Source: Oscillospiraceae bacterium
GTDB lineage: Bacteria; Bacillota; Clostridia; Oscillospirales; Oscillospiraceae
Direction: 5' to 3'
Assembly: GCA_017397075.1 (NCBI GenBank)
Contig: JAFQKD010000081.1
Span: 1-48,407, forward strand
Length of the DNA stretch: 48,407 bases
Below, piece after piece: positions 1 through 48,407 of this stretch. How positions within the stretch are numbered: position 1 is the stretch's first letter; every line of letters starts with the position of its first letter. The translations under genes were made by a program, and so were the position numbers. The notes under the pieces are model-generated. The model made no database searches. It worked only from the letters and a program-made list of their open reading frames with translations, and was not told the DNA's origin.

Positions 1-134
1 CTCAGCCTACGGTATGACAGATAGGTTTCCTGTTCCGGGAAAAGTGAATTTTGCCGCAGGCGAAGGATGAGAAAGTGAAAATGCCAGCGTCTGCATTTTT
101 CCCTCCCTGCATCTACAGTTTCCCGACAAAATCG

Positions 135-161
135 ATCCCACGGATGTTCCATCCGTGGGAT
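135..161. terminator. Stem-loop (12-bp stem, 3-nt loop), possibly a bidirectional intrinsic terminator
   Basis: ATCCCACGGATG-TTC-CATCCGTGGGAT. Followed by TTTTCTT on the + strand. On the - strand it lies just downstream of the small ORF 166-324 and is followed by CGATTTTG. Confidence 0.6.
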
Positions 162-165
162 TTTC

Positions 166-324
166 TTACTTAGGGATATATCGAGGGCAAGCCGGGTCAT
201 CCGGTTTTCTTTGCTTTGTTCTTCCGTAAATGCACTGCCCGCAGCACACAGGCAGATACTCACCGTCCCCAAGCGTATAATGCTGCACAAAACACAGACA
301 GCTGCTGCAAACCCGTAAATGCAT
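166..324 (-). CDS. Small Cys-rich hypothetical protein (52 aa), zinc-ribbon-like
   Basis: Below the ORF-track size cutoff; translated by hand. ATG at 324, TAA at 166-168. Product MHLRVCSSCLCFVQHYTLGDGEYLPVCCGQCIYGRTKQRKPDDPACPRYIPK. Purine-rich GGGGGAAG lies just upstream of the ATG. CxxC...CCxxC spacing. No homologue recognised. Confidence 0.25.
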   Translation of the reverse strand: MHLRVCSSCLCFVQHYTLGDGEYLPVCCGQCIYGRTKQRKPDDPACPRYIPK

Positions 325-497
325 AAACTTCCCCCATCATTTCGTTGAAAATTTTTGCAAAGTATGATAAAGTAAACTAAATGTATCCATACTCTGCAAT
401 ATCGTTTTTTACATTAAACTTTATTGCAAGTATACCGCTATCGAAGCAATTTGTCAACACTTTTAGTCCAATTTTGCAAACTTTTTTGGGGTGCTTT

Positions 498-857
498 ATG
501 TTTTACGAAACCTTCATCAAACTCTGCCAAAATAAGGGCGTACGCCCCAGCCGTGCCGCCATTGAAGCAGGGATCAGCAAGTCGGTTGTTTCTCACTGGA
601 AGCACAATCCGGAGGAAATTCCATCTCCGGTCGTTCTCCGAAAGCTTTCTGTCTATTTCGATGTTCCGCTTTCTGTTCTTTTGTCTGCCTACACCCCGAT
701 CCCCGAACCCGAAAATCTTTCTGGTTACACCGAATATGTTGAACTTCTCAAATCCCGTCCCGATTTGTGCGAAGTCCTCCTTCTGCTGAAAGATGCCAAC
801 AGGGAGGAGCTTTCTGCTGCCATACGCGTTCTCACCGCTCTGATGAACAAGAACTGA
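498..857 (+). CDS. XRE/Cro-family helix-turn-helix transcriptional regulator (119 aa)
   Basis: ORF 381-857. I prefer the internal ATG at 498 (GGGGTG 4 nt upstream). MFYETFIKLCQNKGVRPSRAAIEAGISKSVVSHWK is a classic XRE HTH. The 39 upstream codons are AT-rich and hydrophobic and look non-coding. Confidence 0.8.
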   Translation: MFYETFIKLCQNKGVRPSRAAIEAGISKSVVSHWKHNPEEIPSPVVLRKLSVYFDVPLSVLLSAYTPIPEPENLSGYTEYVELLKSRPDLCEVLLLLKDANREELSAAIRVLTALMNKN

Positions 858-863
858 CCCTTC

Positions 864-903
864 AAAAAGAGAGGCGTGTCCACCAGGACACGCCTCTCTT
901 TTT
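864..903. terminator. Bidirectional intrinsic terminator shared by convergent genes
   Basis: 18-bp stem AAAAAGAGAGGCGTGTCC / GGACACGCCTCTCTTTTT with loop ACCA. The A-run and T-run flanks work on both strands. It sits between the stop at 857 (+) and the stop at 934 (-). Confidence 0.85.
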
Positions 904-933
904 GAAGTTTTTTGGATTGTACCGCACCAGCGA

Positions 934-2004
934 TTATTTCAGCAGGGACGCCGTGTTCAGCATGGAGGTGCTGTAGAGAAACAGGATATCCGCGTTCTCA
1001 AAATCCACATACTCTCCCAAAAGATCGGAGCGCACATACCGCAGGTCCACAAGGGTGATCTCTCGGAAGGAATCGATCATCAGCGGAGCAAGGCTGCTGG
1101 CAAAGCTGTCGCGGAAGATCACGATGTGCCTGTCGGAAACCGCATTGGGATTTTCGATCGTCACCACCGCCTGCGGTCCCCCGAGGAACACATCGTAGGG
1201 ATCCACATTGCCGATGGCGGCAGGGTCATACACCGCCATATCCCCGGTTTCAATGCTGTGCACAAGGGCGTTTTCCGTCCCCCCGCTCACCAGATACGCC
1301 ATGGCATCCGGTGCACAGGGGAGGGCGCTCTGCCCGGCATAGACCCCGTAAAACGTGCCGCAGTCCGCCCGGGAATAACCGGCTGCCGGTACCACAGGCA
1401 CACCGAGTTCACGGCAAAGCTCACGGGCAAGGGGCAGAATATTTTCCTGCCGCCAGTGGCTGTCGGTGGTGTAAAAATCGTCAAGGGAAAGCAGGTCTGT
1501 GATATCAATATACCGGGCGTGAACGCCTTCCGTCACATAGGAAATGATCTCCCGGGGCGTTTCCTCCCCAAGGAAATATCCCTTGTCCGGCACAATGGCA
1601 AGATAGGCTTCTCCGTCAAGACAGGTCTCCACAATGTCATTCATCTTCTCCACGGCAAGTGCTGCCTGCCCCTCATGGAAAACCGCCTCCACAGGCAGAA
1701 GATGCCCTTCGCTGAGCATGATGCCCCCGGTCTCTCCCATATCCAGCGCGTAAAACTCCGTCAGCGCCTTTACGGTGCGGAATTCTTCCCGCAGAGGGAA
1801 CTGATCCAGAAGATACGCCTCAAGCTCCGTAAAATACCGGCCGGAAAACACCTTCGATGCCGTTATCTCCGGGAAGGTATCCAGATACCGCCGCTCGGAA
1901 ACGGAGATCTCCGTATCCGGCAGAAGGATGTGGGCAAGGGAAAGGCCGAAGATCAGCAGGAAAAACAGAACCACAACAGTACGTTTTAACGTCTTTTCCA
2001 TCAT
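934..2004 (-). CDS. AlgX/AlgJ-like SGNH O-acyltransferase partner (DHHW-family-like), membrane-anchored
   Basis: N-terminal TM helix (VVVLFFLLIFGLSLAHILL). TDSHW motif, matching the D-x-H-W of the AlgJ/AlgX/DHHW families. AAGGAGG RBS. Lies immediately downstream of an MBOAT gene (10-nt gap). Confidence 0.75.
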   Translation of the reverse strand: MMEKTLKRTVVVLFFLLIFGLSLAHILLPDTEISVSERRYLDTFPEITASKVFSGRYFTELEAYLLDQFPLREEFRTVKALTEFYALDMGETGGIMLSEGHLLPVEAVFHEGQAALAVEKMNDIVETCLDGEAYLAIVPDKGYFLGEETPREIISYVTEGVHARYIDITDLLSLDDFYTTDSHWRQENILPLARELCRELGVPVVPAAGYSRADCGTFYGVYAGQSALPCAPDAMAYLVSGGTENALVHSIETGDMAVYDPAAIGNVDPYDVFLGGPQAVVTIENPNAVSDRHIVIFRDSFASSLAPLMIDSFREITLVDLRYVRSDLLGEYVDFENADILFLYSTSMLNTASLLK

Positions 2005-2013
2005 CCCGCCTCC

Positions 2014-3417
2014 TTAAAACCGGAAATACAGGAAGGGATTGAAGCTCCCGTCCACCAAAAAACCGGTCACCGTGATGACTGCAGCCGCAATGAGCACAGG
2101 TTCCAGAACAGCTATGATCCCTCTGCCCAAGGATTTCCGCCTCATCACGGCGATGAGCTTTTCCGCAAGCGGCGTTACAAACAGCACCGCTGCAAAAAAC
2201 AGCAGGAAATACCCGGAAAGCCGTGTTCCCGTTTCGCTGCTCCAAAGGGGAATTCCCTCCGCGCCGAACATTCTGCCAAGATCCTGACCGATCTGAGGGA
2301 GACTCCGGGCATTGAAGATCACAAAGCTCACCAGCACCGTGAAGATCACATATATATGCTGCACAACTGCCCCAAGCTTTTTGAGCCAATTTCCCAAAAA
2401 CAGCTTTTCCAGCACCAGAAGCGCCCCGAAATAGAGCCCCCACAGCACAAAATTCCACGCTGCGCCGTGCCAGATGCCTGTTGCTGCCCAGACAACAGCG
2501 ATATTGAGAAGCCACCGCGCTTTGGGCACACGGTTTCCCCCAAGGGGAATGTAGAGATAATCCCGGAACCAGCCGCCGAGGGTCATGTGCCAGCGGCGCC
2601 AGAACTCGGTTATGCTCTTTGACCTGTAGGGAGAATCAAAGTTTTCGGGGAACTTGAAGCCGAACATCCGACCAAGACCGATGGCCATATCGGAGTACCC
2701 GGCAAAATCATAATAGATCTGCAAAGCATAGGCAATGGCATAGAGCCACGCAAAAACAACGCTTGGCTCTGCAGCTTCCCTGTAGAGGCTGCAAAATTCC
2801 CCCATGGCATTGGCGATGAGCACCTTTCTTGCAAGACCGCGGACAAAGCGCTTCACCCCGATGTACAGGTCATCCATGCATACGCTTCTCTCGTGAAGCT
2901 CTGTGGAAATATCCGTATACCGCACCACAGGGCCTGCGATGAGCTGTGGAAAGAGACATACGAACGTGGCAAAGGTGGCAAGATTCTTTTCCGCCTTTGC
3001 ATCGCCCCGGTAGACGTCGATGGTATAGCTCATGGTCTGGAAGGTAAAAAAGCTGATGCCGATGGGAAGCGGCACTTTCGTGAGGGGGATGGACGTGCCG
3101 AAAAGATCATTTACCGTGGTGAGGAGGAAATCCGCATACTTGAAAAAGCCGAGCATGGCAAGGTTTATGACAAGGGAAGAAACCAGCGCGATTTTGGCAG
3201 ACTTCTCCCCACGGTGATTTTCGATATACAGGCTGTGGAGCCAGTCCGACAGGGAAGAGATGATGAGCAGCAGCACATAGATCGGCTCACCCACAAAATA
3301 AAACAGCAGACTTGATGCCAGAAGCACATGGTTTTTCCATTTCTTCGGCACAAGTCCGTACACCAGCAGCACCGCCGGCAGGAATACATATAAAAAGCTT
3401 ACGCTGGAAAACAGCAT
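2014..3417 (-). CDS. MBOAT-family membrane-bound O-acyltransferase (AlgI/DltB-like)
   Basis: 467-aa polytopic protein. Signature FWRRWHMTLGGWFRDYLYIPLGGNR with the catalytic His region. AAGGAGATAAACC-ATG RBS. Confidence 0.9.
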   Translation of the reverse strand: MLFSSVSFLYVFLPAVLLVYGLVPKKWKNHVLLASSLLFYFVGEPIYVLLLIISSLSDWLHSLYIENHRGEKSAKIALVSSLVINLAMLGFFKYADFLLTTVNDLFGTSIPLTKVPLPIGISFFTFQTMSYTIDVYRGDAKAEKNLATFATFVCLFPQLIAGPVVRYTDISTELHERSVCMDDLYIGVKRFVRGLARKVLIANAMGEFCSLYREAAEPSVVFAWLYAIAYALQIYYDFAGYSDMAIGLGRMFGFKFPENFDSPYRSKSITEFWRRWHMTLGGWFRDYLYIPLGGNRVPKARWLLNIAVVWAATGIWHGAAWNFVLWGLYFGALLVLEKLFLGNWLKKLGAVVQHIYVIFTVLVSFVIFNARSLPQIGQDLGRMFGAEGIPLWSSETGTRLSGYFLLFFAAVLFVTPLAEKLIAVMRRKSLGRGIIAVLEPVLIAAAVITVTGFLVDGSFNPFLYFRF

Positions 3418-3441
3418 GGTTTATCTCCTTAGTACGGAAAC

Positions 3442-3468
3442 AAAAGCCCCCGCTGTGCGGAGGCTTTT
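3442..3468 (-). terminator. Imperfect hairpin between the lipoprotein gene and the MBOAT gene (weak terminator or attenuator)
   Basis: On the - strand: AAAAGCCTCCGC-ACA-GCGGGGGCTTTT followed by GTTTCC. The U-tract is short. Confidence 0.45.
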
Positions 3469-3478
3469 GCCGGAACGA

Positions 3479-3949
3479 TTATTCCCAGAGAGCGTCAAAG
3501 TTTGCAATGACCAGATCCGCAAGGTCGTTTGAGCTCATGACCAGCAGAATGGTCTGCCCGTGGCAGATGACCTCAGCCTTTTCCGCAGTGACGCACAGCC
3601 ATTTATTGGGGTTCATGTTGGCTTCGATCTGCGCCGCCACATCCTCGGCATCCGCATCCTCAGGCAAACGGATCACACCCACGCTGTGGGCAATGGAGCT
3701 GACGCCGGGTTCGGACACCCATGCCTCTGCCCCCGCGACTTCGGGGATAAAGAAGAAATACTCAAACATTTCCCCTTCAGCCAGTACGGTCATAAGGCCC
3801 ATGGGCAGTTCGTCTTCCCCTGCACCTTCGTAAAGTCCGTTCAGAATTTCCTCGGCAGACATGGTGTCTCCAACCTTTTCTCCGCCGCCGCAGGCAGCCA
3901 GAGTGAGGAGAAGCAGTCCGCAAAGAAGCGCCGCAATGATCTTTTTCAT
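3479..3949 (-). CDS. Secreted lipoprotein, DUF4358-like
   Basis: MKKIIAALLCGLLLLTLAAC lipobox. GAGGT RBS. From memory, this small lipoprotein family commonly accompanies MBOAT/DHHW pairs in Clostridia. Confidence 0.7.
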   Translation of the reverse strand: MKKIIAALLCGLLLLTLAACGGGEKVGDTMSAEEILNGLYEGAGEDELPMGLMTVLAEGEMFEYFFFIPEVAGAEAWVSEPGVSSIAHSVGVIRLPEDADAEDVAAQIEANMNPNKWLCVTAEKAEVICHGQTILLVMSSNDLADLVIANFDALWE

Positions 3950-4084
3950 TTTTATACCTCATACTTCCGTTTTTGTATTCAAGCGTTAGACGATCCGGTT
4001 ATGGAAAAGTTCCCTCTCATATATACCATAATTTTTCCTGTTTGACCAGTAGTATACCGTGATTTTAAAAAATGTTCCCGATGC

Positions 4085-4113
4085 TTGACGAAACGGCAAA
4101 ACATCGGTATGAT
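4085..4113 (+). promoter_or_regulatory. Sigma-A-type promoter for the GH127 gene
   Basis: TTGACG (4085-4090), 17-nt spacer, TATGAT (4108-4113). Confidence 0.55.
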
Positions 4114-4159
4114 AAAATCAAATAAACCGCAGTGCGGTCAGAATACACACGAGGTGAAC

Positions 4160-6085
4160 ATGATGAAAAAATTCGGTCATCTGCAGGAAGCACGGCTTTC
4201 TCAGGTCATCCCCTCCGGCTGGCTGAGAACCATGCTGGAAAAACAGCGCGACGGCTTTGCCGGTCATCTGGATGAGATCGGTTATCCCTACGATCTGCCC
4301 TGCTGGCAGCTGAAGACCATGGCTGACGGCGGCTTTGAGCAGTGGTGGCCTTATGAGCAGACAGGCTACTGGATGGATTCCATGACCCGCACCGCCTGTC
4401 TTCTGCGGGACGAGGAGATGATGGCAAAGTTCAAGGGCATCATCGACACCTCCATCGAAAACGCGGTCAGCGGCTTTATCGGCCCCGACGATCTGCAGAA
4501 CGGTGAGGATGTGAGCCATTGGCCTCACGCAGTTTATTTCCGCGCCATCTACGCGCTTTGGAGCGCCACCGGGGATGAAAAGTACCTGAAGGCTATGCAG
4601 CGGCACTACTTCCTGCCCGACACCCACTATGACAATGACCGCGATGCGGTAAACGTGGAATCCATGCTGCGGGTAGCACAGCAGCTGGACAGCGAAGAGC
4701 TGCGTGAATTTGCACGGAAGAACTATCTCTCCCTGCAGGAAAAGTCCGCCGAAACGGCGGATTTCGGCTGGAAGAAAATGCTCACCGAGATCCCCACAGG
4801 CATCCACGGCGTCACCCTTAACGAGATCGGCAAGCTTCCCGCCCTGTACTACCTGTACTTCGGGGATGAGGAGCATCTCAAGGCGGTCATCCACCTGTAC
4901 GATAAGATCCTGCGGGATCATATGCTGCCCGACGGTGTCCACTCCAGCCATGAGTGGACCGCAGGAAACGACTCTCTTCAGTGCCACGAGTCCTGTGACA
5001 TCAGCGACTTCACCTGGAGCGTTGGTTATCTGCTGGAAGCCACAGGGGAAGCCAGATACGGCGATCTCATCGAGCGCGCCATTTTCAATGCCGCTCCCGG
5101 CGTCATTGCCCCGGATTTCGGCGGTATCCAGTATTTCTCCTCCGTAAACCAGATCCGCGCCACCAGAAACGCCTGCCATGCAGACGCATTCCAGAACACC
5201 ACCCGCATGGCTTATCAGCCCCACCACTATCCCGAGTGCTGCGTGGGCAACATCGGCAGAGCCTTCCCCAACTACGTTGCCCGGATGTACTGGGAAGCCG
5301 AAGACGGCATTGCCTGTGTGCTCTATGGGGACAGCGAATTTACCGGCAAGGGCATCACCCTGAAGCAGACCGGCGGCTACCCCTTCAATGATACGGTCAC
5401 CTTTGCCGTTTCCTGCGGGAAGGATACCGAACTGACTCTGCGTTTCCGTCTTCCCGGCTGGTGCAAGGCTCCGCAGCTTCGCGTAAACGGCGCTGCTGCC
5501 GAATACGCCGCAGATAAGGGCTTTGCCGTGATCTCCCGCGTCTGGAAAAACGGCGACACCGTCACCCTGCAGCTTCCCATGGAGTTTACCTCCCATGTCA
5601 CCGATGAGGGCGGCGTGTACTTCGATTACGGTCCCCTGCTCCTCTCTCTCAAAATCAAGGAAAACTGGACCGTGGACAAGGAAGAGCCCCGGCAGACTCC
5701 CGCATTCCCCGCCTACAGCGTGGAGCCGGAGAGTCAGTGGCGCTATGCCGTTACCGGGAAAGAAGTTCCCGCCATCACCTTCCATGAGGTTGGTGTGAAT
5801 CCCTGGTGGAACGATGCCCCCTGGCTTGAGGCCGTTATTCCCGCCCGTGTTCTGAAAAACTGGGACACCGTGAAAAAATCCTCTGTGGCAAAGCACGGCG
5901 AGCAGGGTATCGACGAAAAGCAGATCCGTCTTGGTGCTGTGGAAGTCCGTGAGGATCTGGAGCAGATGCCCCCCCTCCCCTCCGCAGAAGAGATCGCAGC
6001 AGGTCTCGGCGAGGAGGAGAAGATCACCCTCATTCCCTACGGCAGCAGCCATCTCCGCATTGCCATTTTCCCCAAAGCCGAATAA
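4160..6085 (+). CDS. Glycoside hydrolase family 127-like (beta-L-arabinofuranosidase/DUF1680 family)
   Basis: ORF 4085-6085. Preferred ATG at 4160 sits directly after GAGGTG. The HHYPECCVGNIGRA motif matches the Cys/Glu zinc-site region of GH127 enzymes. No signal peptide. Confidence 0.85.
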   Translation: MMKKFGHLQEARLSQVIPSGWLRTMLEKQRDGFAGHLDEIGYPYDLPCWQLKTMADGGFEQWWPYEQTGYWMDSMTRTACLLRDEEMMAKFKGIIDTSIENAVSGFIGPDDLQNGEDVSHWPHAVYFRAIYALWSATGDEKYLKAMQRHYFLPDTHYDNDRDAVNVESMLRVAQQLDSEELREFARKNYLSLQEKSAETADFGWKKMLTEIPTGIHGVTLNEIGKLPALYYLYFGDEEHLKAVIHLYDKILRDHMLPDGVHSSHEWTAGNDSLQCHESCDISDFTWSVGYLLEATGEARYGDLIERAIFNAAPGVIAPDFGGIQYFSSVNQIRATRNACHADAFQNTTRMAYQPHHYPECCVGNIGRAFPNYVARMYWEAEDGIACVLYGDSEFTGKGITLKQTGGYPFNDTVTFAVSCGKDTELTLRFRLPGWCKAPQLRVNGAAAEYAADKGFAVISRVWKNGDTVTLQLPMEFTSHVTDEGGVYFDYGPLLLSLKIKENWTVDKEEPRQTPAFPAYSVEPESQWRYAVTGKEVPAITFHEVGVNPWWNDAPWLEAVIPARVLKNWDTVKKSSVAKHGEQGIDEKQIRLGAVEVREDLEQMPPLPSAEEIAAGLGEEEKITLIPYGSSHLRIAIFPKAE

Positions 6086-6092
6086 AAAAGCC

Positions 6093-6133
6093 GAACCCGC
6101 TTCTTTGCCGTTTTGCGGCGCAGAAGCGGGTTC
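6093..6133 (+). terminator. Hairpin downstream of the GH127 gene (terminator without a clear T-tract)
   Basis: 12-bp stem GAACCCGCTTCT / AGAAGCGGGTTC with a 17-nt loop. No U-run follows it. Confidence 0.45.
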
Positions 6134-6166
6134 TCTGCAAAATCCGACATTTTTCTTTGCCGAATC

Positions 6167-6195
6167 TTTACTATTCAGGGAAGTTATAGTATACT
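6167..6195 (+). promoter_or_regulatory. Possible sigma-A promoter for the antiporter gene
   Basis: TTTACT, 17-nt spacer, TATACT (6190-6195). Confidence 0.4.
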
Positions 6196-6226
6196 GTTGT
6201 GGAATCTTAAAAAAAGAGGTCCTACA

Positions 6227-7261
6227 ATGATCGAACAGTTTCTTGCATGGTATAACGGGCTGACTTCCAGCCTTATCGGTTCTCTGGCGCTTTTTGCTGT
6301 GGGCGTTCTGCTGCTCATCAAGGGCGGCGACTGGTTCGTTGACAGTGCCGTGGGCATTGCCAAGCGCTTCCATGTGCCGGAGATCATCATCGGCGCAACG
6401 GTGGTTTCCATCGGCACGACCCTGCCCGAGGTCATGGTATCCGTGACCGCTGCGGTAAACGATAACGGCGCCATCGCATACGGCAACGCCATCGGCTCCA
6501 TCATCTGCAACACAGCGCTTATTGCAGCGCTGACCATTGCCATCCGTCCTGCGCCCGTAAACCGGAAGGCTGTTGTGACCCCGGTTCTGTTTTTCTTCGT
6601 CTCCGCTGCCATCTATATGATCGCCGCCTATGTTTTCGGCCGTTTTGACCGCTGGCTCGGCTTTGTGATGCTGGCAGTTTTTGCCGCTTACATGGCCTCC
6701 ACCATCTACAGGGGCTTCAGGACCCCCGCCGAAGAAAAGACCGAGGAAGAATCGGAAGAGGGCGGCAAGTCCGGTTCCCTTCTGAAGGACCTCATCGTGC
6801 TTGTGCTCAGTGCGGCGCTTATCGCTGTGGGCGCAGATATGCTGGAAGGCTCTTCCGTCTCCCTTGCCACCATGGCAGGCATCCCCACCGAGGTCATCGG
6901 CGTTACGGTGGTGGCTCTGTGCACCTCTCTGCCCGAGCTCGTCACCGCCATCACTGCCCTTGTTAAGGGACACGGCGCACTGTCTCTGGGCAACATCATC
7001 GGTGCCAACATCTTTAACCTTGTGCTGGTTTCCGGTGCTGCCGTCAGCATTTCCCCCTTCGTCATTCCCGAGGGCAGCAAGCTCTTCGGCTATAATACCT
7101 CTCAGCTTATCGAGATCCCCCTCATGGTGACCGTTATGGCGCTCATGACCCTCCCTGTGCTGAAAAAGGGCAGGCTGTACCGCTGGCAGGGCATCACGCT
7201 GCTGGGCATCTATGCGGCATTTGTCACCCTGCAGGTCCTCATTGCCGTGGGTATTTTCTGA
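6227..7261 (+). CDS. Calcium/sodium (CaCA, YrbG-type) antiporter
   Basis: ORF 6113-7261. ATG at 6227 follows AAGAGGT. Two alpha-repeat motifs are present: GATVVSIGTTLPE and GVTVVALCTSLPELV. Confidence 0.85.
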   Translation: MIEQFLAWYNGLTSSLIGSLALFAVGVLLLIKGGDWFVDSAVGIAKRFHVPEIIIGATVVSIGTTLPEVMVSVTAAVNDNGAIAYGNAIGSIICNTALIAALTIAIRPAPVNRKAVVTPVLFFFVSAAIYMIAAYVFGRFDRWLGFVMLAVFAAYMASTIYRGFRTPAEEKTEEESEEGGKSGSLLKDLIVLVLSAALIAVGADMLEGSSVSLATMAGIPTEVIGVTVVALCTSLPELVTAITALVKGHGALSLGNIIGANIFNLVLVSGAAVSISPFVIPEGSKLFGYNTSQLIEIPLMVTVMALMTLPVLKKGRLYRWQGITLLGIYAAFVTLQVLIAVGIF

Positions 7262-7274
7262 AACAGATAAACTG

Positions 7275-7304
7275 AATCCCGGTACTTTCGTACCGGGATT
7301 TTTT
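7275..7304. terminator. Bidirectional intrinsic terminator
   Basis: AATCCCGGTAC-TTTC-GTACCGGGATT followed by TTTT. Lies between convergent stops at 7261 (+) and 7304 (-). Confidence 0.85.
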
Positions 7305-7963
7305 CATGCCTTTTTCACGGTTATATCCGCCGCTTTGCAGATGCTGTCCGCTTCCAGAACACCGCGGAAGGATACCTGCGGGTAGATCTGGCTGTTTTTC
7401 CCCACAACAGAACCGGGATTCAGCACGCAGCCGCAGCCGATCTCCGCTCCATCGCCAAGAAACGCACCCACCTTTTTCCGTCCCGTGGGGATCTCACCGT
7501 CGGGAGCATGGATCACCACGTTGGTCTTGTTCCCCTTCACGTTGGAGGTCACCGCCCCTGCTCCCATGTGAGCCTTCCGTCCCAGAACGGAATCTCCCAC
7601 ATAGTTGTAATGGGGAACCTGCACCCCGTCAAAGAGGATCACGTTTTTCAGCTCCGTGGAATTTCCCACCACGGCATCCCGTCCCACAAGCACATTCCCC
7701 CGCAGGAACGCGCCGGGGCGAAGCTCCGCACCGGGACAGATGATGCAAGGCCCCTCGATATACACATTGGGATAGCGCTTTACGCTTTTCGCGATCCACA
7801 CCATGGGGGATATTTCCTCGTACTCCTCTTTTGGAAGGGCAGGCCCCAGCGCTTTGAGAAAGGCTCCGATCTCCCCAAGGCTCTCCCACGGGTACTGCGT
7901 CTTTTCCAGAAGCGGCTTTGCCAGCGTGTACTCCAGATCAAATAGCTCAGCTGTACGGATCAT
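7304..7963 (-). CDS. Left-handed beta-helix (hexapeptide-repeat) acyltransferase, GlmU C-terminal-like
   Basis: Hexapeptide repeats (GNVLVGRDAVVGNSTELKNVILFDGVQV...). ATGA start/stop overlap with glmM. Confidence 0.75.
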   Translation of the reverse strand: MIRTAELFDLEYTLAKPLLEKTQYPWESLGEIGAFLKALGPALPKEEYEEISPMVWIAKSVKRYPNVYIEGPCIICPGAELRPGAFLRGNVLVGRDAVVGNSTELKNVILFDGVQVPHYNYVGDSVLGRKAHMGAGAVTSNVKGNKTNVVIHAPDGEIPTGRKKVGAFLGDGAEIGCGCVLNPGSVVGKNSQIYPQVSFRGVLEADSICKAADITVKKA

Positions 7964-9315
7964 AGGCTGCCTCCCGCAAGATGGCCACCCTCTTCAATGG
8001 CATTTGCCACAAGATCCACCGCATCCTGCGCATCCCGCAGCTCCTTCGCCTCGCTCATGACACGCAGGAGAGGCTCCGTTCCGCTGGGGCGGACAAGCAG
8101 CCGTCCCCGCTCGCCCAGCATTTCCTCCGCATCCCTGCAGGCTTTCTGCACAGCGGGATCGTTAAGCACGGCATTTTTCTCCTTTACCCGCAGGTTTTTC
8201 AGCACCTGAGGCCAAAGCTTCATGGGTTCGGCAAGTCTTCCCAGAGAGGTCTTCTGATCCATTACTGCCTGCATCACAAGGATGGCGGTGAGAAGACCGT
8301 CGCCTGTAGTGGCGTATTTCCGGAAGATCACATGACCGGACTGTTCTCCCCCAAGGGAATAGCGCTTTTCGCACATCCGCTCATAAACGTACTTATCTCC
8401 CACATTTGTGGTCTCACAGGCGATCCCCGCTTCCTCCAGCGCCTTGAAGAGTCCCATATTGCTCATGACCGTGGCCACCACCGTGTGCCCACGAAGGAGG
8501 CCTTCCCGCTCCAGATACTTTCCGCAGACATAGAGGATGTGGTCGCCGGTGATGACATTGCCCTCCTCATCCACTGCAAGACAGCGGTCGCCGTCTCCGT
8601 CAAAGGCAAAACCAAGATCCAGACGGTTATCCACCACAAATCTCCGCAGTCCGTCCATATGGGTGGAGCCGCAGTCCTGATTGATGTTGAGACCGCTGGG
8701 CGCATCGTTCATGACAAAGGTCTTTGCCCCAAGGGCGTCAAACACGTTTCTGGCGATCATCCACGTACTGCCGTTTGCGCAGTCGAGACCGATGCGCATA
8801 CCCTTGAAGGAATAGGCAGAGCAGGAGATGAGATAGCCGATGTAGCGGTTCCGTCCGGCGGCATAGTCCACTGTGCGGCCGATATTCTCCCCCGTGGCGT
8901 AGGGGATGCCCATGGTCTGATGATCCAGATGGGCTTCCACTGCCTCGATAACAGACTCCTCCATCTTCTCACCGTTGGCGTTAAGAAGCTTAATGCCGTT
9001 ATCGTAATAGGCATTGTGGCTTGCCGAGATCATGATGCCGCAGTCAAAATCCTCGCTGCGGGTCACAAAGGCAACGCCGGGGGTGGTGATCACATGGAGG
9101 ATGTAGGCATCCGCCCCAGAAGCCATAAGCCCCGCGCACAGGGCATATTCAAACATATAGCTGGAACGGCGGGTATCCTTGCCGATGACCACCTTGCATT
9201 TGTGGTCTCTGCCGTAGTACCAGCCAAGAAAACGTCCCACCTCAAAGGCGTGCTCCACCGTAAGTCCAACGCCTGCTTCCCCGCGGAAGCCGTCAGTTCC
9301 GAAATACTTGCTCAA
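7960..9315 (-). CDS. glmM: Phosphoglucosamine mutase
   Basis: YFGTDGFRGEAG N-terminus and the SASHNAYYDNGIK phosphoserine loop. ORF extends to 9336 (GTG), but the TTG at 9315 has AAGGAG 7 nt upstream and gives the canonical MSKYFGTDG start. Confidence 0.92.
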   Translation of the reverse strand: MSKYFGTDGFRGEAGVGLTVEHAFEVGRFLGWYYGRDHKCKVVIGKDTRRSSYMFEYALCAGLMASGADAYILHVITTPGVAFVTRSEDFDCGIMISASHNAYYDNGIKLLNANGEKMEESVIEAVEAHLDHQTMGIPYATGENIGRTVDYAAGRNRYIGYLISCSAYSFKGMRIGLDCANGSTWMIARNVFDALGAKTFVMNDAPSGLNINQDCGSTHMDGLRRFVVDNRLDLGFAFDGDGDRCLAVDEEGNVITGDHILYVCGKYLEREGLLRGHTVVATVMSNMGLFKALEEAGIACETTNVGDKYVYERMCEKRYSLGGEQSGHVIFRKYATTGDGLLTAILVMQAVMDQKTSLGRLAEPMKLWPQVLKNLRVKEKNAVLNDPAVQKACRDAEEMLGERGRLLVRPSGTEPLLRVMSEAKELRDAQDAVDLVANAIEEGGHLAGGSL

Positions 9316-9350
9316 GCTGTGCTCCTTTCTGCGCACCGAAGTCTTTATGC

Positions 9351-9385
9351 AAGGAACTGCCCGAGTTTTCCTCAGGCAGTTCCTT
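9351..9385 (-). terminator. Hairpin after nagB (no clear U-tract)
   Basis: 11-bp stem AAGGAACTGCC / GGCAGTTCCTT with a 13-nt loop. Confidence 0.45.
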
Positions 9386-9398
9386 TACGCGTTCTGTT

Positions 9399-10112
9399 TT
9401 ACAGCAGAGATGCCGCGTCGGGATCCAGATACACATCCACATCGGGATGCAGCTGCAGGATGGAGGCAGGAACGTCTGGGGTCACTTCGCCCAGGATGAA
9501 ATCACGGACGGTCTGCGCCTTTGCCTTGCCGATGCAGATCATGAGGATGCTCTTTGCTTTCATAACGGTCTTGATGCCCATGCTGACAGCCTGAGTGGGG
9601 ACTTCGTCGATGCTCTCGAAGAAGCGGGCGTTTGCCTGACGGGTGGAATCGGTGAGATCCACCACATGGGTCACGCTGCCGAAGGGCGTGCCGGGCTCAT
9701 TGAAACCGATGTGGCCGTTGTTGCCGATGCCCAGAAGCTGCAGGTCGATGCCGCCGGCAGCCTCGATGGCCTCATCATACTTTGCAGCGATGTCGGTGTT
9801 GATGCCGTTGGGAACATGGGTGTTCTCGATGGGGATGTCGATGTTGTAGAACAGATTCTTGTTCATGAAGTAACGGTAGGACTGGGGATGGGTCCCGTCA
9901 AGCCCTGCGTACTCGTCAAGGTTGAAGGTGGTGGCGCGGGCAAAGGACAAAGCGCCTTCACGGTTCAGTCTGGCAAGCTCGAAATACAGACCCAGAGGGG
10001 TGGAGCCGGTGGCGTAGCCCAGAACAGCCTCAGGCTTCCGGTTCAGCAGCTCAACATACTTCTGCGCAGCATCTCTGGCGATCTGCTCCTGCTTCTCAAT
10101 ATGTATTCTCAT
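9399..10112 (-). CDS. nagB: Glucosamine-6-phosphate deaminase
   Basis: ORF extends to 10232. ATG at 10112 follows AGGAGGTACGAA. Motifs GLATGSTP-like (GYATGSTPLG) and LLGIGNNGHIGFNEPG. Confidence 0.9.
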   Translation of the reverse strand: MRIHIEKQEQIARDAAQKYVELLNRKPEAVLGYATGSTPLGLYFELARLNREGALSFARATTFNLDEYAGLDGTHPQSYRYFMNKNLFYNIDIPIENTHVPNGINTDIAAKYDEAIEAAGGIDLQLLGIGNNGHIGFNEPGTPFGSVTHVVDLTDSTRQANARFFESIDEVPTQAVSMGIKTVMKAKSILMICIGKAKAQTVRDFILGEVTPDVPASILQLHPDVDVYLDPDAASLL

Positions 10113-10223
10113 TTCGTACCTCCTGAAACTTGGCAGGTGTTTCCTGCCTGTTGTTACTATCATAGCATGAATTTGTGAAAATATCCACACAGAATCATGA
10201 AGTTTTCGTTCATATTCTGTCAT

Positions 10224-10265
10224 AAACAGCATCGCCGCAGGTTTCCCCGCGGCGACAGGCTGTTT
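10224..10265 (-). terminator. Imperfect long hairpin at the end of the MFS gene
   Basis: AAACAGC..TCGCCGC / GCGGCGA..GCTGTTT, overlapping the stop codon. Poor U-tract on the - strand. Confidence 0.4.
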
Positions 10266-11557
10266 TATGCTTCCAACCGATGGATATGTTTATCTCTGCG
10301 GAAAAACAGACAGGTCAACATCCCAAGCACACCGATGACCGCGAAGAAAAAGGCAGCCCCGCTTCCCTTTCCTGTACCGAAGCATCGGTTAAGAAAACTA
10401 TCCCCACTCTGCAGAGCCATCAGCGGCTCAAAGAGTCTGTCCACCGCAAATCCGCCAAGAAAATACCCCAGCGGAATGGTGAAAAACTGAAAAGAATTCC
10501 TTGCGGCAAATACTCTGCCCTGAAGCTCCCGCGGAATTCTGCTGCGGTATACCGCGTCCAGATTGGCATTCATCAGCGGGATTGAGATCCACCCCAGAAA
10601 CGCACCTGCGCACCACACAGGAAGGGTTCTTCCGAAAGCAAGAAGAAAATTCTCCGTACTCATGGAGAGCATAAGGCAGTACCAAATTGCTTTCACCCGG
10701 CTTTTCGGTGTTTTGAGCAGCGAGGCAAGAATGCTGCCCGCCAGCATGGTGACCCCTGTGACGGTATTCATTATCCCCAGGGCCGTAGTCCCTCCCCGGG
10801 GCCTTGAAAGCAGCATTGCAGGAAACGCCGCCTGATACATGGAGGCAGTCAGGTTAATGGCAGCCAGAAACAGCATCAGGTGCAGAATCCCTTTTTCCTG
10901 CCGCAGATACCGAAGGCCGCCGCTCACTGTGCGAAAGAAGCTTTCCCGATCGCCTGCAGGCAGTTTCTGTCCCGGCACCGGTATGGCAAAAAGCAGCACA
11001 AGAAATGCCAGCACAAAGCTGCCCAGATCCACAGCAAACACAATATCCATACCACCGAACGCCAGCAATGCTGTTGCCAGCACAGGGGTCAGAACAGAAG
11101 AAAGAGAGGAGGAAAAATACCGAAGCCCTCCAACCTTCTGATAGTATTTCTTCGGCAGCAGCAATGTAGTCATCACTTCGGACGCAGGCTGCTGCACCGT
11201 GTTCATGAGGCCTGTTACCGCGTTCACCGCATAAAGATGCCGGATTTTCAGCGTATCGGTTTTCAAAAGCAGAAGTACACAAAGGGTAGATGCTGCCGCC
11301 AGTGCATCACAGACAAGCATGGTCCGCTTCTTATCCCATCTGTCGCTGACAGCTCCCGCAAAAAGGCTCATGACCACATACGGGGCATAGCTGCAAACCA
11401 TAAGCAGCGCCGTGCGCAGGGCAGACCCCTCCTGCGTATAAGACCAGATCACAAGGGCATAGGCCGTCATGGCGCTTCCAAGTCCCGAGATCATCTGCGT
11501 CAGCCACAGCAGCAGATAATGACGCATTTCGTAAAGCACAGTAAATTGATGTTTCAT
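10265..11557 (-). CDS. MFS transporter (EntS/MFS_3-like)
   Basis: 430 aa with about 12 predicted TM segments. N-terminus LLLWLTQMISGLGSAMTAYALVIWSY is typical of this MFS subgroup. Confidence 0.85.
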   Translation of the reverse strand: MKHQFTVLYEMRHYLLLWLTQMISGLGSAMTAYALVIWSYTQEGSALRTALLMVCSYAPYVVMSLFAGAVSDRWDKKRTMLVCDALAAASTLCVLLLLKTDTLKIRHLYAVNAVTGLMNTVQQPASEVMTTLLLPKKYYQKVGGLRYFSSSLSSVLTPVLATALLAFGGMDIVFAVDLGSFVLAFLVLLFAIPVPGQKLPAGDRESFFRTVSGGLRYLRQEKGILHLMLFLAAINLTASMYQAAFPAMLLSRPRGGTTALGIMNTVTGVTMLAGSILASLLKTPKSRVKAIWYCLMLSMSTENFLLAFGRTLPVWCAGAFLGWISIPLMNANLDAVYRSRIPRELQGRVFAARNSFQFFTIPLGYFLGGFAVDRLFEPLMALQSGDSFLNRCFGTGKGSGAAFFFAVIGVLGMLTCLFFRRDKHIHRLEA

Positions 11558-11573
11558 TTTATTTGGCTCCTGA

Positions 11574-11592
11574 TTTGATATTTTTTATCAAA
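11574..11592. promoter_or_regulatory. Palindrome TTTGATA-N5-TATCAAA just upstream of the MFS gene RBS (possible operator)
   Basis: Perfect 7-bp inverted arms separated by TTTTT, 4 nt upstream of the GGAGCC RBS. Confidence 0.3.
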
Positions 11593-11614
11593 CACCGAGC
11601 CCGGGAACACTTCG

Positions 11615-11646
11615 CTCCATGCAGCTTCCTCAGGCTCTGCATGGAG
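11615..11646 (-). terminator. Hairpin downstream of the RNHCP gene
   Basis: 10-bp stem CTCCATGCAG / CTGCATGGAG with a 12-nt loop. No U-tract. Confidence 0.4.
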
Positions 11647-11689
11647 CCGTGACAATGCAAAGCATCATGTTTTCTGTCCTCCCGTTCGT

Positions 11690-12091
11690 TCAAAAATTCC
11701 CCATTTCCTCCAGCTTGTCCAGCGGAAAGGGCGGCAATGCCACAGGCTTCATGGCAATGCTCATGAGCTTCATGGGGTTATCGTCCGCCGCAATGCAGTT
11801 GGACGAAAGCGCCCCGCATCTTCGGCAGCGATGGATCAGCGCCCACTCCCCGTTTTTCCGCACCCACCCAGCCACAGGCTCCATGATGCCGCCGCAGTCG
11901 GCAGCTCTGTCCCCCGGCTCTATATCCAGATGGAGGCTGGAAAGACAGTTGGGGCAGTGGTTTCTGTGGTTCGTCCCGGCTTCGCCGGGGGTAACAAGCC
12001 TCCCGCACACCTTGCAGGTAAAGGTCTCGTTGCAGGGATGGGTCTTATAGTAGCCTTTTTCGTAAAGCTTTCGCTTGTTTTCTCTGTTCAC
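11690..12091 (-). CDS. RNHCP domain-containing zinc-ribbon protein
   Basis: Literal RNHCPNCL motif plus CKVCG, CGG and CRRCG cysteine pairs. GTG start with GGGAGG 8 nt upstream. Confidence 0.8.
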   Translation of the reverse strand: MNRENKRKLYEKGYYKTHPCNETFTCKVCGRLVTPGEAGTNHRNHCPNCLSSLHLDIEPGDRAADCGGIMEPVAGWVRKNGEWALIHRCRRCGALSSNCIAADDNPMKLMSIAMKPVALPPFPLDKLEEMGNF

Positions 12092-12120
12092 CAGAATTTC
12101 CTCCCAAAATTTGTGCCGAT

Positions 12121-12158
12121 GGGAGGTCAGGCGGTATTCAGATTTGCACAGACCTCCC
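12121..12158 (-). other. Hairpin whose arms are SD-like (GGGAGGTC) and anti-SD-like (GACCTCCC)
   Basis: 8-bp stem with a 22-nt loop. Sits between the mini-ORF stop (12161) and the RNHCP gene RBS (GGGAGG, 12100-12105). Confidence 0.35.
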
Positions 12159-12160
12159 GG

Positions 12161-12196
12161 TCAGCACACAGTCTCCTTTGTACCGATAAGCTTCAT
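12161..12196 (-). other. 11-codon mini-ORF (MKLIGTKETVC) with a strong RBS
   Basis: AGGAGG (12205-12210) 8 nt upstream of the ATG at 12196. TGA at 12161-12163. Too short to judge whether it is coding. Confidence 0.25.
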
Positions 12197-12209
12197 AAAC
12201 GTATCCTCC

Positions 12210-12641
12210 TTAACAAGATAAGAATTTCAGGATCTTTTCCGCGGCTTCTTCTGCGGAATCTTCTCCGCTGCGGATGTGCACATGGCAGAATTCCCCGTCA
12301 AAGCACCCGTGCTTCCGCTCCAGCATGGCTTTCACGGGAGGCGGCAGATTTCCCCGCATCCGTGCGGCAAACCGCTCCAGGATCATAGAAAGCTCTGCCG
12401 TGACCAGAACACGAACGGCATCCTCCGGCAGAAGCGCAAGCTGCTCCTTTTCCGCGATGACATAGATCACGTTTTCACCGCTTTGCATCTTTTCCCGAAA
12501 TGCAGCCTTCGCCGCCTCTTCACTTTTAGCAAGACGGAGGTAATCCTTCCCGCTCCACACGGCGCCTCCGATTTTCTCCTGCAGCAGCTTTGCAAGGGTG
12601 GATTTCCCCGTGCAGCTTTCGCCGAATATCCCGACAGTCAT
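12210..12641 (-). CDS. P-loop NTPase, cytidylate-kinase-like family
   Basis: ORF extends to 12674. ATG at 12641 follows GGAGGCAAAG. Walker A GESCTGKST. Confidence 0.65.
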   Translation of the reverse strand: MTVGIFGESCTGKSTLAKLLQEKIGGAVWSGKDYLRLAKSEEAAKAAFREKMQSGENVIYVIAEKEQLALLPEDAVRVLVTAELSMILERFAARMRGNLPPPVKAMLERKHGCFDGEFCHVHIRSGEDSAEEAAEKILKFLSC

Positions 12642-12828
12642 CTTTGCCTCCGAAAAAGTTCCTGTTTCCTGCATTATACGCCCCTCTGATCCCCCCTGTC
12701 AATTTTCGCAGATCGGGGTAGAAAAATGGTTGTATTTGTGATATCATCGGATAGTTCTTGCTCCACTGAATCGGGCGTGGTAAAATAAAGAAAAACGCCC
12801 TTCCGCAAAAGGGCAGAAAGGCTGCAGC

Positions 12829-14004
12829 ATGAACGATTTCCTGTATTACGCACCCACTAAGGTGTATTTTGGCCGGGGCGCCGCAAACAATGCAGCTCCC
12901 TATATCAAAGCTTACGGCGCAAAGAAGGTGCTGCTCCATTACGGCGGCGGAAGCGCCCGCAGAAGCGGCCTTCTGGATCAGATCGAAAACGCCCTGAAGG
13001 AAAACGGCATTGACTATGTCTCTCTCGGCGGTGTTGAGCCAAACCCCAAGCTTCCTCTGGTGCATGAGGGCATCGCCCTTTGCGAAAAGGAAGGTGTGGA
13101 CTTCATTCTGGCCGTTGGCGGCGGAAGCGTTATCGACTCTGCAAAGAGCATCGCTCTGGGCGCTGCAAACGGTGTTGACCCCTGGCGCTTTACCATGCGG
13201 GAGCTGACCCCCACCTGTTCTCTCCCTGTGGCGACGGTGCTCACCATTGCCGCCGCCGGCAGTGAAATGTCCAATTCCCATGTGATCTCAAACCCCGCCA
13301 TTCCCCTCAAAAAAGGTCTCGGCAGCGACATTACCCGCTGCGTTGCCGCCTTCATGGATCCCGAGCTTACCTACACCGTTCCCGCCTCCCACACGGCTTA
13401 CGGCACGGTGGATATCATGATGCACACTATGGAGCGGTATTTCACCGAGGACGAGAACACCGAGCTTACCGACCGTCTTGCGGAAGGGCTTCTCACCTCC
13501 GTCATCCATGCAGGCGCTGCCGCCATCAAGAACCCCGAGGATTACGATGCCCGCGCCACCCTCATGTGGGCATCCTCTCTCAGCCACAACGGACTTACCG
13601 GCTGCATGAAGACCGTCCCCTGCATGACCGTCCATCAGCTGGAGCACGGTGTCAGCGCAGTGTTTGACCATGTTGCCCACGGCGCAGGACTTGCCGTTCT
13701 CTACCCCGCATGGGCAAAGTACATCTACAAGCTTGCCCCCCGCCGCTTTGCCGCCATGGCGCGGAACGTCTGGGGCGTGAAAAACACCGGAGACGAGCTT
13801 GCCGATGCTCTTGCAGGCATTGAGGCCATGAAGGCGTACTTTGTCTCCATCGGCGCTCCCGTTTCCTTCACGGAGCTTGGCATCGGTGAGGAATCCTTTG
13901 CCGAGATCGCAGACAACATTACCTCCTGCGGCAAGAACACCATCTGGTCCTTCAAGCCTCTGGGGAACAGGGAAATTCTGGAGATCTTCCGTCTGGCTCT
14001 GTGA
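12829..14004 (+). CDS. Iron-containing (group III) alcohol dehydrogenase, butanol dehydrogenase/YqhD-like
   Basis: LLHYGGGS, AVGGGSVIDSAK and the His cluster (HQLEHGVSAVFDHVAHGAG) are typical of Fe-ADH. Confidence 0.9.
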   Translation: MNDFLYYAPTKVYFGRGAANNAAPYIKAYGAKKVLLHYGGGSARRSGLLDQIENALKENGIDYVSLGGVEPNPKLPLVHEGIALCEKEGVDFILAVGGGSVIDSAKSIALGAANGVDPWRFTMRELTPTCSLPVATVLTIAAAGSEMSNSHVISNPAIPLKKGLGSDITRCVAAFMDPELTYTVPASHTAYGTVDIMMHTMERYFTEDENTELTDRLAEGLLTSVIHAGAAAIKNPEDYDARATLMWASSLSHNGLTGCMKTVPCMTVHQLEHGVSAVFDHVAHGAGLAVLYPAWAKYIYKLAPRRFAAMARNVWGVKNTGDELADALAGIEAMKAYFVSIGAPVSFTELGIGEESFAEIADNITSCGKNTIWSFKPLGNREILEIFRLAL

Positions 14005-14599
14005 TCCGTCTGAGTGTCACCGCCGATACTTCAAAGGCGGTGCGCTCCTCGCTTCCCGTTTCCAGCAATTTCATGTAGTTTCTGCTTTGGATCCGGCCGG
14101 TCAGCAGCACGCGGTCATGCGCCTGCCAGCCGGCCGCTTCCTCTGCCTGCCGTCCCCAGGCGATGCAGGGAAGGTAATCGTACCTGCCGTACCGCCGCTG
14201 AACGGCAAGCATCATGTCGCTGATGTCCCTGCCGAGAGGCGTGCGTCTCAGTCCCGGGGCGCGGCACAAGGTTCCCATAAGGCGTACCTCGTTTGTATCC
14301 GCCCCGTCGGCAAACGCAATGCTCCGGGCAAACACGGTAATCACAAGCCTGCTCCCCGGCCCTGTCCGGTTATTGAAAGAACGCACCTGCCCTGTAACAA
14401 GGAGCTTTTCGCCGCTCTCCGGTTCAAGGGCTTCCAAAAGCTCCCGCCGGGCAAGGATATTGATCTTGTCCGTGGTGCCGGAAAGGCGCTCCACCTCTAA
14501 AGGAAAGCGCCAGAATTCCTCCTGCCGCACGCAGTGGGAAAAAACAGGCCTGCCTGCCGCCGTACCTTTCAGCACTGCGTAATTTGTGATCTCATCCAT
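13952..14599 (-). CDS. SSB-like protein with two tandem OB-fold halves, no acidic C-terminal tail
   Basis: N-terminal half (FPLEVERLSGTTDKINILA...VTGQVRSFNN...RLVITVFARSI) resembles the short clostridial SSB-like proteins. The second half repeats the pattern (LTGRIQSRNY). GAGGTGGAACC RBS. The last 53 nt overlap the convergent ADH gene. Confidence 0.6.
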   Translation of the reverse strand: MDEITNYAVLKGTAAGRPVFSHCVRQEEFWRFPLEVERLSGTTDKINILARRELLEALEPESGEKLLVTGQVRSFNNRTGPGSRLVITVFARSIAFADGADTNEVRLMGTLCRAPGLRRTPLGRDISDMMLAVQRRYGRYDYLPCIAWGRQAEEAAGWQAHDRVLLTGRIQSRNYMKLLETGSEERTAFEVSAVTLRRITEPDGRSPEFPCSPEA

Positions 14600-14660
14600 G
14601 GTTCCACCTCATATCTCGTGATGGAACATCCTATGATTGCAGATACAGGAGTAGACCCCC

Positions 14661-15281
14661 ATGAACATCAACTACCGCAAGGATCTTGCCCGTCTTCTGC
14701 AGGAGGTTTCCGCCCTTCCGGAAAAGCCGAAGCTTCTGCTTCATGCCTGCTGCGGTCCATGCGCCGCTCCGGTGCTTGAGCGGCTGTCCCCCTATTTTCG
14801 GCTGACGATCCTGTACTATAATCCAAATACAGCGCCGGAAGCGGAATTTCTCCGCCGTCTTGCGGCGGTAAAGACCATTGCCGCAGCGCAGCCGGAGCCT
14901 GTGCCTGTCATCGTACCGGAGTACCGCCCGGAGGAGTTTTATGCCCCCGCTGCGGGAATGGAACATCTTCCCGAAGGGGGAAAGCGCTGTCTCCTCTGCT
15001 GGGAGCTTCGTCTCCGCGAAACTGCCCTGCAGGCAGCAAAGCTTGGTTTTCCCTGGTTCGGCTCCACCCTCACGGTAGGGCCAACCAAAAATGCCCGAAT
15101 CATCAATCCTATGGGAGATGCCCTTGCCAAAGAAACGGGGCTCCGCTGGCTCACCGCCGACTTCAAGAAGGACGGCGGCTATGACAGAGCGCGGATCCTC
15201 TCTCAGCAGTACGGGCTTTACCGTCAGGATTTCTGCGGCTGCACCCCATCCTACCTTGAAGCCCATCCCAATCTGAAATAA
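14661..15281 (+). CDS. queH: Epoxyqueuosine reductase QueH (DUF208)
   Basis: LLLHACCGPC motif, a conserved Cys cluster, and the C-terminal QDFCGC. Confidence 0.88.
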   Translation: MNINYRKDLARLLQEVSALPEKPKLLLHACCGPCAAPVLERLSPYFRLTILYYNPNTAPEAEFLRRLAAVKTIAAAQPEPVPVIVPEYRPEEFYAPAAGMEHLPEGGKRCLLCWELRLRETALQAAKLGFPWFGSTLTVGPTKNARIINPMGDALAKETGLRWLTADFKKDGGYDRARILSQQYGLYRQDFCGCTPSYLEAHPNLK

Positions 15282-15294
15282 AGAAGGCAAAGCC

Positions 15295-15813
15295 ATGAAT
15301 ATCTCCGTCCGCAAAATCGCATACGCTGCTGTTGTCGGTGCAGCTTACGCCGCTCTCACCATGCTTATGGCACCCATCAGCTATGGCAATCTGCAGATCC
15401 GTCTGTCTGAGGCGCTGTGTATCCTGCCTTATTTCTTTCCCTCCACCGCATGGGGTCTTTTTGTGGGCTGCGCTCTTGCAAACCTGATGAGCACAGCCGG
15501 CATTCTCGATGTGATTTTCGGCTCTCTGGCAACACTCATCGCCTGTCTCATCACCGCATGGCTGGGAAAGCGCCACGGACCTAAGCCTCTTGCGTGCCTG
15601 CCCCCCGTGGTGGTAAACGGCGTGATCATCGGCGCGGTGCTGGCATGGATGTTCGCTCCCCACGAGATTTTCTGGGAGAGCATGCTGATCTTCGGTCTTG
15701 AAGTTGCCGGCGGCGAGATCATTGCCATGTACGCTGTCGGTCTCCCCCTTCTCTATCTTCTGCCCAAGGCGAGATTCTTTTCCATTATGCGTGCGTTTTA
15801 CGCGAAAGGCTGA
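15295..15813 (+). CDS. queT: QueT-family queuosine-precursor transporter (ECF S-component-like)
   Basis: 172-aa multi-TM protein. The N-terminus IAYAAVVGAAYAALTML...QIRLSEAL is typical of QueT. Lies 13 nt after queH. Confidence 0.8.
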   Translation: MNISVRKIAYAAVVGAAYAALTMLMAPISYGNLQIRLSEALCILPYFFPSTAWGLFVGCALANLMSTAGILDVIFGSLATLIACLITAWLGKRHGPKPLACLPPVVVNGVIIGAVLAWMFAPHEIFWESMLIFGLEVAGGEIIAMYAVGLPLLYLLPKARFFSIMRAFYAKG

Positions 15814-15862
15814 TTTCCCCTTCCCTTTTCCGGGCATACTACCGAAAAAAGGGAGGCTGTCC

Positions 15863-16747
15863 ATGAAACCAAATATGCGAAAAAAAGACAGGCTTTCCTC
15901 TCTGCTGTACACAGCAGGCGGGAACCTGTCTCTTGTTTTGGGACTGAAGCTGTTTCTGGAGGAAAACGGCATTGCCGCAGGCGGTTTTTCCGGTATTGCC
16001 ATTATTCTGAATTACCTTTTTCCGGTGAATATCGGGGTTTTCACCCTGCTTCTCACCCTGCCTTTTCTGGTGTGGAGCTATTTTCTTCGGGGCAAACGCT
16101 TCACGCTGCTCACCGCCGTATCTTCTCTGTCCTTTTCTCTTTTTGCGGAAGCACTGGACTTTCTTCCCCTTCTTACGGAGGATCTGCTCCTTGCCTCCCT
16201 TTGCGGCGGACTGCTTTACGGACTTTCCGCCTATCTCTTCCTTCGCGGCAGCGCATCCAGCGGCGGAACGGATCTTGTCGCCCGGCTTTTGCTCCATTAC
16301 AGGAGGGAGCTTTCTCTGGGAACGATGCTCCTCATTATCGACGGCATCGTCGTCCTCGCATCTGTGTTTGTCTCCGGAAACCCGGAGCTTGGGGTCTACG
16401 CGGTGGTTTCCCTTGCAGCATGCTCTGCAGCCGCAGATATTCTGGTGCGCAGCGCAAACAAGGCAAATCTGTTTTTCATCATCACAAAGCATCCCCAAAA
16501 GCTTGCCGACGGGATCCTCTTTGAGCTTGGCCGGGGGGCAACCTGCCTTGACGGCACAGGGATGTACAGCCGCCATCTGGGAGAAAACGGGGCGCTTCAC
16601 ATTCTGTTTGCGGTGGTAAAACCCCGTGAAGTCTGGCGGCTTGAAGCATTGGTGCAGCGGCTCGATCCGGAAGCCTTTACCGTGCACTGCCCCGCAAACG
16701 GCATTGCGGGAGAGGGCTTTTCCCGTATCACGCCCGGCAAAGCATAA
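15863..16747 (+). CDS. YitT-family membrane protein (DUF2179 C-terminal domain)
   Basis: ORF 15698-16747. ATG at 15863 follows GGGAGG. GIAAGGFSGIAII and SSGGTDL motifs. Confidence 0.8.
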   Translation: MKPNMRKKDRLSSLLYTAGGNLSLVLGLKLFLEENGIAAGGFSGIAIILNYLFPVNIGVFTLLLTLPFLVWSYFLRGKRFTLLTAVSSLSFSLFAEALDFLPLLTEDLLLASLCGGLLYGLSAYLFLRGSASSGGTDLVARLLLHYRRELSLGTMLLIIDGIVVLASVFVSGNPELGVYAVVSLAACSAAADILVRSANKANLFFIITKHPQKLADGILFELGRGATCLDGTGMYSRHLGENGALHILFAVVKPREVWRLEALVQRLDPEAFTVHCPANGIAGEGFSRITPGKA

Positions 16748-16750
16748 AAA

Positions 16751-16778
16751 AGTCCCTGAAACCTTGGTTTCAGGGACT
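16751..16778. terminator. Bidirectional intrinsic terminator
   Basis: 12-bp stem AGTCCCTGAAAC / GTTTCAGGGACT flanked by an A-run and a T-run. Lies between convergent stops at 16747 and 16787. Confidence 0.85.
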
Positions 16779-16786
16779 TTTGCTGC

Positions 16787-18229
16787 TTAGTATTTTCCGA
16801 TGGGAGGCTCAACGTAGTCCGGCAGCGGGCAGACATACTTGCCGCCGTTCTTCTTCCTCAGCTCAGCCTTTGCCTTTTCGATAAGCTCAGGCTGCTCCAT
16901 GGTGCGGATGAAGGAAAGGGTCATGGCTTCGGCAGCGGTGATCATGCCCTTCATGCCGATGGTGCTGCAGGAGAATGCGGTCTCCTGCCAGGTATGACCG
17001 ACATTTCCAAGGCAGGCGGTGGCGGTACTCAGCGTGACCGTGGGGCAGGCGTAACCTACATCGCCAACATCCGTGGAGCCGGACATGTAGCTTGTGTCTC
17101 TGGGGTCGAAGGGATGGACAAGCTGATCCAGAGGCTTTGCAAGAGCGGCATCCACGTTCTCCTCACCGTAGACCGCAGTCAGATTCTCCCGGATGTTCTT
17201 CCGGGTGGACTTGTTATAGGTACGGAGGAACTGCTCTGCAAGGTCAAAGTCCTCATCCGTCCACTGGGGAGCGCCCACTTCCTGCAGACAGGCATCCATA
17301 ACGGGAGCCAGCGTCTTATTGGGCACATAATCGGAGAAGGCCATGGTGACCTCGTACTTCATCTTGGTGCCGGTCATGAGGGCAGCGCCTTCGGCAACGT
17401 TCACCACACGGGCGAAGAGTTCCTGCATCTGGTTTACCTTGGGTGCGCGTACCTCGTACTTGATGACGGCATGATCCTGCACCACGTTGGGTGCGGTACC
17501 GCCGGCATCGGAATAGGCGTAGTGGATACGGGCGGCATCGATCATGTGCTCGCGCAGGTAGTTTACACCAACATTCATGAGCTCGATGGCGTCCAGAGCG
17601 GATCTGCCCAGATGGGGAGCGCCGCCTGCGTGGGAGGAGATGCCGTCAAAGACGAAGTTTGCACCCATGATGGCAACGCTTCCCTTTGCGGAAACCTCGT
17701 TGAGGGTGGCGGGATGCCAGGAATAGCAGAAGTCAACGTTATCAAAGTAGCCTGCACGGGCAATGAACTGCTTGGAGCCTGCGCCTTCCTCGGCAGGGCA
17801 GCCGAAGTAGATCACGGTACCGTCCAGCTTCTCTTCTTCCAGATACTTTTTCAGCGCAACGGCAGACGCATAGCAGCCTGCGCCAAGGAGGTTATGGCCG
17901 CAGCCATGACCTGCGCCGCCGGGAACGGCAGCTTCCTTTTCCACCTGACCTGCCTTCTGGCTCAAACCGTCCAGAGCGTCATATTCGCCCAGAAGACCCA
18001 TGACGGGCTTTCCTGTGCCGCTGACAAAGGTTGCGGTAAAGGCGGTGGGGATACCGGCAAGGCCGGTCTCGATGGTGAAGCCCTCTTTTTCCAGTGCATC
18101 GATAAGCACCTTGGCGGACTTTGTCTCCTGATAGGGCAGCTCCGCAAATTCCCAAATCTGCTCTGCCAGATCGATGGCCTCAGGGGCCGTCTGCGCCACA
18201 AGGGCTCTTACTTTTTCCAACTGTGTCAT
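16787..18229 (-). CDS. M20-family amidohydrolase (AbgB / aminobenzoyl-glutamate hydrolase subunit B-like)
   Basis: 480 aa. GHGCGHNLLG metal-site motif and the GCPAEEG region. Last gene of the ABC operon. Confidence 0.88.
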   Translation of the reverse strand: MTQLEKVRALVAQTAPEAIDLAEQIWEFAELPYQETKSAKVLIDALEKEGFTIETGLAGIPTAFTATFVSGTGKPVMGLLGEYDALDGLSQKAGQVEKEAAVPGGAGHGCGHNLLGAGCYASAVALKKYLEEEKLDGTVIYFGCPAEEGAGSKQFIARAGYFDNVDFCYSWHPATLNEVSAKGSVAIMGANFVFDGISSHAGGAPHLGRSALDAIELMNVGVNYLREHMIDAARIHYAYSDAGGTAPNVVQDHAVIKYEVRAPKVNQMQELFARVVNVAEGAALMTGTKMKYEVTMAFSDYVPNKTLAPVMDACLQEVGAPQWTDEDFDLAEQFLRTYNKSTRKNIRENLTAVYGEENVDAALAKPLDQLVHPFDPRDTSYMSGSTDVGDVGYACPTVTLSTATACLGNVGHTWQETAFSCSTIGMKGMITAAEAMTLSFIRTMEQPELIEKAKAELRKKNGGKYVCPLPDYVEPPIGKY

Positions 18230-18240
18230 AGGCAGCTCCT

Positions 18241-18975
18241 TTACAGTACCTTACTCAAGAATTCAATGGTTCTGGGATTGCGGGGAGAGGAGAAAATGAT
18301 CTCCGGGCTGTCATCTTCGGCGATGATTCCGTCTGCCATGAGCATCACCCGGTCGGAGATCTCACGGGCAAAACCCATTTCATGGGTCACAACAAGGATC
18401 GTCATGCCGGACTTGGCAAGATCGCTGATAACATTCAGCACCTCCTTGACCATTTCCGGGTCAAGGGCACTTGTAGGCTCGTCAAAGAGCATGACCTCCG
18501 GCTTCATGGCAAGGGCGCGGACGATGGCAAGACGCTGTTTCTGACCGCCGGAGAGCTTTCGGGGATACTCGTTGGCCTTATCGGTAAGGCCGACGCGCTC
18601 CAGAAGCGCCATGGCTTCTTCTTCCGCCTGCTCCTTGGGGACTTTCTTTTCCAGAATGGGAGCAAGGGTGATGTTCTCCAGCACGGTCATGTGGGGGAAA
18701 ACATTGAAGTTCTGGAACACCATGCCGATACGCTGGCGGTACTTTGCAATATCCAGCTTCTTGGAGGTGATGTCCATATCCTCAAACCAGATCTTGCCCG
18801 CGGTGGGTGTTTCCAGCAGATTGAGGCATCTGAGGAAGGTACTCTTACCACCGCCGGAAGGACCGATGATGGAAACGACCTCGCCTCTGCGGACGGTGGT
18901 ATCGATGCCCTTGAGCACTTCAAGAGAACCGAAATTTTTGACCAGACCTTCGGTCCGGATGATCACATCAGTCAC
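18241..18975 (-). CDS. Polar amino-acid ABC transporter, ATP-binding protein
   Basis: Walker [10 protein letters not shown], signature [15 protein letters not shown], Walker [12 protein letters not shown]. Confidence 0.93.
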
Positions 18976-19627
18976 TGACCTTCAGCCTCCTTTCCATCAC
19001 CAGAACAAGCCTGGACAGCACAAAGTTCAGCACAAAGTAGATGATACCGACAATGGTAAGGGACTGCAGAGCCAGATATGTGGTGGACTGCACCGTTCTG
19101 TAGCTTGTCATGAGCTCGCCCACGAAGAACACGGAGGCAAGGGAGGTCTCCTTTACCATGGCGATAAACTGGTTTGCCAGTGCCGGCAGGATGTTCTTGA
19201 TGGCCTGAGGCAGGATGACGCGGGTCATCACGTGCACCTCGGAAAGGCCGATGCTTCGTGCAGCCTCGCTCTGTCCCTTGTCCACCGCAGCAATACCTGC
19301 GCGGATGATCTCGGAAATATAGGCGGAGCTGTTTACGATCAGCGCTGTGATGATGCAGAAGGTATCCGAAAGGTCAAAGGGAAGGATCTTCGGCAGACCG
19401 ATCCAGAAGAAGTAAAGCTGGAGCAGGATGGGAGTGCCCCGCAGCACTTCAATATAGATATCCGCCACAAAATTCACGGGCTTCAGCTTGCTCATCCGCA
19501 TGAGGGCCACCAGAATACCCAGAATCGTACCGCAAACCACGGTAACGGCGGAAAGCCACAAGGTTCCTACCAGTCCGTCCAGAAAGACGTCACTGTATGT
19601 GCTCCAAAGCTTTACGATCTTCGACAT
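18968..19627 (-). CDS. Polar amino-acid ABC transporter, permease
   Basis: 219 aa. EAA-like loop ([10 protein letters not shown]...TRVILPQA). 8-nt overlap with the ATPase gene. Confidence 0.9.
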
Positions 19628-19670
19628 GATCTGTTTTACTCCTGATTTCTATCTGTGCGTATTTTAAGGA

Positions 19671-20501
19671 TTAGTCAAGGCCAAGGCTGGCAGCGTACTC
19701 GGAATACTCCACGTACCAACGAGCAAGATCTCCGCTCTCCTGCAGCTCTGCGATGCACTCGTTCACGAACGCCAGAAGCTCATCCTCACCCAGAGGAACA
19801 CCGGCGCAGACACCGGTCATGTTGGGATCCACGTCGAAGGTGAAATCGGAAACTGCAAGACCGCCGTTTGCTTCGGCATAGAGCTTGGCGCTGGCGATAT
19901 CGCAGATGCAGGCATCAGCCTTGCCTTCAGCAACCATGAGGTAACCGTCGGTCATGGCGGAAACGCGCTTGAATTCCTTGTACTCCTTGATCTGGTCGTT
20001 CACGATGCTCTCCTGCACGGAACCGCTCTGGGTCACGATGACGGCATCGGCAACGGATTCGATGGACTCGTACTTGCCGTAGTCCTCTTCACGGGTCAGG
20101 AAGGTGAAGCCCATGGCCTCGTCATTGTAGTAGCTGTTGGACATGCCCATGGCCTCTGCACGGGTGGGAGAGTAAGCCAGAGCGGAAAGAGCCAGGTCGT
20201 ACTTGCCTTCCACGATGGAGCTCTGCACAGCGGCAAACTCCAGGGGGATGATGCGAAGCTCAACACCAAGCTTATCGGCAATATACTGGCCAAGCTCGAT
20301 ATCGAGACCCACGAACTGCTCGCCCTCAGGCAGGCTGGAATCGATGAACTCGAAGGGAGCGAAGTACGGCTCGGTGACGACTTCAATGTAGCCCCGTTCC
20401 TTGATCTCGTCCAGACGGTTGCCGGCAGTATCGGAATTTCCGCAGGCTGCGCAGCACAGCAGCATGGCGATTGCCATCACAAATGCAAAGATCTTTTTCA
20501 T
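19671..20501 (-). CDS. Amino-acid ABC transporter substrate-binding lipoprotein
   Basis: ORF extends to 20570. ATG at 20501 follows GAGGAAAAAACC. MKKIFAFVMAIAMLLCCAACG signal/lipobox. Family-3 SBP fold signatures. Confidence 0.88.
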   Translation of the reverse strand: MKKIFAFVMAIAMLLCCAACGNSDTAGNRLDEIKERGYIEVVTEPYFAPFEFIDSSLPEGEQFVGLDIELGQYIADKLGVELRIIPLEFAAVQSSIVEGKYDLALSALAYSPTRAEAMGMSNSYYNDEAMGFTFLTREEDYGKYESIESVADAVIVTQSGSVQESIVNDQIKEYKEFKRVSAMTDGYLMVAEGKADACICDIASAKLYAEANGGLAVSDFTFDVDPNMTGVCAGVPLGEDELLAFVNECIAELQESGDLARWYVEYSEYAASLGLD

Positions 20502-20548
20502 GGTTTTTTCCTCATTTCTTTTACGCCTGTGGCGTTTTTGATGGTTGG

Positions 20549-20577
20549 AGTATACCATTTCCAAAATCATTTGTCAA
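20549..20577 (-). promoter_or_regulatory. Sigma-A-type promoter of the ABC/M20 operon
   Basis: On the - strand: TTGACA, 17-nt spacer, TATACT. Confidence 0.65.
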
Positions 20578-20650
20578 CGCTTTACCATGCTAATGTGATA
20601 ATTTAGCAAATTGCACAACGGCAAGCTGACGCGAATCTGCAAAGCCGGGC

Positions 20651-20687
20651 AAAATGCCGGGATACAGCTTTCGCATCCCGGCATTTT
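20651..20687 (-). terminator. Intrinsic terminator after rlmA
   Basis: 13-bp stem AAAATGCCGGGAT / ATCCCGGCATTTT abutting the stop at 20689. Confidence 0.7.
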
Positions 20688-20688
20688 C

Positions 20689-21486
20689 TCAGCTTTCCTT
20701 TTCGTACACCGCCACACGGACGGCGATCCTTGTGTCAAGCGCGGTAAGCTTATCCAGCTTTTCCTGATCCTTTCTGCCTGTTTTGTACCAATACGGTGTC
20801 ATCCGGAAAAGCGTGAGAATGTCCCCGTTTTCCGTAAGATGCAGCATTTCCCGCACATCCTCATAACCGGAAAGACGGAATCCCGGTACGGTCATGCAGG
20901 GATCCGGATTTTCGTAAGGCGTATCATATACCGCCGCTTTCAGCTCCCAAAGGTGCTCCCGAAGCGGCACTGCGAGCACAAGCTTTCCTCCCGGCTGAAG
21001 GATCCTTGCAAATTCCCTGTTTTCCAGCGGGGCAAAAAGGCACATGACTCCCTTTGCCGCTCCGTCTTTTAACGGAAGGCGGGCGCTCGTTGCCACTGCG
21101 CAGGAAATCCCCCGCTTCCCACAGGCTTTTGCCGCCTCACGGGAGATATCCGTACCCCAAACCAACGCGCCGGGCACGCGGGACACCGCCTCGGTATAAT
21201 ATCCTTCCCCGCAGCCTGCATCCAGAATGAGCCCTTCCGCGGCAAAGGGAGCCGCCGCACGAACCACCGCATCCCGAATGGGGGCATAAAACCCTTTTTC
21301 CAGAAACGCACGGCGGCTTTGCACCATGGCAGCATCATCCCCGTGGCGCTTCAGCCCGTTTCCCGTACGGAGCAGATTCACATACCCCTGCTTTGCCACA
21401 TCAAAGCTGTGGCCGTTTGCACAGACAAGCTGCCGCTCACGGGGCGCAAGCTCCTCTCCGCAGACGGGGCATCTCCACCCCGCCAT
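20689..21486 (-). CDS. rlmA: 23S rRNA (guanine-N1)-methyltransferase RlmA-like
   Basis: N-terminal zinc motif CPVCGEEL...LVCANGHSFDVAKQGYVNLL, then the SAM-MTase motif ILDAGCGEGYY. Confidence 0.8.
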   Translation of the reverse strand: MAGWRCPVCGEELAPRERQLVCANGHSFDVAKQGYVNLLRTGNGLKRHGDDAAMVQSRRAFLEKGFYAPIRDAVVRAAAPFAAEGLILDAGCGEGYYTEAVSRVPGALVWGTDISREAAKACGKRGISCAVATSARLPLKDGAAKGVMCLFAPLENREFARILQPGGKLVLAVPLREHLWELKAAVYDTPYENPDPCMTVPGFRLSGYEDVREMLHLTENGDILTLFRMTPYWYKTGRKDQEKLDKLTALDTRIAVRVAVYEKES

Positions 21487-21989
21487 CAGAACGCTCCGAT
21501 CTCAAGGGATTTGTCATCCGTTCCCTTGGTGATCTTCCGCACGGTCACATAGTAGCTGTAGCTTTCATCCACCGGCACAAGCACCCGTTCTCCTTCCCGT
21601 TTCCCAAGGAGCACCTTTCCCAGAGGCGACTTGTTGCTGATGAGACCCTTCAGGGCATTCTGCCGCAGGGTGGTGACGATGCGCACCTCCTGCACCTCGT
21701 CATCCTCCTCAAAATACAGCTCCACCGTATCAAAAAGGCACACGGCGCTGTCATCCTGCTTTGCGGTGATGACCACGGCTGTTTTGATCATATTGCGCAG
21801 ATAGCGCATTCGGCTTTCGTTGCGGATCTTTTCCTGCTTTGCCGCCTTGTATTCAAAGTTCTCACTGAGGTCACCGAAGCCTCTTGCCGTCTTCACATCC
21901 TCAAGGATCTTCGGCTGCAGAACCGTTTCCCGGTACTGCAGTTCCTCTTTCATTTTATCGATATCCACCTGGGTCAGTTCGTCATGCAT
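21486..21989 (-). CDS. greA: Transcription elongation factor GreA
   Basis: ORF extends to 22064. ATG at 21989. Motif ARGFGDLSENFEYKAAKQEK. Its stop overlaps the rlmA start by 1 nt (TGATG). Confidence 0.9.
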   Translation of the reverse strand: MHDELTQVDIDKMKEELQYRETVLQPKILEDVKTARGFGDLSENFEYKAAKQEKIRNESRMRYLRNMIKTAVVITAKQDDSAVCLFDTVELYFEEDDEVQEVRIVTTLRQNALKGLISNKSPLGKVLLGKREGERVLVPVDESYSYYVTVRKITKGTDDKSLEIGAF

Positions 21990-23202
21990 GGTTTTGATCC
22001 TTTCCGAAAACATACTTATCCAGTCTGCCGAAGGCTTCCCGCACCGCGGCTGTGGGGAGAGCAAGATTCATGCGGATATGACAAGGTCCGTGGAAGGGTC
22101 TTCCGTCCTGCCAGATTACCCCCACCCGGATACCTGCCCGCAGCAGCTCATCCAGCGTCATGCCGCGATCTGCGCACCACTTTGTGCAGTCCAGAAACAG
22201 CATATAGGTACCCTCGGCTGCGGAGATCTCCACACCCTCGAAATGCTCGCGGATAAATCTCACCGCGTAGTCTCTGTTTTCCCGCAGCACCTCCAGAAGC
22301 TCATCCACCCACGCTTCGCCGTCCTCGGAATATGCCCCCTCCAGCGCAGCTGCGGAAAGCACGTTTGCATGGTTATAGGAGGAGACGGCGGAAGCTGCCG
22401 CCAGCCTGTCCCGTAGGTAGCCGTCATACACAATGTGATACGAGCCCACAAGTCCCGCAAGGTTAAAGGTCTTTGTCACCGCATAAAAGGCAACGGTGCG
22501 GTTTTTCGCATCCTCGGATATGCTCTGCAGCGGGATATGCCTCCCGGAGAGGATCACATCTGCCCAGATCTCATCGGAAATCACATAACAGCCTGCATTG
22601 CGGTAGACCTCCATGGCCTTTTCCAGCTCTTCACGGCTCCACACACGGCCCATGGGATTATGGGGATTGCAGAACACTGCAAGGCAGATGCGGTTCTCCC
22701 GCAGCTTCTTTTCCATATCCGCATAGTCCATGCGCCAGATGCCTTTCTCATCCTGCCGAAGCTCCGACAGCACGATCCTTCTGCCGCAGCCTTCGATGGC
22801 ATGGGTAAAGCCGATATAGGTGGGCGCATGAATGAGCACCGCTTCCCCGGGACTTGTCAGCGCCTGCACAGCGGAGACAACACCTCCCAGAACACCGTTT
22901 TCGTAGCCGATATGCTCCGGCATAAGTCCCGTGACACCGTTTCTCTCCCGCTGCCAGCGGATGATCGCAGCGAAATAGGCGGGGGAAAGCTCAAAATACC
23001 CGAAAAGGGGATGGCTCAGCCGCTTCTGCACCGCTTCCGTCACTGCGGGCGCGGTGGCAAAATTCATGTCCGCCACCCACATGGGAATGCGCGAGAACCC
23101 CGCCTCCGGCATCGCGCCGGAGACGGGGATCATTTCTGCCGCAATGGCGCCTGTGCCGCTGCGGTCATACATCGTGGTAAAGTCAAATCGATGGTTCATC
23201 AT
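21982..23202 (-). CDS. patB: MalY/PatB-type PLP-dependent C-S lyase (class I/II aminotransferase fold)
   Basis: 406 aa with PatB-like layout (DRSGTGA..., CNPHNPMGRVW, TKTFNLAG lysine motif). 8-nt overlap with the greA start. Confidence 0.88.
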   Translation of the reverse strand: MMNHRFDFTTMYDRSGTGAIAAEMIPVSGAMPEAGFSRIPMWVADMNFATAPAVTEAVQKRLSHPLFGYFELSPAYFAAIIRWQRERNGVTGLMPEHIGYENGVLGGVVSAVQALTSPGEAVLIHAPTYIGFTHAIEGCGRRIVLSELRQDEKGIWRMDYADMEKKLRENRICLAVFCNPHNPMGRVWSREELEKAMEVYRNAGCYVISDEIWADVILSGRHIPLQSISEDAKNRTVAFYAVTKTFNLAGLVGSYHIVYDGYLRDRLAAASAVSSYNHANVLSAAALEGAYSEDGEAWVDELLEVLRENRDYAVRFIREHFEGVEISAAEGTYMLFLDCTKWCADRGMTLDELLRAGIRVGVIWQDGRPFHGPCHIRMNLALPTAAVREAFGRLDKYVFGKDQNHA

Positions 23203-24597
23203 TCAAGCTTCCTGTAAATTTTCTTCCTGAGGGGGCGTTTTCGGCTGGATGAGGCAGCGCTCTTTCCATTTGGTCTTATAGAAGACGAAGAGCGTGGCGA
23301 GGAAGTTCACCACCCAGCCTGCGGGATAGGCAAAGGCCATGACAAGGAAGGAATCGGTGATGCGGGTGAAAATAAACAGATAGATCTGCCGGAAGACCAC
23401 AAAGGAGCCCAGCATGGTGATCATGGGTGCCGTGGTCTCTCCCGCACCGCGAAGGACGGAGGTCATGGGGTTTGTGATGCAGCCGAACAGATAGAACGGC
23501 GAGATGGTAAGGATCCAGATGCCGCCGTAACGGATGACCTCGAGATCCGCATTGAAGAAGGAGGTCAGCTGCTCGCGGAAGAGAAGCAGGGGGATCAGCA
23601 CCACACCTGTGCAGAGAAGGCTCAGATTCTGGGAGACCTTCATGCCCTTCATCACGCGGTCATTCTGCCCCGCACCGATGTTCTGCCCTGCAAAGGTGGC
23701 GCAGGCCACGGAAAGGCAGCTCATGGGCAGCATGGCAAAGGAATCGATCTTGGCGTAAATGGTGTAGCCTGCCATACAGGCAGAGCCGAAGGCGTTGATA
23801 TACGCCTGCACGAACATATTGGAGAAGGATGTCACGGACATCTGCAGTGCGGAGGGAATGCCGATGGCAAATACCCGGGCAAAGATCTTGCCGTGGAACT
23901 TCATCTTCCGCAGACTCACCCTGTGGGGACCGTCCGTGGTCATGAGCACTGTCATGACGAAAATACCGGAGACCGCCTGAGCGATCACCGTTGCCCATGC
24001 AACGCCCCGGACGCCCATGTTGAAGTAGATGACAAACACAAGATCCAGCACCACGTTTGTGACGGCGGAGATAATGAGGGCAATGAGGGGCGTTCTGGTA
24101 TTTCCCACCGCCTGAAGGATACCGGCACCGATATTATAGATCAGAAGCGCCGTTGTACCGTAAAAGGTAATGGTGAGATACGCCAGCGCATCATCCCACA
24201 CATCCGCAGGAGTTTTCATCATCCGCAGCATCCCCGGCGTCAGCAAAACACCGAGAACGGTAATGACTGCGCACATCATGAGGGTCATGATGATGGCGGT
24301 ATGTACGGTTTTGGAGACCATATCCCGGTCCTTTGCCCCGAAATACTGACTCACCACGATGCCGGCGCCGCCGGCAAGACCGGAGTAAAAGCCGATGAGC
24401 GCCCCGGTAATGTGTCCCGTGGAGCCTACCGCGGCAAGGGCCTGAGAGGAAACATAGTTCCCCACCACATAAGAGTCCACCGTACTGTACAGCTGCTGGA
24501 ACACATTCCCAAGAAGAAGCGGAATGGTGAAAGAGACAAGCAGCTTCCATATGGTGCCGCTCGTCATGTCCAGACTGCCTTTTTTCCGACCAGCCAA
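23203..24597 (-). CDS. MATE-family efflux transporter
   Basis: 464 aa, 12-TM. N-terminus DMTSGTIWKLLVSFTIPLLLGNVFQQLY. TTG start with AAAGGAGAG 8 nt upstream. Its stop abuts the patB start. Confidence 0.9.
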   Translation of the reverse strand: MAGRKKGSLDMTSGTIWKLLVSFTIPLLLGNVFQQLYSTVDSYVVGNYVSSQALAAVGSTGHITGALIGFYSGLAGGAGIVVSQYFGAKDRDMVSKTVHTAIIMTLMMCAVITVLGVLLTPGMLRMMKTPADVWDDALAYLTITFYGTTALLIYNIGAGILQAVGNTRTPLIALIISAVTNVVLDLVFVIYFNMGVRGVAWATVIAQAVSGIFVMTVLMTTDGPHRVSLRKMKFHGKIFARVFAIGIPSALQMSVTSFSNMFVQAYINAFGSACMAGYTIYAKIDSFAMLPMSCLSVACATFAGQNIGAGQNDRVMKGMKVSQNLSLLCTGVVLIPLLLFREQLTSFFNADLEVIRYGGIWILTISPFYLFGCITNPMTSVLRGAGETTAPMITMLGSFVVFRQIYLFIFTRITDSFLVMAFAYPAGWVVNFLATLFVFYKTKWKERCLIQPKTPPQEENLQEA

Positions 24598-24624
24598 TCA
24601 GAACACTCTCCTTTCATTCCTTTT

Positions 24625-24652
24625 ATTATACTCCCCCTGCCCGTTTTTTCAA
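24625..24652 (-). promoter_or_regulatory. Sigma-A-type promoter of the MATE-patB-greA-rlmA operon
   Basis: On the - strand: TTGAAA, 16-nt spacer, TATAAT. Confidence 0.65.
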
Positions 24653-24769
24653 AGGGAAATAATTTGATTTTGCGGGATATTTCCCGCTGAGAGGCTGTCT
24701 TTACCCCAAATTTGGCAACAGCAACGGTTTTCTGCCGTTTTCTGCGGCATACGCCCCTGTTCAGAAAGA

Positions 24770-24797
24770 AAGGCGGCAGATATACATCTGCCGCTTT
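24770..24797 (-). terminator. Intrinsic terminator after the G3E GTPase pair
   Basis: On the - strand: AAAGCGGCAGAT-GTAT-ATCTGCCGCCTTT followed by CTTTCT. Confidence 0.8.
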
Positions 24798-24801
24798 CCG
24801 C

Positions 24802-25749
24802 TCAATAAAAAGTTGCCACTTCCTGCTCGGGCGCTTCGCAGGGCGCGATCTCCCTGATCTTCAGAATGGGACCCATTCTGCCGTACACATCGTGGTACAT
24901 GAGAGAGATATCCGCGGTGATCTGCACCCAGGATTTGTTTTTGGGTCTGGGCTTTCCGGAGACAACGCCCACAAGACCCGCAAACTGCATATCGTCCACG
25001 CAGCAGGTCATGATGTTCCGCCCGAAAATAAACTCCGTGTTTTTCAGTCCCCGCTTGTCCACAGCAAGTCCCTTCAGGGACACGGTCTTCCCGCCGTAGA
25101 TCTCCATGCGTTCGGAGAGATCACGGTACCACTGGGCAAATGCCCGCTCGCCGATCTCGATCACCGGCGCATCCACATCGAAGGGCAGCGGATCCACGAT
25201 ATCATCGTAGCGCACAGAGCCGTCCGGCGCCTCATAGGCAATGTCCGCCCGGGGGGTAAAGTTCCGCACCAGCTGATGGTAGGGCATCTCGTCCGTGCCC
25301 TCTTTGAAGCGGTTGAACACCACAAGCTCACAGCTTGCAAGCTTATCCCCCACAAGATTGCGCATATTGGCGTTGTAGGTGAGAATGGTGTTTGCGTCGG
25401 CGAAGAAAAACTCCTGCGCCACCACCCATTTGGGAGGCATATTGTTGTAGAAGTCGTTCAAAAGCCACATGCCGTTGTATTCCACCACAACACGCTGGCA
25501 CTTATGCTCCTTGCGCAGCTTCTCCAGATACTGTGGCGTCAGCTCCTCCGGGGCATGGATGACCTGAATGTACACGCAGTTATGGACAAAGAGACTGGGG
25601 TCATACTCCTCTTCCCCTTCCTCGCAGACCAGAAGCAGAGTGTTTTCCCCGGAATTGAAGCGTTCATCCTCAAAGGTCTCCTGAATGAACTTGGTCTTAC
25701 CGGAATCCAGAAATCCGGTAAAGAGATATACAGGGATCTCCTGTGCCAT
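24802..25749 (-). CDS. G3E-family P-loop protein lacking the CxCC motif, with a DUF1980/YcgQ-C-terminal-like domain
   Basis: Walker A GFLDSGKT. The region equivalent to CxCC reads VCEEGEEE. The C-terminal IMTCCVDDMQFAGLV resembles the TCC(A/S)AD motif of DUF1980 proteins (from memory). GGAGG RBS. Confidence 0.7.
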   Translation of the reverse strand: MAQEIPVYLFTGFLDSGKTKFIQETFEDERFNSGENTLLLVCEEGEEEYDPSLFVHNCVYIQVIHAPEELTPQYLEKLRKEHKCQRVVVEYNGMWLLNDFYNNMPPKWVVAQEFFFADANTILTYNANMRNLVGDKLASCELVVFNRFKEGTDEMPYHQLVRNFTPRADIAYEAPDGSVRYDDIVDPLPFDVDAPVIEIGERAFAQWYRDLSERMEIYGGKTVSLKGLAVDKRGLKNTEFIFGRNIMTCCVDDMQFAGLVGVVSGKPRPKNKSWVQITADISLMYHDVYGRMGPILKIREIAPCEAPEQEVATFY

Positions 25750-25763
25750 GTTCCGCCTCCGCT

Positions 25764-26975
25764 TTACACGCCGAAGAGAGCCTTAAGACCGCTCTCATCC
25801 AGCTTGGAACCGATAACGCAAAGTCTGCCGGTAACGCAGGCAGCACCGCTGCGCATATTCTTCTCCTCCGGCACATAGTCGAAGTGGATCCAGCCGTCCT
25901 CACCCTGAACCGCGCCCTTGCAGCGAAGCACAACGCCGTACTTCTCCGTATCCAGAGCATCGAGGGCAGCTTCCAGAGCCTCGCGGGTAAAGACCTTCGC
26001 TGTCTCTGCACCCCAGCTCATGAATACCTCGTCCGCATCATGGCCGTGGTGATGATGGTGGTGATGTCCGTGATGATGGTGATGCTCATGCTCCCCGTGG
26101 CAGCAGCACTCGTCATCGTGGTCGTGATGATGATGCTCGTGTTCCTCGTGGCAGCAGCACTCGCCTTCGTGGTCGTGGTGATGGTGATGCTCGTGCTCCT
26201 CATGGCAGCAGCACTCGCCTTCGTGATCGTGGTGATGATGCTCATGCTCCTCATGGCAGCAGCACTCACCTTCGTGATCGTGGTGATGGTGATGATGCCC
26301 GTGATGGTGATGGCACTGGCAGTCGGGATCGTCGCACTCGTCCTCAAGGGCAGCAAGCTGCTTTACGGCTTCTTCCAGCGTGTCCTTCTTCTCCATGGCT
26401 TCAAGGATCTGAGCGCCGGTGATCTGATCCCAGGGGGTGGTGACAATGACAGCCTTTTCATTGCAGCTGCGGATCAGCCCGATGGCTTCCTGCAGCTTTT
26501 CCGCCTGAATATCGGCAGTGCGGCTCAGCACCACGCAGCCTGCATGTTCCAGCTGATTGCGGTAAAACTCACCGAAGTTGCGCATATAGACCTTGCACTT
26601 CTTGGCATCCGCCACTACGGTAAGGCCGTTGATGACAAGCTCCTCAACCCCCGCATCCTCCACAGCCTTGATGACGTCGGAAAGCTTGCCCACGCCGGAG
26701 GGCTCAATGAGGATCCGCTCCGGAGCAAACTGCTCCATGACCATGCGCAGAGACTGGCTGAAATCCCCGGAAAGGCTGCAGCAGATGCAGCCGGAATTCA
26801 TCTCCGTGACCTCCACCCCTGCATCCTGCAGAAATGCGCCGTCCACACCCACATCGCCGAATTCGTTTTCCACAAGCACGATCTTCTCGCCTGCGTATGC
26901 TTCCGTAATGAGCTTCCGGATCAGGGTCGTTTTGCCGGCGCCAAGAAATCCGGAGAAAATATCGATTTTTACCAT
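25764..26975 (-). CDS. COG0523 (CobW/ZigA/YjiA-type) metallochaperone GTPase with a His/Cys-rich repeat insertion
   Basis: Walker A GFLGAGKT and the metal motif GCICCS. An insertion of about 105 aa made of H/C/E/D (nt 26031-26345). CobW C-terminal domain follows. Confidence 0.88.
   Translation of the reverse strand: MVKIDIFSGFLGAGKTTLIRKLITEAYAGEKIVLVENEFGDVGVDGAFLQDAGVEVTEMNSGCICCSLSGDFSQSLRMVMEQFAPERILIEPSGVGKLSDVIKAVEDAGVEELVINGLTVVADAKKCKVYMRNFGEFYRNQLEHAGCVVLSRTADIQAEKLQEAIGLIRSCNEKAVIVTTPWDQITGAQILEAMEKKDTLEEAVKQLAALEDECDDPDCQCHHHHGHHHHHHDHEGECCCHEEHEHHHHDHEGECCCHEEHEHHHHHDHEGECCCHEEHEHHHHDHDDECCCHGEHEHHHHHGHHHHHHHGHDADEVFMSWGAETAKVFTREALEAALDALDTEKYGVVLRCKGAVQGEDGWIHFDYVPEEKNMRSGAACVTGRLCVIGSKLDESGLKALFGV
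26070..26290 (-). repeat. In-frame tandem repeat (period 51/54/51 nt) encoding DHEGECCCHEEHEHHHH units
   Basis: GGCAGCAGCACTC recurs at 26099, 26150, 26204 and 26255. There are 3 good copies and 1 degenerate copy at protein level. Confidence 0.85.
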
Positions 26976-27022
26976 TGTGATCTTCTCTTTCCAAGTGAAT
27001 TTTCGGATTTGCTCCTAAGATA

Positions 27023-27050
27023 ATTATACACCCATTCCCCGCAAATTCAA
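27023..27050 (-). promoter_or_regulatory. Sigma-A-type promoter (extended -10) of the COG0523 operon
   Basis: On the - strand: TTGAAT, 16-nt spacer, TG-TATAAT. Confidence 0.6.
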
Positions 27051-27053
27051 GCA

Positions 27054-27082
27054 TTTCCCTTTCGGGGGATTTTGTGGTATAA
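27054..27082 (+). promoter_or_regulatory. Divergent extended -10 promoter for gene 27111-27620
   Basis: TGGTATAAT (27074-27082) with a weak -35 TTTCCC 17 nt upstream. Confidence 0.45.
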
Positions 27083-27110
27083 TGGCTGTGTCACAGAAAG
27101 GAGCGGTCTC

Positions 27111-27620
27111 ATGGCAGGACGGGTAAAAAAGCAAAAACTCACGGGCATGATCCTCTTTCTTATCGGTATTGTCTTTGTCGCCTTTATGATCGCCGCCCTT
27201 GTATGGATGCTGGCACTGCAGAAGCAGTGGACGGATTTCAAGATTGATTTTGCGGAGGCTGCAGCAGAGGGAGCGGCTGAAAGTTCCGTCACGGTTACCG
27301 ACGGAAATGATCTTTACATTCTCCATCCGGAAAACTGCCAGTGGTTCACCTCTCAGGTCATTGCCGCAAAGCAGCTGCCCTTTCAGCGGAAAAATCCGGA
27401 GCATTATGACCTCACCCTGACCTTCCCCAACGGAAGCTTTATGGAGCTAACGGGACGGGAGGACGGCGGCGTTCTTTTGCGGTATTCGACGGCATCGGGC
27501 GAGAATTACCGCTTCTCTTTGGGCGAGCTTGCCCAGTGGGACACCTACTATGCCCTCCTCACCGAAGGCTTCGCCTACAAAAACACCTTTGCCTCACCGG
27601 ATGCGATGCTGATCCAGTAA
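27111..27620 (+). CDS. Hypothetical membrane-anchored protein
   Basis: ORF 27072-27620. ATG at 27111 follows AAAGGAG. Single N-terminal TM (GMILFLIGIVFVAFMIAALVWML). No family recognised. Confidence 0.55.
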   Translation: MAGRVKKQKLTGMILFLIGIVFVAFMIAALVWMLALQKQWTDFKIDFAEAAAEGAAESSVTVTDGNDLYILHPENCQWFTSQVIAAKQLPFQRKNPEHYDLTLTFPNGSFMELTGREDGGVLLRYSTASGENYRFSLGELAQWDTYYALLTEGFAYKNTFASPDAMLIQ

Positions 27621-27650
27621 AAAGAAGCGTGTCTGTGACACGCTTCTTTT
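27620..27650. terminator. Bidirectional intrinsic terminator
   Basis: AAAAGAAGCGTGTC-TGT-GACACGCTTCTTTT between convergent stops at 27620 and 27651. Confidence 0.85.
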
Positions 27651-28217
27651 TTATCCCCGCACGATGGGCTGCAGCTGCCGGCCTTCCATTGCAGCGGATA
27701 TCGTTTCACAAAGCAGTGTCAGATCCGCTGTCAGCGACCGGGGCTTCTTTTCCGGGTCATCCTGACGGAAGGGCACGATGTAAATGTGCCGTCTGTTCAA
27801 AAGCAGACCCAGATTTGCCGCCGAGCCGGAAAGCCCGTCATTTGTGGAGGGGGCAAGGATCACAGGTCTCCCGTTTCTCAGCTGGGATTTGGCCGCCATG
27901 GTCACCGCCGTATCGTTTACGCCTCCGGCGATCTTTGCCATGGTGTTTCCTGTACAGGGGCAGATCACAAGGGCATCAAAAAGCTTTTTCGGCCCGATGG
28001 GCTCCGCTTGGGCAATGGTGGTGATGGCAGGCACACCGCAGATTTCTTCCGCTTCCCGGACAAAATCCGCAGCCTTCCCGAAGCGGGTATCCATCGTTGC
28101 CGCATGCTCCGAAAAGACCGGCACGGCGCTGCCGAAGGTCTCCTTCACAGACCGAAGCGCCTCCATGGCTGCCCGGAAAGTGCAGAAGGAGCCCGTAAAT
28201 GCAAAACCCACCGTCAC
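27651..28217 (-). CDS. dpaB: Dipicolinate synthase subunit B (flavoprotein)
   Basis: MTVGFAFTGSFCTF N-terminus and PCTGNTMAKIAGG motif. GTG start overlapping the dpaA stop (GTGA). Confidence 0.85.
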   Translation of the reverse strand: MTVGFAFTGSFCTFRAAMEALRSVKETFGSAVPVFSEHAATMDTRFGKAADFVREAEEICGVPAITTIAQAEPIGPKKLFDALVICPCTGNTMAKIAGGVNDTAVTMAAKSQLRNGRPVILAPSTNDGLSGSAANLGLLLNRRHIYIVPFRQDDPEKKPRSLTADLTLLCETISAAMEGRQLQPIVRG

Positions 28218-29083
28218 AGCGCATCACCGCCTTCCCGCAGGATATTGTAGACCGCCTCCCGTATGGCGGCGGCTGCGGCTCTCGGCGCAACTTCCCCCGG
28301 AAGTCCGAGGGCCCATACCGCCCGCAATCCCAAACGGGACGCCGCGGCGAAATCCAGTCCCCCGGGTTTGGAGGCAAGATCGATGCAGACGCAGTCCTGC
28401 CGCAGCCGCATAAGCCGTGCTTCATCCAGAACCAGCGCCGGGACGGTATTTACCACCGCATCAAAGCTGCCAAGCACATCCTCCAGCGCCCCCGTTTCCG
28501 CCGGTGTGTATCCCATGGCACGGATCCATGCGATATCGGCGCATTTCCGCGCAGAAACGGTGACCTCCGCTCCCATGGCGCGAAGTCTGTGGGCGGTGAG
28601 CTTTCCGATGCGCCCGTAACCGATCACCAGCACCCGAAGTCCCAGAATACAGGCATCCGTCTCCTCCATAAGAAGCTGGATCGCCCCTTCGGCAGTTGCT
28701 GCGGCATTTGCCACGATGAGCTCCTCCCGGAGGAAGTAATCCGTAAGGCGGCTTTCCGCCTTTCTCGCCGCCTGAGCAAGATCCGGGGTAATGCGTCCCG
28801 CAAGCACAGGGCAGCCAAGCTCCACCGCCTGCAGCGCAGCCTCACAGGGAAGGATCCTGCTGCTGAGGGGGGAGGTCACGCTCCCCTGCCCGTTTGTGGC
28901 AGGCAGCGGCAGAAGCACAGCCGCGGCGCCACTGCAGGCTTCCTGCAGAGTCTCCGACTGGATGACCCCCGGCTCCGGCGGCATACGGTCCATACCGAAC
29001 ACATGCACCGAATGACCATCCGCCGCCAAAAGTCCGGTAAGCTTCAGGATCCGCATATCGCCCCCAAGGACGGCAAATTTCAT
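28214..29083 (-). CDS. dpaA: Dipicolinate synthase subunit A
   Basis: ORF extends to 29116. ATG at 29083 follows GGAGAGGGTG. Starts MKFAVLGGDMR. Rossmann motif VIGYGRIGK. Confidence 0.85.
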   Translation of the reverse strand: MKFAVLGGDMRILKLTGLLAADGHSVHVFGMDRMPPEPGVIQSETLQEACSGAAAVLLPLPATNGQGSVTSPLSSRILPCEAALQAVELGCPVLAGRITPDLAQAARKAESRLTDYFLREELIVANAAATAEGAIQLLMEETDACILGLRVLVIGYGRIGKLTAHRLRAMGAEVTVSARKCADIAWIRAMGYTPAETGALEDVLGSFDAVVNTVPALVLDEARLMRLRQDCVCIDLASKPGGLDFAAASRLGLRAVWALGLPGEVAPRAAAAAIREAVYNILREGGDAL

Positions 29084-29118
29084 GAAAACACCCTCTCCAT
29101 TCACGATTTGCCTCATTC

Positions 29119-29141
29119 TATGAGCAGGAGGCGAAAAGTGT
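29119..29141 (-). promoter_or_regulatory. Possible sigma-K-type sporulation promoter upstream of dpaA
   Basis: On the - strand: AC, 17-nt spacer, CATAGAATG, which resembles AC-N17-CATA---TA. B. subtilis spoVF is sigma-K dependent. Confidence 0.3.
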
Positions 29142-29156
29142 GCGGAGAGAGCAAAC

Positions 29157-29181
29157 CACCCTGAAACCGAGTTTCAGGGTG
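29157..29181 (-). terminator. Intrinsic terminator after the S4-domain gene
   Basis: 11-bp stem CACCCTGAAAC / GTTTCAGGGTG. Followed by GTTTG on the - strand and TTTTCC on the + strand. Confidence 0.7.
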
Positions 29182-29191
29182 TTTTCCGCAG

Positions 29192-29434
29192 TTATACCAG
29201 CTCCCGGTACATGCCGGCGGCATCCGCCTTCAGGGCGTGCTCACTGACAGCGACCACTTCCACCTTCAGCGTGCGGGTGCCGAAACGGATCTCGATCACA
29301 TCGCCCACCTTCACATCGTAGGAAGCCTTGGCAGGCCGACCGTTCACGGACACATGCTCCGTATCGCAGGCTTCGTTTGCCACGGTGCGGCGCTTGATGA
29401 GCCGGGAGACCTTCAGGTATTTATCCAGCCGCAT
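29192..29434 (-). CDS. yabO: S4-domain RNA-binding protein (YabO/Hsp15-like)
   Basis: MRLDKYLKVSRLIKRRTVA is the S4 motif. 80 aa. Confidence 0.85.
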   Translation of the reverse strand: MRLDKYLKVSRLIKRRTVANEACDTEHVSVNGRPAKASYDVKVGDVIEIRFGTRTLKVEVVAVSEHALKADAAGMYRELV

Positions 29435-29437
29435 ACC

Positions 29438-29713
29438 TTACTTTTCCAGAACCTTCTTGAGACCTGCGCCGGCATGGAAGGAGACAGCCTTGCTCTCGGG
29501 CAGGGTCACAGTCTCGCCGGTGCGGGGGTTGCGGGCGGTACGGGCAGCGCGGTTCTTCACCTCGAAGGAGCCGAAGCCCATAAGAGCCACCTTCTCCTCC
29601 TGAGAAAGGGCATCCTGAATGCTCTCCAGCACAGCGTCCAGAGCAAGGGCGCAATCCTTCTTGGTAAGGCCGGTACGGGCAGCCATCTTTTCGGTCAGTT
29701 CAGTCTTGTTCAT
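29438..29713 (-). CDS. hup: HU-family DNA-binding protein
   Basis: MNKTELTEKMA...GFGSFEVKNRAARTARNPRTGE is canonical HU. Confidence 0.93.
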   Translation of the reverse strand: MNKTELTEKMAARTGLTKKDCALALDAVLESIQDALSQEEKVALMGFGSFEVKNRAARTARNPRTGETVTLPESKAVSFHAGAGLKKVLEK

Positions 29714-30417
29714 TTGTTCCTCTCACTTTCATAGGTTTTAAATCTCTGGATAAACGCGCTGTTTTCTGCGTTCAGCGCATCCTCCGGGTCGATTTCGGAA
29801 ATTTGTGCCAGCCGCACAAGGGAAAAGAGCAGGGGACCCACAAGCGCCTTGTCTGTCCCTCCGTTTTCCAGTGCATCCGCTGCGCTGCGGAAAGCGGCGG
29901 CGATATCTTCGGCAGATCCCAGAGCAAAACCGGCTTTTCCCGCCTTGCTCTGCAGCTTATCTGCCCGCCAAAGTGCGGGAAGAGTTTTGGACACCGCCTC
30001 AAGGGAGCCAGTCACGGTGCTGTCCTTCCGCTCGGTACGCTTCACCGCTTCCCATGTGGCAAGGGTGGCTTCCACGCCGGGGTTCGGTTCCGGGGCAAAT
30101 ACATGGGGATGCCGCCGCAGAAGCTTGCGGCAGGTACCGTCGGTCACATCCTCCAGATCAAAATTTCCCTGCTCCGCTTCCATGTCCGCATGGAAAAGCA
30201 CCTGCAAAAGAACGTCCCCCAGTTCCTCAATGAGATGCTCCCGGTCATTTTCATCGATGGCCTCCGCCGCCTCATAGGCTTCCTCAATGAGGTTTCTGCG
30301 GATGCTCTCATGGGTCTGCTCCCGATCCCACGGGCACCCCTCCGGGCTTCGCAGAAGTGTCACCAGATGCCGCAGATCTTCTATCGTATATTTCTCTTTT
30401 TCAGGAAAAGTAAGCAT
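29710..30417 (-). CDS. mazG: MazG-family nucleoside triphosphate pyrophosphohydrolase
   Basis: LRSPEGCPWDREQTHESIRRNLIEEAYE and EELGDVLLQV motifs. ATGA overlap with hup. Confidence 0.88.
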   Translation of the reverse strand: MLTFPEKEKYTIEDLRHLVTLLRSPEGCPWDREQTHESIRRNLIEEAYEAAEAIDENDREHLIEELGDVLLQVLFHADMEAEQGNFDLEDVTDGTCRKLLRRHPHVFAPEPNPGVEATLATWEAVKRTERKDSTVTGSLEAVSKTLPALWRADKLQSKAGKAGFALGSAEDIAAAFRSAADALENGGTDKALVGPLLFSLVRLAQISEIDPEDALNAENSAFIQRFKTYESERNK

Positions 30418-30430
30418 AGTTTATCCTCAA

Positions 30431-32050
30431 TTATCGAATTTTCAGCTTGTCTGCGATCTTTTCGCCCTTTGGCAGAAGGAGAAGATCTTCCCTTGTAATG
30501 GCCTTCAGACAGATCACAAGCACCCCATAGACTGCCACGGCGACAATGACCGCACCGAAGAGACACACAGCCGCTGCAAGTCCGCCGCCTCCGAGCCGTT
30601 CAAAGAGGAGGGCAGTGCAAAGCCCATGGACTCCCCATGCCGCTGCCGCCATAATGACCGTGCAGACCAGAGGACGCAGGAACATCCTGCCGAAACGCAG
30701 AGACTCTCTGGTTTTCACCCGGATGTACGTCAGGTTTGCGACGGAAATGAAGAGATAGCAGGCAATGTTGCTGATGGGCGCGCCGAGGATATGCACGTTT
30801 TCGCTTCCCGCAAGCCACCAGTCAAGGGCGACCTTAATGAGGCTTCCCGTGACAGAGGTAATGAGCAGCACCTTTTCATAGCCACTTGCCTGCAGAAAGC
30901 AGCTGCTCATAAGCTCCAGACACAGGAAATATGCCGCAAAGGACAGAATCTGCAGCAGCAGAGGACCGATCTCATGGCTGTCCGGGAAAAGCACACCGAA
31001 AATGGGTGCTGCAAGGATGCACATACCCGCACAGGCGGGCATGGCAATGAGGTTCATGACCCGGGTGGAGGATTCCATCACGTTTCTTGCCTCCTGCCGC
31101 TTCCCAACGGCAAGGGCCGCTGCGATGGAGGGCACAACGCTTACGGAGAGCGGCACCACAAAGGCACTGGGAAGATTAAACAGGGTAAGTCCCTTGGAAT
31201 ACACGCCGTAAAGGATCTTTGCCTGGAAGAAGGAGAAGCCCGCACCGTTCTGCAGACGGTCATACAGGACGCTTGTGTCGATGACGGAGATGATGCTTGC
31301 AAGGGAGGAGGAAAGGGTAATGGGAATGCTGACCTTAAGAATCTGCGCCGCAGTCTGCCGTCTCGTCAGCATGGCTTCGGGAACACCTCTTCCATCCGGG
31401 CCATAGCGGTACATCCGCATGCAGTAGATCACAAGCACCGGTACCGCAATACCGAGCCCCACCGTAACGCCCACGATGGCGCCGGCGGAAACATCCGCAG
31501 AGGATGCCCCCATACGCAGAAGCTGCCATGCCACAGCAAGACCGATAATGAGCTTTCCGAGAACCTCAAGGATCTGGGAAATGGCAGTGGGGATCATATT
31601 GGAATGTCCCTGCGTATAACCGCGGTAAACGGAGATCACACAGGAAAAGGTCACCGCCGGGGCAAGAACACGGATGCAGTTTGCGATCTCATGGTCGCCG
31701 ATAACATCGGCAAAAAACTGGGGCCAGATGAGCATGGCTGCCGTGCCCGCCACGCCGATGGCAGTGAAAACCATAAGTCCCACCCGCAGATATCTGCGGA
31801 CCTGCCCGCGTCCCCCGTTTGCAAGGGAGGCGGAGACAAGGCGGGACACTGCTGCGGGAATACCGGCAGTGGACACCGCCAGAAGGAAGTTATAGATCTG
31901 GTAGGCTGCATTGAAGTGGGCGGAGCCCTCGTCGCCAAGCAGATTCAAAAGCGGGATCTTATAGATGGCACCGATGATCTTTACCAGCATCACCGTTGCC
32001 GCAAGAACTGCCGCCCCGCTGAGAAAATTCTGTTTTCGCTGCTGCGCCAA
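30431..32050 (-). CDS. MOP-superfamily flippase, SpoVB/YabM-like
   Basis: ORF extends to 32092 (ATG, no SD). I prefer the TTG at 32050, which has GGGAAAGGGGG 7 nt upstream and gives MAQQRKQNFLSGAAVLAATVMLVKIIGAIYKIPL, the typical N-terminus of this family. About 14 TM segments. Confidence 0.8.
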   Translation of the reverse strand: MAQQRKQNFLSGAAVLAATVMLVKIIGAIYKIPLLNLLGDEGSAHFNAAYQIYNFLLAVSTAGIPAAVSRLVSASLANGGRGQVRRYLRVGLMVFTAIGVAGTAAMLIWPQFFADVIGDHEIANCIRVLAPAVTFSCVISVYRGYTQGHSNMIPTAISQILEVLGKLIIGLAVAWQLLRMGASSADVSAGAIVGVTVGLGIAVPVLVIYCMRMYRYGPDGRGVPEAMLTRRQTAAQILKVSIPITLSSSLASIISVIDTSVLYDRLQNGAGFSFFQAKILYGVYSKGLTLFNLPSAFVVPLSVSVVPSIAAALAVGKRQEARNVMESSTRVMNLIAMPACAGMCILAAPIFGVLFPDSHEIGPLLLQILSFAAYFLCLELMSSCFLQASGYEKVLLITSVTGSLIKVALDWWLAGSENVHILGAPISNIACYLFISVANLTYIRVKTRESLRFGRMFLRPLVCTVIMAAAAWGVHGLCTALLFERLGGGGLAAAVCLFGAVIVAVAVYGVLVICLKAITREDLLLLPKGEKIADKLKIR

Positions 32051-32127
32051 GAAGACGCCCCCTTTCCCGGAATTCACCGGATATTCACGCATTTTGCAGG
32101 AATAATCCGGCTTGTTAACATAACCGA

Positions 32128-32184
32128 TGTGGACAAAACTGTGGAAAATGTGGAAAACGCCGAAAAATTCCCGGTTTTTCCACC
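32128..32184. promoter_or_regulatory. DnaA-box cluster (three tandem boxes plus one weaker inverted box)
   Basis: TGTGGACAA (32128-32136), TGTGGAAAA (32140-32148) and TGTGGAAAA (32149-32157) are each 1 mismatch from TGTGGATAA. TTTTCCACC (32176-32184) has 2 mismatches to TTATCCACA. Confidence 0.55.
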
Positions 32185-32282
32185 GTTTTTGGAAATAACG
32201 ATTATGGCACCTTCCTCATTATGCAGGATTTTCTGCATTTTCCCATCAAAAGCATTGTACGCCGCCGGGAAGGAATTCATTC

Positions 32283-33281
32283 TCAGATACGGCTTTTTTT
32301 CTGCAGACGGATATCCTGTCCGCGGAAGCGCAGCACCATATACTCCCCGGCAATGCGGGAATAGATCTGGGGAGAGTAGCGGCTGCGGATATCCTCAAGG
32401 GTGAGATTCGTGCTGATGATGGTCTGCTTTCCTGCGGCAAGCCTGCCGTTTACAAGGCTGTACAGCGCGCTTGTGACAAAAGAAGTGGTCATCTCCGTGC
32501 CGAGGTCATCCAGAATGAGAAGGTCGCAGTTCATGTATCGGCGCAGGTCATCCCGGATCGAATCCGGATCCCCCCCTCTGCCGAAATGCTCCTGCTCAAA
32601 GCGGGAGAAGATATTCACCGCCGTGTCATACACCACGGAAAAGCCCTGCTCGGAAACCTCGCGGGCAATACAGGTGGAAAGGAAGGTCTTTCCCAGACCT
32701 GTTCCCCCGGTAAAGAGCATGCTCTTATGGTCTTTTCCGAAGCCTCTTGCATACTGCAGACAGCTTTCGTAGGCAAGCTCCATCAGCTCCCGGGGACGGA
32801 TGCCGTCGGGATCCGGCTTTGCGCTGTACCAATCCAGATCGAAGCTATCGAAGGTCTCCTCCCCCATTTTGAGGAGAGAGGAAAGCTCCTTCTGCTGCTC
32901 TTCCCGATAGAGAAGCTTCAGACATCCGCAGGTCTCCCCGCCGGGAAGCAGTCCCGTATCCCGGCATTTGGGGCAGTACGGCTTCTCCTCCAGATAGTCT
33001 GCAGGATACCCCGCGCTGACAAGCTCTCTTGTACGCTCTTCCTGAAGATCCAGATTCTGCTCCCGGATGCGGGCAATGGCCTCCAGTGCATGAGGGTCTT
33101 TGGACATGGTGAGGGACACGGTCTGCAGCATGGTGGCGCGAAGCTGCCTGTCCAGCTGCTCGATTTTCGGGATCCTGCGGTAGATCTCCTGTGTCCGCCT
33201 GTCAAGTCCGTCAGAAGCTTCCTGCCGCCGGGCATCCAGACGCACTCTTGCACGGCGCATGATCTTTCCGTCTACAGACAT
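32283..33281 (-). CDS. DnaC/DnaI-like helicase-loader AAA+ ATPase with an N-terminal zinc motif
   Basis: CPKCRDTGLL...CGC. Walker A GGTGLGKTF and Walker B LLILDDLGTE. Start is uncertain (33281 or 33260). Confidence 0.8.
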   Translation of the reverse strand: MSVDGKIMRRARVRLDARRQEASDGLDRRTQEIYRRIPKIEQLDRQLRATMLQTVSLTMSKDPHALEAIARIREQNLDLQEERTRELVSAGYPADYLEEKPYCPKCRDTGLLPGGETCGCLKLLYREEQQKELSSLLKMGEETFDSFDLDWYSAKPDPDGIRPRELMELAYESCLQYARGFGKDHKSMLFTGGTGLGKTFLSTCIAREVSEQGFSVVYDTAVNIFSRFEQEHFGRGGDPDSIRDDLRRYMNCDLLILDDLGTEMTTSFVTSALYSLVNGRLAAGKQTIISTNLTLEDIRSRYSPQIYSRIAGEYMVLRFRGQDIRLQKKSRI

Positions 33282-33298
33282 ATTCTCCCGCCTTTCCC

Positions 33299-34261
33299 TT
33301 ACCGTCCGCCGCCCATACTGTTCAAAAAGCGGCGAAGCTCATCCAGTTCGTTCGTCTGCGCCCCGGTCTGGGCAGCGGGATCCTTTGCGGTCTGCTGCTG
33401 TGTCCGGGCTGCGGGGCGCGTATCCCCCGCTTCGATCTCCTCCACGGTACGAAAACCGTTCTGCTGCCAGTTTGTGAGGATGGAATCCATATACCTCCAG
33501 GCAAGCTTTCCCGTCTGCATCACGGTGCGGTCATAGGCCATACCGATGACCTCCGCGGAAAAGCCCATGCCGGACCATTTCTCGATGTATTTCTGCTCCG
33601 TGGGGGACGGCTCTCTGTCCCGAATGCCAAGGAGACGGCGAAGCTCAGCCTGAAGCCCCCGGCGTTCATCCATGACCTTGAGATAGCTTTCCGCCTGCTC
33701 AAGGGTGAATATCCCGGCATTGTGCCAGGTAAAGGCCGCCTTTTCCACATAGCCCATGGCGGGAAGACGGCTGCCGCCGTTTTTGCGCTGATACTCCTCA
33801 ATGCAGTGGGTCAGCAGCATGAGAATGACCTCCGGGGGCATCCCCAGAGAATCGTAAATGCCGAAAAGCTTTCTCAGTCCGTCGGAGGAAAGCAGCTTTC
33901 CATAGATCCGCTGCACCTCTTCCACAAGTCCCGCAAAGGCAGAACCGCTCTGCATTTCCCGATGGATATCGGCAGCAGAGTATTCGGGAAGCTCTTCCCG
34001 CTGCAGCGCAGGCACAGGTGCGGAAGGCGCCTCCACAAGGCCAAGACCTCCCAAAACTCCCATGGCGCGGCGGATCTCCTGCTCGGAGCAGCCAAGGGTC
34101 CCGGCCGCTGCGCCGTAGGAAAAGGCACCGCCGGAGGCCAGAATATGCAGATATAACAGGGCGGCATTTCCGTCCCGGGCAGCAATGAGAGCCCGGGCAT
34201 CCCGCCCGCTGATGCTTATGGTACCGCCGCCGGGCAGCACATTTGTCATTTCGTCTCTCAC
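33299..34261 (-). CDS. DnaD-domain replication initiation protein (DnaB/DnaD-like)
   Basis: Two DnaD-like repeats (LGMPPEVILMLLTHCIE; MGFSAEVIGMAYDRTV...ILTNWQQNGFRTVEEI). GTG at 34261, or alternatively ATG at 34249. Confidence 0.8.
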   Translation of the reverse strand: MRDEMTNVLPGGGTISISGRDARALIAARDGNAALLYLHILASGGAFSYGAAAGTLGCSEQEIRRAMGVLGGLGLVEAPSAPVPALQREELPEYSAADIHREMQSGSAFAGLVEEVQRIYGKLLSSDGLRKLFGIYDSLGMPPEVILMLLTHCIEEYQRKNGGSRLPAMGYVEKAAFTWHNAGIFTLEQAESYLKVMDERRGLQAELRRLLGIRDREPSPTEQKYIEKWSGMGFSAEVIGMAYDRTVMQTGKLAWRYMDSILTNWQQNGFRTVEEIEAGDTRPAARTQQQTAKDPAAQTGAQTNELDELRRFLNSMGGGR

Positions 34262-34421
34262 AGCCGTCTCTCTTTCTCCTGTGTAAATCCCGAATGGAAA
34301 GGAAGTATATTATAGCATAATCCGGCCTCCGTGGCAACGGCAGCCGCCCACATTTCCCTTGCATCATGGTGGAAAAATCGGGGGAATTCTGCTATACTGT
34401 CTGAAAAACGCAACCGAAAGG

Positions 34422-34841
34422 ATGAAACGCAGCATGACAGCGGAAGCAGGCAAGCGTACCCTCCATGTGGCAGCAGCCCTCATTTGGCAGAAGGACAGGT
34501 TTCTCATCTGCCGCAGACCTCCGGAAAAATCCCGCGGTCTTGACTGGGAATTTGTAGGCGGCAAGCTGGAGCCGGGAGAAACCGGGGAAGAAGCCCTCAT
34601 CCGGGAATGCCGGGAGGAGCTGGATGTCACCGTTAAGCCGGGGGAAGTGTTCATGCGTCTGACCCACGAATACCCGGATGTATTTGTGGAGCTCACGCTG
34701 TATAACGCCGTCATCACCGAAGGCGCGCCAAAAATGCTGGAGCATGTGGGAATGTGCTGGATCACCCCCGAGGAGATCGACAGCTTCAAATTCTGCCCCG
34801 CAGATGCCGTCATTCTGGAAAAACTGAAGGGCAGCGCATAA
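34422..34841 (+). CDS. mutT: NUDIX hydrolase, MutT/(d)CTP pyrophosphohydrolase-like
   Basis: Nudix box GGKLEPGETGEEALIRECREELDV. ORF starts at 34359. Preferred ATG is 34422 (34434 is also possible). Extended -10 TGCTATACT at 34390-34398. Confidence 0.85.
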   Translation: MKRSMTAEAGKRTLHVAAALIWQKDRFLICRRPPEKSRGLDWEFVGGKLEPGETGEEALIRECREELDVTVKPGEVFMRLTHEYPDVFVELTLYNAVITEGAPKMLEHVGMCWITPEEIDSFKFCPADAVILEKLKGSA

Positions 34842-34844
34842 AGG

Positions 34845-34866
34845 AAGGAGAGCCATCAGCTCTCCT
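34845..34866 (+). repeat. 22-nt hairpin-forming boundary repeat, copy 1
   Basis: AAGGAGAGCCATCAGCTCTCCT. 21/22 identical to 35410-35431. 8-bp stem, no T-tract after it. Confidence 0.8.
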
Positions 34867-34998
34867 ATAGACATGATCTTCAAGATATCAACGAATTGCT
34901 GGATGGTTGATGAATCAATACGACAAGGTTCCGGCGCAAGCCGGAACACGGGATTGAGAGCGAAAAGGTCGGTTAGAACATAAACTTATCGCAGCCCC

Positions 34999-35016
34999 CG
35001 TCTCTTCGTCTTTCGT
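34999..35016 (+). repeat. Exact 18-nt direct repeat, copy 1 (CGTCTCTTCGTCTTTCGT)
   Basis: Identical to 35256-35273. Both copies are preceded by CCCCCG. Confidence 0.85.
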
Positions 35017-35255
35017 CCCCCGCCAGGAGAGTCTCGTCGTCGCGGATTCCATATCGCGCGCTTCGGCGCACACGCCAAAGCTTGTTCATTCCATCGCTCC
35101 TCCTCTCCAAACCGAACCCGCTTTGCTGGGCTTCGGTTTGGTTTCCTCTGGCCGCTTCAAGGGAGTTTCCAAAGAGGGGAAATACGGAATCCCCTCTTTG
35201 GTTGTTCTTTTGGATACTTTTCTGTCAACACAGAAAAGTATCACCCCCGTCCAAT

Positions 35256-35273
35256 CGTCTCTTCGTCTTTCGT
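35256..35273 (+). repeat. Exact 18-nt direct repeat, copy 2
   Basis: Identical to 34999-35016. Compared with copy 1, 8 extra nt (TCCAATCG) separate it from the CCCCCG. Confidence 0.85.
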
Positions 35274-35407
35274 TATATCAATCCCTCAGTCACCTGCGGT
35301 GACAGCTCCCTTTACACAAGGGAGCCTATTTGATAGACAGTGATTTGTGAATTTCTGCTTATAACCGAATACCAACGGAGATCGCAATGTTATCTTTTTG
35401 ACAAGCT

Positions 35408-35437
35408 GAAAGGAGAGCCATCGGCTCTCCTTTCTTT
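35408..35437 (+). terminator. Intrinsic terminator (contains boundary repeat copy 2, 35410-35431)
   Basis: 12-bp stem GAAAGGAGAGCC / GGCTCTCCTTTC with a 3-nt loop, followed by TTTATAT on the + strand. Abuts the stop of the - strand Sir2 gene, where the downstream flank is not U-rich. Confidence 0.6.
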
Positions 35438-36158
35438 ATATGTTGATCTTGGAAAACACGTCCCCAAGCTTTTCCGTAAACAGCAGATCTGCCGCGCTGT
35501 CATAGCTTGTGGGACTTTTGTTGATGAGCACGAGCCGCTTCCCCCGGTAATACCGCAGAAGTCCGGCCGCAGGATACACCACAAGAGAGGTACCGCCCAC
35601 AATGAGCATATCCGCATTCCGAATGGCATCCACCGCACCCTGCACCACATCGTCCTCCAGCATTTCACCGTACATGACGATATCCGGGCGGATCACCCCG
35701 CCGCAGCCGCATCGGGGAGTGCCCGCGCAGTTCATATGGCCGATCCCCGAAAACCGCTTTCCGCAGGATACACAGTGATTGCGAAACAGAGAGCCGTGAA
35801 GCTCCCAGACCTGACGGCTTCCCGCCTTTTGGTGGAGCCCGTCAATATTCTGGGTCACGATGCCCGCAAGATGCCCCGCTTTTTCCAAGGCGGCAAGCTT
35901 TTCATGGGTCACATTCGGCTTTGCATCGTCCACCATGAGCTTTTCCCGGTAAAAACGGTAGAAGGTATCCGGATCCCGGCGGAAGAAATCACAGCTTAAG
36001 ATCTCCTCCGGCGGCACATCGTAATGCTGATTATACAGTCCGTCCTGACTGCGGAAATCGGGAATTCCGCTTTCCGTGCTGACGCCCGCGCCCCCGAAAA
36101 ACACAGCGCTGCGGCTTTCCTCCAGCCAGCGCTGCAGAAGCTTTATGTTCTCCTCCAC
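35436..36158 (-). CDS. cobB: NAD-dependent protein deacylase, Sir2 family (CobB-type)
   Basis: GAGVSTESGIPDFRS, zinc ribbon CVSCGKRF...CGCGG, IRPDIVMYGE. Confidence 0.9.
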   Translation of the reverse strand: MEENIKLLQRWLEESRSAVFFGGAGVSTESGIPDFRSQDGLYNQHYDVPPEEILSCDFFRRDPDTFYRFYREKLMVDDAKPNVTHEKLAALEKAGHLAGIVTQNIDGLHQKAGSRQVWELHGSLFRNHCVSCGKRFSGIGHMNCAGTPRCGCGGVIRPDIVMYGEMLEDDVVQGAVDAIRNADMLIVGGTSLVVYPAAGLLRYYRGKRLVLINKSPTSYDSAADLLFTEKLGDVFSKINI

Positions 36159-36161
36159 AGC

Positions 36162-37277
36162 TCAAAGCTCCCTGAGATCCACGGTGAAAAGATCCGCGCC
36201 GCGAACATTGTCCGCATAGCTCACCGTTGCGATGATATAGAGCTTCCCGTCATATTCCCAGCAGCCCGGATAGTGACAGGCATAGGAAGTCTCTTCCGCA
36301 GCACCCCGGGTCTCTTTCTGCGCGGCATCAAAGACAAGCAGCTCCTTGGTGAAGCAAAGCTTCTCCCCTTCCGTCACATAGAGCATCAGCTTCGAGCGGT
36401 CAAACCGCTCCGTATTGCACACCAGATAATGCCGTCCGTCAGAAAGCTCCCCACAGTAGATCTTGGAATTCACATAGGGAATATCGTGGGCATGGACAGC
36501 GCTCCAGCTTTCCCCCATATCCTCTGAGATATACACCAGCGGAATGCGGGATTCATCGTTCCGACAGAACATCCAGAGCTTCCCTTCCGCAAGGATGACG
36601 GAGATCTCCGGATGCACAAGCTTCTTTCCGTCTGCAAGGTCGCCGTTTTCCGCGATCTTCACAAGCCGCCATTCGTCATCTGCCCTGCCGCTGTCGGAGA
36701 TCAGCACAGCCGGAGTATTGGGGAAGCCGTCAAGCTCGCCCACCCGCCCGGGCAGCAGAAGCTTTCCGTTGGGAAGTGCCACGGCGTTGGTATTCAGCTT
36801 GAAGGGAACGGGTCTTGACCAGAGAAGCTCAAAGCTCCCCGTTTCGTTGTTGAGAATGTAGAGATCCAGCGAATGGATATGATCGGGAGCCACCATCTGG
36901 TTTACGAACATATAGAGCCTGTCCTCCGCCACCGCATACACGGGCGGGCAGTAAAGGATCTTCCCGCTTCTGTCCTCGCAGAGGATCTCAAGGTCGCTCC
37001 ATGTTTTTCCGCCGTCCGTGGAGCGCTTGCCGCAGATGGGGGTATACCCCTGCAGCTCCTTCACGGGACAGTTGTACCATGAGGCATAGAGCACCCCGCG
37101 GTACTCGGCAATGGCTGCCTCATGGAGAAACTTTGTTGTTTCATCGGGCATGAATACCGTGCAGGCGGAAAGGCATTTCCGGTCGGCCTTCTGCATTTCC
37201 GGGTGCAGAAAAGAGACAAAGGGTGTTTTTTCTGCCGTCACACGGTCTTCCGCGGTATAAAACGGGTGCATAAACAT
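36162..37277 (-). CDS. BNR/Asp-box beta-propeller protein, sialidase (GH33)-like, no signal peptide
   Basis: Asp-boxes STDGGKTWS and SEDMGESWS. ORF extends to 37337, but the ATG at 37277 follows GGGAGGAAAACC. Confidence 0.7.
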   Translation of the reverse strand: MFMHPFYTAEDRVTAEKTPFVSFLHPEMQKADRKCLSACTVFMPDETTKFLHEAAIAEYRGVLYASWYNCPVKELQGYTPICGKRSTDGGKTWSDLEILCEDRSGKILYCPPVYAVAEDRLYMFVNQMVAPDHIHSLDLYILNNETGSFELLWSRPVPFKLNTNAVALPNGKLLLPGRVGELDGFPNTPAVLISDSGRADDEWRLVKIAENGDLADGKKLVHPEISVILAEGKLWMFCRNDESRIPLVYISEDMGESWSAVHAHDIPYVNSKIYCGELSDGRHYLVCNTERFDRSKLMLYVTEGEKLCFTKELLVFDAAQKETRGAAEETSYACHYPGCWEYDGKLYIIATVSYADNVRGADLFTVDLREL

Positions 37278-37298
37278 GGTTTTCCTCCCTGTAAAACG

Positions 37299-37330
37299 GC
37301 GGGCGGTCCTTTTTGCAAAGTACCGCCCGC
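37299..37330 (-). terminator. Intrinsic terminator after guaB
   Basis: On the - strand: GCGGGCGGT...ACCGCCCGC followed by CGTTTTA. Confidence 0.75.
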
Positions 37331-37343
37331 GCTTCATTATTGT

Positions 37344-38852
37344 TTACTTTTTGCCTGCAACGGCGTTTTCCTTCAGGATAACGTCGTGTGCGCCGCCTTC
37401 CACGATGGAAGTCGCGGAAACGAGAGTGATCTTGGCATTCTGCTGCAGATCGGGAATGTTCAGAACGCCCACATTGCACATGGTGGAGCGGACCTTGGAG
37501 AGCGTGAGGGCCACGTTGTCGTGCATTGCGCCGGCGTAAGGAACGTAGGAATCCACGCCCTCTTCAAAGCTCAGCTTGGCTGCGCCGCCCATATCGTACC
37601 GCTGCCAGTTTCTGGCGCGGGCACTGCCTTCGCCCCAGTACTCCTTCATGAAGCTGCCGCCGATGGACACCTTGTTGGAGGGGCTTTCGTCAAACCGTGC
37701 AAAGTAACGGCCCAGCATCAGGAAATCCGCACCCATGGCAAGAGCCAGAGTCATGTGGTAATCGTGAACGATACCGCCGTCGGAGCAGATGGGAATGTAG
37801 ATGCCGGTCTCTTCGAAGTACTTGTCCCGCTCACGGGCGACCTCGATGACTGCGGTGGCCTGACCGCGGCCGATACCCTTCTGCTCACGGGTGATGCAGA
37901 TGGAGCCGCCGCCGATACCGACCTTGATGAAGTCTGCCCCTGCTTCGGCAAGGAAGCGGAAGCCTTCACCGTCCACCACATTGCCCGCGCCGATCTTCAC
38001 GCTGTCGCCGTAGGTCTTGCGGACCCACTGCAGCGTGCGGCGCTGCCATTCGGAGTATCCCTCGGAAGAATCGATGCAGAGAACATCGGCGCCCGCTTCG
38101 ATGAGAGCGGGGATGCGCTGTTCGTAGTCACGGGTGTTGACACCTGCGCCCACAACATACTTCTTGTGACCGTCCAGAAGCTCCAGGGGGTTTTCCTTAT
38201 GGGAATCATAGTCCTTGCGGAACACGAAGCAGGAAAGGCTGCCGTCCTTCTCCACCAGGGGAAGGGCGTTGATCTTATGATCCCAGATGATATCGTTGGC
38301 TTCCTTCAGGGTAGTGCCCACAGGAGCGGTGATAAGCTTTTCCAGAGGCGTCATGAAGGAGGAGACCTTCTCCTCCCCGGTCATACGGGTCACGCGATAA
38401 TCACGGCGGGTCACAATACCCAGCAGCTTCCCGTTGGGCTTGCCGTCATGGGTAACGGCAATGGTGGAATGCCCGGTACGCTCTGTCATTTCCAGAACAT
38501 CCTTCAGAGTATCCTCCGGAGAAAGGTTGGAATCGCTGACCACAAAGCCGGCCTTGTATGCCTTTGCGCGGGCAACCATGGCCGCCTGACTTTCGATGGA
38601 CTGAGAGACAAAAATGAAGGAAACGCCGCCCTCCTTGGCAAGCGAGACCGCCATATTGTCATCGGAGACCGCCTGCATCACAGCAGAGGTCATGGGAATA
38701 TTCATGGAAATGGCGGGTTCTTCCCCCTTGCGGAACTTCACCAGGGGCGTCTTCAGACTCACGTTTGCAGGTACACAGTCAACGCCGGAATATCCCGGGA
38801 TGAGCAGGTACTCACTGAAAGTATGCGACGGCTCTTCGTAAATAAATGCCAT
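37344..38852 (-). CDS. guaB: IMP dehydrogenase (CBS-domain-containing form)
   Basis: 502 aa. Catalytic loop [12 protein letters not shown], the SDGGI motif, and a CBS pair in the N-terminal third. GGGAGG 7 nt upstream of the ATG. Confidence 0.9.
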
Positions 38853-38872
38853 TTGCGATCCTCCCTTTCTTT

Positions 38873-39042
38873 AGGCTGAGTGGTATCATCCAAATCCGCC
38901 TGAGCGGGTGTCTGACCCGCGAGGCCGTCCTGAGGCAAGGCACCGCCTTGCAGATGGGCTGCCGCCCCTCAAAAGGCGGTAACGCAGCATCGGGGCGGTC
39001 TCGCGGTTCAGAAACGGTTTGGGATAATACCGCGCTCAGCCT
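38873..39042 (-). promoter_or_regulatory. Structured 5' leader of guaB; riboswitch candidate, class not recognised
   Basis: Closing helix: 39042-39022 pairs with 38891-38873 (18 bp with bulges). Inner helix: 39006-39000 / 38923-38917. Hairpins at 38962-38998 and 38935-38951. Possible pseudoknot CCGCCT (hairpin loop) with AGGCGG (3' joiner). The RBS begins 7 nt after the closing helix. Confidence 0.5.
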
Positions 39043-39066
39043 AATCAAACAAATTATATTTTTGAT

Positions 39067-39095
39067 ATTGTATGGATTTTCTCCGTTTCTGTCAA
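39067..39095 (-). promoter_or_regulatory. Sigma-A-type promoter for the guaB leader
   Basis: On the - strand: TTGACA, 17-nt spacer, TACAAT. Predicted TSS is about 20 nt upstream of the closing helix. Confidence 0.65.
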
Positions 39096-39136
39096 TGGTA
39101 AACATCCACAAAATTCCGCCGAAAATGAGCGGATTT

Positions 39137-40729
39137 TTATCCAAACAGTTTTTTCTTTTCCCGGATGAGCGCTTCCGCGCAGCGAAGGCCGTCCACTGCG
39201 GCGGAAATGATGCCCCCGGCATAGCCTGCGCCTTCTCCGCAGGGATAAAGTCCCTCCAGCGCAGAAACACAGGCTTCACTGCGCAGGATCCGCAGGGGCG
39301 AAGAGCTTCTAGTCTCCGGTGCGGTCATCACCGCCTGCGCATCATCAAAGCCCCGAAGCTGCCGTCCCAGAACAGGCAGTGCCTCTTCCAATGTCCCCGT
39401 AATGATCTTCGGCAGCACACGGTGCAGATCTGTCCACACCACACCGGGAAGATAGGTGGGCTTTACCCGTCCCGGGCCGCTCGAAGGCTCACCGCGGAGA
39501 AAATCGCCCACAAGCTGTGCCGGCGCTTTATAGCTTTCCCCGGCTGCGCGGAAGGCTTTTTGCTCAAGCTCCCGCTGCCAGTAAACGCCGCCCATTGCCC
39601 CGGGATAGGGGAAGCTTTCCGGGGCTACCGCCACAAGAAGAGCGGAATTTGCATTCTCCCCGCTTCTTCCGGAATAGCTCATGCCGTTTGTACAGACGCC
39701 CCCCGCTTCGGAGGCTGCCGCCATCACATAGCCGCCGGGACACATGCAGAACGTATAGGCGCTGCCGCCGCCCGGCAGATGGCAGGATAATTTATAGGGC
39801 GCTGCGCCAAGGCTCTTCATGCCGCCGAATGCGCCGTACTGGGCGGCATCGATCTCCTTCTGCAGATGCTCGATGCGCACACCCATGGAAAATGCCTTGG
39901 GCTCCATGGGGATCCTTGCCGCCTGCAGCATTTCAAAGGTATCTCTCGCGCTGTGACCCACAGCAAGGATCATTCCGCTGCAGGGGATCTCTCCGTTTTC
40001 GGTCACCGCAGCGGCAAGTACACCGCCTTCGATCTTCAGCCCCGTAAGCTTTTCCCCGAAGCGGATCTCACCGCCCAGAGAAATGATCTCCTCCCGAATG
40101 GCCTTCACCACGTGCACCAGCACATCCGTTCCCACATGGGGCATGGCATCGGTAAGGATCCTCTCTCCTGCGCCAAAGGCCGCAAACTGCTCCAGCACCC
40201 AGCGGCTTCTTGGACCGGACACCCCGGAGTGGAGCTTGCCGTCGGAAAATGTCCCGGCGCCGCCCTCACCGAACTGCACATTGGATTCCGGGTCAAGGAT
40301 GCCCTCTTCCCGAAAGCGCCTGACTGCCTTTGTCCGCGCCTCCACAGGCTCTCCCCGCTCCAGAACGACGGGGTTTGCCCCGGCTCTTGCCAGAACCAGC
40401 GCCGCAAACATCCCCGCAGGACCGAAACCAACCACAACAGGCCGCTTTTCTCCCTGCCATGGGCCCTTTTCCGGCACATAGACCGGACCGTTTTCCGGCG
40501 CAGCGGAAACGCCCCGCCGGGTCAGATACTTACCCTCACCGGAAACAGCAATATCCACGGTGTAAATGAGCCGCACATCCTGCTTTTTCCGTGCGTCGAT
40601 GCTTCGCCGCAGGACCTTAAGCTCCCAGATATCTCCCGCGTCTATGCCAAGCACCTTTGCCGCAGCACGCTTCAGCGCTTCCGGGGAATCCTTCCGGGGC
40701 TGAAGGGAAATGTCACGAAGTCTCAGCAT
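39137..40729 (-). CDS. FAD-dependent oxidoreductase, COG2509 family (function unknown)
   Basis: ORF extends to 40837. ATG at 40729 follows GAGGTGA. Starts MLRLRDISLQP..., then LRRSIDARKK, then the dinucleotide fold VVVGFGPAGMFAAL. Confidence 0.8.
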   Translation of the reverse strand: MLRLRDISLQPRKDSPEALKRAAAKVLGIDAGDIWELKVLRRSIDARKKQDVRLIYTVDIAVSGEGKYLTRRGVSAAPENGPVYVPEKGPWQGEKRPVVVGFGPAGMFAALVLARAGANPVVLERGEPVEARTKAVRRFREEGILDPESNVQFGEGGAGTFSDGKLHSGVSGPRSRWVLEQFAAFGAGERILTDAMPHVGTDVLVHVVKAIREEIISLGGEIRFGEKLTGLKIEGGVLAAAVTENGEIPCSGMILAVGHSARDTFEMLQAARIPMEPKAFSMGVRIEHLQKEIDAAQYGAFGGMKSLGAAPYKLSCHLPGGGSAYTFCMCPGGYVMAAASEAGGVCTNGMSYSGRSGENANSALLVAVAPESFPYPGAMGGVYWQRELEQKAFRAAGESYKAPAQLVGDFLRGEPSSGPGRVKPTYLPGVVWTDLHRVLPKIITGTLEEALPVLGRQLRGFDDAQAVMTAPETRSSSPLRILRSEACVSALEGLYPCGEGAGYAGGIISAAVDGLRCAEALIREKKKLFG

Positions 40730-40733
40730 TCCG

Positions 40734-41933
40734 TCACCTCGCTGCGGATAGCCCCGCAGCTCTGCCGCTGCTCCAGGCCCACTGCAGATTATACCCGCCG
40801 CAGTCGCCGTCAACATCCAGCACCTCGCCGCAGGCAAAAAGTCCCGGCACGAGGCGGCTTTCCAGGGTCACCGGGTCAAAATCCCGGGTGCGGATGCCCC
40901 CGGCTGTGACCTGTGCCCCATCAAAGCCCATGTTCCCCGTAATTTCAAAGCGGAAATCCTTTGCCGCCGCAGCAAGACGGGAGATATCCCTGTCCCGCAA
41001 TCCGGAAAGCGGCACACTCTCCCCGATACCCACGGATTTTGCCACAACTCTGCCAAGTCTTCCGTGGAGCATACCGGCAAAAATCTCCGCCACGGTCATC
41101 TCCCCAAGCGCCTTCACCCTTGCGGAAAGCAGGGCGCAGACCTCTCCCCGGGAGTATTCCCGGAAAAGATCCAGCGAGACCTCCATCCCCGGCTTTGCCC
41201 CCCGGGAAATTTCAAACACTGCGGGGCCGCTCAGTCCGTATTCCGTAAACTGCACTTCTCCCGCGTTTTTTGCAACGCGCTCATTTCCCCGGCGGATCTC
41301 CACCCCGGCATCCGCCCGGATACCCTTGAGCGACCTGCCCAAGGTCCCCGCCGTTTTCAGCTGCACAAGAGAGGGCTGCAGGGTCGTCGTCTTATGTCCG
41401 AAGGTCTCCAGAAGATCATAGCCCCATTTTCCGCCCCCGAGCTTTGCCCCCGCAGCACCGCCGCAGGCAACGATAAGCCGCCCGGCAAAAAGCGTGCCCT
41501 CCTGCCATTTCAGCAGAAAGCCGCCCTTTTCCCGCTTCACCGCATCCACATGCACGCCGCAGCGCACCTCCACCCCGGCACTTTCCAGCCCGAGGCGCAG
41601 AACATCCACAACGCTTGCCGCCTGATCGGACAGGGGATAGACCCTGCCCCCGGGTTCCGTCACCGTGAGCAGTCCCATTAAGCGGAAATACCGCAGCGTC
41701 TCTTCGGGAGCAAAGGCGGACAGGGCCTTTCGCGCAAAGGCGGCATCCCCGTGATACCTTCCCTCAAGACCGGATAGATTTGTCAGATTGCAGCGGCCGT
41801 TTCCCGTTGCCGCAAGCTTCCGCCCCAGACGTGCCTGCCGCTCCAGCAGCACAACGTGCACCCCGGGTGTTTCCGCTGCGGCCAGCGCTGCCATCATCCC
41901 GGCGGCGCCGCCACCCAGCACTGCAATAGTCAT
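40734..41933 (-). CDS. HI0933/BaiN-like flavoprotein (aminoacetone-oxidase-family FAD enzyme)
   Basis: IAVLGGGAAGMMAA...ATGNGRCNLTN is the family signature. Confidence 0.85.
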   Translation of the reverse strand: MTIAVLGGGAAGMMAALAAAETPGVHVVLLERQARLGRKLAATGNGRCNLTNLSGLEGRYHGDAAFARKALSAFAPEETLRYFRLMGLLTVTEPGGRVYPLSDQAASVVDVLRLGLESAGVEVRCGVHVDAVKREKGGFLLKWQEGTLFAGRLIVACGGAAGAKLGGGKWGYDLLETFGHKTTTLQPSLVQLKTAGTLGRSLKGIRADAGVEIRRGNERVAKNAGEVQFTEYGLSGPAVFEISRGAKPGMEVSLDLFREYSRGEVCALLSARVKALGEMTVAEIFAGMLHGRLGRVVAKSVGIGESVPLSGLRDRDISRLAAAAKDFRFEITGNMGFDGAQVTAGGIRTRDFDPVTLESRLVPGLFACGEVLDVDGDCGGYNLQWAWSSGRAAGLSAAR

Positions 41934-42053
41934 CTTCTGCGTCCTTCCTCTTGCGTAAAATGTTCCATATTATATATACTGTATCATATAAGTGCTTTCC
42001 GGGCAAGAAAAACCGTAACGATATTTTTATTTTGAGAAATTTCGTCTGCACTC

Positions 42054-42081
42054 TTGAATTTTTCCGCACAGATTGTATAAT
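42054..42081 (+). promoter_or_regulatory. Sigma-A-type promoter (extended -10) for the transporter pair
   Basis: TTGAAT, 16-nt spacer, TG-TATAAT. Confidence 0.65.
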
Positions 42082-42114
42082 CATGAAAACACCACAATGA
42101 TGACGGAGGGCGCC

Positions 42115-43446
42115 ATGGCATCACTGAGAGAAAAAATCCGTTCAAGCCGTTTCTGTTATCTGTATAATGTAAGGGACAGCCGTGCCAAGGGACGGCTCGT
42201 GCTTTTGTCTTCAAGTTCCGTTGTGGCACTGGCAAACGCTCTGACCACAGGACTTTTCTATACCACATTTCTCATCAACAACGGCATTAACCTTGTCAAC
42301 ATCTCCATTCTGACCTTTGTGCCCTATATCGCAAGCTGCTTCTCCATTTTTACGCCCACCATTCTGGAACGGCTTCCGAAACGAAAATGGATCCTTGCAG
42401 CCGGACGGTTGGGTTATTACTTATTCTTCATGCTGGGTGTCACGGTTATCCCAAAGATCGTAGAGGATCAGTCGCTGAAAACCATCCTCTTCGTTGCCAC
42501 CGTGTTCATCGGGCACATCCTCAGTGCGATCTCCAACAGCGGCTACACCTCCTGGCACATCAACTTCCTGCCGGAGGATGTGCGTGCGGAGCATTTCGGC
42601 ATCAACAGCGCCGTGAGCAGCACCGTGGGTCTCGGCTTCGGCGTGCTGTTCTGCCTCATTGCCGACGCTTTTGCCGGTCACCCCAACGAAGCGATGGTCA
42701 TTGAGATCTTCCGCTATGTGGGCATCGGCTTCGGTCTTCTGGACGTATTCCTGCTGACCCGTCCGGATGAATATCCCTATGAAAAAACGCAGGATCGTCC
42801 CAAGTTCCGGGATGTGTTCGTAAAGCCCATCCAAAACAAAAAGTTCCTTGGATGCATCCTTGCCGGCGCCTCATGGACCTTTGTGTGCAATCTGCCCGGC
42901 GGTGTGCTGAACTATTATCTTCTGGAAAATCTGGGACTTAAGTACACCTACATACAGGTCATCAATGTGATCTACCCGCTCATCATCATGATGTGCCTGA
43001 TCCCCTGCCGCCGCACCATCAAAAAGTACGGCTGGATCGGCACCTTTGCCATGGGCGCCATGATGGTGGGTCTGTCCAATATGCTCTACAGCTTCACCAC
43101 CCCTGCAAACTATATGATCCTTTACCCCATCGTGCGGATCCTGCAGCATGTTCTGGGCGCCCACTTCACCGATACTCCCGCAAACAACATGGCATATCTG
43201 AACCTGCCCAATGAGGACAGAACAAATTACATGTCCTTTAATGTGCTCGTGGCCAATATTGCCGCATTCCTCGGCGTAATGTGCGGCACATGGTTTGTGG
43301 CACTGGCACCGGATTTCACCATGAATATCTTCGGCATATCCTTTGGTCACTGCCAGACGCTCCTTCTGGCAAACGGCATCGGTCAGATCGTGCTCTCTCT
43401 GGTACTGTTCAGGAACAAGAACAGGCTGACTCCCAAGGAACCCTGA
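42115..43446 (+). CDS. MFS-type (GPH-like?) 12-TM transporter, paralogue 1
   Basis: ORF starts at 42073 (TTG). ATG at 42115 follows GGAGGG. Clearly homologous along its whole length to the next gene. Confidence 0.75.
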   Translation: MASLREKIRSSRFCYLYNVRDSRAKGRLVLLSSSSVVALANALTTGLFYTTFLINNGINLVNISILTFVPYIASCFSIFTPTILERLPKRKWILAAGRLGYYLFFMLGVTVIPKIVEDQSLKTILFVATVFIGHILSAISNSGYTSWHINFLPEDVRAEHFGINSAVSSTVGLGFGVLFCLIADAFAGHPNEAMVIEIFRYVGIGFGLLDVFLLTRPDEYPYEKTQDRPKFRDVFVKPIQNKKFLGCILAGASWTFVCNLPGGVLNYYLLENLGLKYTYIQVINVIYPLIIMMCLIPCRRTIKKYGWIGTFAMGAMMVGLSNMLYSFTTPANYMILYPIVRILQHVLGAHFTDTPANNMAYLNLPNEDRTNYMSFNVLVANIAAFLGVMCGTWFVALAPDFTMNIFGISFGHCQTLLLANGIGQIVLSLVLFRNKNRLTPKEP

Positions 43447-43479
43447 CGGAATACTGCACAACCGGACGGAGGTACTCCT

Positions 43480-44811
43480 ATGACTTCTTTAAAAGAACGC
43501 ATACGAAAATCCCGGCTTTTCTTCCTCTACAATCCCCGTGACCCCTACAGTCTCGGGCGTCTCATAATGCTCAGCAGCACAGCCACCGCAAACCTCGCCA
43601 GCGTCCTCACCACCGGTCTGTTTTATACCGGTTTTCTCATTGACAACGGCATAAATCTCACCAGTATCGGTATTCTCACCTTTGTACCGCCCATCACGAG
43701 CTGCTTCACCCTGCTTTCCCCCCTGATCCTTGAGCGGTTCAAAAAACGAAAATGGCTGCTGTTCTTCTTCCGCATGATGTACTACTCCATGTACATCCTT
43801 GGCGGAACGCTGGTGCCTCTGTTTGTCCATGACCCCGCCATGAAGGTGGTCTGTTTCGTGGTGGTGGTGTTCCTCGGTCATTCCTTCAACGCCCTTTCCT
43901 CCAGCGGTTTTTCCGCCTGGCATATCAATTTCATGCCGGATAATGTCCGTGCGGAGCACATCGGCATAAACTCCCTTGTGGCGAATATTTCCGCACAGGG
44001 CTTCGGTCTCATTTTCGCCCTCATTGCGGACGCCTTTGCAGGTACACCCGGAGAGTCCGGTCTCTTTATCACCCTGCGTTTCATTGCCTATGCGGTGGGC
44101 ATCTTTGACTGCATTCTGCTTCTTATCCCCAGGGAATTTCCCTACGGTTCCTCCGGCGAAAAGCCCCGCATCCGGGACATCTTCGTCAAATCCCTCAGAA
44201 ACAAAAAATTTGCCGGCTGCATCATGCTTCTCTGCATGTGGACCTTTGCCTACAACCTGCCGGCTTCCGTATTGAACTATCGCATCCTTGAGGAGCTGAA
44301 GCTGAGCTATTCCTACATTCAGGTCATCAACGTCATCTACCCCATCTTCGTCTTTGCCTTCCTTGTCCCCTGCCAGCGCTTTATCAAGAAGCTGGGCTGG
44401 CTGGAGACCATGAGCATCGGCATCTGTATGGATATCGTTTCCTTCTTTGCCTACGGTCTCGTGGTACCCGGAAACGTAAGCTGGCTTTTCCCCACCGTGC
44501 GTATTGTCCAGCATCTCTCCACCTCCCTGTTTTCCGGCATCCCGGTAAACAATCTGGTGTACTTCAACCTTCCTGATGAAGACCGCACCCATTATCTCAG
44601 CTTCTATATTCTGGCAAACAACGCCGCATCTTTTCTGGGACTCATGTGCGGCACATGGTTTGTCACCATCGCCCCGGATTTCAGCTTCCACATCGGCAGC
44701 ATCCACGTGGGGAACATTCAGTTTTTGCTGATGCTCCAGTCTCTCATGCTGCTTGTGATGCTCATCACCGTTCAGTTCACCAAAAAGAAGCTGCGCCCCA
44801 GCACCATGTGA
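43480..44811 (+). CDS. MFS-type (GPH-like?) 12-TM transporter, paralogue 2
   Basis: GGAGGTACTCCT-ATG. Shares blocks with paralogue 1, for example TTGLFYTxFLIxNGINL, ILERxxKRKW, SAWHINFxPxxVRAEHxGINS. Confidence 0.75.
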   Translation: MTSLKERIRKSRLFFLYNPRDPYSLGRLIMLSSTATANLASVLTTGLFYTGFLIDNGINLTSIGILTFVPPITSCFTLLSPLILERFKKRKWLLFFFRMMYYSMYILGGTLVPLFVHDPAMKVVCFVVVVFLGHSFNALSSSGFSAWHINFMPDNVRAEHIGINSLVANISAQGFGLIFALIADAFAGTPGESGLFITLRFIAYAVGIFDCILLLIPREFPYGSSGEKPRIRDIFVKSLRNKKFAGCIMLLCMWTFAYNLPASVLNYRILEELKLSYSYIQVINVIYPIFVFAFLVPCQRFIKKLGWLETMSIGICMDIVSFFAYGLVVPGNVSWLFPTVRIVQHLSTSLFSGIPVNNLVYFNLPDEDRTHYLSFYILANNAASFLGLMCGTWFVTIAPDFSFHIGSIHVGNIQFLLMLQSLMLLVMLITVQFTKKKLRPSTM

Positions 44812-44814
44812 CCC

Positions 44815-44850
44815 AATACCTCCGTCCGAAAAAGGACGGAGGTATTTTTT
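44815..44850 (+). terminator. Intrinsic terminator after the transporter pair
   Basis: 13-bp stem AATACCTCCGTCC / GGACGGAGGTATT followed by TTTTT. Confidence 0.9.
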
Positions 44851-44853
44851 CTG

Positions 44854-44882
44854 TTGCACTTGGGGAAAAGGCAGATTATAAT
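44854..44882 (+). promoter_or_regulatory. Sigma-A-type promoter of the dehydratase operon
   Basis: TTGCAC, 17-nt spacer, TATAAT. Confidence 0.7.
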
Positions 44883-44910
44883 GGCGGTAACCTGAAGGGA
44901 GGCTTACGGC

Positions 44911-45753
44911 ATGAAGCTGCATCTGTACAATCTGGTTTCCCGGGAGGAGATCTCTTCCCGAAATGTCCCGGATGCGGACTGGAAGACCGTTTCCGCAGGA
45001 GGCAGTGTCTTTACGCTGATAAGCCGCGAAGGCAGAGCCGCCGCCTTCCGCATCACGGAGGACGGAGAGGGCTGCCTCCCCGTTCCCCTTCCCCAAAACT
45101 GGCAGAATCTGAAGGAAGCTGCGGTAAGCTGTCTCCATGAGGGGCACATTGCCGCCTGCGACCTTTTCGGAAAGATCCATTTCTGCACCCCGGAAAAAGC
45201 CGATTGCGTGCGTTTTCCCAAGGGCGTGCAGAAAATCAGCTCCGGCTGTGTGCTTGCAGCGCTGACACCGGAGGGCAGGGTCTTTTACCGTGCCTATCAA
45301 AGCCGTTACGGCGGCGATGCATGGACGGATACCGGCTGGGAAAACGTTGCGGACATCTCCGCAGGTCCCCGGCGTCTTTGCGGCGTCACCGCAGACGGGC
45401 AGGTACTGCTGCAGTCCTTTGCAGGAAGCGCCGCGGACTTCTTTGAGCCAAGTCCACGTGGTCTCACTCAGGCATCCGCCGCTGCGGAAGGTCATACCGG
45501 GATCTATACCCTGCGGGACGGCAGGCTCTGTCTCAACGGCAGGATCCTCGGCGCGGGAAGCGATTTTACCGCACTTGGCTGCGGTGTCAGCACCACGCTG
45601 GAATTTGCCGTCTGCCGCAGAAGGGACGGCTCCTTCCTCACGGCGCTCACCGGCGGCACTTTTATTCCCTCATCCATGTTCATCCCCGATGCACAGTCTG
45701 TTGCCCTCTGGGATGCGGGAGACAGGTTCATGGCCTGTCTCAGCCAAGAATGA
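44911..45753 (+). CDS. Hypothetical protein with RCC1-like/beta-propeller-type repeats
   Basis: GGGAGG RBS. Repeating x-S-x-G-...-T-x-x-G-(R/Q)-V blade-like units (ISSGCVLAALTPEGRVF, ISAGPRRLCGVTADGQVL). Family not firmly recognised. Confidence 0.55.
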   Translation: MKLHLYNLVSREEISSRNVPDADWKTVSAGGSVFTLISREGRAAAFRITEDGEGCLPVPLPQNWQNLKEAAVSCLHEGHIAACDLFGKIHFCTPEKADCVRFPKGVQKISSGCVLAALTPEGRVFYRAYQSRYGGDAWTDTGWENVADISAGPRRLCGVTADGQVLLQSFAGSAADFFEPSPRGLTQASAAAEGHTGIYTLRDGRLCLNGRILGAGSDFTALGCGVSTTLEFAVCRRRDGSFLTALTGGTFIPSSMFIPDAQSVALWDAGDRFMACLSQE

Positions 45754-45775
45754 TTTCTGAAACGGAGGCAATCCC

Positions 45776-46885
45776 ATGAAAATCACCGGACTTCGCACCT
45801 GTTTCTCCGAACGCTGCCATTATCTCATCGTGGAGACCGACGAAGGCATCACCGGTCTCGGCGAGGCAACGCTCCATTCCCGTCAGCTTGCTGTGGACGG
45901 CGTATTCAAGCATCTGGAGCCGTATCTCATCGGCAAAGACCCCACCCGTATCGAGCATCTCTGGCAGGATATTTTCCGCGGCACCTTCTGGCGGGGCGGT
46001 CCTGTGCTGATGGCAGCGCTCTCCGCATTGGATCTTGCCCTGTGGGACATCAGGGGCAAGGCACTGAATGTCCCCGTCTACGATCTTCTCGGCGGCAAAT
46101 GCCGGGATAAGATCCGCGTCTACCTCGGCATCGGCGGAAACAGTCCCGAGGAGCTTGCGGAAAAGGGCATTGAAATGAAGGAAAAGGGCTACACTGCACT
46201 GCGCTTCTGCCCCTTTGACGGTCCGGGAAATGTGCTGGATATGGGTCCCGGCGTCCGCAAGGCTGTGAAATATACGCAAGCGCTGCGAAACGCCGTTGGC
46301 GAGGAAGTGGACCTTGTTCTGGAATGCCACACCCGTCTTACCCCTCCCGCAGCGGTGGAGCTCATGAACGCCGTCGAGCCGTATCACCCCATGTTCGTGG
46401 AGGATCCCATCCGTTCGGACAGTCCCGAGGTCTTCCGCAATCTCAGACGGCAGACCCGTCTGCCTCTCGGCACGGGAGAAAAGTTCGGCGCCATGTGGGA
46501 CTACAAGACCCTTATCGAAGAGGATCTCATTGACTATATCCGCACCGATATCTGCAACTGCGGCGGTATTTCTCAGATGCGGAAGATCGCAGCCTACGCC
46601 GAAGCCCATTACATGGAGATGGCGCCCCACGGCGTTCATCACGCAGGCTTTATGGGCGTGCTGCATATGGATTTCGCCACCCCGAACTTTGCCATTCAGG
46701 AAGACTGGATGAGCCTTACCCACCCGGAATGGCTGGATTACGATGTGACCCTCACCGACGGATATCTCACCATGGGCGACCGCCCCGGTCTTGGCGTCAC
46801 GCTTATTGAATCCGAGCTCAAACCCTTCAGCATGGTCGAACACCCCCACTGGCGCCGCAGTGACGGCGCCGTACAGGATTGGTAA
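45776..46885 (+). CDS. Enolase-superfamily dehydratase, D-galactonate dehydratase (DgoD)-family-like
   Basis: The N-terminus MKITGL...ETDEGITGLGEAT...YLIGKDP.RIEHLWQ...GGPVLMAALSALDLALWDI.GK closely parallels DgoD. Confidence 0.88.
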   Translation: MKITGLRTCFSERCHYLIVETDEGITGLGEATLHSRQLAVDGVFKHLEPYLIGKDPTRIEHLWQDIFRGTFWRGGPVLMAALSALDLALWDIRGKALNVPVYDLLGGKCRDKIRVYLGIGGNSPEELAEKGIEMKEKGYTALRFCPFDGPGNVLDMGPGVRKAVKYTQALRNAVGEEVDLVLECHTRLTPPAAVELMNAVEPYHPMFVEDPIRSDSPEVFRNLRRQTRLPLGTGEKFGAMWDYKTLIEEDLIDYIRTDICNCGGISQMRKIAAYAEAHYMEMAPHGVHHAGFMGVLHMDFATPNFAIQEDWMSLTHPEWLDYDVTLTDGYLTMGDRPGLGVTLIESELKPFSMVEHPHWRRSDGAVQDW

Positions 46886-46899
46886 TTGAGGTGAAAAAT

Positions 46900-47694
46900 A
46901 TGGAAAACAAAGTTTGCTTTCTCACAGGCTCCGGCTCCGGCAACGGACGGAGCATGGCACTGCGCATGGCTGAGCTCGGCTATGACATCGCCCTGCATCA
47001 TTCCGGAAGAGATCCCCAGAGCGCCGAAGAGATCCGCAGTCAGATCGCCGCTCTCGGCCGCAGAGCGGAAGTTTTTGTAGAGGATCTGAGTCAGTCCGGC
47101 GCTGCCGCAAGGCTTTTTTGTCAGTTTGCGGAAAAATTTGACCGGCTGGACATCTTCGTGAACAACGCCGGCATCACCCGCTTTTCCCGCATTCCCGAAA
47201 TGACGGAGGAAATGTACGACCAGCTCATGAACATTGACCTTCGGGCAGCCTGCTTCTGCATCAAGGAAGCCTGCCTTTTCATGCGCGAGCGGGGCATCAA
47301 GGGCTCCGTGGTCGCCATTGCCTCCAACCATCACAGCCGTCTTTGGCTCTCTGCCGCAGCATACGGCAGCGCCAAAGAGGCCATGTGCCGCTATGTGAAA
47401 TACGCTGCCATGGAGTTCTGCCGTGACGGCATCCGTGTAAACTGCATCGCTCCCGGCTACATCGACCGGGAATACGGCCAGAGCGACAAAACCAAAGAAA
47501 CCTTCGCCCGCATCAGCCGCACGGAGATCCCCATGCATCGCTTTGTCACCAGCCGGGAGATCGCCGACTGGACAGAGTTCATCTCCTCCCCCGCAGGACT
47601 TTCCCTCACCGGACAGACCATTGATCTGGACGGCGGCGCAAGCATCGTTGGTGCAGCCATGCAGGAGTACGGTCTCATTCTTGAGGAGGAATAA
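46900..47694 (+). CDS. SDR-family oxidoreductase
   Basis: ORF starts at 46879. ATG at 46900 follows GAGGTG. Motifs TGSGSGNG, NNAG and YGSAK. Confidence 0.88.
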   Translation: MENKVCFLTGSGSGNGRSMALRMAELGYDIALHHSGRDPQSAEEIRSQIAALGRRAEVFVEDLSQSGAAARLFCQFAEKFDRLDIFVNNAGITRFSRIPEMTEEMYDQLMNIDLRAACFCIKEACLFMRERGIKGSVVAIASNHHSRLWLSAAAYGSAKEAMCRYVKYAAMEFCRDGIRVNCIAPGYIDREYGQSDKTKETFARISRTEIPMHRFVTSREIADWTEFISSPAGLSLTGQTIDLDGGASIVGAAMQEYGLILEEE

Positions 47695-47696
47695 TC

Positions 47697-48407
47697 ATGC
47701 GTCTCGGTCTTAACGCGGTTCTTTCCCACCGCACACCTGAGGAATGGGCAGAAAAGACCCATGCACTTGGATTTCGCGCAAGCGTGCTTCCCTGCGGAGC
47801 GGAGGATGATGTGGAAGCCTACGTCTCTGCCGCAGCGGCATATGACATCCGCATCGCGGAGGTTGGGGCATGGTCAAATCCCCTTTCTCCCGACCCGGAT
47901 ATCCGCGCAAGGGATCTTGCCTTCTGCAAAAAGCAGCTTGCCCTTGCCGACCGCGCAGGTGCAAACTGCTGCGTGAACATTTCCGGCGCCCGTGGCCCCG
48001 TTTGGGATGCGGGCTATGCGGAAAATTACACGAAAGAGACCAGAAAGCTCCTCATTGACACTGTACGGGAGATCCTGGACTCCGTGAATCCCAAAAACAC
48101 ATACTACACCCTTGAGCCCATGCCCTTCATGCGCCCCTGGAGCCCTGAGGACTACGCGCAGCTTATCCGGGATGTGGATCATCCCCGGTTTGCCGTGCAT
48201 CTTGACGCGCTGAATATGGTGTCCTCCGCAGAAACCTATTTTGACACCCCGGGACTTCTGCGCCGCTGCTTTGCCCTTTTGGGAAAGCATATCCGCTCCT
48301 GCCATCTGAAGGATGTGACCCTCGACCACGGCGGCATCTGTCTGCTGAAGGAAGTCCCCTGCTTTAAAGGCGGGTTCGATCTTGTGACCTATATGCGCCT
48401 TGCCCAC
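47697..48407 (+). CDS. Sugar-phosphate isomerase/epimerase (xylose-isomerase-like TIM barrel), 3'-truncated by the window end
   Basis: Not in the ORF track because it has no stop. Hand-translated as 237 open codons from the ATG at 47697 (GAGGAGG RBS): MRLGLNAVLSHRTPEEWAEK...HLDALNMV...CHLKDV. Confidence 0.75.
   Translation, partial: MRLGLNAVLSHRTPEEWAEKTHALGFRASVLPCGAEDDVEAYVSAAAAYDIRIAEVGAWSNPLSPDPDIRARDLAFCKKQLALADRAGANCCVNISGARGPVWDAGYAENYTKETRKLLIDTVREILDSVNPKNTYYTLEPMPFMRPWSPEDYAQLIRDVDHPRFAVHLDALNMVSSAETYFDTPGLLRRCFALLGKHIRSCHLKDVTLDHGGICLLKEVPCFKGGFDLVTYMRLAH

What the first reader, a model, noticed from the sequence alone, without database searches (positions are those of the whole stretch)
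34842..35438. 594-bp ORF-free, hairpin-dense module between convergent genes, bounded by a duplicated 22-nt hairpin
The NUDIX gene (stop at 34841) and the Sir2 gene (stop at 35436) converge on a spacer far longer than a shared terminator needs. No credible ORF lies in it.

Boundaries: the segment is bounded by AAGGAGAGCCATCAGCTCTCCT (34845-34866) and the same 22-mer with one A>G change (35410-35431). Each copy is itself a hairpin. Only the distal copy is followed by a T-tract on the + strand.

Interior hairpins, all perfect or near-perfect:
- 34928-34947: 8 bp, GCAA loop
- 35058-35069: C-UUCG-G
- 35107-35141: 10+3 bp
- 35169-35201: 12 bp
- 35213-35242: 13 bp
- 35289-35303: 6 bp
- 35305-35325: 8 bp

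The GNRA and UUCG tetraloops are canonical only when read on the + strand. An exact 18-nt pyrimidine-rich direct repeat (CGTCTCTTCGTCTTTCGT) occurs at 34999 and 35256, each time after CCCCCG.

Two readings fit:
(a) A roughly 0.55-kb ornate RNA, either independent or a structured 3' UTR of the NUDIX gene that ends at the 35408-35437 terminator.
(b) A BOX/REP/MITE-like non-autonomous element that inserted into an ancestral bidirectional terminator and duplicated it.

No transposase, integrase, reverse transcriptase or Cas gene is nearby to explain it.
Basis: partly seen in the sequence, partly recalled or inferred. Interest (0 to 1): 0.75.

Follow-up and report, generated by a model that had tools for sequence, protein, structure and literature searches.

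The report
Mobile hairpin-rich insert splitting a terminator
The 594-bp gene-free stretch is a copy of a small non-coding repeat element that landed in the shared terminator hairpin of two convergent genes and duplicated that hairpin; it is absent from the same site in near-identical strains and present at another terminator elsewhere in the genome.

Summary

- **Empty sites.** Strains about 99% and 90% identical carry one bidirectional terminator hairpin here (spacers of 29 and 27 bp). Two more distant relatives do too (37 and 34 bp).
- **Filled site.** The window has a 543-bp insert (34867-35409) between two direct copies of that hairpin (22-mer, 21/22 identical).
- **Second locus.** One genome with this site empty carries a homologous 306-bp copy between an aldo/keto-reductase operon and a lipase gene. 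That copy is bracketed by a 30-nt duplication of that locus's own, unrelated terminator, and a related strain has that site empty.
- **Other copies.** A third copy is inferred from contigs that switch flanks inside the element.
- **What it lacks.** No ORF with a Pfam hit, no terminal inverted repeats, no Rfam match, and no transposase, integrase, RT or Cas hit among the 29 window ORFs scanned.
- **Mosaic structure.** An outer unit encloses an inner three-hairpin cluster, which covaries across species. It also holds a 50-nt two-hairpin module dispersed in gut Clostridia and phage-like contigs.

The mechanism is inferred: staggered cuts at both feet of the terminator stem.

A single "ornate RNA gene" is not supported. 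Read-through transcription is likely but untested.

The parts
34845..34866 (.). Left copy of the duplicated terminator hairpin (target-site duplication, AAGGAGAGCCATCAGCTCTCCT). It keeps the A-rich left tail, so it can terminate - strand transcription. It has lost the T-tract needed to terminate NUDIX.
   Evidence: The empty-site alleles L091 and L092 have one hairpin.
34867..35409 (+). Inserted non-coding element (543 bp interior), the most complete copy seen. It is absent from the same site in L091, L092 and L093.
34867..34900 (+). Left linker. It is poorly conserved between copies A, B and C.
34901..35016 (+). Conserved left core, 93-94% identical in copies at other loci (copy B in L098; left part of L095). 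It contains the 8-bp GCAA hairpin at 34928-34947.
34999..35016 (+). First copy of the exact 18-nt direct repeat CGTCTCTTCGTCTTTCGT. The 8-nt CCCCCGTC repeat starts at 34995. Both repeats bracket the inner hairpin cluster.
35017..35255 (+). Inner hairpin cluster: UUCG hairpin 35058-69, hp1 35107-41, hp2 35169-201 with an outer stem 35158-65/35205-12, and hp3 35213-42. The corresponding stretch (35003-35251, between the CCCCCGTC repeats) is missing in L089/L090. The cluster is also absent from copy B. Relatives occur in other species (L099, L105, L106) with compensatory stem changes and a conserved hp2 loop.
35256..35273 (+). Second copy of the 18-nt direct repeat. The second CCCCCGTC lies at 35244-35251.
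35279..35327 (+). Two-hairpin module (H1 35289-35303, H2 35305-35325). It belongs to a dispersed family found in gut Clostridia and phage-like contigs. H1 is swapped for another variant at the same locus in L089, L094, L095 and L097.
35328..35409 (+). Right arm of the element. It is identical among locus-A alleles and roughly 60% identical to copy B (read off the alignment).
35410..35431 (.). Right copy of the duplicated terminator hairpin. The full stem-loop is 35408-35434, followed by TTTATATGTT. This is the only + strand terminator-like site flanking the insert.

Best explanation
**What it is (shown).** The spacer is one copy of a small, ORF-less, hairpin-rich repeat element. The interior is about 0.3 kb in deleted forms and 0.54 kb here. 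The element is insertion-polymorphic and occurs at several loci in this uncultured Oscillospirales-like bacterium. At each documented locus it sits inside what was a single bidirectional intrinsic terminator between convergent genes. The whole terminator stem-loop is present as a direct repeat on both sides: 22-23 nt here, and 30 nt at the aldo/keto-reductase/lipase locus.

**How it gets there (inferred).** Integration involves cuts on opposite strands at the two feet of the terminator palindrome. This would be structure-guided rather than sequence-guided, because the two targets are unrelated in sequence and the duplication length follows the hairpin length. Gap repair then duplicates the hairpin. 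The enzyme acts in trans and is unknown. The element has no terminal inverted repeats and no conserved terminal nucleotides.

**What happens afterwards.**
- Copies decay by deletion between internal direct repeats (18-nt and 8-nt).
- Copies exchange segments by gene conversion, as the H1 swap shows.
- The element is a mosaic of at least three repeat families: an outer unit, an inner hairpin cluster flanked by CCCCCGTC repeats, and a 50-nt two-hairpin module.

**Consequence (inferred).** Each gene's nearest hairpin has lost its U-tract. Transcripts of both genes probably read through the element to the distal hairpin, giving ~0.57-kb overlapping structured 3' ends.
For: **Empty sites at locus A.**
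- L091 is 99% identical on both flanks and has a 29-bp spacer with one hairpin.
- L092/L093 are about 90% identical and have a 27-bp spacer, AAAAAAGGAGAGCCATCGGCTCTCCTTTTTT.
- L002 and L088 (Sir2 75-76% identical, same gene order in L002) have 37- and 34-bp spacers with single, different hairpins.

**Filled alleles from independent assemblies.** Window, L089, L090, and partial copies in L001, L094, L095, L096 and L097.

**Second copy in the genome that is empty at locus A.**
- L098 (GCA_054281795.1) shares its core with the window at 94% and 87% identity.
- It aligns end to end with the 297-bp form.
- It is flanked by AAAACGGCAGTTCTT[T/C]CGAACTGCCGTTTC at 6220-6249 and 6555-6584.
- Its empty site is seen in L101.

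**Third context.** L094 and L095 carry the same Sir2 protein, but their left flanks differ from the window's starting at position ~34901.

**Extent of the duplication.** It is limited to the hairpin; there is no similarity beyond it.

**No coding or enzyme signal.**

**Structural constraint.** hp1-hp3 keep pairing through compensatory changes in L099, L105 and L106. In total, 11 of 33 predicted pairs change on both sides, and the hp2 loop is conserved.
Against: - Only two loci have both filled and empty alleles. The third copy rests on low-coverage contigs that may be chimeric.
- The full genome could not be read, so copy number is unknown.
- No candidate enzyme, excision product or autonomous relative was found.
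- The ends next to the duplication are the least conserved part of the element (roughly 60% identity against about 92% in the centre, read off the alignment). This is unusual for a transposase substrate.
- Distant relatives of the inner cluster (L106) lie next to a terminator without a second hairpin copy.
- Precise loss by recombination between the two hairpin copies could also produce empty alleles. The direction of each individual event is therefore inferred from outgroups, not observed.
Confidence: 0.68

Rival explanations
1. Templated insertion without a dedicated enzyme. Replication or repair stalls at the terminator palindrome and switches template to another copy of the repeat. The palindrome is duplicated as a by-product of fill-in at hairpin-capped or staggered ends.
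For: No TIRs and no conserved terminal nucleotides. The ends are poorly conserved. The duplication length equals the hairpin length. No transposase was found in the window.
Against: The same ~300-nt unit, with similar end-to-end length (297 vs 306 nt), was inserted at two or more loci. Random template switching would be expected to copy varied segments and to show junction microhomology. None is evident.
Confidence: 0.15
2. The insert is primarily a functional structured RNA. It would be either a long 3' UTR or a 3'-derived sRNA of NUDIX, or an antisense RNA for Sir2. Its hairpins would be maintained for RNA function, and the mobility would be incidental.
For: The fold is very stable. The inner hairpins show compensatory changes, a conserved 9-nt loop, and an outer stem with three conserved G.U pairs on the + strand. 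The + strand terminator lies only at the distal end. The dispersed module often lies just upstream of same-strand ORFs.
Against: - No Rfam family matches.
- No promoter-like site occurs inside.
- The whole insert is absent in a ~99% identical strain.
- Other copies lack the central 240 nt.
- Folding energy does not favour the + strand.
- The covariation rests on only 4 sequences.
Confidence: 0.1
3. It is the scar of a larger integrated element (prophage or ICE) that used the hairpin as its attachment site. The two hairpins would be attL and attR, and most of the element has since been deleted.
For: Direct repeats of 22-30 nt are typical att-core sizes. The internal module is common in phage-like contigs.
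Against: Two loci have homologous inserts but unrelated 'att' sequences, each identical to the local terminator. Site-specific recombination needs the same core in the element and the target. The insert lengths are similar at both loci. No integrase remnant was detected (one search tested Sir2 only).
Confidence: 0.04
4. It is a decayed gene or a segmental duplication of the Sir2 or NUDIX gene end.
For: There are weak, non-collinear blastx matches to Sir2 (best E = 3.9), and a shared 7-mer after both hairpins.
Against: The matches are at chance level. There are no Pfam hits. The same insert occurs at an unrelated locus.
Confidence: 0.02

Closest known systems
MITEs and other small non-autonomous bacterial repeats (Correia, RUP, BOX, ERIC, bcr1)
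   Same: Small, non-coding, hairpin-forming and multi-copy. Located in intergenic 3' regions. Shows presence/absence polymorphism with flanking direct repeats.
   Different: No terminal inverted repeats. The flanking duplication is 22-30 bp and equals a whole terminator hairpin, rather than a short fixed 2-10 bp. No parent IS is known.
REP / BIME / REPIN clusters (E. coli, Pseudomonas) and neisserial NIMEs
   Same: Mosaic of several palindromic repeat families stacked between convergent genes. The 50-nt module behaves like a REP unit: it is dispersed, its stems covary, and it sometimes occurs as ~130-nt palindromic doublets.
   Different: The flanking hairpins here are locus-specific duplicated terminators, not a genome-wide repeat such as dRS3 or REP. 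The module has no GTAG head. RAYT association is untested.
Group IIC introns (insert after intrinsic terminators; own knowledge, Robart et al. 2007)
   Same: Homes to terminator stem-loops by structure, and sits directly after the hairpin.
   Different: No intron domains are detected by Rfam. The element is flanked by a target duplication, which reverse splicing does not make.
Cas1-Cas2 spacer integration / casposon integration (own knowledge; PMC5137440 appeared in the search list but was not read)
   Same: The outcome is the same. Staggered attack at both borders of a ~20-35-bp, often palindromic, target leads to duplication of that whole target around the insert.
   Different: No Cas1 gene was found in the window. 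The insert is 0.3-0.5 kb with no TIRs. Casposon duplications are a fixed 14-15 bp. This is an analogy of mechanism only.
IS1634/IS1549-type IS4 elements with long, variable direct repeats (own knowledge)
   Same: Long and variable target duplications.
   Different: Those elements have TIRs and a transposase gene, and their duplications are not tied to hairpins.

Membership tests
MITE | Small, non-coding, more than one genomic copy | tested here: met
   No Pfam hit on the spacer ORFs scanned. Copies occur at the NUDIX/Sir2 and AKR/lipase loci, and a third left flank is seen.
MITE | Terminal inverted repeats | tested here: not met
   The local alignment of the left end against the reverse-complemented right end scores at the shuffle mean for A_long, A_short and B.
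MITE | Short target-site duplication of fixed length | tested here: not met
   22-23 nt at locus A and 30 nt at locus B, each equal to the local hairpin.
MITE | Related autonomous IS with the same ends | not testable with these tools
   The genome is not available beyond the window. No transposase was found among the window ORFs scanned.
REP/BIME/REPIN | Short GC-rich palindromic unit dispersed in many copies | tested here: inconclusive
   This is true of the 50-nt module across many contigs. Only one copy occurs in the 48-kb window. The per-genome copy number is unknown.
REP/BIME/REPIN | Conserved GTAG-type head and a cognate RAYT gene | tested here: not met
   The module consensus CCCTCAGTC...GACAGC has no GTAG head. 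No RAYT was seen. Other families with GTAG heads exist in some fetched loci.
Group IIC intron | Domain V/VI and D1-D4 RNA structure | tested here: not met
   No Rfam hit, even at E <= 10.
IS200/IS605-derived PATE | No target duplication; insertion 3' of a conserved tetra- or pentanucleotide | tested here: not met
   A long duplication is present. The bases preceding the shared core differ among copies.
Large ornate ncRNAs (OLE, GOLLD, ROOL, HEARO, raiA) | Match to the family covariance model | tested here: not met
   cmscan at gathering and E-value thresholds gave no such hits on the window or on related loci.
Integrated element with att repeats | Same core sequence in the element and in every target | tested here: not met
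   The repeats at loci A and B are unrelated to each other. Each is identical to the local empty-site hairpin.

The most novel reading that the evidence does not exclude
This would be an undescribed class of terminator-homing, TIR-less, non-autonomous element. Its integration would be directed by DNA secondary structure, with cuts at both feet of an intrinsic-terminator hairpin, so the target duplication is the hairpin itself and varies with hairpin length. That implies an unrecognised structure-specific integrase (casposase/Cas1-like or resolvase-like), or an RNA-mediated insertion pathway, in gut Clostridia.
Probability: 0.25. Interest if true: 0.85.

Novelty: new variant of a known kind. 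Interest (0 to 1): 0.6.

Why it matters
Small non-coding repeats are poorly catalogued in uncultured gut Firmicutes.

This family shows a clean signature that standard MITE finders would miss, because they look for TIRs plus a short duplication. The signature is a filled and an empty allele at each of two loci, with the whole terminator duplicated.

If the structure-guided insertion holds up, it points to a new integration chemistry. It would also be a way in which terminators are rewired: one bidirectional terminator becomes two distal ones, with ~0.57-kb convergent read-through.

In practice, the element breaks or mis-joins metagenome assemblies (L001, L094-L097). It also marks strain-level variation.

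The 50-nt two-hairpin module and the inner hairpin cluster, with its conserved loop, are candidates for new RNA or ssDNA motif families. Neither is in Rfam.

Tried and rejected
1. **Rfam.** Searched at gathering score over the whole window and at E <= 10 on the region. Only chance-level hits to single hairpins. Related loci gave nothing either.
2. **Coding remnants.** Four spacer ORFs had no Pfam hit. blastx against 120 Sir2 homologues gave a best E of 3.9, non-collinear.
3. **The 22-mer as a dispersed TIR.** The GTDB scan gave 6 single hits in unrelated phyla, all ordinary terminators. It is therefore convergent, not a repeat family.
4. **Other copies in the window.** None.
5. **Plasmid collection.** No match.
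6. **First metagenome scan and viral scan with the left-core hairpin.** 0 hits, even though a JGI contig fetched separately contains the pattern. That collection evidently lacks this organism.
7. **Terminal inverted repeats.** Absent.
8. **A duplication longer than the hairpin.** Not supported.
9. **The 27-nt hairpin repeat flanking modules in L058.** This looked like a further terminator duplication, but it is a GTAG-headed REP-like repeat.
10. **Strand of function from folding energy.** No consistent + preference.
11. **Genes between inverted modules in L081.** These are nfeD-like and SPFH-like by sequence inspection, not a transposase.
12. **Looking up the flank gene of L094 directly.** I went through a homologue search instead.
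13. **Literature searches.** Searches for the motif sequence and for terminator-duplicating elements found nothing relevant.

Full report
**1. Observation**

The spacer 34842-35435 lies between a NUDIX gene (+, stop 34839-34841; Pfam NUDIX/NUDIX_4) and a Sir2-family deacylase gene (-, stop 35436-35438; Pfam SIR2).

- The 22-mer AAGGAGAGCCATC[A/G]GCTCTCCT occurs at 34845 and 35410 and nowhere else in the window. Zero copies are expected by chance.
- The exact 18-mer CGTCTCTTCGTCTTTCGT occurs at 34999 and 35256.
- All the listed hairpins are present at the stated coordinates.
- The region folds far better than dinucleotide shuffles on both strands, with z = -9.2 and -7.9.
- G+C drops from about 57% to 42-50%.
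- Four spacer ORFs were scanned against Pfam with no hit.
- Rfam finds nothing at gathering score in the whole window. At E <= 10 it finds only chance hits to single hairpins.
- No promoter-like site lies inside. The only terminator-like sites flanking the insert are the distal hairpin on + and the proximal hairpin on -.

**2. The spacer is an insertion: empty sites**

The Sir2 protein's closest relatives outside its own 90% cluster are 75-76% identical.

- In L002 the gene order is BNR-Sir2 >< NUDIX-DnaD-DnaC-MatE-MazG, as in the window. Its Sir2/NUDIX spacer is 37 bp with one bidirectional terminator of different sequence.
- L088 has a 34-bp spacer.

Within the 90% cluster:

- L091 (GCA_054281795.1) is 99% identical to the window on both flanks. 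It has a 29-bp spacer with the single hairpin AAGGAAGGAGAGCC-TTT-GGCTCTCCTTCCTT. The two flank alignments overlap exactly on the 22-mer.
- L092/L093 (about 90% identical) have AAAAAAGGAGAGCCATCGGCTCTCCTTTTTT.
- L089 and L090, from two different samples, have a 347-bp spacer. This is the window's spacer minus 249 bp (35003-35251, bounded by the 8-nt repeat CCCCCGTC).

The site therefore exists in three states: empty, filled-short and filled-long. In the filled states the hairpin is a direct repeat. The loop reads ATC in both copies, so the repeat is direct, not inverted.

**3. It is a dispersed repeat: a second locus with its own filled and empty alleles**

Contigs L094 and L095 encode the same Sir2 protein. 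They match the window at 98-99% identity from Sir2 leftwards into the element. Their left flanks then differ from the window's, starting at about 34901.

The L094 flank encodes an aldo/keto reductase. I searched with that protein and fetched its locus from the genome that is empty at NUDIX/Sir2 (L098, GCA_054281795.1).

There, a 378-bp spacer between the reductase operon and a convergent GDSL-lipase gene holds a 306-bp homologue of the element.

- It is 94% identical over window 34902-35017 and 87% over 35244-35327.
- It aligns end to end with the 297-bp short form.
- It is bracketed by AAAACGGCAGTTCTT[T/C]CGAACTGCCGTTTC at 6220-6249 and 6555-6584. This 30-nt direct repeat is that locus's own terminator and is unrelated to the NUDIX/Sir2 hairpin.
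- A related strain (L101) has this site empty, with the single hairpin.

L094 is therefore a join, by assembly or by recombination, across the repeat. L095 reveals a third left context.

Several short contigs also end inside the element (L001, L096, L097). That is what a repeat does to assemblies, although low coverage could also explain it.

**4. Anatomy**

- The duplication is confined to the hairpin. Sequences beyond it on the two sides are no more alike than shuffles.
- There are no terminal inverted repeats.
- The bases next to the duplication differ between copies.
- The centre is about 92% identical between copies A and B, but the ends are only roughly 60% identical (read off the alignment). 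I attribute this to gene conversion that homogenises interiors more than edges. This is an inference, but conversion is directly visible: at locus A, hairpin H1 of the module is TCACCTGCGGTGA in the window and TCTCGCATTCGCTCGA in L089, L094, L095 and L097, within otherwise identical sequence.

The long form is probably ancestral.

- The inner cluster (35017-35255) is bracketed by the 18-nt and 8-nt direct repeats.
- Copy B has one 18-mer and no cluster. L089 has one CCCCCGTC followed by the cluster's last bases (CAAT). L095 lacks 110 nt of the cluster.
- These are three different deletions.

Relatives of the inner cluster exist in other species. L099 was found by nhmmer. L105 and L106 are two loci of one JGI sample, found with a degenerate pattern. 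These relatives are again bracketed by CCCCCGTC(C) repeats.

Across the four sequences:

- hp2 and hp3 keep pairing through changes on both sides (11 of 33 predicted pairs).
- The hp2 loop AAAUnCGGAR is conserved.
- An outer stem (35158-65/35205-12) has three conserved G.U pairs.

hp1 also covaries between the window and L099.

The 50-nt module (35279-35327) is a separate, widespread family.

- It hits five unannotated 'Bacteriophage sp.' faecal contigs.
- An exact degenerate pattern hits 71 IMG/VR stretches.
- Among 64 parsed instances there are 17 different H1 and 57 different H2 sequences. Nearly all keep the stems.
- It often lies just upstream of same-strand ORFs.
- It sometimes forms ~130-nt palindromic doublets.

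Neither the module nor the cluster is in Rfam.

**5. Mechanism**

*Shown.* The same non-coding unit has been inserted at two or more terminators. Each time it is bracketed by a direct duplication of the local stem-loop. The duplication length (22-23 vs 30 nt) follows the hairpin.

*Inferred.*

- Nicks on opposite strands at the two feet of the palindrome, followed by fill-in, would give exactly this result. The outcome parallels repeat duplication by Cas1-Cas2 or casposases. That is an analogy, not membership.
- The enzyme is unknown. The 29 window ORFs scanned include none with a transposase, integrase, RT or Cas hit.
- An enzyme-free template-switch origin cannot be excluded.
- After insertion, the NUDIX-proximal hairpin is followed by AUAGAC and the Sir2-proximal one by AGCUUG. 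Neither has a U-tract. Both genes therefore probably read through to the distal hairpin.

**6. Comparison and novelty**

It works like a MITE or a REP/BIME-type selfish repeat, and like a terminator-homing element. It fails the defining tests for several classes:

- MITEs: no TIRs, and no short fixed duplication.
- Group IIC introns: no intron RNA.
- IS200/605 derivatives: it has a duplication.
- att-flanked scars: the cores differ at the two loci.
- Known large RNAs: no Rfam match.

Four literature searches found no description.

I file it as a new variant of a known kind, namely small non-autonomous repeats. There is a roughly one-in-four chance that the hairpin-length duplication marks a new integration mechanism.

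**7. Limits**

- Only two loci have both states.
- Copy number is unknown.
- The third copy rests on contigs of ~1.7x coverage.
- Covariation of the inner cluster rests on four sequences.
- The strand of any functional single-stranded form is undetermined.
- Transcription is untested.

Noticed in passing
window 35279-35327; L012-L087: A ~50-nt two-hairpin motif, CCCTCAGTC-[variable stem-loop]-GACAGCTCCCyy-loop-rrGGGAGCC. It is dispersed in gut Clostridia and phage-like contigs: 71 IMG/VR stretches and 5 GenBank 'Bacteriophage sp.' records. Both stems covary. It is absent from Rfam and was not found in four literature searches. It is often directly upstream of same-strand ORFs, for example five copies in L042.
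   Followed up: partly
L015 ~1500-1630, L016 ~1135-1270, L026, L066/L080: The same motif occurs as ~130-nt imperfect palindromic doublets (a left arm plus a G-rich right arm), reminiscent of REPINs. Arrays of such units fill some intergenic regions (L058, L066).
   Followed up: partly
L022 ~5100-5300, L055 10190-10424, L058 1666-1935: Other REP-like repeats with a GTAG head (TGTAGGGGCCGATGACC...CATCGGCCC; TTGTAGGGGCGAACAGTGTTCGCCC) occur in the same kinds of contigs.
   Followed up: no
window 35289-35303 vs L089/L094/L095/L097: Hairpin H1 of the module is replaced as a block (TCACCTGCGGTGA vs TCTCGCATTCGCTCGA) between strains that are otherwise ~98% identical at this locus. This looks like gene conversion from another copy. 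The second variant has a 2x2 pyrimidine internal loop and recurs in unrelated contigs (L021, L063).
   Followed up: partly
window 34858; L098 ~6235: At both loci the left copy of the duplicated hairpin differs from the right copy and from the empty site by a single transition in or next to the loop (G>A at locus A, C>T at locus B).
   Followed up: no
L094 (1-3793), L095 (1-3104): Low-coverage metagenome contigs join the Sir2 side of this locus to the flank of another copy of the element. These are chimeric assemblies or real recombinants across the repeat.
   Followed up: partly
L106 1303-1387 (-): A c-di-GMP-I-GGC riboswitch (70.6 bits, above the gathering score) lies upstream of a secreted protein that looks transglutaminase-like by sequence inspection.
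   Followed up: no
L099 3650-3880: In a related species, the spacer after the aldo/keto-reductase operon holds a G-rich 'right-arm' version of the module and a CTCAACT-type microsatellite, instead of the element seen in L098.
   Followed up: no
window 860-907, 16748-16781, 27619-27651, 44815-44846: Long perfect hairpins (13-22 bp stems with A/T tails) that look like ordinary single bidirectional terminators. None is duplicated.
   Followed up: no
window 4118-6973 (-), 43489-45495 (-): Long ORFs (951 and 668 aa) with no Pfam hit at E <= 1e-5. The frames were chosen by a crude GC3 heuristic and may be wrong.
   Followed up: no
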